DNA of 64,000 nucleotides, from assembly GCA_964600985.1 (NCBI GenBank), contig CAZRJR010000001.1, positions 45,319 through 109,318 on the forward strand, given 5' to 3'. The DNA is from an uncultured Candidatus Saccharibacteria bacterium (GTDB lineage: Bacteria > Patescibacteriota > Saccharimonadia > CAILAD01 > JADZBC01). A program made the translations under genes and the position numbers. Under the pieces are notes generated by a model. The model saw only the letters and a program-made list of their open reading frames with translations, did no database searches and had not been told where the DNA came from. Positions within the stretch are counted from its first letter, which is position 1. The number at the start of each line of letters is the position of its first letter. Positions 1 through 64,000 of the stretch are shown here, in pieces.

Positions 1-567
1 AGTACGCCTATCATAAATGGTGGCGATGGCCGCGGTCAGCACCCCACTCAGGCTATGCTGGACCTCTATACGATTCGTCGCGAATTGGGCGTGCTCGAAG
101 ACCTCCATGTAGTGATTGGCGGTGACTTAGCAAACGGCCGCACTGGCCGTTCGCTGGTCTATTTACTCTCTAAGTATTCTGGGGTGCGCTTCAGCTTTGT
201 AGCACCCGAGAGTTTAGAAATGAGCCAAGATATAAAGGATCACTTGGCCGAGCACAGCATTCCGTTCCGGGAAACGCAAGAACTCGATGAAGTGTTGGCT
301 GACGCCGACGTAGTGTACTGGACGCGCGTACAAAAGGAGCGCCTGGCTGAAGGGGTGGATTACGTTGCTGTTTCGAGCCACTACGAACTTGGCCGAGAAC
401 ACTTAGGGCAGATGAAGCAAAAGTCGATAATCATGCATTCCTTGCCCAGAGTAAACGAGATTAAGACAGAAGTAGACAGCGACCCACGAGCAGCTTATTT
501 TCGCCAAGCGGGCTATGGCTTGCCGGTACGCATGGCAATATTTGAGTGGTCGATTGGACTAAAGTAG
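1..567 (+). CDS. pyrB: aspartate carbamoyltransferase catalytic chain, C-terminal part (5' end lies outside window)
   Basis: Frame 1 is open from nt 1 (STPIINGGDGRGQHPTQAMLDLYTI...). It carries the HPTQ carbamoyl-phosphate motif and the HSLP-type motif (IMHSLPRVNEI) of the ATCase/OTCase fold. The 55..567 entry in the ORF track is the internal-Met remainder. Confidence 0.8.
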   Translation, partial: STPIINGGDGRGQHPTQAMLDLYTIRRELGVLEDLHVVIGGDLANGRTGRSLVYLLSKYSGVRFSFVAPESLEMSQDIKDHLAEHSIPFRETQELDEVLADADVVYWTRVQKERLAEGVDYVAVSSHYELGREHLGQMKQKSIIMHSLPRVNEIKTEVDSDPRAAYFRQAGYGLPVRMAIFEWSIGLK

Positions 568-571
568 CGCA

Positions 572-1351
572 CTAGTTCCGTCCGAGGCGCTTGTCTTCGA
601 TCCGATTGTGAAATCCTTGGCTCGATAATTGTACTAGATTCACTACCTTGTCAGATAAGAATATCTCCACCCCGCTCGCAAGTGGCTTGCTGTAGCCGTC
701 AAAAATAATTTGCAGTGGCCGCTCTGCCAGCGTGGCATTGTCACACATGACCGCAACTACACGATCGCCTGCGAGCACGTGTGGTCGTTGCAGGCTCGAG
801 TACTGAACCGATACATGTGGGTTGTTCGGCGTGACTACATAGGCGTTCTGAATGGTATTGTCTATGATCGGCCCACCGCTTGCGAGCGAGTAGGCAGTAG
901 AGCCCAGCGGTGTTGCAAAGATAATGCCATCACCCACGAAGCTACCGGGTGAGTCTCCGATTTGTAAACTAAACTTGGCCGCGCGGGCACCAAGGCGTTC
1001 GATCGAAATATCATTAAACGCATAGCCAATTATGCCCATGGTATCGCGGGCGGCAAGTAGGGGCGCGGTAATAGTAGAGTAGGAGTCCTCTTGGAGTGCC
1101 CTAATGAGCTTCTCGGTATCGCTAGGTTCAACTGCCTGCAGAAATCCAAGTGTGCCTGCCGATACCCCTACAAATGTTTCAACTGAATCTATGTGGTCGC
1201 GAATCGCCTTGAGCAGTGTACCATCGCCGCCAATGGCAAAAACAATGGGTTTACTTGGTGTATAGTCCAGGCGAGCAATCGCGTCGCGGAGCTGTTGCTC
1301 GACCTTTTGGGACTTGTCGGTTGGCTTGGTAATAAAGATCGGCTCGGCCAT
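572..1351 (-). CDS. nadK: NAD+ kinase
   Basis: 259 aa with the GGDGT motif (VFAIGGDGTLLKAIR) and the NAD-kinase C-terminal beta-sandwich pattern. Confidence 0.85.
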   Translation of the reverse strand: MAEPIFITKPTDKSQKVEQQLRDAIARLDYTPSKPIVFAIGGDGTLLKAIRDHIDSVETFVGVSAGTLGFLQAVEPSDTEKLIRALQEDSYSTITAPLLAARDTMGIIGYAFNDISIERLGARAAKFSLQIGDSPGSFVGDGIIFATPLGSTAYSLASGGPIIDNTIQNAYVVTPNNPHVSVQYSSLQRPHVLAGDRVVAVMCDNATLAERPLQIIFDGYSKPLASGVEIFLSDKVVNLVQLSSQGFHNRIEDKRLGRN

Positions 1352-1359
1352 AGTGCGGG

Positions 1360-1644
1360 CTACACCTTAAACATAATTATTATAGTAAAGGTCATTACTA
1401 GGCCACCTAGCAGTTTGCGAAAACTGCTATCGCCGTTGGTGATCTCTAGGTAGGCCCAGGTAAACAAAAAAGCCATACTCAAAACGCCGAAGCCGTGTTG
1501 TAATGTATTATTGATTGGTAGCATACTCATGAGCTTAGAGCTAATCCAGCCGATTATCGGTAGGTTGGGGGCTTGGGCTATCACAATATTACCGTCACTA
1601 TTACTGCAAAAGTCTTTGATTCTGTGGTTAAATCTTTTTGCCAT
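1360..1644 (-). CDS. small hypothetical membrane protein
   Basis: 94-aa ORF 9 nt downstream of nadK on the same strand, with two hydrophobic stretches. No recognisable motif. Confidence 0.3.
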   Translation of the reverse strand: MAKRFNHRIKDFCSNSDGNIVIAQAPNLPIIGWISSKLMSMLPINNTLQHGFGVLSMAFLFTWAYLEITNGDSSFRKLLGGLVMTFTIIIMFKV

Positions 1645-1733
1645 AGATTTAAGTATAGCAGCTTGAGTCGGGCCACACCGGCTAGATACTGTACCTACGC
1701 TAACAAATAGACATAGTGTCGGTGTAGCACAAC

Positions 1734-2093
1734 CTACCTGGCATCCTGGGCAATTTTACGAATTGCTTTGGCGCGAGACCTTATAACGTTCTTTATAAGC
1801 TCGTCCGACAAGGGATGTTCGAGAGTGAATTGAATAGTTCCTTTTGACGTGGTGAATCCGCTAAGCTGTGGATCCAGTTCGGCAATAGCCTCGGCACCAG
1901 GGAATATACTTAAGTGTTCTTTGAACGCTGCGTAAGCGATCAGGTACTTACCTGCTAGTTTGAATCCCGGCATACCATAGGTAATGCATTCTGTAGCCTC
2001 GGGTTCTGTTTGCTGGATTAGCTTGCGTACGCGTTGCAGTTCGGCGCGCTGTGGAGCTTTTAGCTTGTTGAGGTAATCTTCAACTTCTTTCAT
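1734..2093 (-). CDS. DUF1801 (YdhG-like) domain protein
   Basis: 119 aa. The pattern of the KYLIAYAAFKEHLSIFPG and GTIQF segments is recalled as the DUF1801 family. Assigned from memory. Confidence 0.5.
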   Translation of the reverse strand: MKEVEDYLNKLKAPQRAELQRVRKLIQQTEPEATECITYGMPGFKLAGKYLIAYAAFKEHLSIFPGAEAIAELDPQLSGFTTSKGTIQFTLEHPLSDELIKNVIRSRAKAIRKIAQDAR

Positions 2094-2217
2094 ATTTATA
2101 GTGTAGCAGAAGTTTCTTTACAATTCCTCAGCTAGTTCCTACCCGGCTTGTCAGACATAGTAATTACGCTTATCATGGCTGTAGTACGAAAAGCGTAAGG
2201 CTTTTGTTTAGAGAGGA

Positions 2218-4128
2218 GTGTCGGGAAATATGGCCAGACTACCTGTTCCTGGTAGCGATAAGGGTACCTGGGGTGAAGTACTTAATGAATTCTTATCCGT
2301 AGAACACAATGCCGACGGTACGCTGAAGCCGGGCGGTACGCTTGGTGCGTATGCTCCTAAAGCGAACCCTACTTTTACAGGTGTAGTAACGGTCCCCACT
2401 CCCACGAATGCCACTGATGCAGTTACTAAGGCGTATGCCGATAATCTGGTAGTAGGTGGCGCACCTGATGCTACAAGTAGTGCAAAAGGTCTCATTCAGC
2501 TTACTGGCGATCTCGGTGGTAGCGCGGCTAACCCTAGCGTGCCTGGCTTGGCGAGTAAAGTGCCTACCTCGCGCACAGTTAATGGCCACGCTCTCTCGGC
2601 AGACATTACGCTTAGTAAAGCAGATCTTGGCCTTGGTAGTGTAGACAACACGTCCGATGCCGGCAAGCCGGTCTCAGCCGCCACTGCCGCGGCATTGGAA
2701 GGCAAAGCAGACAAAAGTGCAGTGCCGGTAAACGTTAAGGATTATGGTGCTGTTGGGGATGGAGCTTCGAATGACACAAGTGCTTTTACAGCAGCTATAA
2801 CAGCGGCTGGCTCGACTCGTTCGATATTTGTCCCAGCCGGTACCTACAAGGTTGATCCAGACTCCATTGCTCTTAGTACGAATGCTGTGATTAAAGGTGA
2901 ATACTATGCTCGCACAATTATTATTTCATCTTCGGGTACCAAGGTGGGATCTGGTATTTCTATTCAAGGCCAAGGCGTCGAAGTGTCCAACCTTTATATT
3001 CGGGGCTACTATTCAGGCATTGAGAATTCTTACTCAAACACAAAGATCTATGACAATAAGTTGTCGTACAACGTCATAGGTATTGATTATGCCGCTAACT
3101 CTTACATAACTAAAGCTCGCGGAAACGAAATTACCTTTAATGATTTAGGCATCATAATCCGTACAAACGCACAGCCTTACCAGCTGCTTGTGACTGAGAA
3201 CACCATAGATAATAATAATGGCGTTGGGATTGCCGTATATGCGACTTCGGGTGGGTTAGTGATCGAGAATAACACCATAGAAGGAAACAGGAACTACTCG
3301 ACTAATGTAGGCTGCGGCATACTGATTAAAAGCTCTAATCTTTCGCGAATAAAGATTGATGGTAATTGGTTTGAGACCAATGGCAATCACGCCACTACTG
3401 CGGTAGATATTCTTATGCTAGCGCCCAACACCGAGCCTAGTACAGGAGCTGCATTACGCTCGGCCATTGTAGGTGTTTTACCTACAGGAGAGCAAGCAAA
3501 TTTTACAAGCGGCGGGTGTGCGTATGGTGCCGTGTCGATTACCAATAATGCCTTCATATTTACCAAGTACAATGTGGTGGTGGCTGGATATAAAACTTTG
3601 GTAGGTATTGCAGACAATAGCTTTAAGGGTGTACTAAATCTAAACAATAAGCATATTTTCCTGAATGTTCCCTCGGGCACTACCGGTATGGGTGGCGGCC
3701 GTGTTGTGATCAATGGCAATGGATACAAGAATTCTGACAATGCTGCGATTGACGCTCAGGTGTCCACTGGGATTGGCGACTCTATTGTATATGCCGACAG
3801 CGTGCTCAGCGGAGCAGGGGACATCTACATATATAACGACAACCCTGTAAATCAGATTATCCAAAAGTCCTCCACGTATACCATTACAGCTACAGACTCT
3901 ATCATTAGTGCTGACGCTACAAGTTCGCCATTTACCATTACACTCCCTAGTGCAGTTAATAATACTGGCAGGACCTATGTAGTGAAGCGTGTAAATGCTG
4001 GCGGGAATGATGTCACTCTCAGTGCTGCAGCCGCAGAGACGATAGACGGTGCTGCATCGGCAATGCTAACTGCTCAGTGGCAAACGGTAAAAGTTATATC
4101 AGATGGATCGAACTGGCTTACCGTGTAG
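2218..4128 (+). CDS. phage-tail-fibre-like surface protein with pectin-lyase-type right-handed beta-helix (paralog 1)
   Basis: 636 aa. The N-terminal ~100 aa is nearly identical in pattern to ORF 23695..25086 (LPxPGxDKGTWGEVLNExL...). It carries the phage tail-fibre repeat ANPTFTGVVTVPTPTNATDAVTKAYAD. The central region has the VKDYGAVGDGASNDTSAF motif typical of the pectate-lyase-3/tailspike beta-helix, followed by repetitive N/G-rich beta-helix coils (NNNGVGIAVYATSGGLVIENNTIEGN). Confidence 0.8.
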   Translation: MSGNMARLPVPGSDKGTWGEVLNEFLSVEHNADGTLKPGGTLGAYAPKANPTFTGVVTVPTPTNATDAVTKAYADNLVVGGAPDATSSAKGLIQLTGDLGGSAANPSVPGLASKVPTSRTVNGHALSADITLSKADLGLGSVDNTSDAGKPVSAATAAALEGKADKSAVPVNVKDYGAVGDGASNDTSAFTAAITAAGSTRSIFVPAGTYKVDPDSIALSTNAVIKGEYYARTIIISSSGTKVGSGISIQGQGVEVSNLYIRGYYSGIENSYSNTKIYDNKLSYNVIGIDYAANSYITKARGNEITFNDLGIIIRTNAQPYQLLVTENTIDNNNGVGIAVYATSGGLVIENNTIEGNRNYSTNVGCGILIKSSNLSRIKIDGNWFETNGNHATTAVDILMLAPNTEPSTGAALRSAIVGVLPTGEQANFTSGGCAYGAVSITNNAFIFTKYNVVVAGYKTLVGIADNSFKGVLNLNNKHIFLNVPSGTTGMGGGRVVINGNGYKNSDNAAIDAQVSTGIGDSIVYADSVLSGAGDIYIYNDNPVNQIIQKSSTYTITATDSIISADATSSPFTITLPSAVNNTGRTYVVKRVNAGGNDVTLSAAAAETIDGAASAMLTAQWQTVKVISDGSNWLTV

Positions 4129-4191
4129 CGGCATGCAGATTAGTTATGTGTGCAGCCGGAGAATATGGAGATCACTCCCTTGTCCACGTAT

Positions 4192-4602
4192 CTATAGCTC
4201 GGGAAGCAGTGCATACATTGCGCTTCCCGGGAGCCGCTTTCTGAAGCCAGACTTGGCCCGAGATATGTCATTACTCTGTGGCAGGTTGATCCATGGATCC
4301 ATCCAGTGGTTGCCGTGCCTTACAAGGTAGTGCCCTGCAGGATACTTTTTTGACCTGCGAATTAATACTATCGTTCCTTCTTTATAAATATGCCCCCGTA
4401 GCTTTTTGTTTATGTATCTTGATTGGTAGCGCAGCCCATTGTTGTTTAGTGCTCTGGCAAGGTCTTTCACCCAAAACCTGTTACTCTTGGCTTGCTTTGG
4501 GCCGAGTAAATCTTCGGCTCGCTTGTAGCTAGTGTTAAGAAGGAAGGCAAAACAGGCTATTCCGCAGCCGTATTCAAACTCTTGAGTTATGCTTTTTCTC
4601 AT
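4192..4602 (-). CDS. papain-like cysteine peptidase, C39-like (BtrH-like) domain protein
   Basis: 136 aa. EYGCGIACFAFLL is a candidate Cys-containing motif and GHYLVRHGNHW a downstream His, as in the standalone Peptidase_C39_2 family. Assigned from memory. Confidence 0.4.
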   Translation of the reverse strand: MRKSITQEFEYGCGIACFAFLLNTSYKRAEDLLGPKQAKSNRFWVKDLARALNNNGLRYQSRYINKKLRGHIYKEGTIVLIRRSKKYPAGHYLVRHGNHWMDPWINLPQSNDISRAKSGFRKRLPGSAMYALLPEL

Positions 4603-4794
4603 ACCAAGAGTGTAGATTTTCTAATTATATATGCAATCTAATAAATACGTTAGTTGATTTTAGAAGGCTTTCACCGAAAGAACTTTTGTGTGCAGTGTTG
4701 GGTGCAGTGGCGTCCGCCTAAAACTTTAAAAGACACTGAGCTTTACAAGCCCAAATGCTTATGTTACCGTTAAGAAATAAGCTGGGATATCAAG

Positions 4795-5301
4795 ATGGCT
4801 CAAGTCAAACCAAGACAACTCTCCGGAAAAAAATCCACGAAAAATAGCAAATTAATCAAACCAAATAAAATGAGCAAGAAGGGCTTAGTGCCTGTCATCG
4901 CGGTTGTTGTGCTTGTTGGTGGATTTGTGGTGTTAAAAACTTTTGCTTCAGGAACACCGAATCGAACATCCAGGTCAGTTAAGTTCAGTAAATCTTACAC
5001 AAGTGGAAAGTTCAAAAGTACTGACGGCAAAGTATGCGTCACAGCTCGCTTTAATAGCAAGTTCTTTCCAGGTATAAAGGATAAGTATTACTGGGCGGTT
5101 CAAGTTTGGGATAGGCAGGGGTTCTATGCTACCGTAGCAACTTCGAAAAAGTATCAGGCTAACGGTAATCGCGATCATGAATGTTATGATGGGCGTATCT
5201 ACAAGGGGAATACGTACCGAGTACAATTCTTAGACGGTGATCCAACATACAACTATACTATAAAGGGGAGTTACTACGCGTCTGGCTTCTATCGTAAGTA
5301 G
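4795..5301 (+). CDS. membrane-anchored hypothetical protein (Lys-rich N-terminus, one TM, Tyr/Cys-rich ectodomain)
   Basis: 168 aa with a KK-rich cytoplasmic head, the TM segment VPVIAVVVLVGGFVVL and a C-terminal Y/K-rich domain. Confidence 0.5.
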   Translation: MAQVKPRQLSGKKSTKNSKLIKPNKMSKKGLVPVIAVVVLVGGFVVLKTFASGTPNRTSRSVKFSKSYTSGKFKSTDGKVCVTARFNSKFFPGIKDKYYWAVQVWDRQGFYATVATSKKYQANGNRDHECYDGRIYKGNTYRVQFLDGDPTYNYTIKGSYYASGFYRK

Positions 5302-5343
5302 TTACTAGCATCTCTAAAGCTAGAAATATGCAGACTGTCAGCG

Positions 5344-6303
5344 CTAAAATTCTCCCGCAAAGCTAATTTCGGGTTCAAGGTGGTAACCTGTCTTAGCCAA
5401 TACTTCCTGTTGGATAGAGGCAATAGCATCCCGTATATCTTTAGCAGAGGCTTGCCCTAGATTGAGAATATAATTAGCATGTAATTCTGATATCATCGCG
5501 CCACCAAAGCACCTGCCCTTTAGGTTTGCCCTCTCGATGAGTCGGCCTGCACCAACTCCTTCAATCTTTTTAAAGACCGAACCGCATGACGGATAGTCTT
5601 CGAGCTGTGGCTGCTTAGACTTACGCCACGCTAAGTTTTCTGCAATACGGTGGTTTATTGTCGATCTGTTGCTCGGCTTAAGCTGGAAGCTAGCTTCGAG
5701 CACGACAATGTTGGCATGGTGTAAGATCGAATCATCATAACCGAACTTAAAGAAGGTTTTGTCGACCACCTTTGTATTATTGTCACTATCAAGAATAACG
5801 CTTGAGACAAATAATTCGCTAATAAAAGCTGTGCTCTTTCGGTCAGGTGACAAAAAGTGCAAGTTTTGTCGGAGTGCCCCACCTACACTGCTTGGAATGC
5901 CTACAAAGTGTTCGAGACCAGAAAGTGACTTGGCCTGAGAAGCTGTTATGAGCTTACTAATAGGGGTACCACTTTCACTTACAAGCTTGTGGCGTTCGAA
6001 GTGAAAAGCACGAGCTTGGTTAAGGATCACAATACCGCGAAAGCCCTTATCGCCAATTAGTATGTTGGCGCCTGTGCCCAGGATAAAGTAGGGAATTTTG
6101 CAACGTCTTGCATATAGGACGGCATCCTTGAGCTCATCTTGTGAGTGCACAGTTACAAACAGATCGGCCGGCCCACCAATTCTGTAGGTTGTATACGGTG
6201 CTAAAGAAATGTGCTTTTCTATCCTTCTAGGGTCTAGCATCCCATAATCATAGCAGCCAACGTGACTTCGGCAAAGGAGCTCTGATCTTGTATGTTGCAG
6301 CAC
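5344..6303 (-). CDS. murB: UDP-N-acetylenolpyruvoylglucosamine reductase
   Basis: 319 aa. The FAD-binding N-terminal motif YTTYRIGGPADLFV and GTGANILIGDKGFRGIVI match the MurB pattern. Confidence 0.85.
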   Translation of the reverse strand: MLQHTRSELLCRSHVGCYDYGMLDPRRIEKHISLAPYTTYRIGGPADLFVTVHSQDELKDAVLYARRCKIPYFILGTGANILIGDKGFRGIVILNQARAFHFERHKLVSESGTPISKLITASQAKSLSGLEHFVGIPSSVGGALRQNLHFLSPDRKSTAFISELFVSSVILDSDNNTKVVDKTFFKFGYDDSILHHANIVVLEASFQLKPSNRSTINHRIAENLAWRKSKQPQLEDYPSCGSVFKKIEGVGAGRLIERANLKGRCFGGAMISELHANYILNLGQASAKDIRDAIASIQQEVLAKTGYHLEPEISFAGEF

Positions 6304-6359
6304 GGAGCACCGTGCTATCTGATCACGCGGGCCTTCTTTTTGAATTTACACTGTAACTT

Positions 6360-6395
6360 AGACTCCCGTAAAGGAGTCTAGTCTTGGAGAGTGCC
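6360..6395. repeat. att-like repeat copy A (degenerate) of the tRNA-Lys 3'-flank element
   Basis: agactcccgtaaaggagtctagtcttggagagtgcc contains a perfect hairpin (agactcc-cgtaaa-ggagtct). It aligns to copies B and C with an internal deletion. Confidence 0.6.
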
Positions 6396-6535
6396 TGAAA
6401 GCCATCTGGAGGCAATGGTAGAGTTAATCGCAAATGAGTTATACAAAACGGAGTAACGAAAGACCGCCCGGTGAAGGACGATCTTGTCGTCCGCACCGAG
6501 CGGTGGAGTAACCAGGTAACTCCTGGCGAGCATCG

Positions 6536-7048
6536 CTACCAGACGAGGTAAGCGTCCCCATGAGGATCGAACGCGAGCCCTGACCCATCGATGGGCCGGA
6601 CTTCCACCTCGTAGCTGGGACGAGTCTCCTGGCTGACGAAGGGCTGCCTGAGCCACTTCTCGATACGGAGGCCGAGGTCGTTCGAGATGGCCTGCCTGCG
6701 CATCTCGTAGCCGTCTTCGCAGTCCGGGTCATCTTTGCGGACCAGCTCTGTCGCATCTCGATCGCCTGGCTGGACGTCGATCGCCCAGTCGTCGTGGTTG
6801 AAGTCCCACGGGTGCTGCCGGTGAACGCGGATCTTGACCTCGCCAGGGGTGATCTTGGTCTTGTCGACCTGACTCACGGCACGAGCAACCATCTTGGGCA
6901 GATCCAGAAGGAACCGCCGCGTGAGCTCGAAGCTGTAGGGGAAGCCCGACGTAGTGCATCCAGGGACTTGGCTGCGCCACTTCGCCTCATGGATCTGGTC
7001 TTCATCGGGCAGCCAGCTGGCTGCACAGAAAACATCAACTACGGGCAT
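6536..7048 (-). CDS. hypothetical protein on GC-rich insert
   Basis: 170-aa ORF in a visibly GC-rich block (~6400..7060) that lies between att-like repeat copies A and B. No motif recognised. Confidence 0.5.
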   Translation of the reverse strand: MPVVDVFCAASWLPDEDQIHEAKWRSQVPGCTTSGFPYSFELTRRFLLDLPKMVARAVSQVDKTKITPGEVKIRVHRQHPWDFNHDDWAIDVQPGDRDATELVRKDDPDCEDGYEMRRQAISNDLGLRIEKWLRQPFVSQETRPSYEVEVRPIDGSGLAFDPHGDAYLVW

Positions 7049-7180
7049 TGTAGCCCTCCTTGTTCAGGACGGGCTAGCCGTCATTGGTCATTCCTAACAC
7101 GAGAACTGGTAAATAGTAGTATAAATACATGAAAAAGTCAATGCATTTAAGCCCAAGCAAAAAGTAGTATTTAACTTATT

Positions 7181-7226
7181 AGACTCCCACAAAGGGGTCT
7201 TCAAGCATAAGGTCTATGGAGGGCCA
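7181..7226. repeat. att-like repeat copy B (46 bp)
   Basis: agactcccacaaaggggtcttcaagcataaggtctatggagggcca has 2 mismatches to copy C at 7998..8043. The final tggagggcca duplicates the reverse-complement 3' end of tRNA-Lys (acceptor + discriminator + CCA). Confidence 0.8.
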
Positions 7227-7257
7227 TCGTAGTGCCAGTAGCAACTGCTATAAGGAG

Positions 7258-7974
7258 CTAAGCAGCTGCGGCTAAAGTCACGCTACTAATGTCCCGCTCG
7301 AGAATAGCCTTACGATCAGAGCCAACATCTAAGCCGTAGGCGTTATAAAAAAATGCTTCTGCGTAATCTTCATTAGGCGCCTTACTGCCATATTTTGTTA
7401 CTGCAGTCTCGGACGATAGGGAAACGAAACCAACTCCCTCTGTACCGTATGCTCGTGCTTCTAACATATGACCCATTTCGTGCACGATAGTAATCTCTCC
7501 ATAGCTTAGGTCTGGGCTAACTTTTGAGGTCCAGTCGCCAGGATTAAGAAAGCCCATTTCGACGAGCAGGGCTTCTACATCGCCCACACTCATTGCGGCT
7601 TTTGATGCATCCATAATTATTGCGTTTTCATCTGCTAATGCCTCGCCGCCTGTATCAATTGCTCCATCAGCAAAGTAAATCTTAAGTCCAGGAAATGCTG
7701 CTTCAAGCTGACCACCGAATTGATCTTGCAGCCGATCTAGTGCCGCCTTAGCAGCAGAGGCAAGTGCTTCCATCTGCTCTATGTTGCCAAGCCCTATGAC
7801 CTCGATACCTCCCACGGAGGCCATGGCGTGCTGCTCTGACCCAAATTGTTGCAATATCGTTTCTATTCGGCTAGACTCCATCTCCTTTTCTTGAGGTATC
7901 ATCGCCTTTAACTCATCAGCCAGCTTTTGTGGCTTATCCGTAGCTTCCTCGGGGTTGTTCGAGAGGGTTTCCAT
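7258..7974 (-). CDS. HExxH zinc-metallopeptidase-like protein
   Basis: VHEMGHMLEARAYG carries an HExxH motif. The ORF track extends to 8061, but that start would overlap repeat copy C and the tRNA-Lys 3' end, so the internal Met at 7974 (METLSNN...) is preferred. Confidence 0.55.
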   Translation of the reverse strand: METLSNNPEEATDKPQKLADELKAMIPQEKEMESSRIETILQQFGSEQHAMASVGGIEVIGLGNIEQMEALASAAKAALDRLQDQFGGQLEAAFPGLKIYFADGAIDTGGEALADENAIIMDASKAAMSVGDVEALLVEMGFLNPGDWTSKVSPDLSYGEITIVHEMGHMLEARAYGTEGVGFVSLSSETAVTKYGSKAPNEDYAEAFFYNAYGLDVGSDRKAILERDISSVTLAAAA

Positions 7975-7997
7975 GGACTCATCATACCAACCAAAAA

Positions 7998-8043
7998 AGA
8001 CTCCCGCAAAGGGGTCTTCAATCATAAGGTCTATGGAGGGCCA
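7998..8043. repeat. att-like repeat copy C: tRNA-Lys 3' end plus downstream terminator hairpin (46 bp)
   Basis: agactcccgcaaaggggtcttcaatcataaggtctatggagggcca overlaps the last ~10 nt of tRNA-Lys. On the minus-strand transcript the hairpin is followed by a T6 tract. Confidence 0.8.
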
Positions 8044-8110
8044 GGTGGGATTCGAACCCACGACATGCTGCTTAAGAGGCAGCCGCTCTAACCAACTGAG
8101 CTACTGGCCC
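8034..8110 (-). tRNA. tRNA-Lys (anticodon CTT), CCA encoded
   Basis: The reverse complement reads GGGCCAGTAGCTCAGTTGGTTAGAGCGGCTGCCTCTTAAGCAGCATGTCGTGGGTTCGAATCCCACCTGGCCCTCCA. It folds as a cloverleaf with anticodon loop CTCTTAA and T-loop GTTCGAATC. Confidence 0.85.
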
Positions 8111-8134
8111 GCAATTGTGCGGACATATTGTGCA

Positions 8135-8211
8135 TGGTGCGCCCTGAGGGATTCGAACCCCCGGCCTTCTGATCCGAAGTCAGACGCTCTATCCAGCTGA
8201 GCTAAGGGCGC
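8135..8211 (-). tRNA. tRNA-Arg (anticodon TCG), CCA encoded
   Basis: The reverse complement reads GCGCCCTTAGCTCAGCTGGATAGAGCGTCTGACTTCGGATCAGAAGGCCGGGGGTTCGAATCCCTCAGGGCGCACCA. The anticodon loop is CTTCGGA and the D-loop has A20 (CTGGATAG), typical of Arg. Confidence 0.85.
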
Positions 8212-8307
8212 ATCTCTCATTTAGTGAGGCTCAAGAACCAGGTTATTTTAGCACAAAAATTCATCCACGGCTAGACCTGTTATATAGGAGTCACTACCAG
8301 TATAATA

Positions 8308-9603
8308 GTGCGAATGAAGCACTCCCTACACCATGCCAAGCTGAGTGGCGGCTCCGAGCTCCTACTCATAGATGTGCCAAACTCGCCGGCTCTATACTTT
8401 TCGTCTATTGTGCGCGCTGGATTGCGCTACGGTGAGCCCAAGCGCTCCGAGCTACCTCACTTGCTGGAGCATTTGGCATTTGAGGGCAATAAGGACTACC
8501 CCGACGGCCAAGACTTTGCCTTTGAGGTAGAGAAGCTCGGTGCGTACTCCAATGCCGAAACGAGTGAAACCGCAATTCGCTACTGGTTTGAGTCGAGCAT
8601 TAGCTCGCTCGATAATGTAATTAGTTTGGCCTGCTCACAGCTCAAGGAACCAACCTTTGCGCCCAAGGCTATTCGACAAGAAAAAGAGGTAGTTACCCAA
8701 GAGCTTCTGCGCTATAAGGAAGACGATGGTGAGCGAGCCTGGTTAGCTAACATGCGCCAATTCTTTGCGGATGGCTACCCAAGCATACGGCAGAGCATAG
8801 AGTCGTTGGATGCTATTCGGCGCAAAGACTTGGTGGACTTTTACAATGCCACCCATACTACGGGCAATACTAAGTTTCTGCTCGCGGGTGCGTTTAATGG
8901 CAATGCACAGCATACGGTTCGCCAGCTCGAGCAAAACCTAGCCGACTACCGCGCTGGCAAAGAACTCGACTGGGTGGCGCGCCCTCTTACTCCCAAACTC
9001 GAGCGGAGTAGTAGTTTAACCACTAAGCTTTCTGCCCAGGCGCACTTTCGTCTTACCTTCCACTTGCCAGAGTCACACTACGAGCTCCTGCCAGCGTTGA
9101 GGATATTCAATACTATCTTTAACGTAGGTAGTTTCTCGCGCTATCATCACTTGGCCCGTCGTCGTGGGCTTTCGTACCATCCATACTCTGGTTTTGGCAC
9201 AAACCCGGACTACACGGAGTTCTTCATGGCTGATCAAACGGAGCCGAGCAAAGCCCTGCCGCTCTTTGAATTAGGCGTGCGCGAGCTTAGTAAGATTATG
9301 CAAGGCGAATTTAGCGCGCGTGAGTTTGAGCGAGCCAGGGGTTACGTAACGGGCGATTTTGAATCGAGCTTTCAAAAGCCGAGTAACTTTGCAGGCTGGT
9401 ATGGACATGACTTTAGCGCTGGCCGCAAGCTAACTGACCCAACTGAGTACAAGGCTCGCTTGGAGGCTGTGCAGCCTGCCGATCTAGAGCAGCTGGCTAT
9501 ACTGTTTACATCTGGTAGATGGGTACTAAGCCTAGTGGGGCAGACCATGCGTGAGCAAGAAGATAAGTTCCGCATGGTGCTACGGAAGTATTTAGGGCGT
9601 TAA
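8308..9603 (+). CDS. M16-family (pitrilysin-like) zinc peptidase
   Basis: 431 aa. It carries the inverted zinc-binding motif HxxEH (LPHLLEHLAFEG) with a downstream Glu-rich segment, and its size is typical of M16B. Confidence 0.65.
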   Translation: MRMKHSLHHAKLSGGSELLLIDVPNSPALYFSSIVRAGLRYGEPKRSELPHLLEHLAFEGNKDYPDGQDFAFEVEKLGAYSNAETSETAIRYWFESSISSLDNVISLACSQLKEPTFAPKAIRQEKEVVTQELLRYKEDDGERAWLANMRQFFADGYPSIRQSIESLDAIRRKDLVDFYNATHTTGNTKFLLAGAFNGNAQHTVRQLEQNLADYRAGKELDWVARPLTPKLERSSSLTTKLSAQAHFRLTFHLPESHYELLPALRIFNTIFNVGSFSRYHHLARRRGLSYHPYSGFGTNPDYTEFFMADQTEPSKALPLFELGVRELSKIMQGEFSAREFERARGYVTGDFESSFQKPSNFAGWYGHDFSAGRKLTDPTEYKARLEAVQPADLEQLAILFTSGRWVLSLVGQTMREQEDKFRMVLRKYLGR

Positions 9604-9693
9604 TATCCTTAGACCCGGGCGTGTCTGAAGCGTCTAATGCGGAATTGTTGTCCACCCCTTGTCCTTTTCTTGAGAAGAAGTTAGAGTTAGGCT

Positions 9694-10077
9694 ATGGATC
9701 TAATTCAGCAAGGATATGAACAGAAGGGGGCGTGGGGTATCTCTACATCTATAGACTTGTACGGATGTGACGCTGAAAAAATCCGTAATGCCAAAGCTAT
9801 TGAAAATTTTGTGGTTGAGCTCTGTGATCTAATAAAAGTAACGCGGTTTGGTGAGTGTCAGGTTGTTCACTTCGGTGAAAAAGAAGAGATTGCTGGTTTC
9901 TCTATGACACAGCTTATTGAAACATCGCTTGTTTCTGCTCACTTTGCTAATCAAACAAATACAACTTACCTAGATGTTTTTTCTTGTAAATACTATAACC
10001 CGCAAATAGTTGCTGATTTCGCTAAAAAGTATTTTGAAGCCGAGAATTACGCCATGAATTATAATCTAAGAAAGTAG
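9694..10077 (+). CDS. S-adenosylmethionine-decarboxylase-fold (SpeH/SpeD class 1b-like) protein with substituted processing/catalytic residues
   Basis: 127 aa. It can be aligned by eye to B. subtilis SpeD (GCDxxKL near the N-terminus; IIETSLVSAHFANQ versus VIISESHLTIHSFPE). The Ser that becomes the pyruvoyl group (E-S-H) is Thr here, and the adjacent His and the FPE Glu are not conserved. Confidence 0.55.
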   Translation: MDLIQQGYEQKGAWGISTSIDLYGCDAEKIRNAKAIENFVVELCDLIKVTRFGECQVVHFGEKEEIAGFSMTQLIETSLVSAHFANQTNTTYLDVFSCKYYNPQIVADFAKKYFEAENYAMNYNLRK

Positions 10078-10083
10078 AATAGT

Positions 10084-11298
10084 ATGAATCCAGAAAGGCC
10101 ATCTTCCATTTCTAGCAAAGAAAAGGGCTCTACTGAGTCAGGGAGAGATATCCAGCCATCTGGGTTTGATTTTGAGGCATATCGGGTTTTGTTGGATCAA
10201 GGTGCCGTCGGTTCTCGTAAAATAGGCCTGATGGATCCAGATATGGCACAACAAGCTTTCCTAGACCAAAGGACTGTACTGGTTAACACTCAAGGAATGT
10301 CCGTACCGGCGATTGTGCCAATTGAATATGTGGAAGGGTGGGATCAGGAGCGAGCACGAAGGATTGCGCAGGAAAACGATAGCGAGGGCCAGGAAGTTTA
10401 CTACTTGGCGTTGTCGGGGGATATGATCGAACAATTTGTGCGGCAGCCCGAAGCACTCGCCGATCTGGCTTCGAAGGCGCGAGAAGGATTGAAGTTGTAC
10501 TTTGAGCATACATTGGCTCAAGACGATAAAGTGGTAGAAAACTTAGGAAGATTATTATCTGCAGCTGGTTTAAGCTGGCACGAATTACCGCTCATGGACT
10601 CCCAGGCACAGGAAGGGAGGGAGCAGGCCTCAATGTCCTTTTACGCTGCCCTAACTCATCACACTAGTGTCGAAACGACACCTCTGGAGCCAATTAGTAT
10701 TTACGAAAGATTTGAACAACTTGTTGCAGAAGGAAAATATGAAAAGTTTCCTGAGAACGGCCCAACTATTCTTGGCACACAAGACTTAGACCAACATCTT
10801 AGAGACCAGCTATGGGATTTATATGAACAAAGATTCCAAGATTTAGGAGAGAATCATCCTATTTCAATGGAGGATAATCGAGATTTCTTTGAACAACTCA
10901 TCGAAACACAAGGTACTACTTTGAGTGTGTACTTCAACGAAGGAAGGCCAGTTGCGTTTATGTTCTTTATGACTAGTCCGGAATCAATTTCTTGGATTAA
11001 TTCTGATTTTATAGAGGAGCATACAAGGGGTGAAGAGCGATTCTTGTTCTTTCCTGGTATCGTGGCACGAGCAGATGGCGTCGGGCATTATGCCGAGCCC
11101 GTTATACAGTTGCCGACTCACGTTATTTCTCAGACCAGCTTAGATTATAGAGTTTGTTTTGAGAGCACAAATCGATCAAGTGGCTATATTCCAAGACTTG
11201 TAGAGGATTATGTAAACGCAACAGCAGAGCTTAGTATCGACCCGCCTGCACCCATTGATACAACATATTATCGATGCTTAGAGGTGAAAGGGGCTTAA
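10084..11298 (+). CDS. hypothetical protein (possible acyltransferase-like C-terminal half)
   Basis: 404-aa ORF that starts 7 nt after the preceding gene. It is AT-rich like its neighbours. No confident motif. Confidence 0.5.
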   Translation: MNPERPSSISSKEKGSTESGRDIQPSGFDFEAYRVLLDQGAVGSRKIGLMDPDMAQQAFLDQRTVLVNTQGMSVPAIVPIEYVEGWDQERARRIAQENDSEGQEVYYLALSGDMIEQFVRQPEALADLASKAREGLKLYFEHTLAQDDKVVENLGRLLSAAGLSWHELPLMDSQAQEGREQASMSFYAALTHHTSVETTPLEPISIYERFEQLVAEGKYEKFPENGPTILGTQDLDQHLRDQLWDLYEQRFQDLGENHPISMEDNRDFFEQLIETQGTTLSVYFNEGRPVAFMFFMTSPESISWINSDFIEEHTRGEERFLFFPGIVARADGVGHYAEPVIQLPTHVISQTSLDYRVCFESTNRSSGYIPRLVEDYVNATAELSIDPPAPIDTTYYRCLEVKGA

Positions 11299-12242
11299 CG
11301 TACCCAGTTAACGGAGTATTTTTTCAGGAAAGCACTCGGTCTCAATAGTAACTTATGTTGCCTCAGGCCTTCTATACCCAGGTCTTGCTCGAGGTTAACA
11401 TGGGTTAGGCCGTGATCTGCCAGTAGTCCAAGTGCAGAGTAGAATAGATAATCAAATAGATAATTAAATTTATAACTGCACTTAATATGGTGAATTATCG
11501 CATAACCTTTATTCGGTAGTATAGTGGTAATTAAGAAGCCCTCTATTTTGTTGTTAATGTAGAGGCGTAAGACGTGGCAGCCTGCTCCATTCAGTGAAAT
11601 CAATCTTCGTTGCAATGCAATATTTTCAACCTCTTCAGGGTCGTTACCAAATTGATAGGCACTTTTCCAGTTTCTTAAGAGTGATATTAGCTCTTTGCCT
11701 TCTTGCCCGCCAGTCAGTTTAGTAAATGTTGTCTTGATGTTTTTTTCATAACTCTTTTTGAATGAGTTAATTTGATATCGAAGTCTTTTATATTCAGGAC
11801 CACCCAGGCTTAAAAAAGTTGGGATATGATATACGTAGTCCCAATTGTCCCTGTTTTCAGTAATAGATATAAAGTCCAAATCTATTTCGTGCATAAGACA
11901 TTCTGGCAGCATTGTTAGCATGTATGTAGATGGAGCGTTACCGATTAGCTTTTGTATGGTTTCGTTTGCTAAAGAACTTCCAAGTATACTGATGCTTGGC
12001 TCAAGCGGATTGTTGCTGAATATGTCCGTAAATTTAAAAATGACATTGTTGTTGAGCTGAGCAATCACTAAATCGTCATTTATGTTGAGCCACGTCATGA
12101 GATTTGCGAAACAGAAGTCTGCGTATGGATCAAATTTTTCGTAGAATTCTACATACCACTGACTGTCTGTGGTATCAATCGATCTGAAAGAAGGGAACAG
12201 AGGTAGGTTTCCGGGTAACATATATAGGCAAGCATAGCACAA
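11295..12242 (-). CDS. hypothetical protein, possibly tandem-GNAT aminoacyl-tRNA-dependent transferase-like (DUF2156/FemAB-like)
   Basis: 315-aa ORF convergent with, and overlapping by 4 nt, the preceding gene. The family assignment rests only on size and composition pattern and is held with low confidence. Confidence 0.4.
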   Translation of the reverse strand: MCYACLYMLPGNLPLFPSFRSIDTTDSQWYVEFYEKFDPYADFCFANLMTWLNINDDLVIAQLNNNVIFKFTDIFSNNPLEPSISILGSSLANETIQKLIGNAPSTYMLTMLPECLMHEIDLDFISITENRDNWDYVYHIPTFLSLGGPEYKRLRYQINSFKKSYEKNIKTTFTKLTGGQEGKELISLLRNWKSAYQFGNDPEEVENIALQRRLISLNGAGCHVLRLYINNKIEGFLITTILPNKGYAIIHHIKCSYKFNYLFDYLFYSALGLLADHGLTHVNLEQDLGIEGLRQHKLLLRPSAFLKKYSVNWVR

Positions 12243-12300
12243 CTCTACTCCTGTCGCTATTTAATAAGAAAAAGCTTAACTTCTTTGCTATACTTATGCT

Positions 12301-14580
12301 ATGTATATAGGCCAAGCACTCATATATGTGCCGATCGTCATCGGGGTATTTATTATTGCCTCTCTTACATATTTTCGTAGAGCAACGAACGGCCTTTTTA
12401 TGTTTTCAGTTTTTAGTCTTGTTATAGGCTGCTGGATTGGCGTACAGGGGTTAGCTCAACTCAATACATCGACAGCTAACAACTTAATGTTTATACGAGC
12501 TTCAAGCGCATTTTCTGTTTTGATTGGACTTACATTCTACTTATTTATCTTTTCTTATCTAAAGACTCCACGTAATAAAATACTAGATATTCTTATCTTC
12601 TCATCATCTTTAGTGTTTTTCGGACTAAATTGCACCGGTGTAATGATTCAAAAGGTCGAGGTTACTTCAGCAGGAATATCGGTAACAGAAGCCTCAAGCC
12701 TATACACCGCTCAGTTGATTTTTGTGGGCTTGTTGGTAATCGGGAGTCTTATAAAGCTCTTTCGCATGGCGCGCAAAGAAACTAAGGTAAATAGATTTAA
12801 GAATTACCTTATGATATTCGCTTTCGTTCAAGCGGTAGTTTTTTCTGTTGGGGCAACAATCTTTTTCCCTACTCTCGCTATCAGTCAATATGCAATCGTG
12901 GGGTCTATTTTCCTCATGGTCCTTATTATTGCGTATGCAATCATTAGACATAAGCTGTTTGATATTCGAGCTGTTGTTGCGAGAGCCCTCACTTATTTAC
13001 TTGTAATTGTCACAATATCCATTACCTATGGCTTACTGGCATTTGTACTTGTCGGTGGTTTAATCTTTAAAGACAGTCAGTTGAGCCTTGCACAGCAAGC
13101 CTTCTATGCCATTTTGGCCGTCATCTTGGCCTTTACCTTCCAGCCAATTCGCCGGTTCTTTGAGCGTGTGACCGACAAGATATTTTACCGTGACAAATAC
13201 GATCCGCAACAGCTTATAAATGCAGTGGGGCGTATACTCACAGCCGAGATTCGCCTAAATGTGCTAACAAAAGAAGTAACTAAGGTGATTGAGCAGCAAA
13301 TGCGCGTGGGTAAGGTGGACATCGTGGTGGTAAATGACAAGAATATATACTACCAAGCGCGGGTGTTGCGTGGCGATAGTAGCGAACTGGAGCTTAAGGA
13401 TCTGCAGGAGCTAGGCAAACCCATGCTGGTGGCAGACGATATGAGCACGGGCGATCGCAAAGATATTATGGACAAGTATGGCTTGCGGGTAAGTATAACC
13501 TTGCGTACCTCAGAGGAGTTCGTGGGCTACTTACTCCTGGGGGAAAAGCTCAGTGGCGATATATACAATGAGCAAGATCTAGCAGTGCTGCGAATTATTG
13601 CCAACGAGCTCGCAGTGGCGGTGCAAAACGCCAAGGCCTATACCGAAATTCAACAGTTCAACAAAACCCTGCAAGCCAAAGTGGTCTCAGCCACACGTAA
13701 GTTACGACGGGCTAATGAAGACCTCAAGGAGCTCGACCAGGCTAAGGATGAGTTTATATCGATGGCGTCGCACCAGCTGCGTACGCCGCTCACTACCGCT
13801 AAAGGCTACGTAAGCATGGTGCTCGAGGGTGACTTTGGTAAAATTGCCCCGGCTATGAAGGAGCCACTCACGCAGGCGCTCGACAGCGCGAACCGTATGG
13901 CTGGGTTGGTAAGTGATTTGCTCAACGTCAGTCGTATGGAGGCCGGCCGATTCTTTATAGATCCAACGGACGTGGATCTAAATACCGAAGTGCCAGCGGA
14001 GCTTAACCAGCTGCAGACCATGGCTGATTCTAAGAGTGTAAAGCTTATTTATCATAAGCCAGCTAAACCAGTACCAATGATGAAGCTGGATTTAGATAAA
14101 ACACGCCAGGTGATTATGAACCTAGCCGACAATGCTATTCACTACAGTGCACCACCAAACGGTGGCGGCAAGGTAGAGGTAAGCTTGGAGCTCGATGGCA
14201 AAGACATTGTGTTTAAGGTAGTGGATAATGGTATTGGTGTGCCAGAAGCTCAGCAGAAGAAATTGTTTAAAAAGTTCTTCCGGGCGGCGAATGCGCAAAA
14301 CACCCGCCCGGACGGAACCGGGCTAGGACTTTACTTAGTGAAGCGAGTGGTAGAGGATCAGGGTGGCGAATTAGTGTTTGAAAGTACTGAGGGTAAGGGC
14401 TCAACCTTCGGCTTTAGGATGCCCGTGCATAATAAAATTCACCCTAACTCTAAGGCAGCTCAAAAATTAGCTGGGAACGAGACGCAGCTGAGCCCAAGTA
14501 GTAAGGCTGAGCTACAGCCAGAACCAATGGAGGCTAAGTCGGCCAAAGTGTCGATTGCCACTAAGTCCAAGACTAAATAA
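12301..14580 (+). CDS. sensor histidine kinase with large N-terminal multi-TM sensor domain
   Basis: 759 aa with about 8 predicted TM helices at the N-terminus. It has a HisKA H-box (SHQLRTPLTTAKGY), an N-box (NLADNAIHYS) and a G-box (GTGLGLYLVKRVVEDQGGEL). No response regulator is adjacent. Confidence 0.85.
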   Translation: MYIGQALIYVPIVIGVFIIASLTYFRRATNGLFMFSVFSLVIGCWIGVQGLAQLNTSTANNLMFIRASSAFSVLIGLTFYLFIFSYLKTPRNKILDILIFSSSLVFFGLNCTGVMIQKVEVTSAGISVTEASSLYTAQLIFVGLLVIGSLIKLFRMARKETKVNRFKNYLMIFAFVQAVVFSVGATIFFPTLAISQYAIVGSIFLMVLIIAYAIIRHKLFDIRAVVARALTYLLVIVTISITYGLLAFVLVGGLIFKDSQLSLAQQAFYAILAVILAFTFQPIRRFFERVTDKIFYRDKYDPQQLINAVGRILTAEIRLNVLTKEVTKVIEQQMRVGKVDIVVVNDKNIYYQARVLRGDSSELELKDLQELGKPMLVADDMSTGDRKDIMDKYGLRVSITLRTSEEFVGYLLLGEKLSGDIYNEQDLAVLRIIANELAVAVQNAKAYTEIQQFNKTLQAKVVSATRKLRRANEDLKELDQAKDEFISMASHQLRTPLTTAKGYVSMVLEGDFGKIAPAMKEPLTQALDSANRMAGLVSDLLNVSRMEAGRFFIDPTDVDLNTEVPAELNQLQTMADSKSVKLIYHKPAKPVPMMKLDLDKTRQVIMNLADNAIHYSAPPNGGGKVEVSLELDGKDIVFKVVDNGIGVPEAQQKKLFKKFFRAANAQNTRPDGTGLGLYLVKRVVEDQGGELVFESTEGKGSTFGFRMPVHNKIHPNSKAAQKLAGNETQLSPSSKAELQPEPMEAKSAKVSIATKSKTK

Positions 14581-14598
14581 CTCTATGACCAGTGTGCA

Positions 14599-14820
14599 TT
14601 GTGCTTACGCAGCACTGGCGTTAAACTAGAACCAAATACGGAGGGTGTTATGCTGGCTTACTTTGTAGTCTCATTTGTAGTTTGCCTCGGTGTATCGAGC
14701 GCGATCATGTTGGCGGCGGATCGTAAACAGCACGTGGCAGCTACTGCCTCTTGGCTGGGCGTGGTAGTATTTTCGTTACTTGTAGCAGCTGCGCTGTCAC
14801 TTCTCAATATTGGTCGCTAA
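14599..14820 (+). CDS. small hypothetical membrane protein
   Basis: 73 aa with two hydrophobic helices, immediately downstream of the kinase. Confidence 0.3.
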   Translation: MCLRSTGVKLEPNTEGVMLAYFVVSFVVCLGVSSAIMLAADRKQHVAATASWLGVVVFSLLVAAALSLLNIGR

Positions 14821-14863
14821 GGGGTAATGGCCAGCTTGGTGTGAAAGTGCTAGACTAAGGGTT

Positions 14864-16042
14864 ATGAATAAACTCATTTCGGTTCGAAATGTAAACGTAC
14901 ATGGCAAGCGCGTGTTCTTGCGGGTGGATTTTAACGTGCCCATGGAAGGCGCCAAGATTACTGACGATCGCCGCATCGATGCTGCGGTACCTACCATAGA
15001 ATATTTGCTCGACCAGGGTGCGAGCATAATTATAGCGAGCCACTTGGGTAGGCCAGATGGCAAAGTGGTACCAGAGCTTAGTCTGGAGCCGATTGCTGCT
15101 AAGCTCGCCGAGGTGCTAGACAGAAAGGTAGAGTTTGTAGCCGAAGCAGTCGGGCCTAGCGTGCACGAGCAGGCTAGTAAACTCAAACCCGGGCAAATAC
15201 TTATGCTCGAGAACCTACGTTTTTACCCCGACGAAGAAGCTAACGGCATGGAGTTTGCTCGTGAATTAGCAAGTCTCGCCGACGTGTATGTAGATGATGC
15301 TTTTGCTTGTGTGCACAGGGCCCACGCCTCGATTGTAGGCGTGGCGGCCTTACTGCCACATGCGGCTGGGTTCTTGGTCGAAGAAGAATTCCATACATTA
15401 CATGGTTTGCTCGAGAAGCCCGAACACCCGTTCGTGGCAATCATTGGTGGGGCTAAGGTAGCTGATAAGTTTGAACTTTTAGACAACCTTCTTGGTTTGG
15501 TTGATAGTATTGTGATTGGTGGTGCGATGGCCAATACGTTTTTAATCGCGCAAGGCTATGGAGTGGGTAAGAGTGTAGCCGAACCAGAGCTCAAAGACAA
15601 AGTGACTACATTTATTACTAAGGCTGCTAAGCACGAGGTAGAGTTGGTATTACCAACCGACGTAGTGGTTAGCAAATCGCTTGACAGTAAAGAGGCCAAA
15701 ACGGTGACTGTGGACGATATTGAGGGCGATGATATGGCGCTTGATTTGGGGCCAAAGACTACGGAGGCAATTAAGAAAGTTATAGCGTCGAGCAAAACGG
15801 TGTTTTGGAATGGGCCACTTGGCTATACGGAAAACGAAGCCTTTGTTGCTAGTTCGAGCGCTGTGGCTGAAGCCATTATTACTTCTGGAACCCACTCAAT
15901 CATTGGTGGTGGGGACACATCTGGGTTCTTGGATCAATACAGTAAGCCCGATAAGTTTGGGTTTATTTCTACCGGCGGTGGGGCTAGCTTGGAGCTCTTG
16001 GCCGGCAAAGAACTACCTGGGATTGCAGCACTCCAGAAGTAA
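14864..16042 (+). CDS. pgk: phosphoglycerate kinase
   Basis: 392 aa with RVDFNVP and the hinge/GGGA motifs typical of Pgk. Confidence 0.9.
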   Translation: MNKLISVRNVNVHGKRVFLRVDFNVPMEGAKITDDRRIDAAVPTIEYLLDQGASIIIASHLGRPDGKVVPELSLEPIAAKLAEVLDRKVEFVAEAVGPSVHEQASKLKPGQILMLENLRFYPDEEANGMEFARELASLADVYVDDAFACVHRAHASIVGVAALLPHAAGFLVEEEFHTLHGLLEKPEHPFVAIIGGAKVADKFELLDNLLGLVDSIVIGGAMANTFLIAQGYGVGKSVAEPELKDKVTTFITKAAKHEVELVLPTDVVVSKSLDSKEAKTVTVDDIEGDDMALDLGPKTTEAIKKVIASSKTVFWNGPLGYTENEAFVASSSAVAEAIITSGTHSIIGGGDTSGFLDQYSKPDKFGFISTGGGASLELLAGKELPGIAALQK

Positions 16043-16360
16043 TCCATCTTCATCTTGTAGCTAATCCCGACTTTGGAGTTGGAGATATTATGCTCATCAT
16101 CCCGAGCCTTCTTCGTCACCCTACCCTCCGTGTCATTCCGGCGTAGGCCGGAATCCAGTCCTTAAATAATCTTTACTTTTGAAGATACCAAAAGTAAACA
16201 AAAGTATTTCCGACCTACTGGTTCGCATACGAGGTGCGTTCGTTCGTCTATACCCCAGAATGTCGTGCCCACTGCAAGTTTGAGTACTCTCGTGGCTCAC
16301 TCCGTCTGGATTATAGACTCCTCACTACCTGATGCCCCACGGTCAAGGCGGGGCAGGTGG

Positions 16361-17722
16361 CTACGGTAGTGCGTAAGTATTACGAATGCGGTGTAGCGCA
16401 AAGATATTACCCAGTGACTGATCGCTACCCGGCACGGTGCTAACCGCAGTGCTAAAGCCAGCTTGCTGGGCTGCGGTAATCGACACCGTATTGTATGAGC
16501 CATACGGGTAGGCAAGTGTAGTAATGCTCAGTCCAAGCTCTTGTTCGAGGCGCTGTTTCGAAGTGGTAATTTGATATACTTGATCGCCGGCGCTGAGCCC
16601 GGCGAGCGCCAGGTGGTCTATCGTGTGGGCACCAATCTCGATTAGTTCGCTGGCCACTAGGCCGCGCACCTCGTCCCAATTCATGTATGAGTCTCCGCAG
16701 GCCAAGCCGGGTGTGCGCTCTATGCCAATGCAGTACTTACTCTTCTCGCCACCGATAATAAGGTAGTAGGTGGCGCGCATTTGGTACTTTTGCAGGATGC
16801 TGAGCGCGCGCAGTTGGTCGCTATAACCATCGTCAAATGTTATCACTAATGGCTTGGGCGGCAGGGTGCAGGTTTTACGTAAGCCGCATGCTACCTGGGC
16901 CATGGTAATGGTGGTGTAACCACGCTTTTGTATAATCTGGAGTTGAGACTCGAAGTCGGTCGGCGTTTTATGATACATAACGATCGGGATAAACGTAGTG
17001 TCATGCACAGGTGCAGCAGCTTGGGCGGCTCCGGCATGCTTTGCTTGCTTGGCTTTTGCCTCAGCGAGCTCTGCAATTTTCTGATCCACGAAGGCATTGT
17101 CGGCGCCTAGTTTGCTTTGGAGTGCAGTAAGTCGCCATATAGCCTCGACCGGTTGAGCTGTAGCGAAGAGCCAATTAATGTGGTCAAGTTCATCGCTGGC
17201 GTTATAAAGCCCAGCAATAATAATGCCGTGTGCTACCTGTTCATCGGCAATGCTATGCTCAGTTAGGCTTGCCTGCTTGTAGTCCTCATAGAGGGTACTC
17301 ACGGCACTAGTGGTTTGTGCAGTACCGGGCTGAAGCACGAAAAAGTTGTGGTGCCAGCGGTGTAATCCAAATGCAATAAGCGCTGTAAGACTCGTAGCTA
17401 ATACAATGCCCCTAAAAACTGCAGTGCTAAAATATTTGCGAGGCTCCTTAGTAGATAATTGTAGAGTAGTCTCTGGTTCGGTCTGAGGTATAACGTGCTC
17501 TATGGGTTCGCCCGAGCGCACGCTTTGGGCTTCCGCCAGCTCAACTGGTGGAGTAGTAGTGATCTCTTGAGTATTCGTGAGATCTGCTTGGACCAACTCC
17601 TGGGTGTTAGGATTAACCTCTGATGGTATAGCCTCGATTTCTAAACGAGGTTTTGCGCGGTATACGGCCTTTTTGCGCGCTTTGGTTTTGCGTGATGAAT
17701 GAGTTCTTTTCGATTTTGCCAT
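16361..17722 (-). CDS. polysaccharide deacetylase (NodB-type) with basic N-terminus and TM anchor
   Basis: NodB motif 1 is TFDDGYSDQ and there is a His motif IGAHTIDH. The N-terminus is KR-rich and a TM helix (VFRGIVLATSLTALIAFGL) follows. Confidence 0.8.
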   Translation of the reverse strand: MAKSKRTHSSRKTKARKKAVYRAKPRLEIEAIPSEVNPNTQELVQADLTNTQEITTTPPVELAEAQSVRSGEPIEHVIPQTEPETTLQLSTKEPRKYFSTAVFRGIVLATSLTALIAFGLHRWHHNFFVLQPGTAQTTSAVSTLYEDYKQASLTEHSIADEQVAHGIIIAGLYNASDELDHINWLFATAQPVEAIWRLTALQSKLGADNAFVDQKIAELAEAKAKQAKHAGAAQAAAPVHDTTFIPIVMYHKTPTDFESQLQIIQKRGYTTITMAQVACGLRKTCTLPPKPLVITFDDGYSDQLRALSILQKYQMRATYYLIIGGEKSKYCIGIERTPGLACGDSYMNWDEVRGLVASELIEIGAHTIDHLALAGLSAGDQVYQITTSKQRLEQELGLSITTLAYPYGSYNTVSITAAQQAGFSTAVSTVPGSDQSLGNIFALHRIRNTYALP

Positions 17723-17791
17723 AGCCAGGGGTTAATGCATGTAACTTATATAGTTTAGCAAACTATTGCCCGGGCGCGTAGGCTACAGACG

Positions 17792-18694
17792 TTATTGCGG
17801 CTTGCCGTATATATAGCCAAAGCTTGTGGCTGGCACCCAACGCTGGCTGACTCGGTTCCAGCCAGCAAAGTTCATTTCGCTAATGAGCACGCTATTGCCT
17901 TCTATACGCTCCACGTAGGCGACGTGACCGTACCAGCCAGCCGGTGTCCAGGCAATTGCACCTGGCACAGGGATATTGCCTGTTAGCCAACCTTCGGCCT
18001 TGGCGTGCGCCATCCAGTCGCGGGCATTGCCCCAGCGGGCTCCGGTAGGTCGTCGGCTAGCTACGTAGTAGGTGCATTGGCCGTAGGCGTAGCCACCGGT
18101 TGCGTAGTATTGAAGTTGCGCCGGTGGTGATGATTTGGAACGAAATGCAGGTAGAGCGGCTGTATCCACTGTGGTTGTAGTAGTGCTGGTTGGCTCGGAC
18201 TTGGTTGGTATGTCCTCCGGTTTGGTTTCGGCCGAGGTTCTGGCGGCATCTTCCTTGGCCTGAGTTGGGCTTGAGTTAGTTGCTAGTTTGGATGATTCAG
18301 GAGGGTTAGCTTTGGCCGGTTCCTGCTCACCACCTACCATAGCTACAATGCCTGTGGGTACCGTGGCAACTTCTTGCCCTACATTTGCAACGGCGCTAGC
18401 CATGGCTAAGTCTCGCGCTACCACGTGACTCTGAGCTTGCTCCAGTACGGCAACTACCCGGGCGTTAAAGCTGTTGCTGGCCGCATTGGCGCGCTGGCTG
18501 AATTGAGTGGCGGTAGCAATCACTTCCTTGCCAAACATGGGCAAGCCCCGTTCGCCATAGTTATAAACTAAGCTGCTTGCTCGTAATACTATAGCACTGG
18601 CGCTCGCTACTAGTGCTAATAGTAAGGCAGACTTGAGCGCATGCTTGCGCTGGCGAGCCTTGGCGCGCGCTGCATCCCTCTGCTGTAAGTGCAT
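17792..18694 (-). CDS. CHAP-domain peptidoglycan hydrolase (membrane-anchored)
   Basis: The C-terminus carries CHAP motifs (GQCTYYVASRR ... GHVAYVE) and an N-terminal TM helix is present. ORF 49736..50908 is a paralog. Confidence 0.8.
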   Translation of the reverse strand: MHLQQRDAARAKARQRKHALKSALLLALVASASAIVLRASSLVYNYGERGLPMFGKEVIATATQFSQRANAASNSFNARVVAVLEQAQSHVVARDLAMASAVANVGQEVATVPTGIVAMVGGEQEPAKANPPESSKLATNSSPTQAKEDAARTSAETKPEDIPTKSEPTSTTTTTVDTAALPAFRSKSSPPAQLQYYATGGYAYGQCTYYVASRRPTGARWGNARDWMAHAKAEGWLTGNIPVPGAIAWTPAGWYGHVAYVERIEGNSVLISEMNFAGWNRVSQRWVPATSFGYIYGKPQ

Positions 18695-18784
18695 GGTATA
18701 AGTATTGATAGCGTTTTCTCCGATAGATCATCGTACCTTATCTGGCAAGCTGATTTCAAGCATAACTACGAACAAAATTCGGTA

Positions 18785-20482
18785 CTATTTTGTGGTGTTT
18801 GGGGTGGTATTCTCGAGCTTACCACTGAGGTCAATGAATTTGTACGGTTGCCACATGTTGTCTATGTAGTGGTTGTCGGGCAGCAGTGGCAAGTTGGTGC
18901 CAAAGTAGGTATTAAACACAGTGCGGAAGGAATTAACCGGTGATATAGTTGGGTAAATAACGCCGGATGGAGCGCCGGGCAAGTAGTAGGCGTTGAGTAT
19001 GCCGGTCTTTTGTTGCAATTCGCTACTAGTAGCTTTGTTCCAGTTAAAGCCCTTAGTGTTGCCATCAAAGCGCTTGGGGTATGGACCTTCGTCAGCCTGC
19101 AGGATAATAATTGGCTGCTTGTTGGGGTTACTGGTTAGCTGGTTAATGAGCTGAGTGACTTGATCATTGGTATACTTCATTTGTTCTATGTAGAGTTGCT
19201 TCTCACTCATAGCTTTACCACGCTGAGCTGGCGCGCCGTTGGCATTGAATACATACGGTGGGTGCGGTAGTAATATGTGAGCAAAGACCATCTTGGGGCC
19301 AGGCGACGGAGCGACGGTACTACGCAGCTGGGCAAGTTCGTATAGGGCACTTTGGGCATGCAGGCTCTGTGCTGGAATGGTGCGTGTGCTAAAAAGTGTA
19401 ACACCACCAAGTTTGTACGTGGCGCCCATATTAACTTGCAAGATACTGCGGCGTAGCAGAATCGACTGGAAGTCGGACACACTAAAGTTATGTCCGAACA
19501 ATGTGACGCCCCGAAACGAGTGTAGGCTAGTGTTGGCACCTGGATTAGAGCGGGTAGGGTCCCACCACGAACCGAGTTGTGTGTAGCTATAGCCTTGCGA
19601 CTTGGCGAAACTCGCCGCACCGTTAGCAAGGATCATACGCTGTGTGAGTTTGGTGGAACTAACGCTGACCTGATCTTTGGCGCTAAGCGTGGGTAAGTAT
19701 TGACCATTGAGTGACGATGCAACCGACTGCACAGTGTACGGGTAGTTAGAGTGGGCGTCGGTAAGTTGAAAACCTTTGGAACTCAGAAAGTTTATAAAGT
19801 CATCGTTGCTAAATCCGTATTGGGTCCGTAGCGTTTCTTGGCTGGCATAACGATCAAGGATAATGTAGTACATATCTGGCTTCTTAGCTGGGGCAGTGCT
19901 GGCCTTGGCACTGGCAAGCGGCGAGCTAATAGGCAGTGCATCGATGCGATAGTTCATTATATGGTAGTGGGCGATTGTGTAACACGTGTAGGCAAGGCTG
20001 GCGCCCATGAACACCGCCACCAGCCTTACCGGGGGCTGCCAGCTTTTAGTCGAACGGCGCATGACGTTGGTAAGCAACACAGCAAATACAATGCAGTACA
20101 GTATGATTATTCTGCTGGTGTGGAAGACTGGATTGCCCAAACCAATGGCCGAGAGCACATCGGTAATGTTGTCCTGGAGTGGTATAAAGGTAAGGATTAT
20201 GAGGAGTAGAGCGCTCGCAAGCAAACTAGCTTTGTACACGTGTCGTAGCAACAACCAGCTAAGGCCGAATAGAAGCACTGCTAGACCAAGGTTACATAAA
20301 AGTGGAACCGCCAGCTGACTAAAGTGCAGTTGACTTTGGTTTACGGCGAACATGGAGACAACGGGCCAAGCCGCGCAGAATATGAGCAAGGCAGCAGCTG
20401 GTAGGTTGCGTAGCAATGCAGATTTAGATAGTTTGCGCGGAGCAGTAAGTGGTTTTTTACTCGGCGGCTGTCGGTGTTTCAC
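18785..20482 (-). CDS. membrane protein with extracellular sulfatase-like (alkaline-phosphatase superfamily, LtaS/MdoB-like) domain
   Basis: 565 aa with about 5 N-terminal TM helices followed by a ~370-aa soluble domain (MYYIILDRYASQETL...). The architecture resembles LtaS/phosphoglycerol transferases. Family assigned with moderate uncertainty. Confidence 0.45.
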   Translation of the reverse strand: MKHRQPPSKKPLTAPRKLSKSALLRNLPAAALLIFCAAWPVVSMFAVNQSQLHFSQLAVPLLCNLGLAVLLFGLSWLLLRHVYKASLLASALLLIILTFIPLQDNITDVLSAIGLGNPVFHTSRIIILYCIVFAVLLTNVMRRSTKSWQPPVRLVAVFMGASLAYTCYTIAHYHIMNYRIDALPISSPLASAKASTAPAKKPDMYYIILDRYASQETLRTQYGFSNDDFINFLSSKGFQLTDAHSNYPYTVQSVASSLNGQYLPTLSAKDQVSVSSTKLTQRMILANGAASFAKSQGYSYTQLGSWWDPTRSNPGANTSLHSFRGVTLFGHNFSVSDFQSILLRRSILQVNMGATYKLGGVTLFSTRTIPAQSLHAQSALYELAQLRSTVAPSPGPKMVFAHILLPHPPYVFNANGAPAQRGKAMSEKQLYIEQMKYTNDQVTQLINQLTSNPNKQPIIILQADEGPYPKRFDGNTKGFNWNKATSSELQQKTGILNAYYLPGAPSGVIYPTISPVNSFRTVFNTYFGTNLPLLPDNHYIDNMWQPYKFIDLSGKLENTTPNTTK

Positions 20483-21891
20483 GCTCGACTCTTCATGAGG
20501 TACATAGTGCGCTTAGAGCCTTTGATCGGCGTGGTCTCAATTATAGTAAAGAAGCGCTTAAACGCAGTTTCAAAGCCTGCTGCATCATAGTCGCCAAACA
20601 CATCCTCGCGACTCATGAGTAAGCGCTTAACCATACTATCTTGTTTGGGTACAAATTCGATAATAAGGTATTTACCAAGGCTGCGAAAGTATTCTGCTAC
20701 GTGCCCAAAGGGTACGTTATTACCAATGGTCAGGTGGTGGATCAGTGCAAGCGCCATGAGAGTATCGGCTGGTCCACGCTGGGCAAGCGAACTACGCTCT
20801 TGGCCCGCCCAGCCAATGCCCGAGCTAGGGTTGGTAAGGTCTACGAGCAGGGGTAGGAGCTTGGTGTTGCTTTCTGACTTGGCATGGAGATAGTTGTGCT
20901 CTATGGCGATAGGGTCGTCGTCAAAGCAGAGCGTGGTTCGATTCCGGGCACTTGCTAGGCGACTAAACACACCGCTATTGCCGCCCAAGTCCCATACTTG
21001 CTTAGCGCGAGTGCGCTCCAGGTAGCGTTCAACAATTGCCTTTTTGTCATTAAAGCTGGCTTTGGTGTAGCTGTGCTTGTCGTAGTAGTCCCCCCAAGTA
21101 GTTTGCTCGCCCTTAGGCTGCCATTTAAGTGAGTTTATGGCGCTCTCTAGACTATGAATGAGGGCGAGCATGCCCTGACGAGACAACTTGGCGGCACTTG
21201 GCTTGTTGTTCGGCGTATTGTTGCCGGCATGCTTAGCCTGCGAGCGAGCATGCAGGTGAATGTGCAGGGCTGTACTTGGCTTAATCCGACTACTGGCTCC
21301 AAGTAGCTTACTGGCTAAATCAAGCGGGACTCCGTCGATATACACGCGCAGGAGTTGGCTGAGCCGAACATCACGCTGTGCCATAAGGGCAAGTGGTGCC
21401 AGGAAGTGCTGGCAGAATTGCTTATATGCCACCCAGGGTTTGCCCTCTTGGTAGGCTTCGAATGACAGCGTGTCAATCATGGTCGGTAGGCCATCGATGA
21501 ACTGAATGTTGTAAGCACTGGCATCCTTGAGGCTCATGCCATGTTCGAGTGCAACTTTTTGTATGTTCAAGGTTGCAAGTGCGGCGTCCTTAAGCTGGCT
21601 AAAGCTCCATTCGTATGGGTAGGAAATAAACTCAACCAAGCTGGGTTTAATGATTTTGTAGACTACCCCACTGTCCTGGGGTGAGGCTGGCTGCTGGTTT
21701 GCATCCATTTCTTTGTGAGCAACGAGGAGCTTGGCTTCGGTGAGCTTATGGTAGAGTCCCGAACTCATCAGGAGTTCATAATCTGCTCTGCACACTTGAT
21801 TGATTTGCCGGTACACCGCGCCGTTATGACTAAACACAAACCCACTTGGGTCGCGAAACGAAGCTGGGTTGGTGTGGATTGCTTCGGTCAT
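20479..21891 (-). CDS. two-domain protein with C-terminal class I SAM-dependent methyltransferase fold
   Basis: 470 aa. Motif I is VWDLGGNSGVFS in the C-terminal half. The N-terminal ~280 aa (SFRDPSGFVF...) is of unknown function. Confidence 0.55.
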   Translation of the reverse strand: MTEAIHTNPASFRDPSGFVFSHNGAVYRQINQVCRADYELLMSSGLYHKLTEAKLLVAHKEMDANQQPASPQDSGVVYKIIKPSLVEFISYPYEWSFSQLKDAALATLNIQKVALEHGMSLKDASAYNIQFIDGLPTMIDTLSFEAYQEGKPWVAYKQFCQHFLAPLALMAQRDVRLSQLLRVYIDGVPLDLASKLLGASSRIKPSTALHIHLHARSQAKHAGNNTPNNKPSAAKLSRQGMLALIHSLESAINSLKWQPKGEQTTWGDYYDKHSYTKASFNDKKAIVERYLERTRAKQVWDLGGNSGVFSRLASARNRTTLCFDDDPIAIEHNYLHAKSESNTKLLPLLVDLTNPSSGIGWAGQERSSLAQRGPADTLMALALIHHLTIGNNVPFGHVAEYFRSLGKYLIIEFVPKQDSMVKRLLMSREDVFGDYDAAGFETAFKRFFTIIETTPIKGSKRTMYLMKSRA

Positions 21892-21893
21892 AC

Positions 21894-22169
21894 CTACGAG
21901 CTTTTTTGGACTGATTGCTTAGTTTCTTTAGTGGGTGATTCTGGGCCGGCTTTAGCTTTTTTGTGAAAGATTCCGCCGAAGAATGCACTGATTTGCTTCC
22001 AGAAAACTTTTACAAGGTACGATACGGTGGCCAAGGCGGCGATTACGATCTGTACAATACTCGATCCCATACCCGGGTCGAGGTAAGCGTGGGCTGGTTT
22101 TGGCACAACTTGCCACAGGATTAAACTTAGTATAAAAAGGTGCGACGCAAAGACTAAAATTCGTTTCAT
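21894..22169 (-). CDS. small hypothetical membrane protein
   Basis: MKRILVFASHLFILSLILWQV... is the internal Met of ORF 21894..22205. It has two hydrophobic segments and abuts the gene downstream. Confidence 0.35.
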   Translation of the reverse strand: MKRILVFASHLFILSLILWQVVPKPAHAYLDPGMGSSIVQIVIAALATVSYLVKVFWKQISAFFGGIFHKKAKAGPESPTKETKQSVQKSS

Positions 22170-22291
22170 AGTGATTCCATTTAGGTTTTTATAATTATGG
22201 ACCAAGTCGCGATTGACTTACGAGGAGGGAGAAATAGCAAATTCCTTCTTACTATTGTAGACCACTCCAGCTGAAGATCAACTTAACTGGG

Positions 22292-23689
22292 CTACGAAGG
22301 GGGCGTATAGCGGGGGCCATCGCCAACCGAGAAGATCCGCGGACTATCGCCATCGGGGAGATTGATGAGAGTTACATGGCGCCCATTCTCATACCCGCCA
22401 GCGTGGAGAAGTGCGGGGTGATAGATGGCGCCACTCTCAAAGTCATATTCGCCATCCGGCGTGTTTGGTGGGGGGCAGTTACCTACTCGAATAGCGAATT
22501 TAGATCCAGAAACGGCTTCTTGAGTTAAGTTTGAGCCGTAGAGGCCAACTGGACCATTGACGCCGCGATAGCACCACATCCACACATCGTCTCTAAGTAG
22601 GCTGAGTGTTGCAGCTACGCTCCCTACATTATTGCCGTCGTTCCAGCCCGCACCGTAGCCAAATATCTCATCGATTTGCCAGGCGGAACCATTCCACCAC
22701 ACATGGTTATGGCGTGTATCGTGCGACAGTGAGGGAATGGTTGAACTATCGTTAGCCCCTGAGCCTGTCGCTATGAAGTGAAAGTGCCCATCCTTATCTA
22801 CACACCTGCCACCCGCCGTGGCTCCACCGATACTAACTCCACCTACTTTAATCGCGGCTGCGCCAACGCCAGCTACACCATCGAGCGTAGTACGGTAGGT
22901 AAATGGTGCGGTAACTGCTTCACCCAATACATTCTCCCAGGTACTACCCTTGTCGTGGCTGCGCACATAAAAGTATTCGGACATGGTGGAAGGTGTGCTG
23001 GTCGACATACGCCATACATATACACAGTGCAATGTGTCTTGGAGATCTACGAACGAATGAAGTAAATAGGCGCGGTCAGGAATATCGTCAGTGTCGGCTG
23101 CGTTATCCACGCCTAGATTTGGCGTAGTCATAATTTCGCCCGTGCCCACACAGGGCTGCCAAGTATCTCCAGGATTTGGTCCGAGTCGCCACATAGTCTG
23201 GTCGCGACCAACCGGGTTGGCAGTATCTGACTGATCCTGGTGCCATATGAGCGTGCCATCCGAGAACACCTCGTAAGCCTGGTAGGTAGTATAATTAGCG
23301 CCCGAGGTAAGCCAGTTAGCTGGGTTTGGTGCTTGGGCCCAGCTGGATATGTTATGCGGGCTCGTTGATTTTATGTACTTCATGGGTTGCTGGTGGCCGT
23401 TTCCGGATATGTGTATGTAGCCCTGGGCATCTACTGCTAAAGCTGCCGCGAAGTGTGAGTCCGAAACTTCAATTGGCCCAAAGGTAGCCGAGGCGGTTCC
23501 TGGCGTAGCTACATTGGTTACGTCTACGGTTGTCCACGAGGTACTGGTGCGCGGCCGTTGACAAACCAATAGCCGCCAGTCAACAGTAGTAACCAGGCAG
23601 TACTCGTAGTTGGCGGTGCGCCAAACGGTCGGCCAAGCCGAGGCAGTACCGTTGCGAGCGTTGCCGAGGGCTGTTGCGTAGCCAGCCAT
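22292..23689 (-). CDS. BNR/Asp-box repeat beta-propeller protein (sialidase-like glycosidase fold)
   Basis: 465 aa. SHDKGSTW is a canonical Asp-box (SxDxGxTW). The Trp/Gly/Asp-rich repetitive composition fits a propeller. It starts 5 nt after the stop of the fibre-like gene upstream. Confidence 0.6.
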   Translation of the reverse strand: MAGYATALGNARNGTASAWPTVWRTANYEYCLVTTVDWRLLVCQRPRTSTSWTTVDVTNVATPGTASATFGPIEVSDSHFAAALAVDAQGYIHISGNGHQQPMKYIKSTSPHNISSWAQAPNPANWLTSGANYTTYQAYEVFSDGTLIWHQDQSDTANPVGRDQTMWRLGPNPGDTWQPCVGTGEIMTTPNLGVDNAADTDDIPDRAYLLHSFVDLQDTLHCVYVWRMSTSTPSTMSEYFYVRSHDKGSTWENVLGEAVTAPFTYRTTLDGVAGVGAAAIKVGGVSIGGATAGGRCVDKDGHFHFIATGSGANDSSTIPSLSHDTRHNHVWWNGSAWQIDEIFGYGAGWNDGNNVGSVAATLSLLRDDVWMWCYRGVNGPVGLYGSNLTQEAVSGSKFAIRVGNCPPPNTPDGEYDFESGAIYHPALLHAGGYENGRHVTLINLPDGDSPRIFSVGDGPRYTPPS

Positions 23690-23694
23690 GTGGC

Positions 23695-25086
23695 CTACGC
23701 CCTATGAAGCTTTACTACTGCCGAATTGAGTACCATGTCTATCTGTGCGCCAGTCGTAGAGAAGGTGGTATAGGCACGAATAGTGTGAGTTCCCGATTGA
23801 TCAATGCTCGATGTTGCCGAGCCGACCGATGTAGTACCGGTGACCGCCCATCCAGCAGTTGAACCGTTGGAGAGGTGGAAGATGCCCGAACTTGATTGTG
23901 TGCTAAGGCTCGAACCGATTACTATTTCGATAGCAGCACGCCATTTGCGTCGATCGGCATTGGCGGCTACACTCGTCATGGTATCAGTCATAACAAGCGT
24001 GTCGGCAATGTAGAGTCGAAAACCAAGATCTATGGCAGAACCCGAATCATTGTTAAATGTACCGGCTAAGGTGAGTTCAATTACATCACCAGTTTGTAGC
24101 TTTCCACTCGCGACTGAGTATGAGTACAGGTCACCATTAGAGGTGACAGTGCTTGGTGTGGCGCTGGAATCGAGTACATGGGTACCGCTCGAATCTACAT
24201 ACGACTTGGTGGTAACGTCGTTTGCATCCACGGGTGTAGCGGCCGATAGTATGGTGAAACGACCAGTTGCCGAGGAGCTCATAAACGCCGAGCCGTTAGC
24301 TGTGGTTATGCCTAGTCCTGGTGTTCCAAATGCGTTACCAAGCCCTGCGTAGTAGCCTGTGGGTACATCGGTAGGGTAGGCTAGTACCGAGCCTGCTCCA
24401 ACTGTAACCACTCCATTACCACTGGGGTCTACAGTGAGGTTACCCGTCATGGTGCCGCCAGACTTTTGAAGACTCGACGTGAACTCAGACTCATTCACAC
24501 TAATGGTAGATATACCAGTAACTGGTGCAGATATGTCTATGCCGGCACCCGCTACGAGCTCTGGCGCACCGAGCTGCGAGTTTACATATTGCTTGGTGGT
24601 GGCGTCGGTGGCATTAACTGGTTCGGGTACGGTAACTGTGCCGGTAAAGGTGGGGCTTGCTAGGGGGGCTTTGCTGGCTAGATCACTGGTAAGGTTGGCT
24701 ATCTTGGACTGAGCAATCGCCGCACTACTGTTTACGTTGGCATCCACAATTGCATTGGCTGCTATTTGCGGACTGTCCGCAGTGCCGGCTAAGTCGCCTG
24801 CCAATTGAATCTTGCCCTTCGAGGAGGTAGTGGCATCGGCCACTCCCGAGGAAACAAGCCCATCGGCGTAGGCTTTGGTAACGGCCTGATTGGCACTGGT
24901 GGGTGTAGGTACAGTTACACTACCGGTAAAAGTAGGGTTGGCAAGCGGCGCATAGCTAGCCAGCGTACCACCCGACTTAAGCGTACCGTCGCTATTATGC
25001 TCTACGCCAAGGTACTCATTAAGGACTTCTCCCCAAGTGCCTTTGTCGCCTCCTGGCTGCGGTAACCGTGCCAACTCCACCTCCAT
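23695..25086 (-). CDS. phage-tail-fibre-like surface protein (paralog 2)
   Basis: 463 aa. Its N-terminus (LARLPQPGGDKGTWGEVLNEYLGVEHNSDGTLKSGGTLASYAP) matches ORF 2218..4128. It has three tail-fibre repeats of the form (A/S)NPTFTG.VTVP.P...A.TK.Y(A/V)(D/N), with Ser/Thr/Gly-rich beta-strand regions after them. Confidence 0.75.
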   Translation of the reverse strand: MEVELARLPQPGGDKGTWGEVLNEYLGVEHNSDGTLKSGGTLASYAPLANPTFTGSVTVPTPTSANQAVTKAYADGLVSSGVADATTSSKGKIQLAGDLAGTADSPQIAANAIVDANVNSSAAIAQSKIANLTSDLASKAPLASPTFTGTVTVPEPVNATDATTKQYVNSQLGAPELVAGAGIDISAPVTGISTISVNESEFTSSLQKSGGTMTGNLTVDPSGNGVVTVGAGSVLAYPTDVPTGYYAGLGNAFGTPGLGITTANGSAFMSSSATGRFTILSAATPVDANDVTTKSYVDSSGTHVLDSSATPSTVTSNGDLYSYSVASGKLQTGDVIELTLAGTFNNDSGSAIDLGFRLYIADTLVMTDTMTSVAANADRRKWRAAIEIVIGSSLSTQSSSGIFHLSNGSTAGWAVTGTTSVGSATSSIDQSGTHTIRAYTTFSTTGAQIDMVLNSAVVKLHRA

Positions 25087-25210
25087 TTACCAAACGTGTA
25101 TTACGCTTATGATATCATGTTGCTTTCTACTAAGGAAGCCTGGCATTAACCTGTTACTTTTGTACTGTTTTTGTTATGCTTAAGCTAATTCAAGTAATAC
25201 GCAGGAGTAG

Positions 25211-25555
25211 GTGGAGAGAATGAAGCGGGTAGGGCAGATTCTAGGAATATTGGTTGCTAGTTTGGTGCTATGCTCCTGGTGTGCAGTGCCAACTGCAGCG
25301 CGGGCCGACAATAGCTATTCGTGTGGCACCTATAGCGCGGGCGATTACCAAGCTGGCTCGTGCGATGCGGGTGTTGTGGACCAGGTGACCCAGCCAATTA
25401 CGAACTTTATAAACAACACACTACCGGCAACTGGTACCACCATTCCGGTATTTATAGGTGCAGCCGTAGTCACACTCGGCGGGCTTGGGGTGTATCTGGT
25501 TCTCAAAAGGCGTCGTAAGAATTCTGAGCAGGAAAACGTTTCAATTGAGGGTTAG
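25211..25555 (+). CDS. small LPXTG cell-wall-anchored surface protein (sortase substrate)
   Basis: 114 aa. It has an N-terminal signal peptide and the C-terminal sorting signal LPATG, followed by a hydrophobic segment and the KRRRK tail. Confidence 0.7.
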   Translation: MERMKRVGQILGILVASLVLCSWCAVPTAARADNSYSCGTYSAGDYQAGSCDAGVVDQVTQPITNFINNTLPATGTTIPVFIGAAVVTLGGLGVYLVLKRRRKNSEQENVSIEG

Positions 25556-25616
25556 CAACTTAGAGGGTGGGTCATATGGGGTTGAGCCGAAACAGCTTAC
25601 TGTGTGAGATGGTGGC

Positions 25617-26145
25617 CTAGTTATGGATATTAGTAAAGCCTAGTTTGTTCTCTAGATAGACAACTGTTGGGAGATTAAGGAGATGGAACTTCACGCCAAA
25701 AGACGATAGTTTATATCCAATCTCTGGGTTAACTCCACGATCCACAGAGACTAGGTTAAAAGATTTGTCCTCGTACTTCTTCAAAAAAGTCTCGATACTA
25801 TCAAATAGTACTAACTCAACATGCTCTAGACCTTCTTTAACCTCTCTTCCAGGATTTGGGGCTGGTAATTCAATCGTATCTATTCTCCATTTCTCATGGT
25901 AAATGGGAGAATCCAGTCGAAATGTAGCAATGGGTCTGCCGTTAATTATTAACCTCTCCCAGCAACTCAGCTACAAGGGCCAGATCGGCCTTCTTCTGTT
26001 CATAGTTCTTCATAGAATGTGTCCTGTAGCATATATGATCCATCTGAACAAAGTCGGCCATATCAAAGCCTTCGGCCTCTATTTCGGCGGTAATATCCTT
26101 CAGGAATACTTTGTAATCACCAACAATCTTTTTGAGTTCATTCAT
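25617..26145 (-). pseudogene. VOC/YecM-like protein interrupted by a +1 frameshift near 25942
   Basis: The 67-aa ORF 25942..26145 ends with a TAA stop. The adjacent +1 frame continues without a start codon for ~108 aa (GRPIATFRLDSPIYHEKWRIDTIELPAPN...FTNIHN) down to a TAG at ~25617, so together the two pieces make a ~175-aa protein. Confidence 0.5.
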
Positions 26146-26333
26146 ACTTTAATCCTAACACAAAAGACTCCTCTCAAAGTCTTTTGTTGGCAATTACTAC
26201 ATTGGTGATCCTAATGACTGAAATCTCGAACTTCAAGGACAGTTTGAGGATCTTAACTGCGAAACCCTAGAAACGACAAAGCCGACTGACGCGCGAGGCG
26301 CCAATCGGCAATGCCAGTTCGGTACTCCGATGT

Positions 26334-26825
26334 TCAGTACGACCAGTAGTCGCCGTAGTCGGAGAACGGGTCGTCGTAGTCGTAGCGACGGTGGCCGACG
26401 TCGACGAGGCTGAAGGCGAAGTCGCCTTCGTCATCAGACTCCATCTCGCGAGCGGAGGCCTCATCGTCTCGACACCACCAGCAGAGCTTCTCGCCACCAC
26501 AGGTGATGTACCAGGTCTCGGCGTCCTCATCGAACACCAGGTGATGCAGGCGCTCGTCCTCGAGGACCTGCATCCGGAAGAGGCGCCGACCGAGCTCGTC
26601 GTGGGTGCGGTAGTCGTCGACGTGGATGCCGAGATCGAAACGCACGGTGACCAGGGCCTTCTTGCCGGGGGTGAACGAGACACCGGGGCCGTTGAACGGG
26701 CCGTAGGGTCCTGGGATCGGCAGCACATCGACGAGTGTGCGGTCGAGGATCTGGAGGGTGACGTTGACCTGGCGCTCAGCGGCGAGCAGCAGGTCTTTCG
26801 AGGTGCCCTCGTACTCGATGGACAT
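26334..26825 (-). CDS. hypothetical acidic protein on high-GC insert
   Basis: It starts at the internal Met (MSIEYEG...) of ORF 26334..26915. Over a sampled 60 nt the minus frame shows the canonical high-GC codon pattern (GC3 ~85% > GC1 > GC2 ~40%), whereas the antisense ORF 26391..26894 does not. Two Cys pairs are present (CGG...CWWC). Confidence 0.45.
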   Translation of the reverse strand: MSIEYEGTSKDLLLAAERQVNVTLQILDRTLVDVLPIPGPYGPFNGPGVSFTPGKKALVTVRFDLGIHVDDYRTHDELGRRLFRMQVLEDERLHHLVFDEDAETWYITCGGEKLCWWCRDDEASAREMESDDEGDFAFSLVDVGHRRYDYDDPFSDYGDYWSY

Positions 26826-26946
26826 GTTTTCCAGGAGGCACATGGCCGTCCCTTTCATGATCGTCTTGGATGGGTGCGAACTGACAGAACTTAACGTTCG
26901 TCGTAATAATAGCATAAAAATAATAAATTGTCAAGACTGGTGATCC

Positions 26947-26965
26947 CGCGGGGAATACTAGATGT
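26947..26965. repeat. 19-bp direct duplicate of the tRNA-Glu 3' end (att-like)
   Basis: tggtgatcccgcggggaat matches 27103..27121 exactly (reverse complement: T-arm 3' half + acceptor + CCA of tRNA-Glu). Confidence 0.9.
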
Positions 26966-27102
26966 ATAACCATCGTCATTCGTTAAGCCCAAAAGCAAGC
27001 TTTCGGCTTTGTCTCACTCCTCGATTATCGAACCCCTTCGGTGCTCAGTCGCCAACGCAACTACCATACAAAAAGCCCGAGCATAGGCTCAGGCACTTTG
27101 TA

Positions 27103-27177
27103 TGGTGATCCCGCGGGGAATCGAACCCCGATTGCCAGGATGAAAACCTGGTGTCCTAACCGTTAGACGACGGGACC
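27103..27177 (-). tRNA. tRNA-Glu (anticodon TTC), CCA encoded
   Basis: The reverse complement reads GGTCCCGTCGTCTAACGGTTAGGACACCAGGTTTTCATCCTGGCAATCGGGGTTCGATTCCCCGCGGGATCACCA. It is closely similar in architecture to E. coli tRNA-Glu, and the anticodon loop is TTTTCAT. Confidence 0.85.
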
Positions 27178-27624
27178 TCGTCCAAGCATGAACTTTAGCT
27201 TCTCGTCTCGCAGTATGCAAGCCTGTCAGCTGCCGTCATGCTTCTCCACTCGATTTTGTAAACAGCTTCTAGCGTCGCTTCGGTTCACAAAATCGGTTAA
27301 GGTCTAAAACAGACAAATTAACCATGTAATAGTAGCATTTTAGTACCTAAGTTTCAAGGTGGCAGGCGCCCATAAAACGAAAGAACCCCACGGATTCTAT
27401 CCGTAGGGTATGTATGGTGTCCGCCTGGGGCGAGACCCGGGTGTGAACGATGTGTTCTGCCCGGGTCTCGCCCGACCCGCTCTCCGTGGTGTGGAGAACG
27501 TGGGGCTCCCCCTGTCCGGTGGAGGGAGGACCGCTTGGCGTGCGCCAAGCCGGGGGAGCCCCGAAGGTGGCCGGTCGCAACTGGGGCGGGCAGCCAGCGC
27601 GACCGGCCGATCTTGGCGGCTTGT

Positions 27625-28107
27625 TCAGCCGCCGTCGACCGGTTGGCCGACGCTCACCTCATTGGTCGAGGTGTCCACCACCTTGCACTTCACACCCTTG
27701 GTGTACGGGGTGGCGTGCTTGGCGTCCGGCGGCAGGATCTGGGCCTGTCGGCACGTTGTGACGACCGTGTGGCCATCCGTGGTCTTCACCACCTTCCCGT
27801 GGGTAACCATCACGTGGTCGCATCTGTTGCCATCCGCGAAGGTCGCGTCGAGGTTCAGGCTGTGCGCCTTCATGTAGGCGCGGTAGCCAGCCTTGATGGC
27901 ATCCTGCTGCCCCTGGCACTTGCCGGCGTTGTAGCCGTGGTTGAAGCCATCCTCGTAGCGGTGGGTGTGATACTGGGAGGCCCAGTAACACATTCCGGCG
28001 ATGATCGCCAAGCTGATCACAAGGATCGGCACGGCGGGGATGTAGGGGCGACTGCCAGTCACCCCATCGGTGCCCTTGCGGGCGGTGTCTGGTGTGGGGG
28101 AGGCCAT
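27625..28107 (-). CDS. hypothetical membrane-anchored/secreted protein on high-GC insert
   Basis: 160 aa with an N-terminal TM/signal segment (IPAVPILVISLAIIAGMCYWA) and an extracytoplasmic domain with 4 Cys. Its composition is more protein-like than the low-complexity Ala/Gly/Arg-rich antisense ORFs. Confidence 0.4.
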   Translation of the reverse strand: MASPTPDTARKGTDGVTGSRPYIPAVPILVISLAIIAGMCYWASQYHTHRYEDGFNHGYNAGKCQGQQDAIKAGYRAYMKAHSLNLDATFADGNRCDHVMVTHGKVVKTTDGHTVVTTCRQAQILPPDAKHATPYTKGVKCKVVDTSTNEVSVGQPVDGG

Positions 28108-29101
28108 GCCGCCCCTCCTTTCTGAGGTGCGTTCGTGATCCGGTTGATCACGAAAAGTGAAGCTATAATATCAGAAAGATAGCATTAAGTCAATACTCTT
28201 ATGGGGCTTAGAACAGAGAAACCCGCTTGAGTCTCTCGGATGTCCTTTGTGGGACGGTAGAGAAACCCAGGCGGGTGGTTGGGTGTGGTGCGTCGACTAG
28301 CTCTGGATCACCTGCCAGCCCTGCAGATGGCGGTAGAACATCACTGCGATCATGAAGAGCACAACCACAATGACGACACACAGGAGTTTGCACAGGAGCT
28401 CCCGATCTCCCGCCTTGACTGCCGTGTCCTGACGATCGTGCAGGTATGGCTGGGTGTAGGGCGCGTAGGGCCAGTATTTACGCATATCACCTTCTTTCAG
28501 AGGGTTGGCGCTGCCATCATGGCGATAACAGCGATGATGAACAGGATGGCGCAAGCACGCAACAGCGGTAGTAGAAGACATCGCCGACGTGGCCAGGTAA
28601 CGCTGGGTTGAACGGCTTGGCCAGGCCCTACGTAATGCACCCGCGGATGATCCGTGGTGTAGTGGCGCTGCATCACAGGGTCACGCTTCGTGCGCAAACT
28701 GCTAGCAAGAACCCCACCAGGATCACCAGGACCAGAAGGCCCCGACTGCCGATCGTCATCGCGCCGTCGCCATGACGATGATCAATCCCGCGATGATGAG
28801 TAGCAGCAAGACCCGACGAAGTGACCTTGAAGTGTTAGACGAACTCGTCTGACACTCGTTCTGCCACCATGGCTTCGGAATGCCGTACCTCGGTTCGCCA
28901 AGGCGACCGTCTTCACCATCACTTCCTTCCACTACATTACCTCCTGATTGTCGGTATGTTTTTTGGTTATTTCCAGGTGCTAAACAGCGTGGCTCAACTA
29001 TATTCTTGCAAAAAGGAAAAATCAATATATTTTCTCGATTGGTGTTTGTGCCGGATTAGCCTATAATAAAGCGTAAGAACTAAGATTAACCTGGGCGGCG
29101 G

Positions 29102-29920
29102 ATGAGTAATAGGGCTACATTGGTAGTGGCGAACTGGAAGATGCACCTGCGGGTGACGGAGAGCTTGGCGCTTGTGGAGCGCCTAGGTAAGCAAGTGGAG
29201 ACTAAGGCTAACACCGAGGTGGTGTTGTGTCCGCCAGTGAGTGCTGCAGGTACGATAAAGCTTTATATGGAGGCGCACGAGCTAGAATTCAGCCTGGGCG
29301 TACAGAATGTAAACGAGCGTGACGAAGGCGCATATACCGGCGAAGTATCTGCTGCTATGGTGCGGGGTTTAGCCAAATACGCCATTTGTGGTCATTCCGA
29401 GCGGCGTATATACAGTCGTGAAACAAGTAAACAGGTCGCAGCCAAAGTAGCGGCCTGTGTGCGCAATGGTATTCGACCAATTCTGTGTGTGGGCGAGAAT
29501 TTAACCGAGCGCGAGGCACGGCACGGTAAACGACGCGTGTTGGACCAGCTACGGGTGGGGTTGAGTCTAGTGCCGCGGAGTGAGGCTGGTGGGCTAGTAG
29601 TAGCTTACGAACCAGTCTGGGCCATTAGCACCACGAAGCATACTCGACACGCCAACCCTGACGACATTGCGCCTATGCTACAAGCTATTCGCCACGAGCT
29701 CGAGGAGATCTATGGCGAGGAGGTAGGCGCCCAAATTCGAGTGCTCTACGGGGGGAGTGTGGACAGCCATAATGCCGGTGCATACCTGGGTCTCGATGAT
29801 TGCCATGGGTTACTAGTAGGAAATGCAAGCCTAAATTGGGCAGAGTTTAGCGCTATAGTACGCACGGCCCAAGATCGCGACCGTGGACAGCCTCGACACC
29901 AAGCAGTTGGCGCCGTATAA
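29102..29920 (+). CDS. tpiA: triosephosphate isomerase
   Basis: Contains VANWKMH, CGHSERR and AYEPVWAI motifs. The C-terminal ~20 aa may be over-extended. Confidence 0.85.
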   Translation: MSNRATLVVANWKMHLRVTESLALVERLGKQVETKANTEVVLCPPVSAAGTIKLYMEAHELEFSLGVQNVNERDEGAYTGEVSAAMVRGLAKYAICGHSERRIYSRETSKQVAAKVAACVRNGIRPILCVGENLTEREARHGKRRVLDQLRVGLSLVPRSEAGGLVVAYEPVWAISTTKHTRHANPDDIAPMLQAIRHELEEIYGEEVGAQIRVLYGGSVDSHNAGAYLGLDDCHGLLVGNASLNWAEFSAIVRTAQDRDRGQPRHQAVGAV

Positions 29921-29965
29921 TACGGGGCAATAAACTAAGATTAGTAGTATCAGCAGGAGAAACAC

Positions 29966-30487
29966 ATGACCACACTAAGTTATGGCGAAAAAGCCCCCGA
30001 GGTAGTGAATGTAGTAATCGAAATCCAGCGTGGCGGACGCAATAAGTATGAGTACGACAAAGCAAGCGGACAGTTGGTGCTCGACCGAGTCAATGCTACT
30101 ATGCTGGGCTACCCGGCCGACTACGGCTATGTTCCTGGCACGCTCTGCGAAGATGGTGACCCAATTGATGCGCTGGTGGTGATCGACGAGTCTGTACCGC
30201 ATGGCGTAGTGGTGCCATGTCGGCCTGTAGGTGTGCTCTACATGGTGGATGGTGGCGAGAGCGACGAAAAGCTCATATGCGTGGCCGCCGATGACATTAC
30301 CAAGGACCATGTGCAATCGGTTGAGGACTTGGACGCCAACTTTAAACAGATTGTAGAGCACTACTATGCTCACTATAAGGACTGGAAGAAGGACTGGAAG
30401 GGTGCAGAAGTCAGCTTTAACGGTTGGGGTGACGCGAGTGAGGCTAGAAAGGCCATTGCTGATTCGATAGAGCGCGCTAAAGTTTAG
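29966..30487 (+). CDS. ppa: inorganic pyrophosphatase
   Basis: 173 aa. DGDPIDALV and the Asp-rich metal-binding motifs match family I PPase. Confidence 0.9.
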   Translation: MTTLSYGEKAPEVVNVVIEIQRGGRNKYEYDKASGQLVLDRVNATMLGYPADYGYVPGTLCEDGDPIDALVVIDESVPHGVVVPCRPVGVLYMVDGGESDEKLICVAADDITKDHVQSVEDLDANFKQIVEHYYAHYKDWKKDWKGAEVSFNGWGDASEARKAIADSIERAKV

Positions 30488-30559
30488 ACTGAAACCTTAC
30501 TCCTGGCCTCATAAAACTTCGACCTGGATACTGTAAAGCACAAGCTCTATAATAGTATT

Positions 30560-30862
30560 ATGTCAGCACATCGCTTATTCAGGAGAAATAAAAAAAGAGC
30601 TTTGAAATCCGGAAAGTCTGAATTTGATCGACTTGTCTACTTTGCAATCATAATCGGACCTTTACTCACACTTCCACAGATTTACACTATATGGGTCAAG
30701 GGCGAGAAGGGTGTCTCGGTTATTACATGGGGAGCATACTTGGTCGCGTCCGCGATATGGCTTATGTATGGACTGAAACACCGCGACAAGCCGATAATTG
30801 TGACGGAAGTAGTGTGGATAATCTTGGAGCTCTTCATTATAGCTGGTCTTCTAAGATTCTAG
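30560..30862 (+). CDS. SemiSWEET/PQ-loop family small transporter
   Basis: 100 aa with three TM helices. A PQ motif sits in TM1 (LLTLPQIYTIW). Confidence 0.55.
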   Translation: MSAHRLFRRNKKRALKSGKSEFDRLVYFAIIIGPLLTLPQIYTIWVKGEKGVSVITWGAYLVASAIWLMYGLKHRDKPIIVTEVVWIILELFIIAGLLRF

Positions 30863-31088
30863 AATTGCCTCGTTGCTTTGAGGCTGTAACAGGTTAGAAG
30901 TTACGAAATTTGATTGACAGACGAACACATTTTTAATACACTAAAGCCAATATAAAAAGCCAAATGCCAAAGCTATTCTCCCGGCAATTACAGAAGACCT
31001 AGTAAGGGAGCAAAAACAAAAGCCTATTCACTAACGAAAGAGGCTTATTATTTTACCTAGTTACAGACGTTACGGACGCAATCAGCCA

Positions 31089-32300
31089 ATGGGGCTAAAG
31101 GGGGCACGATCTCCGCTCCAGCGCTTACTAACACGGGCCAAGGCCTACATAACTCCGCGCAAGCTTATGGCGGGCGGAGCTGTTTTGGCGTTGGCGCTGC
31201 TCACTAATGCCTACGCGCAGAACAAACTTACCCTTAATAGCAAAGCCTACGCTGATGGTCAACACCTAGTAAGCGTGTATGTAGACGGCAACAAGCGTGT
31301 GGTCGCTACCTCGGCTAGTACAGTGGGGGCGGCTCTCGAGCAAATTAAAGTAGATTTGGGTAAGGGCGATGTGGTGGAGCCGGTGCTGACTACGGTGGTG
31401 GATCAGCCAATGTTTAACGTGAACATATATCGTGCTATGCCTGCTACTATATTCGATGATGGTAAGAGGGTGCAGGTACTGACTGGGTACCAGTCCCCGC
31501 GCCAGATTGTAACAGCTGCTGGACTAACTACTTACCCCGAAGACCTAGTGCAGATGGACCGTGTAGACGACTTTGCACTTGGCGACACGGTAGGCCGACA
31601 GATTACCATAACTCGGGCTAAGCCGGTACAGGTGATCCTGGCAGGTCAGGTGTATAACTTCCGTACTCAAAAAGCTACGGTGGGTGAGCTGTTCACCGAA
31701 AAAGGCCTGCAGGTAAGCGCCAGCGATGTAGTAAACACCGGCCTCAGCGAGCCACTTAGTTCGGGCCAGCGCATAGTTGTAAATCGCCTAAGCCAGAGCA
31801 TTGCGCAGTCCAAAGAGCCAATCCCAGCCGGTGTAAGTTATGAGTATGACGCGAACCAGCCAGTAGGCTATACAGCGGTAAAGCAAGCTGGTAAGGACGG
31901 TACCAAGATTGTGAGCTACCTGGTAAACCTTACGAATGGCGCCGAGACGAGCAGAAGCAGGTTGGACGAGAAGGTGCTCGAGCCTGCTGTAGCGCGTGTG
32001 ATAGTCAAAGGGAGTAAAACTGACGCTATTGGTGATAATGCAACTCTGTTATATAAGTTGAGGATGTGTGAGGCGGGGGGTGATTACAGTAAAAATACAG
32101 GCAATGGTTTTTATGGTGCATATCAATTCATGGACAGTACGTGGGATAAGTATGGTACGGGTTACGCTCTTGCATCCGACGCACCCCCTGCTATTCAGGA
32201 TTCTATAGCTCTTCGAAATGCTCGCGCTAGTGCTGGAGGATTTTGGTCTCAACATCCGGGGTGCTCAAAGATCCTTGGACTGCCGAAGTTTCCTTATTAG
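31089..32300 (+). CDS. RpfB-like protein (DUF348 repeats + G5 domain + Rpf/transglycosylase-like domain)
   Basis: It has a signal/TM segment, then repeated ~50-aa DUF348-like units and a G5-like segment (GKDGTKIVSYLVNLTNG). The C-terminus is RMCEAGGDYSKNTGNGFYGAYQFMDSTW, the Rpf transglycosylase signature (CESGGxW...GLYQFxxxTW). Confidence 0.7.
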   Translation: MGLKGARSPLQRLLTRAKAYITPRKLMAGGAVLALALLTNAYAQNKLTLNSKAYADGQHLVSVYVDGNKRVVATSASTVGAALEQIKVDLGKGDVVEPVLTTVVDQPMFNVNIYRAMPATIFDDGKRVQVLTGYQSPRQIVTAAGLTTYPEDLVQMDRVDDFALGDTVGRQITITRAKPVQVILAGQVYNFRTQKATVGELFTEKGLQVSASDVVNTGLSEPLSSGQRIVVNRLSQSIAQSKEPIPAGVSYEYDANQPVGYTAVKQAGKDGTKIVSYLVNLTNGAETSRSRLDEKVLEPAVARVIVKGSKTDAIGDNATLLYKLRMCEAGGDYSKNTGNGFYGAYQFMDSTWDKYGTGYALASDAPPAIQDSIALRNARASAGGFWSQHPGCSKILGLPKFPY

Positions 32301-32312
32301 GTATAGTTTTAA

Positions 32313-33131
32313 ATGGACTTATCGGATCGTAAAAATCTTAAATTAGCACTTAAGCTATCGGGTTTGGAAGCCAAAAAGTCGTACGGGCAAAATTTTTTGA
32401 TCGACCGAGACGCTTTGGCACGAATTGTAGGCGCAGCTCAGCTGCAGCCGACCGATACTGTGCTTGAAATCGGTCCAGGACTTGGCGTGCTTACCGATGA
32501 ACTCGTAAAACGGGCTGGGCGCGTAGTAGCAGTCGAGGCTGATGCCGAGCTGGCAGAACTGCTAGTGCGCAGAATGCCCAACAATGCTGAGATTGTGCAG
32601 GCTGATGCGCTCACCTATGACCTTAGTGTATTGCCGGCGGGGTACAAAGTGGTTGCAAACCTGCCATACTACATAACCTCGGCTCTCCTGCGCTCACTCC
32701 TGGAAGCAAACAACAAACCCACGAGCATTACAGTGTTAGTACAAAAGGAAGTCGCAGAGCGCATAATTGCCAAGCCGGGCAATATGTCGATATTAGCTTG
32801 CAGCGTGCAGTACTATGGCACACCAAGCTTGGTAGATATAGTTCCTGCCAGCAGCTTCTACCCTGCACCTAAGGTTGACTCAGCTATTTTGCACATTGAC
32901 CTCCATACCGAGCCGGCTTTCGCGGCTGATCCTAAATTGCTCTTTCGATTAATTAAGGCTGGCTTTGGCGAAAAGCGCAAAATGCTCCGTAATTCGTTGG
33001 CCGGCGGGCTGGCAATAACGTCCGCCGAGGCAGTAACGCTGATTGATCAAGCGGGCCTCAGGGAGACTGCCCGGGCGCAAGAGCTTGCTATGACCGATTG
33101 GCAGCGCTTGTATCATGCGCTCTATGTGTAG
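32313..33131 (+). CDS. rsmA: 16S rRNA (adenine1518/1519-N6)-dimethyltransferase
   Basis: Contains SYGQNFLID, LEIGPGLGVLT and NLPYYITS motifs. Confidence 0.9.
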   Translation: MDLSDRKNLKLALKLSGLEAKKSYGQNFLIDRDALARIVGAAQLQPTDTVLEIGPGLGVLTDELVKRAGRVVAVEADAELAELLVRRMPNNAEIVQADALTYDLSVLPAGYKVVANLPYYITSALLRSLLEANNKPTSITVLVQKEVAERIIAKPGNMSILACSVQYYGTPSLVDIVPASSFYPAPKVDSAILHIDLHTEPAFAADPKLLFRLIKAGFGEKRKMLRNSLAGGLAITSAEAVTLIDQAGLRETARAQELAMTDWQRLYHALYV

Positions 33132-33185
33132 TTCGATCTAGAGACTAACCTGAGCCGTGCTTAGGGCTTATGCTACAATAAGCAT

Positions 33186-35210
33186 ATGCGCTTTACTCGT
33201 TCTAAATCTCGTTTTCGTCGCCTGCGCGGACTTATGCTTATGCTGTTTGGATTGGCGCTCGTTAGCTTCGGCGCCCATAAGCTCTACGCTCAGAGTGATT
33301 TTGCAATCGACACCACGGTGACTTACCAAGTAGAAAGTACCGGTAGCACCAAGGTGATAGAGCAATACTCGGTGGCCGGGGCAGCTAGCAACAAGTACCT
33401 CGATAGCATTACGCTGTCTACGCCGGTCGATGATGCCAAGAACGTTAGCGCGGCCTATGCAGATGGTACAGCTATCCCGACCACTGTAGCTACCAAGAGC
33501 TCGGACCAGCAGGGCTACACATATAACTATGTCGAAGTTACGCTAAAGTTTCCACGCAAGAACGTTGGCGCTACGCCTTGGCAGTTTAGCCTAAGTTATG
33601 ACACACTCAAGCTGGTTGACACCAAGGGCACGGCACATACAGTATATGTGCCGGCTATTGCCGCCAGCGCTCAGCAAGACGCTAATTATACCGTGTATGT
33701 AACGGTTCCTAAGGACTTTGCTATGCCACACAGTTCGGGTGTAGTGCCTACCTCCGAAGGTATCACCAACGGTCGCGCTAAGTACAGTTTTACCCAGCAA
33801 GACCTGGCCAAGCAAGCGATCGCACTTACCTTCGGCGATCAAACAGTGTATAACGTGAATTTTAATTTCCCGTTGCGCAATGACGGCGCCGTAGCGCGTA
33901 CTATGACGGTTACGTTGCCGCCCGATACATCGAGCCAAAAGGTGTACATAAACTCACTCGATCCTAAGCCGAAAGCAACCCGACTCGATAGCGACGGCAA
34001 TATATTAGCCGACTTTACGGTACCTGCCCGCACCACTATTACGGTCAAAACTAATATTTCCGCAGTCGTAAAGTACTTAGAATACGACCTTTCGGCTGGC
34101 GGTGCCAAGGGCGACATCCCGGCTGATTTGGTAAAGACATATACAGCTCACACCCGTTATTGGCAGACTCTCGATCCAGATATAGTAATCAAAGCCAAGC
34201 AGGCAGCTGCTGACATACCTAAGGTCGCCGACCAGATCAAGGCCATCCAGAAGACGGTGGTGGATACCTTGTCATATAACGATAAGAAGATCAAGTACAA
34301 TGTGCGCCAGGGTGCCGCCAAGGCATTGCAGAACCCGACCAACGCGGTGTGCTTGGAGTATTCAGATCTCATGATTGCTTTGCTGCGTGCCCAAGGAATT
34401 CCGGCTCGTATGCCGGTTGGATATGCCTATACCGGGGATTTAAAGGCCTCGAAGGCCGTATCGGATTCGCTGCATTCTTGGGTAGAGGCATACATTCCTA
34501 ATGTGGGCTGGATAAACGTCGATCCTACATGGGGCGAAAAGTATGATAATTTCGGCAAGAGCGACTTGGATCACTTGGCCTTCGCGTTGTGGGGTGCGAG
34601 CGATAGTAGTCCGGCAGCTGTCATGGTAGGCACGGCTGACACCGGCTACCAGTACGAAGCTACGACTATTAGTTATGCGGGCGAATTACCTAAGCCAAAG
34701 TTAACTAATGCCGTGGTCGGTACACGCTGGGTGATTTTGCCCTACGTAAGCGTGGTACAGTACAAAGTTAGTGGCCCTGCAGGAGTAGCTGGCGACAATT
34801 ACGAACTCGTGGTAAGCGGCGCGCTCAACAAAACAATTGAGTTAGGTTCGCTAGCACCTAGCCAGCAAGTGGCGGGCTATATGCCACTAGTGGGCGCCGG
34901 TTACTTGGGCGCCGTAAACTTAGCGTTCAAGCAAACTGGTGATGTGCCCTCGGCACTAAGTAGTGCTAGTGCTCAGTCGAACTACTTGCCGCTGATAGGG
35001 ATAATTGCGCTTGTGATTGTGATCTGCTTGCTGCTGCTGTTAAAATGGATACTTAAACGCCGCAAGGCTCGCGCCAACGCCGCTTTGTGGAAGGGTGGTA
35101 AGCCCGAAGAGCGAGAGCAAGCGGCAGAACGTAGTACCGAAGAAATACTCAAGGACATATCTGTCCGCACCAAGAAGATTCAAAATGACTCCGACCAATC
35201 AGCCAAGTAA
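33186..35210 (+). CDS. transglutaminase-like cysteine protease domain protein, N-terminal signal, C-terminal TM anchor
   Basis: 674 aa. The transglutaminase core has Cys (NAVCLEYSDLMIALLRAQGIPAR), a downstream His (SLHSWVEAY) and an Asp (NVDPTWG). A C-terminal TM segment (LIGIIALVIVICLLLLL) and a KRRK tail follow. Confidence 0.7.
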   Translation: MRFTRSKSRFRRLRGLMLMLFGLALVSFGAHKLYAQSDFAIDTTVTYQVESTGSTKVIEQYSVAGAASNKYLDSITLSTPVDDAKNVSAAYADGTAIPTTVATKSSDQQGYTYNYVEVTLKFPRKNVGATPWQFSLSYDTLKLVDTKGTAHTVYVPAIAASAQQDANYTVYVTVPKDFAMPHSSGVVPTSEGITNGRAKYSFTQQDLAKQAIALTFGDQTVYNVNFNFPLRNDGAVARTMTVTLPPDTSSQKVYINSLDPKPKATRLDSDGNILADFTVPARTTITVKTNISAVVKYLEYDLSAGGAKGDIPADLVKTYTAHTRYWQTLDPDIVIKAKQAAADIPKVADQIKAIQKTVVDTLSYNDKKIKYNVRQGAAKALQNPTNAVCLEYSDLMIALLRAQGIPARMPVGYAYTGDLKASKAVSDSLHSWVEAYIPNVGWINVDPTWGEKYDNFGKSDLDHLAFALWGASDSSPAAVMVGTADTGYQYEATTISYAGELPKPKLTNAVVGTRWVILPYVSVVQYKVSGPAGVAGDNYELVVSGALNKTIELGSLAPSQQVAGYMPLVGAGYLGAVNLAFKQTGDVPSALSSASAQSNYLPLIGIIALVIVICLLLLLKWILKRRKARANAALWKGGKPEEREQAAERSTEEILKDISVRTKKIQNDSDQSAK

Positions 35211-36666
35211 GTTTTATGTAACCACGCCGATTTACTACATTAATGATCGGCCGCATGTTGGTCATGCTTATTCTACGATTGCGGCCGATGTACTGGCTCG
35301 TCATTGGCGTACCAAGCTGGGGGTGGAGAATGTAAGGTTCTCGACGGGCACTGACGAAAACTCCAAAAAAACAATCGAGGCCGCTGAGCAAGCTGGTAAA
35401 GACGTTGGTGCATACACTGACGATATGTCGCGGCTATGGCGCTCTACTTGGGACGAGCTCGGCATTAGTTATGACGACTTTGTGCGTACGAGCGAGGGTA
35501 GGCACCAGGTAAGTGTAGAGAGTTTAATAACCAAGATTTACGATGCAGGCGACATAAGCAAGGGAAACTACGAAGGTCCATATTGCTTCCGCTGCGAGGC
35601 CTTTTATAAGCCAGAAGAATTAGTGGATGGTGATTGCCCGATTCACAAAAAGCCAGTTGAAATTGTTAGCGAAGCCAACTATTTCTTTGATCTGCCCAAG
35701 TACGGTGAGCGGGTTAAACAGGCAATTAGCAGCGGAGAACTTGAGGTTCTACCATTGTCGCGCCGCAACGAGGTGCTGGCGTTTATAGATCGTGGATTGG
35801 AGAAGATTTCGATCTCGCGCGCCAATCAAGAAATTGGCCTGGAGCTGCCGTTTGATCGAACGCAAAAAACATACGTCTGGGTAGAGGCACTCATAAACTA
35901 CTTAACCGTCGCCGGCTACCCCGATATCACCTACTCACAGTGGTGGAGTAATTTGACCCATATTGTTGGTAAGGACATCATTAAATTCCACTGCATTATA
36001 TGGCCGGCTATGCTCTTGAGTGCCGGCTTAGAGCTACCAAAACGAGTTTTTGCCCACGGTTTCTTTACTATCGATGGCGAGAAGATCTCTAAGAGCTTGG
36101 GCAATACGATCGATCCAATCAAGGTAAGAGATGAGTATGGCAATGATGCGCTGCGCTACTTTTTGCTTCGCGAAATTCCGTTTGGTGCCGATGGCGATTA
36201 CTCCAATGAGCGATTCAATACGGTGTATGAGACTGAGCTTGCCAACGATCTAGGCAACCTTGTGCAGCGTGTGGCGGTGATGACAGCTAAATACTGTGAC
36301 GGAAGGTTTGTGGCTCAGGCTGTTAGCAGACCTCAGACTGTCAATGAAAAAATCGAAGAACTTAAGTTTGATGATGCGCTACGTGAAATATTTGCAGTTG
36401 TTAAAGAACAGAACCAGAATATCGAAGAAGCCAAACCTTGGCAGCTAGCTAAGACCGACCCACAAGCAACTCAGAAGTTGCTGAATGGCATTATTGTCGA
36501 ATTACTGTGGGTTGCCCGTTTACTTAAACCATTCTTGCCAGATACGGCAAAGAAAATTCAAGACACCTTTGCTGACGGCAAAGTCGATTCAGAGGTTGGT
36601 ATTCTGTTCCCACGGGTTGAAGTGGGCGGTTCTACACAATCGAGTGGCGGAGACAATAATGAATAG
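35185..36666 (+). CDS. metG: methionyl-tRNA synthetase (short form)
   Basis: The HIGH motif is PHVGHAYSTI, the KMSKS motif is KISKSLGN, and a CxxC/CxxH knuckle is present (CFRCE...GDCPIH). The internal Met at 35185 is preferred over the ORF-track start at 35095, which would overlap the upstream gene. Confidence 0.9.
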   Translation: MTPTNQPSKFYVTTPIYYINDRPHVGHAYSTIAADVLARHWRTKLGVENVRFSTGTDENSKKTIEAAEQAGKDVGAYTDDMSRLWRSTWDELGISYDDFVRTSEGRHQVSVESLITKIYDAGDISKGNYEGPYCFRCEAFYKPEELVDGDCPIHKKPVEIVSEANYFFDLPKYGERVKQAISSGELEVLPLSRRNEVLAFIDRGLEKISISRANQEIGLELPFDRTQKTYVWVEALINYLTVAGYPDITYSQWWSNLTHIVGKDIIKFHCIIWPAMLLSAGLELPKRVFAHGFFTIDGEKISKSLGNTIDPIKVRDEYGNDALRYFLLREIPFGADGDYSNERFNTVYETELANDLGNLVQRVAVMTAKYCDGRFVAQAVSRPQTVNEKIEELKFDDALREIFAVVKEQNQNIEEAKPWQLAKTDPQATQKLLNGIIVELLWVARLLKPFLPDTAKKIQDTFADGKVDSEVGILFPRVEVGGSTQSSGGDNNE

Positions 36667-37108
36667 TAATGACGATGTACGACATACGCAAGAACAGAGA
36701 GTAGACGACTTGATTCGCCCGCTTTTATATGGCGTAATGGCTACCGTCTCACCCCAAGGCAAGCCACAGTCAGCTGTGGTTGCTTTTTCTCAAACCGATC
36801 AATTAGAGCTCATTGTGGCTACAGGTAGTGATACACGCAAGTTTATTAATCTGAGTGCAAACCCATCCGTTGCTATGACAATTGGTTGGGATGATTGGGT
36901 TACGGTACAGTATGAGGGGATAGGGCAAATTCTCAAGGACGAAGAAGCAGAGCGGGCCAAGGCAATTCATATTGCCAAACACCCTGGTTCTGCTGAGCAT
37001 GCCAATAAGCCTACAGAGCGCTACATACACATCAAGCCAAGCTGGATTCGCTACTCGGATTTGTCAAAACATCCTGCAGAGGTGTTTGAGTTACGCTATG
37101 CTGATTGA
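36659..37108 (+). CDS. pyridoxamine-5'-phosphate-oxidase-like FMN-binding split-barrel protein
   Basis: ~149 aa from the internal Met (MNSNDD...). The pattern (SAVVAFSQTDQLELIVATGSDTRKFINL) is typical of the PNPOx-like/general-stress-26 family. The ATG overlaps the metG stop. Confidence 0.5.
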   Translation: MNSNDDVRHTQEQRVDDLIRPLLYGVMATVSPQGKPQSAVVAFSQTDQLELIVATGSDTRKFINLSANPSVAMTIGWDDWVTVQYEGIGQILKDEEAERAKAIHIAKHPGSAEHANKPTERYIHIKPSWIRYSDLSKHPAEVFELRYAD

Positions 37109-37883
37109 TACCCACGCCCATATTCACTTCGACGACTATAAAGATGACTTGCCTGCTGTACTAGCAAACGCCAAGGCCAACGGTGTGGAGCGAATTATTT
37201 GTGTGGGTACCAATGAGTTAGACTCGCACAGAGCACTCGATTTTGTAACTGACGAGCTGGTGTCTAAACAGGCTAAGGGTGTCGCGCTTGCGGCGACTGT
37301 GGGGCTGCACCCTCATGAAGCTCATAAAGGTCAGTCAGCGCTGGAAGCCATTGCCTTCTTACTTAACGTGGGTCAGCCCGTAGCGATTGGGGAGTGCGGC
37401 TTAGATTACTACCGCAATCTTTCTACTAAAGAACAACAACATACTGCACTGGAGTTTCAAATCAGATTGGCACTTGAACATAACTTGCCACTAGTGTTTC
37501 ATGTGCGAGAAGCTTGGGATGACTTCTTTGCAATGGTGCAAAAGTATCCCGATCTGCGTGGCGTAATTCATAGCTTTACCGGTGGCCCACACGAGGTAGA
37601 GCGCGCTATGCAGCACAATCTTTATTTTGGGCTAAATGGGATCATGACATTTACTAAGGATACTCAGCAGCTCGAAGCTGCTAAGCTCATCCCATTGGAT
37701 CGCTTACTGCTCGAAACCGACTCTCCATACCTGTCGCCAGCCCCACTACGGGGCAAGCGCAATGAACCGGCCAATGTAGCGGTGATCGCACGATTCTTAG
37801 CAGATTTGCGGGGCGAAGATTTCGCAGATCAAGTTGAGGCTACAGGCAAAAATGCGCAAAAGTTATTTGGCGGCACAGCATGA
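37098..37883 (+). CDS. tatD: TatD-family metal-dependent DNase/hydrolase
   Basis: The LIDTHAHIHF HxH motif lies at the N-terminus, taken from the internal Met MLIDTHAH. Further His/Glu/Asp ligands are present (GECGLDY, FHVREA, HSFTG, LETDSPY). Confidence 0.85.
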   Translation: MLIDTHAHIHFDDYKDDLPAVLANAKANGVERIICVGTNELDSHRALDFVTDELVSKQAKGVALAATVGLHPHEAHKGQSALEAIAFLLNVGQPVAIGECGLDYYRNLSTKEQQHTALEFQIRLALEHNLPLVFHVREAWDDFFAMVQKYPDLRGVIHSFTGGPHEVERAMQHNLYFGLNGIMTFTKDTQQLEAAKLIPLDRLLLETDSPYLSPAPLRGKRNEPANVAVIARFLADLRGEDFADQVEATGKNAQKLFGGTA

Positions 37884-38443
37884 GGCCGGATCATGGTGGG
37901 TTGCCAGAAGAACCGAAAGATCCTCGTCGGAAGGACCTTGGGCCGGCGACTATGGAGCAAAAAGATGAGGTTCGAAATTTGGCAAGGTCTATTTTAAATA
38001 GGGTGCGACCGAAGGGCGCAGAGGTACCTGCGAGAGAGCATATTAGGGCTACCTTGCCAGACGGCCGAATGATGCATATAAAGTTTGTAAACCAACCAGT
38101 GGCGAGTGAGCCGGTATGGAGCTGCATGATCGTAAGCCGCTTAGATGGCAAAACAACCCAAGCAGTAGAGTATGAAATTATCTATGATCGCGACGAAAAC
38201 TTTCCCTTTATTCAGCATGTAGATATTACCAGCGTTGAAGACACTATAGGGTTTCTAGATGGTAAAGAGGATGATGTGATTGCATGGGGCGAGAGATTGA
38301 AGGAAGAGAAAGCCGAGCGTTATGCTAAGGATGACATGCTTATGAACCCCACGGTCAGTGCGGTCGAAGCAAGAAGTTTGGCGCATGACATCGACACCAT
38401 GACCCACTTATCTGACGACCAGATATTCTATTCTCGGCTATAA
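37880..38443 (+). CDS. hypothetical protein
   Basis: 187-aa ORF that overlaps the tatD stop by 4 nt. No motif recognised. Confidence 0.45.
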   Translation: MRPDHGGLPEEPKDPRRKDLGPATMEQKDEVRNLARSILNRVRPKGAEVPAREHIRATLPDGRMMHIKFVNQPVASEPVWSCMIVSRLDGKTTQAVEYEIIYDRDENFPFIQHVDITSVEDTIGFLDGKEDDVIAWGERLKEEKAERYAKDDMLMNPTVSAVEARSLAHDIDTMTHLSDDQIFYSRL

Positions 38444-38462
38444 TCTGCTAGAATAATGCGCT

Positions 38463-39644
38463 ATGAAGGCTCGGAACCGAATATATCTAGATTACGCTGC
38501 TGCTACTCCCCTCGATAGTAGGGTGGCAGAGGTAATGGCTGAGGCTCAGCAAGTGTATGCTAATCCTAGTACTCTCTATACTGAGGGGCGGGTAGCAAGG
38601 GTGGCTTACCAGGATGCTAAGAAGCGAATTGCTATGGTGCTTGGTGTGCGTGCCGGTGAGATCATGCTCACCTCGGGCGCTACAGAATCGGATAACTTAG
38701 CAATTCTCGGTGCAGTGCGGCCACATTTGGCACAAAATGCCCACATAGTAACTATCCCGACTGAGCACAAATCCGTGCTCGAGCCGATTGCTCAATTAGA
38801 ACACGAGGGCGCGAGTGTGAGTATGGCGCGCGTTGACCACAATGGGGTAGTAGACCTGGTAGATTTAGAACGAGCAATAGGGGAGTCGACCGTGTTGGTC
38901 TCGATTGCAGTCGCTTCGAGCGAGATTGGCACCATTCAGCCCATGGCAAAAATTGGTCAGTTGATCACAAAGATTAAGAAAAATAGGGTAGAGCGGGGGA
39001 TTACTACTCCCCTACTTCTCCACTCGGATGCTTCGGCAGCGGCCGGCCTACTCCCCCTCTCCCCCGCTCGCCTTTCCGCCGACCTTCTCACGCTTAACCC
39101 TTCTAAGTTTTATGGCCCGCGTTCGGTTGGCATTTTGCATGTAAAGTCGGGGACTCAACTCTCGCCCATTATATATGGCGGCGGCCAGCAGGGCGGTTTG
39201 CGCCCAGGGCGTGAAGATGTGGCGAGTGCTCTGGGCGCTGCTATGGCGTTCGAACTTTCCGAGCAGGCACGACAGATTGAGGCTGCTCGGCTGGCACTCC
39301 TGCGCGATGAACTCCTGCGCGGTTTAGCACAGGCGCTACCCAGCCATCTACTAAACGGTCACCCTACTCGGCGCTTAGCCAATCATGTAAGCATTTGCCT
39401 ACCAGGCCTAAACGGTGAAGATATACAAGCACGCTTAGACGCCCGAGGATTTGCTGTAGCTACAGGTGCTGCCTGTGAAGCCACGAGTGACGCGCCGAGC
39501 ACCGCTATACTAGCTTTGGGTCGAAGCCAGACCGAAGCTCAAGGGTCGCTACGCATTACCTTGGGGCGTGATACGACAGCTGAGCATATTGCAAGTTTTA
39601 TTGATGCTTTAAAGCAAGTAGTGCAGGATCTTGCTACACTATAA
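38463..39644 (+). CDS. cysteine desulfurase (class V aminotransferase, IscS/NifS-like)
   Basis: The N-terminus has YLDYAAATPLD, and a PLP-lysine region and the conserved GGGQQGGLRPG loop are present. Confidence 0.8.
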   Translation: MKARNRIYLDYAAATPLDSRVAEVMAEAQQVYANPSTLYTEGRVARVAYQDAKKRIAMVLGVRAGEIMLTSGATESDNLAILGAVRPHLAQNAHIVTIPTEHKSVLEPIAQLEHEGASVSMARVDHNGVVDLVDLERAIGESTVLVSIAVASSEIGTIQPMAKIGQLITKIKKNRVERGITTPLLLHSDASAAAGLLPLSPARLSADLLTLNPSKFYGPRSVGILHVKSGTQLSPIIYGGGQQGGLRPGREDVASALGAAMAFELSEQARQIEAARLALLRDELLRGLAQALPSHLLNGHPTRRLANHVSICLPGLNGEDIQARLDARGFAVATGAACEATSDAPSTAILALGRSQTEAQGSLRITLGRDTTAEHIASFIDALKQVVQDLATL

Positions 39645-39646
39645 CT

Positions 39647-40237
39647 ATGCATAAATTCCTTATCAGTTTGGGAGTAGTATGTGGTGGATTGGCTATTGTG
39701 GCTGGTCTGGCATTCTTTGGCTTGGGCTTTTACCTTTCACCCCAAGACAAGCTTGAAAAAGCGGACGCCATTGTAGTGGTGTCGGGGGGGCAAACGACCA
39801 CTCGGGCGGAGTACGGCATAAAGCTCTACAAAGCTGGCTATGCGCCAACCATTGTTTTTAGCGGTGGTGCGATTGATGATGGACCGTCGAATGCGGCAGC
39901 AATGCGCCAGCAAGCTCTTGAGGCTGGTCTGAGTGACGACAACATCCTACGCGACGACGACTCACAGAATACCTACGAAAACGCAGTAAATTCTAAGCGA
40001 CTATTGGATAGCATTGGGGCCAAAAAGATCATACTCGTAACCTCTCCCTACCACCAGCGCCGCACCGACCAAACGTTTCGAAAGGTACTAGGGCCGAACT
40101 ACAAAGTAATTGGCTCGTCGGCCGTGGATAGTCGCTGGAGCAAGTCGGCTTGGTGGGAGACTGGCTTTGGCTTTAATATATCTATGAGTGAGCTGTATAA
40201 GCTCCTCTACATTGGGCTAACCGGTAGTTACCAATGA
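39647..40237 (+). CDS. DUF218 (YdcF/ElyC-like) domain protein
   Basis: 196 aa with an N-terminal TM segment. VVSGGQTTTRAEYGIKLYKAGYAPTIVFSGG is the characteristic DUF218 core. Confidence 0.6.
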   Translation: MHKFLISLGVVCGGLAIVAGLAFFGLGFYLSPQDKLEKADAIVVVSGGQTTTRAEYGIKLYKAGYAPTIVFSGGAIDDGPSNAAAMRQQALEAGLSDDNILRDDDSQNTYENAVNSKRLLDSIGAKKIILVTSPYHQRRTDQTFRKVLGPNYKVIGSSAVDSRWSKSAWWETGFGFNISMSELYKLLYIGLTGSYQ

Positions 40238-41391
40238 GCGAACGTGTTTTTGTAGGTCTGTCTGGCGGGGTGGATAGCTCGGTGGCTGCTGCGTTGTTGC
40301 AGCAGCAAGGCTACGACGTGGTGGGTGTGTTCATGAAAAACTGGAGTCGTGACATCGGTGCTAACCACTGCCCGTGGCGAGAGGACCTAGCCAGTGCACG
40401 AAGTGTGGCTGCGCATCTTGGCATTGAACTACGGGTGTATGACTTTGAGCAGCAATACTTTGATAGCGTTGCTAAATACATGATCGAAACATACCAGAAG
40501 GGACTCACGCCGAACCCAGATGTAATGTGCAATGCCGAAATAAAGTTCAAAGTGTTTGCCGAACGGTGTTTTAGCGAAGGGGCAGATTATATTGCTACCG
40601 GCCACTACGCCAGGGTCGGTCGCTGTGCGGAGCACTCTGCTGTGTCGCAGCCTCAAGTGCTCGCTCGGCTCGGGGACACCACACCTCTGCTGCGCGCTTC
40701 AACTGCTCCGCGTATAGCATCTCTGCACAGCAACCTTCAACACATCTGCTTAAAGCGAGCAGCGGATGCCAATAAAGATCAAACGTATTTTTTGTATCGA
40801 GCGCCGGCAGAGAATTTAGCTCGCACCCTTTTTCCACTCGGTGAACTGCCTAAGCCAAGGGTGCGTGAGTTGGCACATGAGCTTGGCCTGCCTACGGCAA
40901 ATCGGCCTGACTCTCAAGGCTTATGTTTTGTAGGTAACATCCCTTTGCGTTCGTTCCTGGGTGAATTTATACCTCCTAAGCAAGGAGATATCATCGATCA
41001 AGATGGTAAAGTGATTGGGCGGCACGATGGCGCTTTCTTCTACACTATTGGCCAACGACACGGGTTGGGCGTAGGGGGTGGGAAGCCATACTTCGTATAT
41101 CGTATAGACGTCGTCAAAAACGAGCTACATGTTACGACCGATCCCGAAGCGCTCGAAATGAACACAAGAGAATTTACTATAGGTGACTGCGTGTGGTTGA
41201 CTCAGCCAAAAGAGGATGAGATGTATAATGTGCAGGTGCGTTACCGCACGCCGGCCAAGCCTGGTCGGCTAACAAAGCAGGGGCACAACTGGCGCGTAGT
41301 ACTCGAAAATCTGGAGCGGGCGATCACGCCTGGCCAATCAGCAGTTATATATGACGACGACGTGGTTGTGGGTGGTGGAATCATAGCGTAA
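40234..41391 (+). CDS. mnmA: tRNA-specific 2-thiouridylase
   Basis: PP-loop SGGVDSSVAA and catalytic Cys residues are present. The C-terminal beta-barrel ends ...VIYDDDVVVGGGII. Confidence 0.85.
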   Translation: MSERVFVGLSGGVDSSVAAALLQQQGYDVVGVFMKNWSRDIGANHCPWREDLASARSVAAHLGIELRVYDFEQQYFDSVAKYMIETYQKGLTPNPDVMCNAEIKFKVFAERCFSEGADYIATGHYARVGRCAEHSAVSQPQVLARLGDTTPLLRASTAPRIASLHSNLQHICLKRAADANKDQTYFLYRAPAENLARTLFPLGELPKPRVRELAHELGLPTANRPDSQGLCFVGNIPLRSFLGEFIPPKQGDIIDQDGKVIGRHDGAFFYTIGQRHGLGVGGGKPYFVYRIDVVKNELHVTTDPEALEMNTREFTIGDCVWLTQPKEDEMYNVQVRYRTPAKPGRLTKQGHNWRVVLENLERAITPGQSAVIYDDDVVVGGGIIA

Positions 41392-41407
41392 GTGGTATAA
41401 TTCGCCC

Positions 41408-42160
41408 ATGGAACCAGACGTAAATCAGCCCTCAACTCCCCCTTCAGCTCCTGCTCCAGGACAGTCATTTCAGCCATCGGCGCCCAATCCTTCAGCCAAA
41501 AAACCTAAAAGGGCGGGTGGGCCAAGCACATACCATGTGTCATGGCCGGTAGTGTTTGTGGTACTCATACTAATAATTATGTCTCTCGGTGGCTGGGGTT
41601 ATCTTCGCTACGCTCGCTTGCAAAGCCAGCTTAGCTATAAGGTCGAAGCCTTAAACAACAAGCAAAAGGAGCTCGACCAAACTAAGGCTGATTTAGCAAC
41701 CGCAAGCAAGGTGGTTAATCAAGTTACCGGTGCCTCGGCTACTGTTACTATATCTGAGTGGGGGGTTACGTTTACACCGGGTGCTGATTTAGTGCGCTTC
41801 ACATATGTTATGAACAAAGGCCAGGTTGTACCTTCTACTACCAGCCTCATGGAACTCGCCTGGACTAAGGCCACCGCCCAGACTGCAGTTGGGGACTACT
41901 TGTGTTCGCCTGCCGACTATCCACTTGGGTACATGGCGCGAGGTAAGGCGACCGACAAAGTGCCCGTGGCTGGCAATATTCTGTTTAAAGACTACGCCGA
42001 CACAAAGAGTAACAAAGACGTGATTCAAGTCGGTGAATATTACTATGTAGTTATCGGTCCACAAAGTTCCTGCTCGACCGACAAATCGGTGAGCGATCTC
42101 GTAACCAAGCAAACGGCCGCTCTCAAGGCTGCCTTGCAAACCATGGTATTAGCTCGGTAG
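41408..42160 (+). CDS. hypothetical membrane-anchored protein (Pro-rich N-terminus, single TM, ectodomain)
   Basis: 250 aa with the TM segment VVFVVLILIIMSLGGWGYL. Confidence 0.45.
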   Translation: MEPDVNQPSTPPSAPAPGQSFQPSAPNPSAKKPKRAGGPSTYHVSWPVVFVVLILIIMSLGGWGYLRYARLQSQLSYKVEALNNKQKELDQTKADLATASKVVNQVTGASATVTISEWGVTFTPGADLVRFTYVMNKGQVVPSTTSLMELAWTKATAQTAVGDYLCSPADYPLGYMARGKATDKVPVAGNILFKDYADTKSNKDVIQVGEYYYVVIGPQSSCSTDKSVSDLVTKQTAALKAALQTMVLAR

Positions 42161-42200
42161 CTCTCGCCGCCACGACAGGTTATATAGTATAATATCGGCT

Positions 42201-44078
42201 ATGAATGTAGCTGAAATCCGCCATAAATATTTCGAATTCTTTGAGTCCAAAGGCCACAAGCTCATTCCGCGGGCCAACCTTGTGCCGCAGAATGACCCAA
42301 CAACGCTCTTTACCGGCTCTGGCATGCAGCCACTTTTGCCGTATTTATTGGGTGAGCCCCACCCAGCTGGAACGCGTGTCGTTGACTCACAGGCATGCTT
42401 TCGTGCTGAAGATGTCGAAGAGGTGGGCGACAACCGCCACACTACATTTTTTGAGATGCTCGGCAATTGGAGCTTCGGTGCCTACTTTAAAACGGAGCAA
42501 ATCAACTACTTCTTTGAGTTTTTGACCGAGGTAGTGGGCTTGGATCCGAATAAACTCTATGTGACTACGTTTATTGGTGATGAATCAAATGGTATAGGCA
42601 AAGACAGCGAGGCGGCAGAATTGTGGCAAAAGCTATTTGCCAGCAAGGGAGTCATGGCCGAAGTAGCCGAGATCGGCTCGGAAAGCGCTGGGTATAATCG
42701 AGGCATTAATCCTGGTGAGCGAATATTTTACTATGATGCCAAGAAGAACTGGTGGAGTAGGGCGGGCGAGCCTGCTAATATGCCAGCCGGTGAGCCGGGC
42801 GGGCCAGATAGTGAGGTGTTCTATGATTTTGGTACACCACATGATACAACCTTTGGCGAGCATTGCCACCCTAACTGTGATTGCGGCCGCTATATGGAGA
42901 TCGGTAATTCGGTATTTATGCAATATGTGAAGCGAGCCGATGGCGGATTCGATGAGCTAAGTCAGCGCAATGTGGACTTTGGTGGCGGACTTGAGCGTAT
43001 AGCAGCAGCTGCCGAAGGTAGTGGCGATATGTTCCGTATTAGTGTGCTCTGGCCGATCATTGAGCACTTGGAGCGGCTCTCCGGTAAAAGTTACGCCGAC
43101 CAGCCGCTACCGATGCGGATTATTGCAGATCACTTGCGAGCTTCGGTATTTCTGGCGGCCGATGGGGTAGTGCCAAGCAATACCAAGCAGGGTTATGTGA
43201 TGCGCCGCGTGCTGCGCCGAGCTATCCGCCAGGGCTTAGTGTTGGGACTGAGCGACGACTTTCTGGGCGACATTACGCACGTAATCGCAGGGCTATACAA
43301 GCATGATTTTCCGGAGATTGCAGAGCGTGAAGGCGATATTGTTCGTACACTGATGCAGGAAGAAAAACAATTCCGTCACACCCTAGAGCGCGGCTTGCGT
43401 GAGTTCGAGAAGCTTACGGCTGAGTCCAAGAATCTAAGTGGCAAAATAATCTTTGAGCTTTCTGACACCTATGGTTTTCCGAGTGAGCTAAGTGTAGAAG
43501 AAGCCGAGGTGCGTAACATTCCCCTGGACACCAATTGGCAGGACGAGTTTGCTAAGCTAATGGCCGAGCAAAAGGAGCGAAGTCGCACCGCAACAGCCGG
43601 ACAATTTAAAGGCGGTTTGGCCGAGCATAACGAAACAACTACTAAATATCACACAGCTACACACCTTATGTACCGAGCACTCCGAAATGTGTTGGGGGAT
43701 CATGTGGTGCAGCGCGGTAGCAACATTACCAACGAGCGTTTACGCTTCGACTTTAGTCACCACGCCAAAATGACACCAGAGGAGATTAAGGCCGTTGAAG
43801 ATATAGTGAACGATGCGATTGCTAAAGACTACCCTGTGTCGTGGGAAGAGATGCCGACCAAAAGGGCATTCGAGTTGGGTGCGCTGGGTGCCTTTGGTGA
43901 CAAGTATGGTGATAGTGTAAAGGTCTACACAGTGGGCAATAAGGATGGTGACTGGTATAGCAAGGAAATCTGCGGCGGACCACATGTAGAGCACACCGGC
44001 GAGATTGGTAAGTTTAAGATTACCAAAGAAGAATCATCCTCGGCCGGCGTGCGTCGTATTAAAGCAGTTATAGAATAA
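42201..44078 (+). CDS. alaS: alanyl-tRNA synthetase, truncated form (catalytic + editing domains, no C-Ala domain)
   Basis: The N-terminus has class II AlaRS motifs (FTGSGMQPL, FEMLGNWSFGAYFK). The editing domain has HTATHLM...H. At 625 aa it is much shorter than the ~870 aa canonical form. Confidence 0.85.
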   Translation: MNVAEIRHKYFEFFESKGHKLIPRANLVPQNDPTTLFTGSGMQPLLPYLLGEPHPAGTRVVDSQACFRAEDVEEVGDNRHTTFFEMLGNWSFGAYFKTEQINYFFEFLTEVVGLDPNKLYVTTFIGDESNGIGKDSEAAELWQKLFASKGVMAEVAEIGSESAGYNRGINPGERIFYYDAKKNWWSRAGEPANMPAGEPGGPDSEVFYDFGTPHDTTFGEHCHPNCDCGRYMEIGNSVFMQYVKRADGGFDELSQRNVDFGGGLERIAAAAEGSGDMFRISVLWPIIEHLERLSGKSYADQPLPMRIIADHLRASVFLAADGVVPSNTKQGYVMRRVLRRAIRQGLVLGLSDDFLGDITHVIAGLYKHDFPEIAEREGDIVRTLMQEEKQFRHTLERGLREFEKLTAESKNLSGKIIFELSDTYGFPSELSVEEAEVRNIPLDTNWQDEFAKLMAEQKERSRTATAGQFKGGLAEHNETTTKYHTATHLMYRALRNVLGDHVVQRGSNITNERLRFDFSHHAKMTPEEIKAVEDIVNDAIAKDYPVSWEEMPTKRAFELGALGAFGDKYGDSVKVYTVGNKDGDWYSKEICGGPHVEHTGEIGKFKITKEESSSAGVRRIKAVIE

Positions 44079-44145
44079 TTTACAAAAGCAAACGCCCTCC
44101 CCGAAGGGAGCGCATTCGCTCCTCCGAAGAGGGGTGGTCCGGACT

Positions 44146-44913
44146 TTACGATCGGGATGCTTCGATATCTCGAAACATATTCAACTGGTCGATGTAGGCC
44201 TTGCGGCTTTGCATCGAGTAGTGTAGCGCGATGGTCAGGCAGAAGGTTGCAATGATCGCACCTGCTACTCCCAGACAGAGCCAGCCAAGGATGATCGACA
44301 GACCCTGGAAGCCGAACTTAACCTTCCCAGCCGTCACAGATCCCCGGGGTTCGATATTGAGCCGCTTGGAGATAACGCCAACCTTGCCGCCAGTTGTGGC
44401 CAGCAGAACTTCGTGGAAAGCCGTTCCTGTCGTGACCACAACGAGTGGCGCTACCCACCAACCATACATGGCAATCAGTTCGCAGACCAGCGCGATGGCA
44501 ATTGAGACCACCAGGAGCTTGTCTGCCAGCGGGTCAATTGCTTTACCATAGCGGCTTTCAGTACAAAGACCTCGAGCAAGTTCGCCGTCGATGCCATCAC
44601 TGATTATCAGTACGCCCGCGCCAAGGATCCAACCAGCTCGCTCCCAGAAGTTCGTACTGGCAACAAGCCCCCAGACGACGATCCAGAAGGTCCCCAGCCG
44701 GATGGTTGTGATGCTATTGGCGAAGTTGCGTACTAGCCAGGGGCGAGTATCGGGGTATTCTTGCCCTTCTACTCTGTCTGCGAAAAGAGGACGCGTGTCT
44801 GGCCAGTGCATGCAGATCCAGAATTCTAGCGGGTGCAAGAGCCACCGGAAGAACTCTTGAGACATCTTCGAGGCACGCTCAGAGAAGTCTGTTAGCTTTT
44901 GCTGAACGTTCAT
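44146..44913 (-). CDS. CDP-alcohol phosphatidyltransferase
   Basis: Signature DGIDGELARGLCTESRYGKAIDPLADKL (D-G-x2-A-R...G-x3-D-x3-D), with multiple TM helices. Confidence 0.75.
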   Translation of the reverse strand: MNVQQKLTDFSERASKMSQEFFRWLLHPLEFWICMHWPDTRPLFADRVEGQEYPDTRPWLVRNFANSITTIRLGTFWIVVWGLVASTNFWERAGWILGAGVLIISDGIDGELARGLCTESRYGKAIDPLADKLLVVSIAIALVCELIAMYGWWVAPLVVVTTGTAFHEVLLATTGGKVGVISKRLNIEPRGSVTAGKVKFGFQGLSIILGWLCLGVAGAIIATFCLTIALHYSMQSRKAYIDQLNMFRDIEASRS

Positions 44914-45045
44914 GACTCCTCCTAAGAGCTCGGGTAATGGGTACAGAAAGAACGTGGATATACCTTACAACAGATTAGGGCAATTCTCAAGCTCTAGCGT
45001 AACGACCAGCTAAGCGTTACAATTATGAGGTAATACAAAGGCAGT

Positions 45046-46314
45046 ATGGCGTTTAAGATTTCTAAAATCACCAAGAAGCTCAACAAAAGGCCCAAGAACC
45101 AATATTTGGTGGCACTTGACATTGGTACCGAGTACGTAAAGGCGTTAATTGGTGAGGTAAAGGGCGGCAAAGTAGAAATAATTGGCGTGGGTCGCCAGCG
45201 TCAACGACTCACTGACATGGCGAATGGTGCGGTTACTGACATTGCTGGCGTGGTAGAGAACTGCGACGCAGCACTCAAGCGTGCCGAAGAAATGGCCGGG
45301 GTGGTGGCTAAAGATGCGGTAGTCGGTATAGCGGGCGAGCTAGTAAAAGGTGGCTCTACCACGGTAAGTTACCGCCGAGCACGACCCAATATGCAGATCG
45401 ACGAAACCGAGCTACGCGATATAATCGAGCGAATTCAGAAGGATGCCTTCGAGAAAGTGCGCAAAGAACTAACCTGGGAAACCGGCCAAAAGGAGCTGGA
45501 CGTAAAGCTGGTAAACGCCGCGGTGGTAGACGTATATATAGATGGCTATAGGGTTACAAACCCGGTCGGATTCCAGGGGCGCGACGTGACTATTCAGATC
45601 TTTAACGCTTTTGCCCCCATGGTGCATTTAGGCGCTTTGCAGTCCGTAGCACGCGACTTAGACCTAAACCTCATTAACGTAGCTGCTGAGCCATTTGCGG
45701 TTGCTAAGTCGGTAGGCGCCGATGACTCTACGGAATTTAGCGCGATATTTATAGATATGGGTGGTGGCACGAGTGACATTGCAGTGGTGAATAACGGCGG
45801 CGTGGAAGGCACTAAGATGTTTGCCATAGCGGGCCGTAGTTTTACTAAGCGAATTGCGAATTCGCTGGGTTTGAGCTTCGAAGACGCCGAGAAGCTGAAG
45901 CTTGATTATTCGGCTGGCAAGTTGAGTGAAGCTAAGACCAAGCAAGTGGCCAAGGCGCTCGAGGGTGATATAGAGGTTTGGTTGAGTGGTGTAGAGCTAT
46001 CGCTCGCGGAGTTTGACCAGCTGGACCACTTGCCTGCCCGCATACTGTTGTGTGGCGGCGCGAGTGCTTTGCCCGAAATCAAAAAAGCCCTTAGCTCAGC
46101 TGAGTGGCAAAAGAAATTACCGTTTGCCCGCAAACCAACCATAGACTTTGTGAGCCCCAGCGAAGTGAGTCGTGTGGTCGATACTACCGCCAAGCTTGTA
46201 AATCAGCAGGACATTACGCCTATGGGGCTAGCGAATCTGGGCCTTGATATTGTAGGTAGTGAGAACTTAAGCGAGAATATCATTCAACGCTTGAGCCGTA
46301 CGCTGAGTTTGTGA
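45046..46314 (+). CDS. actin-fold ATPase, FtsA-like (PilM-like not excluded)
   Basis: 422 aa. The N-terminal LVALDIGTEYVKALIGEV has a phosphate-1-like motif, and a second one is IFIDMGGGTSDIAVV. No ftsZ gene follows. Confidence 0.6.
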   Translation: MAFKISKITKKLNKRPKNQYLVALDIGTEYVKALIGEVKGGKVEIIGVGRQRQRLTDMANGAVTDIAGVVENCDAALKRAEEMAGVVAKDAVVGIAGELVKGGSTTVSYRRARPNMQIDETELRDIIERIQKDAFEKVRKELTWETGQKELDVKLVNAAVVDVYIDGYRVTNPVGFQGRDVTIQIFNAFAPMVHLGALQSVARDLDLNLINVAAEPFAVAKSVGADDSTEFSAIFIDMGGGTSDIAVVNNGGVEGTKMFAIAGRSFTKRIANSLGLSFEDAEKLKLDYSAGKLSEAKTKQVAKALEGDIEVWLSGVELSLAEFDQLDHLPARILLCGGASALPEIKKALSSAEWQKKLPFARKPTIDFVSPSEVSRVVDTTAKLVNQQDITPMGLANLGLDIVGSENLSENIIQRLSRTLSL

Positions 46315-46366
46315 CCCTTGTTACAAACCATAACGTTTTAGCAACTTTTGCGCTATAATAGCTCTT

Positions 46367-48025
46367 ATGGATAATGCCGAAGTTATATACCTTGAAGTAG
46401 ATGCCGAGATTACCGAGGCGATAGATAAACTTAAGGCTGCAAAGGGTGACAGCGTAAAGCTAGTTGTGCCTGCGCGCTCAAGCTTGCTACAAAGTAGCGT
46501 AAATCTAAAACTGCTCAAAAAGTCCGCCAAGGACCATGGCAAAGAGCTGGCATTGGTCACGGGCGATAAGACCGCTACGTACTTGGCGGCAGGGGCTGGC
46601 TTGGCAGTGGCCAAGACGGTAAAGGCAGAGCCCAGAGTGCCAGAAGCAGTGCGTGAAGAAGCTGAGCCAGATATTGTAGAGCCCGAGGAATCAGCCGGAA
46701 AGGGTGGTGAGAGTAAATCAGGTAGTAAGTCTTCATCGAGCTCTGGTGGGGGCAAGAGCAGTAAAGCCAAGTCCGACGAGACGGTCGAAGAAGCAATTGT
46801 GTCCAAGCGTATGGTGGGCGAAGAGGATCTGGAGCCCAACGAGTCGGCTGTGAGTAAAAAGAAGGCCAAGGTGCCTAACTACAGCGCTTTCCAGAAGAAG
46901 TTGCTGGTAGCTGCTGGGGTAGTGGCCGCAATTGTGGTGGCGATTATACTGTTTATAACACTCCCAACTGCCAAGCTAATTGTGCTGGCTAAGGCCGATA
47001 AGCTGCCGATTAACTCTAACTTTGTGGTCGACGCTACGGCTACGCAGAACGACCCACAGGCACTTACCTACGCAGGACAAAAGCTCACTCTACAAAAGGA
47101 CCTTACGCAGAACTTTACTGCAACTGGCAAGAAGGATGTGGGCACGAAGGCTACTGGCACGGTTGCTATATCTAACTGTTCAAATTCAGACGACTTTACG
47201 ATTGCGGCGGGCACAGTACTTAGTTCAAGTGGTAAGAACTTTACGCTGAACTCGGCAGTTGCGGTGCCGGGCGCTAAGTTCTCAGGTGGAAACTGTTCGA
47301 AAGCAGGCGTAGCAAATGGCGCGATTACTGCGAGTGCCAATGGTGATAGTTATAATCTTGGCGGAGTTACCTTCTCGATTGCAGGTTATGATCCTAAGGT
47401 GAGCGCTAAAGGTTCCACATCTGGTGGTGCATCCAAAACTGTTACAGTGGTAACGCAGGCCGATATAGACGCGGCGACTCAGCAGGCAGTGGAAGCAGCG
47501 GCCAGCAAATCGCGCGATGAGTTGTTTGCTAAGGCAGGTAAGGACGGTGTGTTGTTCGAGGATACCCTGGCTACCAAGCAAGACTCCGTTACCTCGAGTG
47601 CGCCTGTTGGTAGCGAGGCTAGCAATGGCACGGTCACGGTTAAGGTAACTTACTCGGTCTACGAGACTACCAAGGAGACTATGAACTCACTCTTAAACAC
47701 TTTGGCCAAAGATGGATTGCCCAAGGGCGATCAGCAGCTGTATCAAAACGGTATCGACGACGCGGTCTATACCTTCGTAAAGAATGTGAGTGATACCCGC
47801 GTGCAAATGAATGTGGCCACCAGCGCCTACTATGGTCAGCGAATTGATACGGCGCAAATAGCCAAACAAACTGCCGGCAAGTCAAAAAAGGATGTGACTG
47901 CAATAGTGCAAAAGGATAACCCTAGTGTCGTCTCTACCGAGGTGAATAGTAATCCTTCGCTAATGCCTAGTATGCCTATGCTCAGTAGTCACATACACGT
48001 TATCATCAAGGTGAGTACGCAATAG
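46367..48025 (+). CDS. hypothetical bitopic membrane protein (acidic/Lys-rich cytoplasmic head, TM, large Ser/Thr/Gly-rich ectodomain)
   Basis: 552 aa with a TM segment near residue 190 (LLVAAGVVAAIVVAIILFITL). It lies directly downstream of the ftsA-like gene. Confidence 0.5.
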   Translation: MDNAEVIYLEVDAEITEAIDKLKAAKGDSVKLVVPARSSLLQSSVNLKLLKKSAKDHGKELALVTGDKTATYLAAGAGLAVAKTVKAEPRVPEAVREEAEPDIVEPEESAGKGGESKSGSKSSSSSGGGKSSKAKSDETVEEAIVSKRMVGEEDLEPNESAVSKKKAKVPNYSAFQKKLLVAAGVVAAIVVAIILFITLPTAKLIVLAKADKLPINSNFVVDATATQNDPQALTYAGQKLTLQKDLTQNFTATGKKDVGTKATGTVAISNCSNSDDFTIAAGTVLSSSGKNFTLNSAVAVPGAKFSGGNCSKAGVANGAITASANGDSYNLGGVTFSIAGYDPKVSAKGSTSGGASKTVTVVTQADIDAATQQAVEAAASKSRDELFAKAGKDGVLFEDTLATKQDSVTSSAPVGSEASNGTVTVKVTYSVYETTKETMNSLLNTLAKDGLPKGDQQLYQNGIDDAVYTFVKNVSDTRVQMNVATSAYYGQRIDTAQIAKQTAGKSKKDVTAIVQKDNPSVVSTEVNSNPSLMPSMPMLSSHIHVIIKVSTQ

Positions 48026-48444
48026 TGGGATTGCGTTCAGGGCAGTCCGTAGTTGCATTTGACTTTGGCAGTAAACGAATCGGTGTGGCTCTGGCTGAGT
48101 ATGGTTCTAGTCAGCCCCGACCGCTTACCACTCTCGATGCTACAATGAATCTATGGGCCCAGGTGGGCCATATACTGCGACAGCATAGCCCTGTAATTGT
48201 TGTGGTGGGATGGCCGCGTGGTCTGGATGGCCAGCGTACTGCGCAAACTCATGCTGCCGAAAATTTTGCCAAAGAACTCGAAGCCCGCTATAGTGTCGAG
48301 GTAGCCTTGCAAGACGAAGCACTGAGTAGCGAGGAAGCGCAGGGTAGACTGGACCCTAGGCTCGCAATTCGCAAGCAACGCCAGCTCGTTGATGCGATTG
48401 CTGCACAAGTTATATTGGAGGATTATTTGCGTGAGCATGCTTAA
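48025..48444 (+). CDS. ruvX: putative pre-16S rRNA nuclease / Holliday-junction-resolvase-like
   Basis: 139 aa with the N-terminal VVAFDFGSKRIGVALAE RNase-H-fold motif of the YqgF family. Confidence 0.8.
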   Translation: MGLRSGQSVVAFDFGSKRIGVALAEYGSSQPRPLTTLDATMNLWAQVGHILRQHSPVIVVVGWPRGLDGQRTAQTHAAENFAKELEARYSVEVALQDEALSSEEAQGRLDPRLAIRKQRQLVDAIAAQVILEDYLREHA

Positions 48445-49444
48445 GAAGATTATTTTAGCCAGCATAGGTATCGTGGGTATTGCTTTTGTAATCCTTGCAT
48501 CTCTTTGGGTGTTTGGCGTGTATGTACCGCAAAACAGCCAGGCTTCCAAGTCGGTGATCATCGAAATTTCCCCTGGTTCATCCATCAGCTCCATTGCCGA
48601 GACGCTTCATCGTAACAACATAATTAGCTCGGCGTTTATATTTAGTCTCTATGCTCGCACCAGCGGCAAGGGCGATAGACTTATTCCTGGCACTTACCAG
48701 TTTAAGGGTAGTATGAATATACCTCAGATTGTTGATTACTTAGCTAGTGGCCGAGTGGCTGCTCGCAAGATTACTGTGCCGGAAGGCTATACGGTGAACC
48801 AAATCGCCAGGCTATGGCAGGGTGCAGGATTTGGGAGTAGCGATGAGTTTATAGCTGCCGCGAGTAAGACGTACACTTACTCATTCCTGCCAGCTCCGGG
48901 AGGAAGCTACAGATACCAGGTAGAGGGCTATTTATTTCCGCTCACCTATAGTGTAAGTGTGAACGCTACTGCCGAGAGCTTCGTGCGCCAAATGTTGGCG
49001 GCTTTTGAGGCTCAAGCACTACCGACCATTACGCAGGGGCTGAGTTCGGGTGGTCAGCTCAAAACGGTGCAAGACGTAGTCACGCTGGCTTCCATCGTAG
49101 AGCACGAAGCGAATGACGTTGATAACCGCGGTAAGGTTGCCGGTGTGTTCCTGAACCGCTTAAGCCGTGGTATGGCCCTCGAGAGTGACGTAACGGTTGT
49201 ATACGCCACAGGCAATACGAACTTAACTGCCACTGATCTGTTGAGCCCATCTTTGTATAACACCCGATTGCGCAAAGGTCTGCCGCCAGGACCAATTTGT
49301 AATCCGAGTTTAGAAGCGATTCAGGCCGTGTTAAACCCGACTAAAACAGACTATATTTTCTTCCTGGCGGGCAAGGATGGCCAGGTATACTATGGTAAAA
49401 CTCTCCAGGAACATAACCAAAACATCGCTCGCTACCTAAAATAG
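48437..49444 (+). CDS. mltG: endolytic murein transglycosylase (YceG-like)
   Basis: An N-terminal TM segment is followed by the YceG-like domain with the Glu-containing segment LASIVEHEAN. The start is taken at MLKKIIL, overlapping the ruvX stop. Confidence 0.75.
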   Translation: MLKKIILASIGIVGIAFVILASLWVFGVYVPQNSQASKSVIIEISPGSSISSIAETLHRNNIISSAFIFSLYARTSGKGDRLIPGTYQFKGSMNIPQIVDYLASGRVAARKITVPEGYTVNQIARLWQGAGFGSSDEFIAAASKTYTYSFLPAPGGSYRYQVEGYLFPLTYSVSVNATAESFVRQMLAAFEAQALPTITQGLSSGGQLKTVQDVVTLASIVEHEANDVDNRGKVAGVFLNRLSRGMALESDVTVVYATGNTNLTATDLLSPSLYNTRLRKGLPPGPICNPSLEAIQAVLNPTKTDYIFFLAGKDGQVYYGKTLQEHNQNIARYLK

Positions 49445-49735
49445 GCATTTTATGCTTTATTTAAAGATAAAACGATGGGTTGACCGCTCGATTAGGCCGT
49501 GATAGACTTATCTACGTAACTCTACCAAGCATATCCAGTTCTTATGATGTGCAGCGGTAGATGAGCCTGCACCAGTTTGTCAGACAAGGAGTTTTAACGA
49601 AACAAAGGTCGAACCCTCTTGTCCTGGAATCAACTAGGAGAAAGACAAGCCGCAGTATGAACGCAGTTCTTTTTAGTTCAAACGCGTTAGAGGAGATGCT
49701 TTATTAGTAGAAAAGCACTTGGCCTCACCCTTAGA

Positions 49736-50908
49736 GTGCGTCACGAGTCATTCGTTGGCGTGGGAGGTAGCCATACTTTTTCGAAAATAAAAAACTCGCA
49801 CATTGCGGCTCAAACGGGCTCAGATGTGCAAAATAAAACTCGATTCTCTCAGGCTCAAACTGGCCTAACTCAAAAAATCCAACTCGATGCCCTTAAGCGT
49901 AAGGGAGGTGAGCACAAAGCAGGCTTTGCTCGTTTTGGTGTTCATGTTGCTGTCCTCGCAATGGTAGGCGTGTTTGTAGTGGCTGGCAGGTATACTCCAA
50001 GCTTTGCCCAAATGGGCGGGAGCGGGGCTGCGGTGCCTACAGCTGATCAGACTTCTGAGCTTGCTGCTGGCGCTGTAGTAGCCTCAGCTACCAATAGTGT
50101 AATTAAGGCTGATGTAGCCGAAATAGCCAACACTGCTAGCTCGCAAGTATATCTTGCTACAGCCGGTGATGGCTTCTTGGCTAAAAAGCAGCCTATACAG
50201 GTGTCCGCCCAAACGCACGATGTAGCCACCTACGCGGTTAAGAACGGCGATACGCTCTGGAGTATCTCGTCTCAGTTCAACATTACCACCGACACGATTA
50301 AGTGGGCCAACGACCTTAATGACGACAGTATTCTTAAGCCTGGCTCACAGCTTACCATTTTGCCCGTTAATGGCATTCTCTATGAGGCTAAGGGCGGTGA
50401 AGACTTGGGAGTACTCGCTACTAAATACCAGGCGAATGCGAGCATTATAGATAGCTTTAACGACCTTCAGGGTGCTGCACCAGTAGCTGGGACGAAGCTT
50501 ATTATTCCGGATGGGGTAATGCCGCAAGTAGCGAGTGTGGGCGCACCAACCGTGGCGAGACCTGCTGCGGTAGCGGCTGCTGCGTCTCCTGTGTTCTCTT
50601 ATCGTGGGAGCGGCAGTGGTTATACACCTGGCCAGTGCACGTGGTATGTGGCCTCACGACGTGCCATTCCTGGTAATTGGGGCAACGCCATTAGTTGGTA
50701 CTACAATGCTCAAGCAAGCGGCTATGCCGTGGGCGTTATACCTCGTGCTGGAGCAGTTGGCTGGGAACGCGGCATTAACCACGTAGTGTACGTAGAATCA
50801 GTTAACGGCGACGGTTCGGTCAATATTTCGGAAATGAACTTTAACTACCAAGCTGGGGTTCTTCACCGCCGCACTATGCCAGCTAGTGCCTTTCTCTACA
50901 TTTACTAA
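49736..50908 (+). CDS. LysM (x2) + CHAP peptidoglycan hydrolase, membrane-anchored
   Basis: It has a TM segment, two LysM-like repeats (YAVKNGDTLWSISSQFNITTDTIKWAN; YEAKGGEDLGVLATKY...) and a C-terminal CHAP domain (GQCTWYVASRR...HVVYVESV). It is paralogous to 17792..18694. Confidence 0.8.
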   Translation: MRHESFVGVGGSHTFSKIKNSHIAAQTGSDVQNKTRFSQAQTGLTQKIQLDALKRKGGEHKAGFARFGVHVAVLAMVGVFVVAGRYTPSFAQMGGSGAAVPTADQTSELAAGAVVASATNSVIKADVAEIANTASSQVYLATAGDGFLAKKQPIQVSAQTHDVATYAVKNGDTLWSISSQFNITTDTIKWANDLNDDSILKPGSQLTILPVNGILYEAKGGEDLGVLATKYQANASIIDSFNDLQGAAPVAGTKLIIPDGVMPQVASVGAPTVARPAAVAAAASPVFSYRGSGSGYTPGQCTWYVASRRAIPGNWGNAISWYYNAQASGYAVGVIPRAGAVGWERGINHVVYVESVNGDGSVNISEMNFNYQAGVLHRRTMPASAFLYIY

Positions 50909-50980
50909 ACATTCTTAATTTGCATTACAAACCCGCTTGGACACACGACCAAGCGGGTTTGTATAAGGTACAATGTATAA

Positions 50981-53128
50981 GTGACTATTCTCGATGATCT
51001 TAACGAAGCCCAACGCACTGCGGCCATTACGATTGATGGCCCAGTACTTATGTTGGCCGGAGCTGGGAGCGGTAAAACCAAGACGTTAACCCATCGTATA
51101 GCCTACTTGTTGCTCGAAAAGCGTGTGCAGGCAACGCAGATTTTGGCCGTGACCTTTACTAATAAAGCCGCTAGCGAAATGCGCGAACGTATTAGTACGC
51201 TCATGGGAGTGCGTGCTGACTCATGGAGTTTTTTGCCCTTTTTAGGTACCTTTCATGGTATCGCTAATAGAATATTGCGCCGCGAAGCTGAGTACATCGG
51301 CTACCCACCCAACTTTCTAATATACGACACCTCGGACAGCCAAGCCGTGATTAAGCGCATATTGCGAGATCGTCACCTGGACGAAAAAATGTACTCACCA
51401 GGTCTGATGCTCAATCTCATTTCATCAGCCAAGAACGAACTTCTCACTCCTGCCCAGTATAAAGACCTTGCGGCCGGCAAGATGCAAGAAATGGCGGCCG
51501 AAATCTATCCCGCATATCAGCGCGCACTCAAGGAAGCTGGTGCTATGGACTTTGACGATATGATCATGCAGTTTGTGCGCTTGCTGCGGGAGAATCCCGA
51601 GGTGCTGCAAAAGTACCAGAATCAATTCCGCTATATTATGGTCGATGAATACCAGGATACAAACCATGCTCAATACCAGCTCATTCGCATGTTGGCTGCG
51701 GCTCACCACAACATTTGCGTAGTTGGCGATGATTGGCAGAGTATTTATTCATGGCGGGGGGCTAATTACGAGAATATATTGAACTTCGAAAAGGACTATC
51801 CTGAGGTGCAGGTGGTTAAGCTGGAACAAAATTACCGTTCCACCCAGACTATCTTGGATGCCGCTCATAGTGTTATTACCAAGAACACATCTCGCAGTGA
51901 AAAGAAACTATGGACTGATTTGGGGGCGGGTAGTAAGATCATCTGCGAAACCGTCGGCGATGAGCAGCAAGAAGGCAGGTTTGTGGTGGAGGCCGTTACT
52001 CAGCTGCGCAATCAAGACCCTAGCTTGAGTCTCAGCGATTTTGCAGTACTGTATCGCACTAATGCTCAGTCACGTACGCTCGAAGAATCGTTCCTGCGCT
52101 ATAATATGCCTTACCAAATTATCGGTGGCGTGCGGTTCTACGAGCGGAAGGAAATTAAGGATATGCTGTCCTACCTGCGCTATATATATCAGCCAAGCGA
52201 CCTAGTGAGTTTGGCACGAATTATTAATCTGCCACCACGTGGCTTGGGCGAAAGTAGCTTAAGCAAGTTCTTTGCCTACGTGCGCGAACAAGGCGTGAGC
52301 GCTCTGGAGGCCATGACTGAGCCTAGTCAGATTCCTGGACTTACACCTCGAGCCGCTCGCAGCTTTGAGCAGTTCGCAACATTGGTTACGAGTTTGCGTG
52401 CCGACGTAGAGCGCCTCAATCTCGGGGGCCTTGTGGAGGTGGTATTACGCCGGAGTGGCTATCAAGACTGGCTGAGCGACGGTAGCGCGATTGCTGAAGA
52501 CCGGCTCGAGAACTTACAGGAGTTCATTGGCGTAGCTAAGTCGTACGACCATGTGGGCCTCGAGGACTTCTTGACCGAAATTGCCCTGATCGCCGACGTA
52601 GACCAGTACAAAAAGGGTGTAGAATCAGTCACACTCATGACGCTCCATGCCGCTAAGGGTCTGGAGTTTAATACGGTATTCATGGTGGGGATGGAGGAGG
52701 GAGTTTTTCCACACTCACGTACGTTCTTCGAGCCCATGGAGCTCGAAGAAGAGCGCCGCCTTTGCTATGTGGGTATGACGCGAGCCAAGCAGCGGCTGTA
52801 TATGGTGAGTGCGATGAGTCGCATGCTATATGGTACGAGTCAGCACAATGCTCCATCGCGGTTCTTGAGTGATATTCCAAGTGATTTAGTAACTATCCGC
52901 CAGCCAGCTCAGTTTGAATCCATGCCCTCGGTTTTCTCGAGCTTTATGGGCTCTACTCCCACAACTCAGCGCAGTGAATTCGACGCCAAGCAGGGCGATA
53001 AAGTCGTGCACCCAAAGTTTGGCGCAGGGGTAGTGGTAAGTCGTGATGGTCATGAGGTAGTAGTTCAATTTAACTCAGTTGGAAGCAAAACCTTGAATTT
53101 AGAATACGCTCCGCTCAGACGGGCTTAG
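50981..53128 (+). CDS. uvrD: UvrD/PcrA-family ATP-dependent DNA helicase
   Basis: Walker A is AGAGSGKT. Helicase motifs are present (DEYQDTN; VGDDWQSIYSWRGA; TLHAAKGLEF; YVGMTRAK). Confidence 0.9.
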   Translation: MTILDDLNEAQRTAAITIDGPVLMLAGAGSGKTKTLTHRIAYLLLEKRVQATQILAVTFTNKAASEMRERISTLMGVRADSWSFLPFLGTFHGIANRILRREAEYIGYPPNFLIYDTSDSQAVIKRILRDRHLDEKMYSPGLMLNLISSAKNELLTPAQYKDLAAGKMQEMAAEIYPAYQRALKEAGAMDFDDMIMQFVRLLRENPEVLQKYQNQFRYIMVDEYQDTNHAQYQLIRMLAAAHHNICVVGDDWQSIYSWRGANYENILNFEKDYPEVQVVKLEQNYRSTQTILDAAHSVITKNTSRSEKKLWTDLGAGSKIICETVGDEQQEGRFVVEAVTQLRNQDPSLSLSDFAVLYRTNAQSRTLEESFLRYNMPYQIIGGVRFYERKEIKDMLSYLRYIYQPSDLVSLARIINLPPRGLGESSLSKFFAYVREQGVSALEAMTEPSQIPGLTPRAARSFEQFATLVTSLRADVERLNLGGLVEVVLRRSGYQDWLSDGSAIAEDRLENLQEFIGVAKSYDHVGLEDFLTEIALIADVDQYKKGVESVTLMTLHAAKGLEFNTVFMVGMEEGVFPHSRTFFEPMELEEERRLCYVGMTRAKQRLYMVSAMSRMLYGTSQHNAPSRFLSDIPSDLVTIRQPAQFESMPSVFSSFMGSTPTTQRSEFDAKQGDKVVHPKFGAGVVVSRDGHEVVVQFNSVGSKTLNLEYAPLRRA

Positions 53129-53182
53129 AGGCTGCCTGTATCGCCTTGTAGCAATACAACTGTAGTGGTATAATGTCAATAT

Positions 53183-54466
53183 ATGTTTACAGATAATGTT
53201 ACAATTCGAGTCGTTGCCGGCAAAGGCGGTAATGGCAAAATGAGCTTCCGTTCGCGTCACGGCCAAGCCAAGGGCGGCCCCGATGGTGGTGATGGAGGTA
53301 ATGGTGGCGACGTAGTACTGCGCGCAGATAGTAATAACTCCACGCTGTCGAAGTTCCGATCGGCGCGCTTGTGGCAGGCTGACCCAGGTGTGGATGGCGG
53401 CTCCAATGACCGCAGGGGGCGGAATGCCGAAGCTCTCGTACTCACCGTACTACCCGGCACTAGTGTGTATCACGAGGGCGTCTTAATTGCCGACTTAGTA
53501 CACGATGGCGATGAGGCAGTCGTGGCACGAGGTGGCCGCGGCGGCTATGGCAATGCTCACTTTACATCCTCTACCCGCCAAGCTCCCAAAATATCCGAAC
53601 TCGGCGAACCAGGCGAAGAAAAGGACTTGCAGCTCGAGCTTAAATTGGTTGCCGACGTGGGCCTAGTGGGCTTACCTAACGCCGGTAAATCAACGTTACT
53701 GAGCGTAATCTCAAATGCTCGTCCACAAATCGCGGACTATCCCTTTACTACCCTAGTGCCCAATCTTGGCGTGGTGGACATGGATGGTAAGACATTCTTG
53801 GTCGCTGACATACCGGGCTTGATCAAAGGTGCAGCCGAGGGCAAAGGCTTGGGCGATGAATTCTTGCGTCACGTAGAGCGCACAAAGGTGCTGATCCATA
53901 TGATTGACGCAACAGCAAGCGATGTAGTGCAGGCTTACACTACTATCCAGCATGAGCTTCAGAATTACCGCATTAATCTGGCTGAATTGCCGCAGGTTTT
54001 GGTGCTTAATAAAGCTGATGGCTTGAGCCAAGAGGAACTCGATGCTAAGCGGCAGCTGCTAGCACAGGCAGCCGGACTAAAACCAGTCGATGTCATGGTG
54101 ATTTCGGCAGTTGCCAAGCAAGGGCTTGATGTGCTTCTGCGCAAAGTTATGCGCTTGCAGGAACAAATGGCGGAGCGCGAAGTGGCAGAACAGGCCCTCG
54201 AGCAAAAGTCTGAGTCAGCTATGCCGGTAATTCGCTTGCAAGATTCGAGTGACTTTTGGCAGGTACACAAGGTGGACGATACTACATTCGAGGTTCGTGG
54301 CACGGCACTCGAGGGTTTTGCAAAGCGCAGTAATTTGAATCAGTGGCAATCACGTGAGCGCTTGCTCGACATATTTAAGAAGCGCGGTGTATTGCGCGAG
54401 GTGCGGCGCCAGGGTGGTGGCGAAGGCGCTACTCTACGTATCGCTGGTAAGGAGCTGCAGTGGTAA
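53183..54466 (+). CDS. obg: GTPase Obg
   Basis: The Gly-rich Obg fold N-domain is present (GGNGKMSFRS...GGPDGGDGGNGGDV). The GTPase G1 motif is GLPNAGKST, with G3/G4 motifs and a C-terminal extension. Confidence 0.9.
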   Translation: MFTDNVTIRVVAGKGGNGKMSFRSRHGQAKGGPDGGDGGNGGDVVLRADSNNSTLSKFRSARLWQADPGVDGGSNDRRGRNAEALVLTVLPGTSVYHEGVLIADLVHDGDEAVVARGGRGGYGNAHFTSSTRQAPKISELGEPGEEKDLQLELKLVADVGLVGLPNAGKSTLLSVISNARPQIADYPFTTLVPNLGVVDMDGKTFLVADIPGLIKGAAEGKGLGDEFLRHVERTKVLIHMIDATASDVVQAYTTIQHELQNYRINLAELPQVLVLNKADGLSQEELDAKRQLLAQAAGLKPVDVMVISAVAKQGLDVLLRKVMRLQEQMAEREVAEQALEQKSESAMPVIRLQDSSDFWQVHKVDDTTFEVRGTALEGFAKRSNLNQWQSRERLLDIFKKRGVLREVRRQGGGEGATLRIAGKELQW

Positions 54467-55041
54467 GAATTAGCTACGAGGTGGCTGACACACTCATAGT
54501 AGCCGATACACAGCCAGATTTGTTTTCGCCAAAAGGTCTCGATATGGGCTCGCAACTACTTCTTGAAAGTGTAGCTAAACTAGGGGATTATAACAGCGCG
54601 CTGGATTGGGGTTGTGGCTGGGGGGCAATCGCGCTATGGCTGGCCAAGCACCAGCCGAAGAGCCACGTGGTGGCGCTTGATAGCGATATAGCGGCTGTTA
54701 CTACTACTCAATCAAATGCCCTGGCGGAAGGAATTGAGAACATCCAGGTTGTTGCCAGCCACGGCTATAGTGAAGTTAAGAATTCCAACCTTGATCTTAT
54801 TTGCTCAAATCCACCCACTCATCGCGGTCGCGAGGTGGTAGATAGTATGATTGCCGGATCGTTTGACCGACTTAAGCCCGGCGGAAAGCTCATTCTGGTA
54901 GTCGAAGCTCGCATTAAGCCTTGGGTGGCGCGCGAGATGACCAAAGTATTTGGTGGCTACAAGATTCTCAAGCGGGGCCCCAAGAACGTAGTGTTAATGT
55001 CATCCAAGCCAGACGGTTCTACTGGCACAGATATGCTATAA
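54460..55041 (+). CDS. class I SAM-dependent methyltransferase, RsmC/RlmG-like small-domain type
   Basis: Motif I is LDWGCGWGAIALWLA. LICSNPPTH is an NPPxH-type motif for N-methylation of nucleic acids. Confidence 0.65.
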   Translation: MVRISYEVADTLIVADTQPDLFSPKGLDMGSQLLLESVAKLGDYNSALDWGCGWGAIALWLAKHQPKSHVVALDSDIAAVTTTQSNALAEGIENIQVVASHGYSEVKNSNLDLICSNPPTHRGREVVDSMIAGSFDRLKPGGKLILVVEARIKPWVAREMTKVFGGYKILKRGPKNVVLMSSKPDGSTGTDML

Positions 55042-55294
55042 TTCTCTTATGGTAAATGTAAAAAAAGCCGACGAGTTTTTTAAAAAAGAAATTGATACAG
55101 CCGAGATCGAGACGAGCGCTCACTACACCTACCGTGATGGCTTTCGGTTGGGGTTAGGCTTTTTTGTAGGCTTCTTGTTGGGATCGGTAATTCTCACGGT
55201 TCTCGTGATGGTGCTAAGTAGCGTATTGCGCTGACGGCTACATGTTCGCTGGTTGATTTTTTGCTCGTTTTAGCGCACAATTGTTGCTTGGTGC

Positions 55295-55370
<76 letters not shown>

Positions 55371-55398
55371 GGGATTATACTAACGCGGAGGAACTTTC

Positions 55399-55833
55399 GT
55401 GGAAGAACGAATCAAGCAGTCGAGTCAAAAAGCTCGAGAAAAAGCAAGAGCATCCAGGCAAAAAGCTCGCGCCGTTGCTAAGAATCAAGCGAGTGGCTTT
55501 GCTACATTTATTCGCGAACAAGGCGTGGTAGGGCTGGCAGTCGGCTTTATTCTTGGTGCTGCAGTAGCTAAGGTAGTTACCTCGCTCGTAAACGACATTA
55601 TTAACCCCTTACTTGGCGGACTACTCGGTCAAGCAGGTGGGCTCAAGACTGCCACCCTCAAGGTTGGTTCGGCTACGGTGGCCTGGGGCAACTTTGTAGC
55701 TACACTCATCGACTTCACGATTATTGCTGCCATAGTTTACTTTGGGATTAAGATCCTGCGCTTAGACAGGATAGATGTAAAGGCCGAAAAACAACTGGCC
55801 AAGGTTGGTACCATCGAGGCCAAGCTTCCATAA
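55399..55833 (+). CDS. mscL: large-conductance mechanosensitive channel
   Basis: FATFIREQGVVGLAVGFILGAAVAKVVTSLVNDIINPLLG closely follows the MscL TM1 consensus. There is an extended basic N-terminus. Confidence 0.8.
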   Translation: MEERIKQSSQKAREKARASRQKARAVAKNQASGFATFIREQGVVGLAVGFILGAAVAKVVTSLVNDIINPLLGGLLGQAGGLKTATLKVGSATVAWGNFVATLIDFTIIAAIVYFGIKILRLDRIDVKAEKQLAKVGTIEAKLP

Positions 55834-55864
55834 CGAGGTTTGTGTTAAAATAGCTTCAATACGT

Positions 55865-57139
55865 ATGAAGCAAGCTGCAAAAAAAATTATTACCCGCCGG
55901 CTCACTCGCAAGCTAAAGCTGCTCCTTAGTACACACAAGCCAACGGTTGTAATGGTAACCGGAACAGTTGGCAAAACCAGTACTAAGGTCGCAATCGCAC
56001 AGGTGCTCGAGGCTGCTGGGCGCAAGGTGGGCTATACTGAAGACAGTTACAACAGCGACATTGGTTTGCCACTGAGTGTATTTGGGCTCAAGGTACCAGA
56101 CAGATTGGGCGATGTACGGGCGTGGCGTGGTATATTCAGAGAAATAGACAAGCAAATCGCGCAATTTAACTATGACACACTGGTGCTAGAAGTCGCCGAA
56201 GACGACCTTGAGCTTATGCTGCCGTTCGTGGAGCTTATTAAGCCAACCCTAGGTGTGGTTACGGGGGTTTCTTTAGCACACACTGCTCGCATGGGGGGGC
56301 TAGATAAGATCCTTGCTGATCTCAAGAAACTAACCAAACCGGTACCTAAACTCATTTGCAATGCGGACTTTGCTGAGCTACGCGCGGGATTTAAGCCAGT
56401 TGCCACATATGGTACCACTGCAAAGGCCGATGCTATGGTAGAGAGTGCCAAGCGAGCTACCGATGGCAAACTCACTGCGGAATTAAGACTATTTGGCTCT
56501 ACAGAGGTGGTTAAAACTCAGCTAGTCGGCCGCCATAGTGTGTCAGTACTCTTAGCTGCTAGTGTAGTAGCCCATGAGTTAGGGGTGGAGACGAAAGTAA
56601 TCGTGTCTGCCCTCGCTAAAATCACTGCAGTAAAAGGCCGCATGAACTTGCTGCCGGCCGTGAATGAGGCACAGTTAATCGATGATAGCTACAATGCAGC
56701 TAGCCCAGTTGGAGTGTTTGCTGCGCTCGATACCCTTAGTGAATTTAAAGGCCGCAAAATTGCAGTATTGGGCAATATGAATGAGCTTGGCACCAAGAGC
56801 GAGCAGGCACATCGTGAGGTCGGTGCTTACGCTGCAAACATTGCCGATATGGTAGTGGTAATCGGCCCTGATGCCGAAAAGTATCTCGCGTCTGCTGCAA
56901 TTGATGCTGGCATGGATAAGTCGGCGGTTAAGGTGTTCCATACACCCTACGAGGCCGGGCACTACTTGAAAAAGAAGGTTACTAAGGGTGATGTGGTATT
57001 GGTAAAGGGATCGCAGAACAAAGTTTTTTCGGAAGAAGTCAGCCGCATATTGCTCGATCCTAAACTCGATCCAGCTGATGTGCTGGTGCGTCAGTCAGAC
57101 TTTTGGAAGCGTAAAAAGAAAAAGGCGTTTGCACAATAG
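55865..57139 (+). CDS. murF: Mur ligase family protein, MurF-like (short N-terminus)
   Basis: The P-loop VMVTGTVGKTSTK is followed by NSDIGLPLSVF, which resembles the MurF NNxIGVPLT motif. The start is taken at the internal Met MKQAAKK to avoid overlapping mscL. Confidence 0.55.
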   Translation: MKQAAKKIITRRLTRKLKLLLSTHKPTVVMVTGTVGKTSTKVAIAQVLEAAGRKVGYTEDSYNSDIGLPLSVFGLKVPDRLGDVRAWRGIFREIDKQIAQFNYDTLVLEVAEDDLELMLPFVELIKPTLGVVTGVSLAHTARMGGLDKILADLKKLTKPVPKLICNADFAELRAGFKPVATYGTTAKADAMVESAKRATDGKLTAELRLFGSTEVVKTQLVGRHSVSVLLAASVVAHELGVETKVIVSALAKITAVKGRMNLLPAVNEAQLIDDSYNAASPVGVFAALDTLSEFKGRKIAVLGNMNELGTKSEQAHREVGAYAANIADMVVVIGPDAEKYLASAAIDAGMDKSAVKVFHTPYEAGHYLKKKVTKGDVVLVKGSQNKVFSEEVSRILLDPKLDPADVLVRQSDFWKRKKKKAFAQ

Positions 57140-57904
57140 ATGAGCGCTCAATCAGTTGACCCACTTTTAAACAAGAAGGTTATTAAGCTAGGTTTTCAGG
57201 CTTCGAATGAAGAACTGGAGCGCGTAAAAAAAGCCACTGAGATTGAGCGCGAATGGTGGTCTGAAAGAGAAGCGTATAGTAGTTTTTCTGCCATTGAAGA
57301 GGACGTAGGCCGGGGTCATATGACCAAGGTCGAGGGCGCCACGAATTATCTTCCGGCAATGAGATTCAGGAATCCAAAGCTCAAGATACAGTATCCACCA
57401 TACTTAGAAGGTTTAACCAAGGCGCTATTGGATGAACTGACGCAAGAATGGCGAACGCGTATGGATGCCGAGGATCAGCCTAAAGATGTACGACTTGCCG
57501 TAGCTAACCTAACAATTACCCAGGCTTATCAAAAAGAACTTGCCAAAAGTGGAAAGTTGGCCATTTTAGGCAATCCACATGTTCGTGGCGTGGCGTTTGA
57601 TATCGATGCTAGTGCATATTATTTTGGCGATACGCCAGTTAATGATCGACAAAATCTTAAGAGTGAATACGACAAGCGCTTCACTGACGCTCAGGCAGCT
57701 TCGTATGTTCCGCCGTTTAGGAATTTTGATGAACACCTCACACGACGACCTTTGGAGATATTTGGGGAAGTTCTACAACAAGCCAAAATAGACGGAAAGC
57801 TTAACTTTGTTCTTGAATATCCTGGAACTAATAATGCAAGCTACCATATTTGTCGTAATCCAAACTATAAGCCTAAACTTGACAGTATGGCTCGCGGAGA
57901 CTAA
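57140..57904 (+). CDS. hypothetical protein
   Basis: 254-aa ORF that immediately follows the murF-like stop, with no motif recognised. A terminator follows it. Confidence 0.5.
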   Translation: MSAQSVDPLLNKKVIKLGFQASNEELERVKKATEIEREWWSEREAYSSFSAIEEDVGRGHMTKVEGATNYLPAMRFRNPKLKIQYPPYLEGLTKALLDELTQEWRTRMDAEDQPKDVRLAVANLTITQAYQKELAKSGKLAILGNPHVRGVAFDIDASAYYFGDTPVNDRQNLKSEYDKRFTDAQAASYVPPFRNFDEHLTRRPLEIFGEVLQQAKIDGKLNFVLEYPGTNNASYHICRNPNYKPKLDSMARGD

Positions 57905-57997
57905 ACTAGCCCCATGAAATCACAACAACTCAACCTGCTGGGTCTCTTGCTTCGCTCGCCACGGTAGGTTTGTTGTATACCATATAAAAGATCTCCA

Positions 57998-58017
57998 GAC
58001 CGCCGCGAGGCGGCTTT
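57998..58017 (+). terminator. Rho-independent terminator candidate
   Basis: A ccgcc-gcga-ggcgg GC hairpin is followed by TTTTT, ~90 nt after the stop at 57904. Confidence 0.5.
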
Positions 58018-58263
58018 TTGGTTCGCCCGATTGCTTCCCAATATCGGTCTGGAAATCACATTTGCAGACCGAAGCAGGAAACAACCACGAGCTTGGAGGC
58101 TCACATGTGTAATGACGATCGCTCTAAGGCTCGCCGTGACCACAACGGCGCAAGCGACGAGGACGGAGTGGTCTACCCGCAGGCCGAGAGCTGCCCGCAC
58201 TACGGCACACCTTCTCGGGCTCTGCCGCCTGATCACCGCAACTACCCCGCCTGATCGGCCCTG

Positions 58264-58295
58264 CCAGCTGGGGTAAGTGGCAAGTGCCACTTACC
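58264..58295 (+). promoter_or_regulatory. perfect 14-bp-stem hairpin in leuS leader
   Basis: In ctggggtaagtggc-aagt-gccacttaccccag the 14-bp arms are exact reverse complements. A T-rich tract follows (cacctcacttttact), 50 nt upstream of the leuS ATG. Confidence 0.4.
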
Positions 58296-58344
58296 CCAGC
58301 ACCTCACTTTTACTATTAACCAATAAGTAGGCTACAATACAGGT

Positions 58345-61300
58345 ATGAGTAATCAATCCCCCAAATACAATCCGCAAGACATCGAACCCAAATGGCAAAA
58401 GATTTGGGATGAAACTGGTGTGTACACCGCTAACTTAGAGAGTGATAAGCCCAAGTACATTGCCATGAGTATGTTTAACTACCCTAGTGGTGCCGGCATT
58501 CACATTGGCCACGCTATGAACTACACCATAAGTGATGTAAAGGCGCGCTTTAAGCGCCAACAGGGATTCGAAAGCTATCATCCGGTTGGCTGGGATGCCT
58601 TTGGTTTACCGGCCGAAAACTATGCCATTAAGGCAGGTGTGAGTCCACAAGAGAGCATGGCTACCATCATCCCGAGCTATCATAAACAATACAAGGCCAT
58701 GGGTTGGAGCAATGACTGGGAGAAGGAAATATCTACCCACTTACCCGAATACTACAAGTGGACTCAATGGATATTTAGCCAAATGTACAAGCACGGCTTG
58801 GCGTACCAAGACAAGCGGATGCAGTGGTGGTGCAACAAGTGTCAGACTGTGCTTGCCAACGAGCAAGTGATAGACGGCAAATGCTGGCGGCACGACGGCG
58901 CAGATGATCCTATGGTAGAAAAAAAGGAAGTAAAGCAGTGGTTCTTTAAGATTACCGAGTATGCCGATGAGCTCTTAGAAGCAACTGATGATCTTGATTG
59001 GACTGAGAGTGTGAAGACAGCACAAAAGAATTGGATCGGCCGGAGCGTGGGAGCAGAAGTTAAGTTTGCAGTGGAAGGCAGCGAAAAATCTATTACAGTC
59101 TTTACTACCCGAGCCGATACACTCTTTGGTGCTACATTCCTAGTACTTGCTCCTGAGCATGAGTTGGTAAATAAACTTACCACTCCAGAGCAAAAGGAGG
59201 AAGTTGAGGCGTATATTGCGGCTGCCGCTCTTAAGACCGAGGTTGATCGCCAAGCAGCCAAGCAAAAAACGGGTGTATTCACTGGGGCGTACGCAATTAA
59301 TCCAGTAAATGGTGAGAAGGTGCCAATCTGGATAGCGGACTACGTGCTAACTGGTTACGGTACAGGTGCAATTATGGCGGTGCCAGCGCATGACGAACGA
59401 GACAATGAATTTGCAAAGAGGTTCAATCTGCCAATAGCTCCAGTTATTAAGCCGGTGACCGGCGTTCCTCAGGAGAACCCCGAGTACCGGAAGAGTATTG
59501 TTGCAATCGTATACAATCCGCGAACAGAAAAGTACCTTTCGATTAATTGGGGCAAAGATGGTGGCAATATATTCATCGGTGGCGGTCAAGAAGAGGGTGA
59601 AGATATTGTGACAACTGCCTTGCGCGAGATTCGTGAAGAAACAGGTTATCAGAATGTCAAACATACTGCTACTACGCCAACAGACATTGAGCACCACTAC
59701 TTTGCACATAGTAAGAGGGTAGCTAGAAGGATTGATTGTTCTGGATTACTATTTGAGCTAGAAGATGATCAACAATTTCAACAATCACTTGAGGCTGATG
59801 AACAGGGTAAATTTACAATTGATTGGCTAACAAAAGACGAAGTACTAAAGAGTGTTAAAGATGAACTACATAGAACATGCTTTGAACAGCTTGTATTAGA
59901 ACAAGTTTTTACAGCAGAAGGCCTGCTTATTAACTCAGGGGCATATAACGGCATGACTACGAGTGAAGCGCGTGATAGGATAATTACCGATTTGGCAGGC
60001 AAGATTGGTGATGAGGCTGTTGACGTTGAGTACACTACTAATAGCGAGCCGGTCTTTATACAGAAAGTTTCAGGAAGTGCCGTAAAGAAAGATCAGCCCT
60101 TTGTAGAACGTGAAGCTATTACGGCAATCGTAAAGCATTGGAAAGAAGATAAATATATTGGCCTAAAGTGGAAGCAAGTTGATTGGGAGACGTTGATTAC
60201 AGGTGGAGTTGAGGATGGCCAAACTCCAGAGGAAGCTGCTATCGCTGAGATTCGTGAAGAAACAGGTTACTTACACCCAGTTCTTAAGCAGGATTTCGGC
60301 ACAATGCATGCTAAGTTCTTCCATGTTCCAAAGAACGAGAACAGACACGCACACTTCTCTTGCTTGTACTTTGAATTGGCCGATGGGGTGAGAGAGGAGA
60401 TTGCTGAAGAAGAACAGCAGAATCATGAAGTTGTATGGTTGAGTGCTGAAGAAATGACAAGTTTTAAGCTACCAGCTTCGCACCGGTATATGTGGGATCA
60501 ACTTAGAGGGAATTCTTCTGGCTTAGCTGCGGAAAAAGTTAATTACAAAATGCGTGATTGGTCAGTATCACGTCAGCGCTACTGGGGTGCGCCGATACCG
60601 ATTGTGAATTGTGAAAAGTGCGGAACAGTATTGGTCCCAGAGGACGAGTTACCAGTAGAGTTGCCAGAGCTTACCGACTTCGTGCCAAGTGGTGATGGCC
60701 GCAGTGCCTTGGCCCGTGCTACTGATTGGCTCAACACTACCTGCCCTGATTGTGGTGGGCCGGCTGAGCGAGAGACGGATACCTTAGACACGTACATTTG
60801 TTCTAGTTGGTATATGTTCCGCTACTTTGATCCGCGCAATCAGCAAGAGATCTTTGAATCCAACGTAGTTAACAAGTGGATGCCGATCGATTTTTATAAT
60901 GGTGGCGATCATGCTACTGCCCATATGCTTTATGCACGGTTTGTAACCCGATTCTTTAGCAAGATTGGTTTGGTGAACAGCCCGGAGCCCTTTAAGCAGT
61001 TCCTATTTAACGGGAAGGTGCGGGCCAGTGATGGTAGCGCGTTTTCGAAGTCTAAGGGCAACGGCATAGATCCACTCGATGTAATTAATAATGGCTATGG
61101 CGCTGACGCTTTGCGCATGTACTTGATGTTCGCGGCTCCATTAGAGATTGACGCTCGTTGGGATCCGCAAGGGGTGCCGGGTACATTCCGGTTCCTCTCG
61201 CGGTTGTGGAACTTGGTTAGTGAATACCAAGCTGCGCCACAGAGTGAGTTGAGCGAAGCAGCGGGCCGGACAGTACTTAGTCCCATGCATGCTATGGTCA

Positions 61301-61743
61301 AAAAAGCTTCGCAAGATATCGAAGAAAACCACTATAATACTGCCATTGCGGCGATTATGGCTGGGCTCAATGACTTGTATAAGCAAAGGAGCACGCTAGT
61401 GCGAGGCAAGGTGTGGCAGCAAGCGCTCGAGATGATCGTGGCTACTGTAGCGCCATTTGCGCCACACATTGCGGATGAGTTGTGGCAGCAGCTCGGTCAC
61501 AGCAGCAGCGTGCACAAGGACACTTGGCCGAAGTGGGATGAGGCATACCTTGTGAGTGACGTTATCACGATCGTGGTGCAAGTAAATGGTAAGCTACGTG
61601 GTGAGTTCAGTGTATCTACCGATAGTACAAAGGAGGACTTGGAAGTAGAAGCGCGCCGCTTGGCCGAAGAAAAGGGGTGGATAAAAGATGAGGTTAAACG
61701 AGTCGTGGTCGTGCCGGGGAGGCTGGTTAACATAGTAGTTTAG
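58345..61743 (+). CDS. leuS: leucyl-tRNA synthetase carrying two in-frame Nudix-box-containing insertions
   Basis: 1132 aa. The HIGH region is YPSGAGIHIGHAMNY, the CP1 editing region has TTRADTLFGAT and VPAHDERDNEFAKRF, and NSGAYNG, MRDWSVSRQRYWGAPIP and the KMSKS-like FSKSKGNG are present, with the C-terminal domain. Two extra segments carry Nudix boxes (see findings). Confidence 0.9.
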   Translation: MSNQSPKYNPQDIEPKWQKIWDETGVYTANLESDKPKYIAMSMFNYPSGAGIHIGHAMNYTISDVKARFKRQQGFESYHPVGWDAFGLPAENYAIKAGVSPQESMATIIPSYHKQYKAMGWSNDWEKEISTHLPEYYKWTQWIFSQMYKHGLAYQDKRMQWWCNKCQTVLANEQVIDGKCWRHDGADDPMVEKKEVKQWFFKITEYADELLEATDDLDWTESVKTAQKNWIGRSVGAEVKFAVEGSEKSITVFTTRADTLFGATFLVLAPEHELVNKLTTPEQKEEVEAYIAAAALKTEVDRQAAKQKTGVFTGAYAINPVNGEKVPIWIADYVLTGYGTGAIMAVPAHDERDNEFAKRFNLPIAPVIKPVTGVPQENPEYRKSIVAIVYNPRTEKYLSINWGKDGGNIFIGGGQEEGEDIVTTALREIREETGYQNVKHTATTPTDIEHHYFAHSKRVARRIDCSGLLFELEDDQQFQQSLEADEQGKFTIDWLTKDEVLKSVKDELHRTCFEQLVLEQVFTAEGLLINSGAYNGMTTSEARDRIITDLAGKIGDEAVDVEYTTNSEPVFIQKVSGSAVKKDQPFVEREAITAIVKHWKEDKYIGLKWKQVDWETLITGGVEDGQTPEEAAIAEIREETGYLHPVLKQDFGTMHAKFFHVPKNENRHAHFSCLYFELADGVREEIAEEEQQNHEVVWLSAEEMTSFKLPASHRYMWDQLRGNSSGLAAEKVNYKMRDWSVSRQRYWGAPIPIVNCEKCGTVLVPEDELPVELPELTDFVPSGDGRSALARATDWLNTTCPDCGGPAERETDTLDTYICSSWYMFRYFDPRNQQEIFESNVVNKWMPIDFYNGGDHATAHMLYARFVTRFFSKIGLVNSPEPFKQFLFNGKVRASDGSAFSKSKGNGIDPLDVINNGYGADALRMYLMFAAPLEIDARWDPQGVPGTFRFLSRLWNLVSEYQAAPQSELSEAAGRTVLSPMHAMVKKASQDIEENHYNTAIAAIMAGLNDLYKQRSTLVRGKVWQQALEMIVATVAPFAPHIADELWQQLGHSSSVHKDTWPKWDEAYLVSDVITIVVQVNGKLRGEFSVSTDSTKEDLEVEARRLAEEKGWIKDEVKRVVVVPGRLVNIVV

Positions 61744-61767
61744 TCCCTCTCATGCCAAAAAGCCTTC

Positions 61768-61795
61768 GACTCCGCCCCGGAAGTGGGGCGGAGTC
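61768..61795. terminator. bidirectional Rho-independent terminator
   Basis: gactccgcccc-ggaagt-ggggcggagtc is an 11-bp perfect stem. The flanking aaaaag on the plus strand gives a T-tract for the minus-strand gene, and gttgttgt follows on the plus side, weaker for leuS. Confidence 0.7.
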
Positions 61796-61812
61796 GTTGT
61801 TGTACGAGCTGC

Positions 61813-62172
61813 TCAGGCCTGTGCTTGCACCTTGTACTCGCGTTCCTGGGGGTTCTGAGCGTGGAACTCCACAGCCTTCTCGAACAGCAAGATCTCGGTC
61901 TCGGAATCGCGTGCCAGGAATGCGTTGAGCCAGTCCTTCCAGCTTGCTTCGAACTCCCTTGGCAACGGGTAGGTGTGGTCGATGAACGAGAAAGAAGCCT
62001 TGATCTGCGTGGAGAGCGCGGTGTCCTCCACCTCTTCGAGAGACTGCTTGCCGCACATCAGGTGGCAGATCCTGTTCAGTTCTCTGATATCGGTCCACGC
62101 CACCCAACCGGTTGAGGGGCTAGTGAGGAAGCCCAGGGCTTCTGCGAATGTTCCTTGCAACTGCTTGGCCAT
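61813..62172 (-). CDS. hypothetical protein on GC-rich insert between leuS and yceD
   Basis: 119 aa from the internal Met (MAKQLQGTFAEALGF...). The ORF-track start at 62313 lies in AT-rich intergenic sequence. The gene is visibly more GC-rich than its flanks. Confidence 0.5.
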   Translation of the reverse strand: MAKQLQGTFAEALGFLTSPSTGWVAWTDIRELNRICHLMCGKQSLEEVEDTALSTQIKASFSFIDHTYPLPREFEASWKDWLNAFLARDSETEILLFEKAVEFHAQNPQEREYKVQAQA

Positions 62173-62248
62173 TCCTGGCCTCCTTTGGTCCACAGGTTCA
62201 TTAGGTAGAACGAGAGTATTATACAATTCATTGGTCGGTTGAGCAATA

Positions 62249-62689
62249 ATGAGGCATTGCAAAGAATGCGAAAAAATGCTACAATTCGTAGCGAAGAATA
62301 TGCTAATAAACATTCTGGATCTAAGCCGAAAGCCCGAGGGAACTCAAGATACTCGAGCCATTCACATTGACACTTTAGAAGACGTAGACTTGGCAAAGCC
62401 CTTTGAGGCCCAGGTAGAAGTTATGGTAATAACGCCACAGCACTTTTCGGTGCACACACGAGCTAGCCTGGTGGTAAACCGCACGTGTGATCGTTGCCTT
62501 AAACCCTACGAGTACCCACTGAGCCTGGACTTTACCCAAGAGTTTGCCGACGACAGCGATGACGCCGACTGGCCTATAGTAAACAACCAGATCGATGTGC
62601 TTGAGCCGATTCGCCAAGAAGTCTTACTAAACATTCCAATGAAAAGCTTGTGTTCACCAGATTGCAAAGGCATTCTTGAGCCACACTAA
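62249..62689 (+). CDS. yceD: YceD/DUF177 family protein (23S rRNA accumulation protein)
   Basis: 146 aa with paired Cys motifs (CDRCLKPYEY ... CSPDCKG), positioned immediately upstream of rpmF, which is the conserved yceD-rpmF arrangement. Confidence 0.65.
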   Translation: MRHCKECEKMLQFVAKNMLINILDLSRKPEGTQDTRAIHIDTLEDVDLAKPFEAQVEVMVITPQHFSVHTRASLVVNRTCDRCLKPYEYPLSLDFTQEFADDSDDADWPIVNNQIDVLEPIRQEVLLNIPMKSLCSPDCKGILEPH

Positions 62690-62716
62690 CTAATACCAAC
62701 AGGAAATAGGAACCTT

Positions 62717-62884
62717 ATGCCAGTACCAAAAAAACGCACCTCCAAAGCTACTAAGGGTCAGCGTCGTAGTCACGACAGCCTTAAGTCAACTCAGCTTGTA
62801 GTCGAAAAAACTTCGGGCACTAGCCTACCGCGACGATTGCACAAAGCTGCAGCACTGGGTATAGCACGAATTAAGAAAGTTTAG
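62717..62884 (+). CDS. rpmF: 50S ribosomal protein L32
   Basis: MPVPKKRTSKATKGQRRSHDSLK... is the canonical L32 N-terminus. At 55 aa it falls below the ORF-track length cutoff. Confidence 0.85.
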   Translation: MPVPKKRTSKATKGQRRSHDSLKSTQLVVEKTSGTSLPRRLHKAAALGIARIKKV

Positions 62885-62892
62885 GCCATAGT

Positions 62893-63366
62893 ATGGCTTC
62901 GAATCGTCACCTCGGCCGGATCGTAGCGCTCCAAAGCTTGTATGAAAACGATTTTCGCAGCGATATAGCTGAGCTTGCTACAGACCTCGACGAGATAATT
63001 AAGCGAAACTTAAGCGTCTATGGCGAGAGTATAGAAGACACGAGTTTTGTATCCGACTTGGTTAAAGGTACGATCGAGCACCAAGAGCAGGAAGACGCCA
63101 TGATCGTGCCGGCAGCTCCGGAGTGGCCGATTGACCAGATTGCTAAAGTAGACCGAGCGATTCTGCGCATGGCCCTGTACGAACTAGCCATTAAGCGCGA
63201 CGTACCGCCCAAGGTGGTGATTAACGAGGCAGTTGAGTTGGCTAAGTCGTTTGGTGGGGACAATTCCAGTAAGTTTATAAACGGTGTGCTAGGTACTATT
63301 TATCGACAGAGTGATTTTTATGAACCAGAAGAAGACAAACAAGCCCAAGCTAAAAAGTCAGCGTAA
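62893..63366 (+). CDS. nusB: transcription antitermination factor NusB
   Basis: 157 aa. RHLGRIVALQSLYENDF and the two all-helical subdomains match the NusB pattern. Confidence 0.85.
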   Translation: MASNRHLGRIVALQSLYENDFRSDIAELATDLDEIIKRNLSVYGESIEDTSFVSDLVKGTIEHQEQEDAMIVPAAPEWPIDQIAKVDRAILRMALYELAIKRDVPPKVVINEAVELAKSFGGDNSSKFINGVLGTIYRQSDFYEPEEDKQAQAKKSA

Positions 63367-63826
63367 GGGCGATTCGCGCGCCAAGGCAATACCGGAGTAT
63401 ACTGCTGGTGGCATAACGTTTCGTAGGACTAAAAGTGGTGCTATAGAGTTTTTGCTTATGCAAGACCACCGTTCGCGTTGGACAATTCCTAAAGGTCACG
63501 TAGAGTCGGGCGAGACGCTCGAACAAACTGCCTTGCGCGAGATGCAAGAAGAAGCCGGCCTTACTAAACTCAAAATTGTAGATCGCCTAGACAAAGTGCA
63601 TTTCTTTTACCGTCGCGAGGGTAAGCTGATATTTATGACGACCTTTATATTCCTTATGGAAGCACTCGACCCTGATGAGCCCTTGGTGTTAGAGGACATT
63701 CAATGGGTCCAGGACCTTAAATGGTTCCCGGCTGACCAAGCACGTGCTTTAATAGAGTATAAGGGCACTAAGCTACTACTCGATATGAGCGTGCAGAAGC
63801 TAAGAGAAATGGGGCTAGAGGTATAA
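63320..63826 (+). CDS. Nudix hydrolase
   Basis: The Nudix box [23 protein letters not shown] fits Gx5Ex7REUxEExGU. The exact start is unclear because any ATG start would overlap the nusB 3' end; a GTG/TTG start is possible. Confidence 0.7.
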
Positions 63827-63837
63827 CATGTTTGAGC

Positions 63838-64000
63838 AAAAGAAAATCGAAGACATACTAGGTATAGTATTTAGCTCCCCGGAGCTCATAAAGCGCGCCT
63901 TCGTGCACCGTAGCTATATAAATGAGCACCCTAAAGCCGGGCTAGAGCACAATGAGCGCTTGGAGTTCTTGGGTGACGCTGTGTTGGAGCTTGTAGTTAC
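63838..64000 (+). CDS. rnc: ribonuclease III, N-terminal part (3' end outside window)
   Basis: [15 protein letters not shown] is the RNase III signature motif. The frame remains open to the window end. Confidence 0.8.

Follow-up and report, generated by a model that had tools for sequence, protein, structure and literature searches.

The leuS gene of the 64,000-nucleotide stretch of DNA analysed here (the window) encodes a protein whose sequence identifies it as a bacterial leucyl-tRNA synthetase (LeuRS) of Saccharimonadales (Patescibacteria/CPR) with intact synthetic-site and CP1 editing-site motifs. At the C-terminal margin of its CP1 editing domain, two surface loops of only a few residues have each been replaced by a complete Nudix-fold domain that continues the reading frame. 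Both inserts belong to one small Nudix family specific to Patescibacteria, and the LeuRS-Nudix architecture is common and highly variable in this group. We regard the architecture, together with the evolutionary coupling of the Nudix modules with LeuRS, as close to certain. The initial annotation knew of no earlier report of the combination; no published description of a LeuRS-Nudix or other synthetase-Nudix architecture was found in literature searches, and the arrangement is not a one-off but widespread in Patescibacteria.

Leucyl-tRNA synthetase host

The leuS reading frame, taken from the ORF list (58345..61743, forward strand, both inserts and the stop codon included), starts with ATG and codes for 1132 amino acids, exactly as initially annotated. 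With the inserts kept, the whole protein scores 929.7 bits against the TIGR00396 leuS_bact model (cut-off 548.4). Deletion of both inserts in silico leaves 810 amino acids, which also pass TIGR00396 (954.4 bits) with an unbroken match across both junctions, and the PF13603 editing domain (222 bits) then becomes a single stretch covering positions 1-184 of 185. The continuity restored in this way confirms the earlier proposal of a genuine double insertion into an intact LeuRS.

The N-terminal part of the synthetase (58345..59454, forward strand; residues 1-370) comprises the Rossmann half and then the portion of the CP1 editing domain that ends at about position 146 of the Pfam model, with Pfam matches to PF00133 at 16-230 and PF13603 at 228-374. 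The HIGH motif occupies residues 53-56, and the editing site is represented by the T-rich motif TTRADT (residues 254-259) and by AHDERD (348-353); no substitution occurs among 62 relatives at T254, T255, R256, T259, H349, D350, R352, or D353. Between the two inserts lies a short C-terminal remainder of the CP1 editing domain (59908..60009, forward strand; residues 522-555, FTAEGLLINSGAYNG...DLAGK), which aligns to residues 373-404 of the Thermus thermophilus (Tt) LeuRS. The C-terminal part (60523..61740, forward strand; residues 727-1132), recognized by its TIGR00396 and PF08264 matches, opens with KVNYKMRDWSVSRQRYWG and contains the second Rossmann half and the anticodon-binding and C-terminal domains. 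The KMSKS equivalent is AFSKSK (residues 899-904), in which the first Lys is replaced throughout the group of relatives, and F900, K902, and G905 are invariant.

The protein has the full domain set of the canonical bacterial LeuRS from T. thermophilus (1H3N/2BTE), E. coli (4AQ7), and N. gonorrhoeae (6Q89), with 30-33% identity, and a Foldseek comparison with the T. thermophilus enzyme gave a target-normalised TM-score of up to 0.83. It differs from these proteins in AFSKSK for KMSKS and in having Nudix domains of ~151 and ~171 amino acids instead of loops of 4 and 3 residues.

Integrity of the double insertion

The GC content of the inserts (0.38-0.43, below 0.47-0.50 in the flanks) and their patchy presence over the LeuRS tree could be expected of an artefact or a selfish element, whether a chimera, a false joining of two genes, a pseudogene in decay, or an intein-like mobile insertion later excised from the protein. 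However, positions 57931..64000 of the window recur with 100% identity in a Logan assembly of run SRR14932662, and orthologues with the same two inserts are present in five other assemblies. Misassembly is unlikely: since the identical assembly is independent, we do not take the double insert for a chimera. Moreover, the reading frame is single and open, with no stops, and insert 2 is as conserved as the LeuRS core. Pfam reports only NUDIX within the inserts and no Hint, intein, or homing-endonuclease domain, and the borders carry no flanking direct repeats. A chimeric assembly or fused gene call was rejected given the identical independent assembly and the orthologues, and an intein or homing-type insertion was rejected given the domain content and borders. 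The artefact or selfish-element explanation is effectively refuted, and we leave it only the slightest probability.

Two Nudix modules

The insert boundaries were refined by alignment with an insert-free relative and with the T. thermophilus LeuRS, and lie within about 40 nt of those first proposed. Insert 1 (type A; 59455..59907, forward strand; residues ~371-521) replaces the 4-residue loop Tt 369-372. Insert 2 (type B; 60010..60522, forward strand; residues ~556-726) replaces the loop Tt 405-407 in the CP1-to-core linker. Taken alone, each of them is above the PF00293 NUDIX gathering cut-off of 21.1 (E=2.2e-10 and 41.1 bits for insert 1; E=5.1e-12 and 46.4 bits for insert 2). Both have the alpha/beta/alpha Nudix fold, and the pLDDT of insert 1 in the predicted full-length structure is 87-96. 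The assignment of both inserts to the Nudix superfamily, originally made from the motifs, holds at the level of profiles as well as of fold.

The two Nudix boxes quoted in the initial annotation are both present. The canonical box of insert 1 (59581..59649, forward strand; residues 413-435, GGQEEGEDIVTTALREIREETGY), found by direct reading and by regular expression, is indeed in full agreement with Gx5Ex7REUxEExGU. Its residues E428, E431, and E432, which are predicted to bind the metal, are at least 90% conserved, and all three core positions are Glu in the 107 type-A modules with a box, one position being forced by the regular expression. Insert 1, found in 115 of the 120 closest LeuRS, is the old, lineage-wide module.

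The variant box of insert 2 (60202..60270, forward strand; residues 620-642, GGVEDGQTPEEAAIAEIREETGY) has Q626 and A634 in place of the usual Glu and Arg and keeps E635, E638, and E639. These substitutions had been noted before and the box called degenerate; comparison with free-standing homologs shows a conserved family variant and not decay. In particular, every type-B box, whether free-standing (46) or embedded (12), has Gln at the first-Glu position. The Arg position is never Arg in the 46 free-standing proteins, Ala being the commonest residue (35/46 free-standing, 8/12 embedded). In the 46 free-standing boxes the two most critical Glu never vary, and at the third position 38 sequences have Glu and the other 8 Gln.

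Free-standing relatives of insert 2

Insert 2 corresponds to a whole Nudix protein of the free-standing type plus short linkers. Free-standing Nudix proteins of ~160 aa in Patescibacteria (P0121, P0122, and ~45 others) belong to the same family, with 52-71% identity over the whole length and the common variant box GG[IV]ExGQT...AE[IV]xEE[TS]GY. Whereas these are separate genes, their counterpart in the window is embedded in LeuRS. The genes for P0121 and P0122 lie immediately upstream of leuS in sister genomes, and insert 2 looks, from these comparisons, orthologous to this upstream gene. As its counterpart, insert 2 suggests that one gene apparently switches between the states of neighbour and internal domain. 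A tblastn search of the 440-bp gap upstream of the window leuS (57905..58344) revealed no free-standing Nudix copy or remnant. There is likewise no Nudix remnant upstream of leuS in P0002, a relative whose LeuRS (93%/83% core identity) has no insert 2, although this contig begins just 574 bp before the gene.

Outside Saccharimonadales, the free-standing family genes are mostly located away from leuS and have no linkage to it; the only recurrent neighbour is a HAD phosphatase gene, which precedes several of them (HAD-Nudix gene pairs in L004/L005, L078, and L087). We also observed that free-standing Nudix proteins are misnamed 'leuS' in public MAG records because of the LeuRS-Nudix architecture.

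Distribution in Patescibacteria

The LeuRS of Patescibacteria contain from zero to three Nudix modules at no fewer than four sites, and HAD, alpha/beta-hydrolase, or ASCH domains are sometimes present in the same LeuRS region. Among 150 representatives, the module host, where recognisable, is almost always LeuRS (95 by BLAST, in addition to fragments with PF13603). None of them has IleRS, ValRS, or MetRS as the host, despite the common CP1 architecture. A PNPase-like protein is an occasional other host, and an AAA_28 kinase-like gene adjoins it. The two inserts of the window differ in spread: insert 1 is lineage-wide, and insert 2 is rare. Close relatives with a module-free LeuRS also exist (P0047/48/51, P0099, P0119), and the absence of any module there, or of insert 2 in P0002, indicates that the modules are dispensable for LeuRS function. 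The patchy presence over the LeuRS tree was seen in an NJ tree that was used for topology only, the assignment of insertion sites resting on alignments.

Genomic context of leuS

A perfect 13-bp GC-rich hairpin identified by a terminator scan 24 nt after the leuS stop (61767..61796, no strand assigned) is likely a bidirectional terminator, a prediction made from a consensus match only. The GC-rich leuS leader contains no T-box or other known RNA element at Rfam gathering thresholds or E<=1. A canonical Ap4A-hydrolase-like Nudix gene is located 1.6 kb downstream of leuS (63311..63826). It is similar to the Aquifex Ap4A hydrolase 3i7u (E=4.6e-20) and to NUDT2 (E about 1e-11), and in all relatives examined it is kept beside nusB, whether their LeuRS has modules or not.

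Comparison with known Nudix enzymes and fusions

No family-level sequence match connects the inserts with RppH/NudH or with the Nudix Ap(n)A hydrolases (Ndx1 1VC8, Rv2985 9CXX, NUDT2), and type B further differs from these enzymes in the absence of the box Glu and Arg. RppH-type NCBIfam models are repeatedly among the best named matches of the inserts, though far below cut-off: 17-30 bits against cut-offs of 116-259 (NF001936 and related models; TIGR02705 YtkD). Searched against PDB sequences, the family profile matches the NTPase NudI best (E=9.6e-5). The best structural neighbour, the Enterococcus faecalis MutT/nudix protein 2AZW (Q836H1), has only 18% identity, and its function is entered as 'Undetermined' in the Nudix clan survey. 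Since 2AZW is uncharacterised, no function can be transferred from it to the modules.

The inserts show no whole-domain similarity to the Ap4A/Ap(n)A hydrolase subfamily (NUDT2, 3I7U, Ndx1), and their matches to solved Ap4A hydrolases are weak and confined to the box (1f3y; E=1.3e-3 for the family profile, 0.013 for insert 1). Ap4A/Ap(n)A hydrolases have a conserved X-loop Tyr ~17 residues past the Nudix box (PMC5389931). Position +17 after the box is Tyr in insert 1 and Phe in insert 2; family-wide it is always aromatic, with Phe about as frequent as Tyr.

These observations bear on the earlier idea that the modules are dedicated Ap4A hydrolases, which would specifically destroy diadenosine tetraphosphate, a side product of the synthetase. 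It is weakened by the weak similarity of the inserts to solved Ap4A hydrolases and by the separate canonical gene downstream, which is far closer to these enzymes and is retained beside nusB even where LeuRS has no module. The Phe found at position +17 in about half of all modules, insert 2 included, also argues against it. LeuRS is not known as a strong Ap4A producer, which counts against this function as well, and we consider it improbable.

A parallel among known fusions is NadM-Nudix, an NMN adenylyltransferase of the HIGH superfamily fused to an ADP-ribose pyrophosphatase (PMC7824862; NCBIfam NF003787), where a HIGH-class nucleotidyltransferase is likewise covalently joined to a Nudix hydrolase. 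However, NadM-Nudix is an end-to-end fusion with another Nudix subfamily and a known NAD/ADP-ribose logic, whereas the LeuRS modules are internal editing-domain insertions, up to three per protein. An IleRS with an N-acetyltransferase (NCBIfam NF040702 'ileS_w_GNAT') provides a precedent for a class Ia synthetase with an extra enzyme domain; the synthetase and the cargo are different, and the window LeuRS reaches 71 bits against a cut-off of 1999, through the common synthetase core only.

Possible function of the modules

We suggest that this LeuRS would charge and proofread tRNA-Leu in the usual way, and that the two Nudix modules may ride on the mobile CP1 domain. They would act as Mg2+-dependent pyrophosphohydrolases that rely on the three conserved Glu of the Nudix box and cleave a polyphosphate-linked nucleotide near the RNA-handling host. 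Possible substrates are a free dinucleoside polyphosphate that the synthetase produces and, on a bound RNA, a 5'-tri- or diphosphate or an Np(n)N-type cap, as with RppH. Conservation of the catalytic triad makes an active pyrophosphohydrolase likely, and from the sequences we hold it probable that the modules are catalytically active. Our best guess, made tentatively and at somewhat less than an even chance, is a substrate class of the RppH/Ap(n)A type with functional coupling to the host. As a whole, the explanation of a LeuRS with two active modules acting close to its RNA-handling host seems to us evenly poised between right and wrong.

Several observations speak against this explanation. 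The Nudix family has no characterised member, and its best structural neighbour gives no guidance. The modules are dispensable, the LeuRS region also takes in other domains, as a site generally tolerant of insertions would, and a canonical Ap4A-hydrolase-like gene is already present nearby. In addition, the free-standing genes outside Saccharimonadales mostly lie apart from leuS, and with a HAD gene ahead of several free-standing genes, small-molecule nucleotide metabolism fits as well as RNA ends.

The absence of the usual first Glu and Arg from the type-B box, the location of the insertion sites on both sides of the hinge of the mobile CP1 domain, and the varying copy number would also be consistent with non-catalytic modules, which would sense a ligand or bind RNA or protein, like NrtR or the MutY C-terminal domain, and in this way tune tRNA binding or the movement of CP1. 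We find this quite improbable, given that the three Glu that matter most for metal binding and catalysis hardly vary, whether the protein is embedded or free-standing, and that the ~160-aa free-standing members resemble ordinary small enzymes.

Alternatively, the modules could be ordinary pyrophosphatases of nucleotide sanitation or salvage, which convert NTP or NDP-X to NMP ahead of a HAD phosphatase and have no LeuRS-specific substrate. They would then occupy a loop that tolerates insertions, in an essential and strongly expressed gene of a reduced genome, and gain nothing but co-expression. The polymorphic presence of modules among close relatives, the unrelated hydrolase cargo in the same LeuRS region, the HAD-Nudix gene pairs, the match of the family profile to NudI, and the kinase-like gene adjoining the PNPase-like host all agree with such passengers. 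Their strong host specificity and the independent insertions at four or more sites, combined with operon-like adjacency, do not, and we regard this alternative as rather unlikely, if still worth keeping in mind.

Going beyond the preferred explanation of active modules close to the host, one may speculate that LeuRS of Patescibacteria, and occasionally other RNA-end enzymes such as the PNPase-like protein, provide the scaffold on which a dedicated Nudix hydrolase gives the synthetase a third hydrolytic activity. This could be decapping or 5'-polyphosphate removal on the bound tRNA, or an activity that destroys non-cognate aminoacyl-adenylates or by-products derived from adenylates. One and the same gene would relocate, repeatedly and with precision, between its free-standing position upstream of leuS and in-frame positions within it. 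In this extended form the proposal is unlikely to hold in full.

Implications

Few enzymes have been studied as thoroughly as the aminoacyl-tRNA synthetases, and the CP1 domain makes the bacterial LeuRS a drug target. Across an entire superphylum, this domain appears to bear between one and three Nudix hydrolases, in some cases together with HAD, esterase-type, or ASCH domains. This implies that selection links the synthesis of leucyl-tRNA to the hydrolysis of nucleotides or RNA ends, a connection that had not been described before. Close relatives with zero, one, or two modules, or with the free-standing gene upstream, form a ready-made genetic series for the study of module function. Finally, these bacteria offer an apparent case of interconversion between a gene next to that of an essential enzyme and a domain inside this enzyme.

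Domain architecture of the leucyl-tRNA synthetase

The leuS gene is a single open reading frame on the plus strand (58345..61743) encoding 1132 amino acids, as the initial annotation had it. Its product matches TIGR00396, the NCBIfam equivalog model of bacterial LeuRS, in three stretches (929.7 bits; cut-off 548.4), and Pfam identifies, besides two NUDIX domains (PF00293), the catalytic core of class I synthetases, the editing domain of LeuRS (PF13603) and the anticodon-binding domain. The two Nudix-box strings reported earlier are present, starting at residues 413 and 620, and each insert scanned alone matches PF00293 well over the gathering score (insert 1, 59497..59910, E=2.2e-10; insert 2, 60019..60531, E=5.1e-12). 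The protein is a bacterial LeuRS, and each insert belongs to the Nudix superfamily; since the TIGR00396, PF00293 and motif matches agree, the observation of two Nudix inserts is correct, far beyond chance.

Alignment to an insert-free relative (P0047, 814 aa) and to Thermus thermophilus LeuRS placed insert 1 at residues ~371-521 (59455..59907, plus strand), where it replaces a four-residue loop (T. thermophilus residues 369-372), and insert 2 at residues ~556-726 (60010..60522, plus strand), in place of a three-residue loop (405-407). In silico deletion of both leaves 810 residues, which match TIGR00396 continuously over both junctions (954 bits), as expected of a genuine in-frame insertion, and the Pfam editing domain in one stretch (positions 1-184 of 185). 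Thus, insert 1 splits the editing domain, CP1, at model position ~146-148, and insert 2 lies about five residues beyond its end, on the linker to the catalytic core. In agreement with the initial annotation, the LeuRS motifs are intact: HIGH occupies residues 53-56, the T-rich motif TTRADT and the editing motif AHDERD are invariant in 62 relatives, and the KMSKS loop has the form AFSKSK, a variant seen group-wide.

An artefactual origin was rejected, because a Logan assembly of run SRR14932662 matches window positions 57931..64000 (6,070 bp) with 100% identity, and five further assemblies encode orthologues in which both inserts occupy these sites. Pfam found no intein or endonuclease domain in the inserts, and no repeats flank them.

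Distribution of the Nudix modules

The closest homologues of this LeuRS belong to Candidatus Saccharimonadales/Saccharibacteria. Among the 120 closest, 115 have a Nudix module at the site of insert 1, so that this insertion is lineage-wide; the site of insert 2 is occupied in only six, the window included, and five proteins of ~812 aa are module-free. One protein (P0021) has a module at the second site only, another (P0010) has a module of the insert-2 kind (type B) at the first site, and in three (P0056, P0069, and P0075) the second module splits the NSGxYNG motif after NSG. Modules were also seen ahead of CP1 and in the stretch that separates its start from the T-rich motif; a single protein can contain as many as three.

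A comparison of insert 1 with 1.84 billion cluster representatives yielded only 289 clusters at E<=1e-3, so that the Nudix family is small and specific. Among the best 150 of these 289 clusters, BLAST identified 95 as LeuRS or fragments of it, 37 are free-standing in size, and most of the remainder, of ~280 aa, also contain the LeuRS editing domain. A type-B pattern scan of one genome per GTDB species, from which the 80 best loci were taken, gave overwhelmingly Patescibacteria labels (Saccharibacteria, Paceibacteria, Nomura-, Moran-, Berkel-, Sung-, Colwell-, Azam-, Doudna-, and Staskawiczbacteria) and a few MAG titles with other, probably mis-binned, labels. The module lies within the leuS frame (up to 1,559 aa) in 68 of these loci; in three it is a free-standing gene directly upstream of leuS, in one it lies nearby and in eight elsewhere. 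HAD, serine/alpha-beta-hydrolase or ASCH domains are also present in some LeuRS of this set.

Other LeuRS of Patescibacteria are as long as 1,460-1,560 aa (loci L044:2684-7360, L030:1137-5753, and L016:1355-5737; proteins P0108 and P0109). Three Nudix modules are accompanied by a serine/alpha-beta hydrolase domain in L044 and P0109, a HAD phosphatase in L030 and ASCH in P0108; in L016 the editing-domain model is matched three separate times. A 949-aa saccharibacterial LeuRS (L006:914-3763) has no Nudix module and contains an unrelated ~135-aa insertion near the CP1 start, with no Pfam match; a free-standing type-B Nudix gene lies directly upstream of it.

Origin and evolution of the inserts

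The box of insert 2 had been described as degenerate. A search with this insert detected 47 free-standing Nudix proteins (52-70% identity), almost all of them ~150-190 aa long, and every one has the box GG[IV]ExGQT...AE[IV]xEE[TS]GY; it is therefore a conserved family trait. The genes of the two closest, P0122 and P0121 (71% and 67% identity to the insert-2 core), directly precede leuS, on its strand, in neighbourhoods that have the gene order of the window, Mur-ligase ... leuS ... nusB-Nudix-rnc. The free-standing protein aligns whole (residues 2-163) to insert 2. Its divergence from insert 2 is within the range of the embedded orthologues (65-80%), in which the LeuRS cores have diverged to the same extent (77-81% and 60-69%), as expected of one gene that is found either next to leuS, upstream, or inside it as a domain.

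The closest relative of the window LeuRS (P0002, 93%/83% core identity) lacks insert 2, and in a neighbour-joining tree of LeuRS cores proteins with two modules and with none are interspersed with one-module proteins, which implies repeated precise loss and/or gain of modules. The two inserts are 31% identical (E=3e-15) and are thus members of one family. Of the two, insert 1 is the faster-evolving (32-58% identity, against 61-74% for insert 2), and constraint on insert 2 is comparable to that on the LeuRS core. Both the architecture and its evolutionary coupling are firmly supported.

The 23-nt sequence GAGATTCGTGAAGAAACAGGTTA occurs twice as a perfect direct repeat (59626..59648 and 60247..60269) and encodes EIREETGY of both boxes. 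Codon identity over nearly eight codons in modules only ~31% identical at the protein level suggests a small gene-conversion tract; codon bias may also account for it. Two 157-aa free-standing Nudix proteins of Parcubacteria MAGs (P0144 and P0148, loci L003/L085) bear the name 'leuS' in NCBI records, evidently because the annotation was transferred from LeuRS-Nudix fusions; their genes do not adjoin leuS.

Sequences flanking leuS

Between a terminator-like hairpin (58000..58013) and leuS lies a GC-rich (~0.58) non-coding stretch (58020..58300) that ends in a 32-nt perfect palindromic hairpin (58268..58300) and has no Rfam match, even at E<=1. Only 7 nt separate a promoter-like site (58309..58338) from the ATG of leuS that follows it, and the transcript may therefore be leaderless. 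Downstream of the gene, a second GC-rich (~0.58) stretch (61750..62250) starts with a perfect 13-bp hairpin (61767..61796) and contains only overlapping, unconvincing ORFs on both strands; at this position relatives L089 and L092 have a small minus-strand gene (119-124 aa, no Pfam match). The plus-strand 254-aa ORF between the Mur-ligase gene and leuS (57140..57904) has no NCBIfam match, and relatives have different genes there (a 428-aa or 345-aa uncharacterised protein, or an aminotransferase).

Possible function of the modules

The glutamate triad equivalent to MutT E53/E56/E57 is kept in 107 of 111 type-A modules (the insert-1 kind), 12 of 14 embedded type-B modules and 46 of 46 free-standing members (one position being E or Q), one of the three positions being fixed by the regular expression used. 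This conservation, together with the core-like constraint on insert 2, makes it probable that the modules are active hydrolases. No close solved or curated family matches them; the best structural neighbour, 2AZW, is uncharacterised.

The initial annotation had suggested, as pure inference, Ap4A hydrolysis in cis. The modules fail sequence tests for the Ap4A-hydrolase and RppH families, and the idea is weakened by a separate plus-strand Nudix gene (63311..63826, 171 aa, canonical box) that overlaps the end of nusB (62893..63366) and is clearly related to solved Ap4A/Ap6A hydrolases (3i7u, E=4.6e-20; NUDT2 and Ndx1 also match). It keeps this position in all relatives examined, including those with module-free LeuRS, and L001, L006, L089, L090, and L091 share the order nusB-Nudix-RNase III.

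There are hints of an RppH/Ap(n)A-hydrolase-like activity: RppH or YtkD are repeatedly the best named NCBIfam matches, all sub-threshold; X-loop position +17 is always aromatic; and the only non-LeuRS hosts found are RNA-end enzymes (PNPase/RNase-PH-like, a real gene in several assemblies; possibly ProRS). Other hints are of ordinary nucleotide metabolism, namely a HAD phosphatase gene repeatedly directly upstream of free-standing members, a HAD domain within one triple-Nudix LeuRS, the dispensability of the modules in close relatives and the acceptance of other cargo in the same LeuRS region.

The 519-aa PNPase/RNase-PH-like protein (P0318/P0278, L093:4001-5560) has its Nudix module, of the same family, between its two PH sub-domains; it is represented by six near-identical members of its cluster, on contigs of up to 74 kb, and an AAA_28 kinase-like gene follows it. 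A 1318-aa non-LeuRS fusion on a 9-kb ENA contig (P0212) combines two weak modules of this family with GNAT, RimL-type GNAT (PF13302) and M17 leucyl-aminopeptidase domains. A HAD hydrolase-Nudix (type B)-cupin cluster recurs in Paceibacteria-type genomes (L004:3089-4552, L078:3427-4938, and L087:3376-4474, the last HAD with a weak 5'-nucleotidase match).

Comparison with known proteins

The closest precedents for such an architecture are NadM-Nudix, in which a Nudix domain is fused to a HIGH-class nucleotidyltransferase (PMC7824862), and IleRS with a GNAT domain (NCBIfam NF040702); unlike the window LeuRS, neither is an editing-domain insertion. As the initial annotation had supposed, a full-text literature search turned up no account of any LeuRS-Nudix or aaRS-Nudix protein, and a comprehensive Nudix-clan survey never mentions tRNA synthetases; the architecture is already in public databases, unremarked. 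The window protein is a genuine and well-defined LeuRS variant, apparently undescribed so far, and one instance of a widespread, very plastic trait of Patescibacteria.
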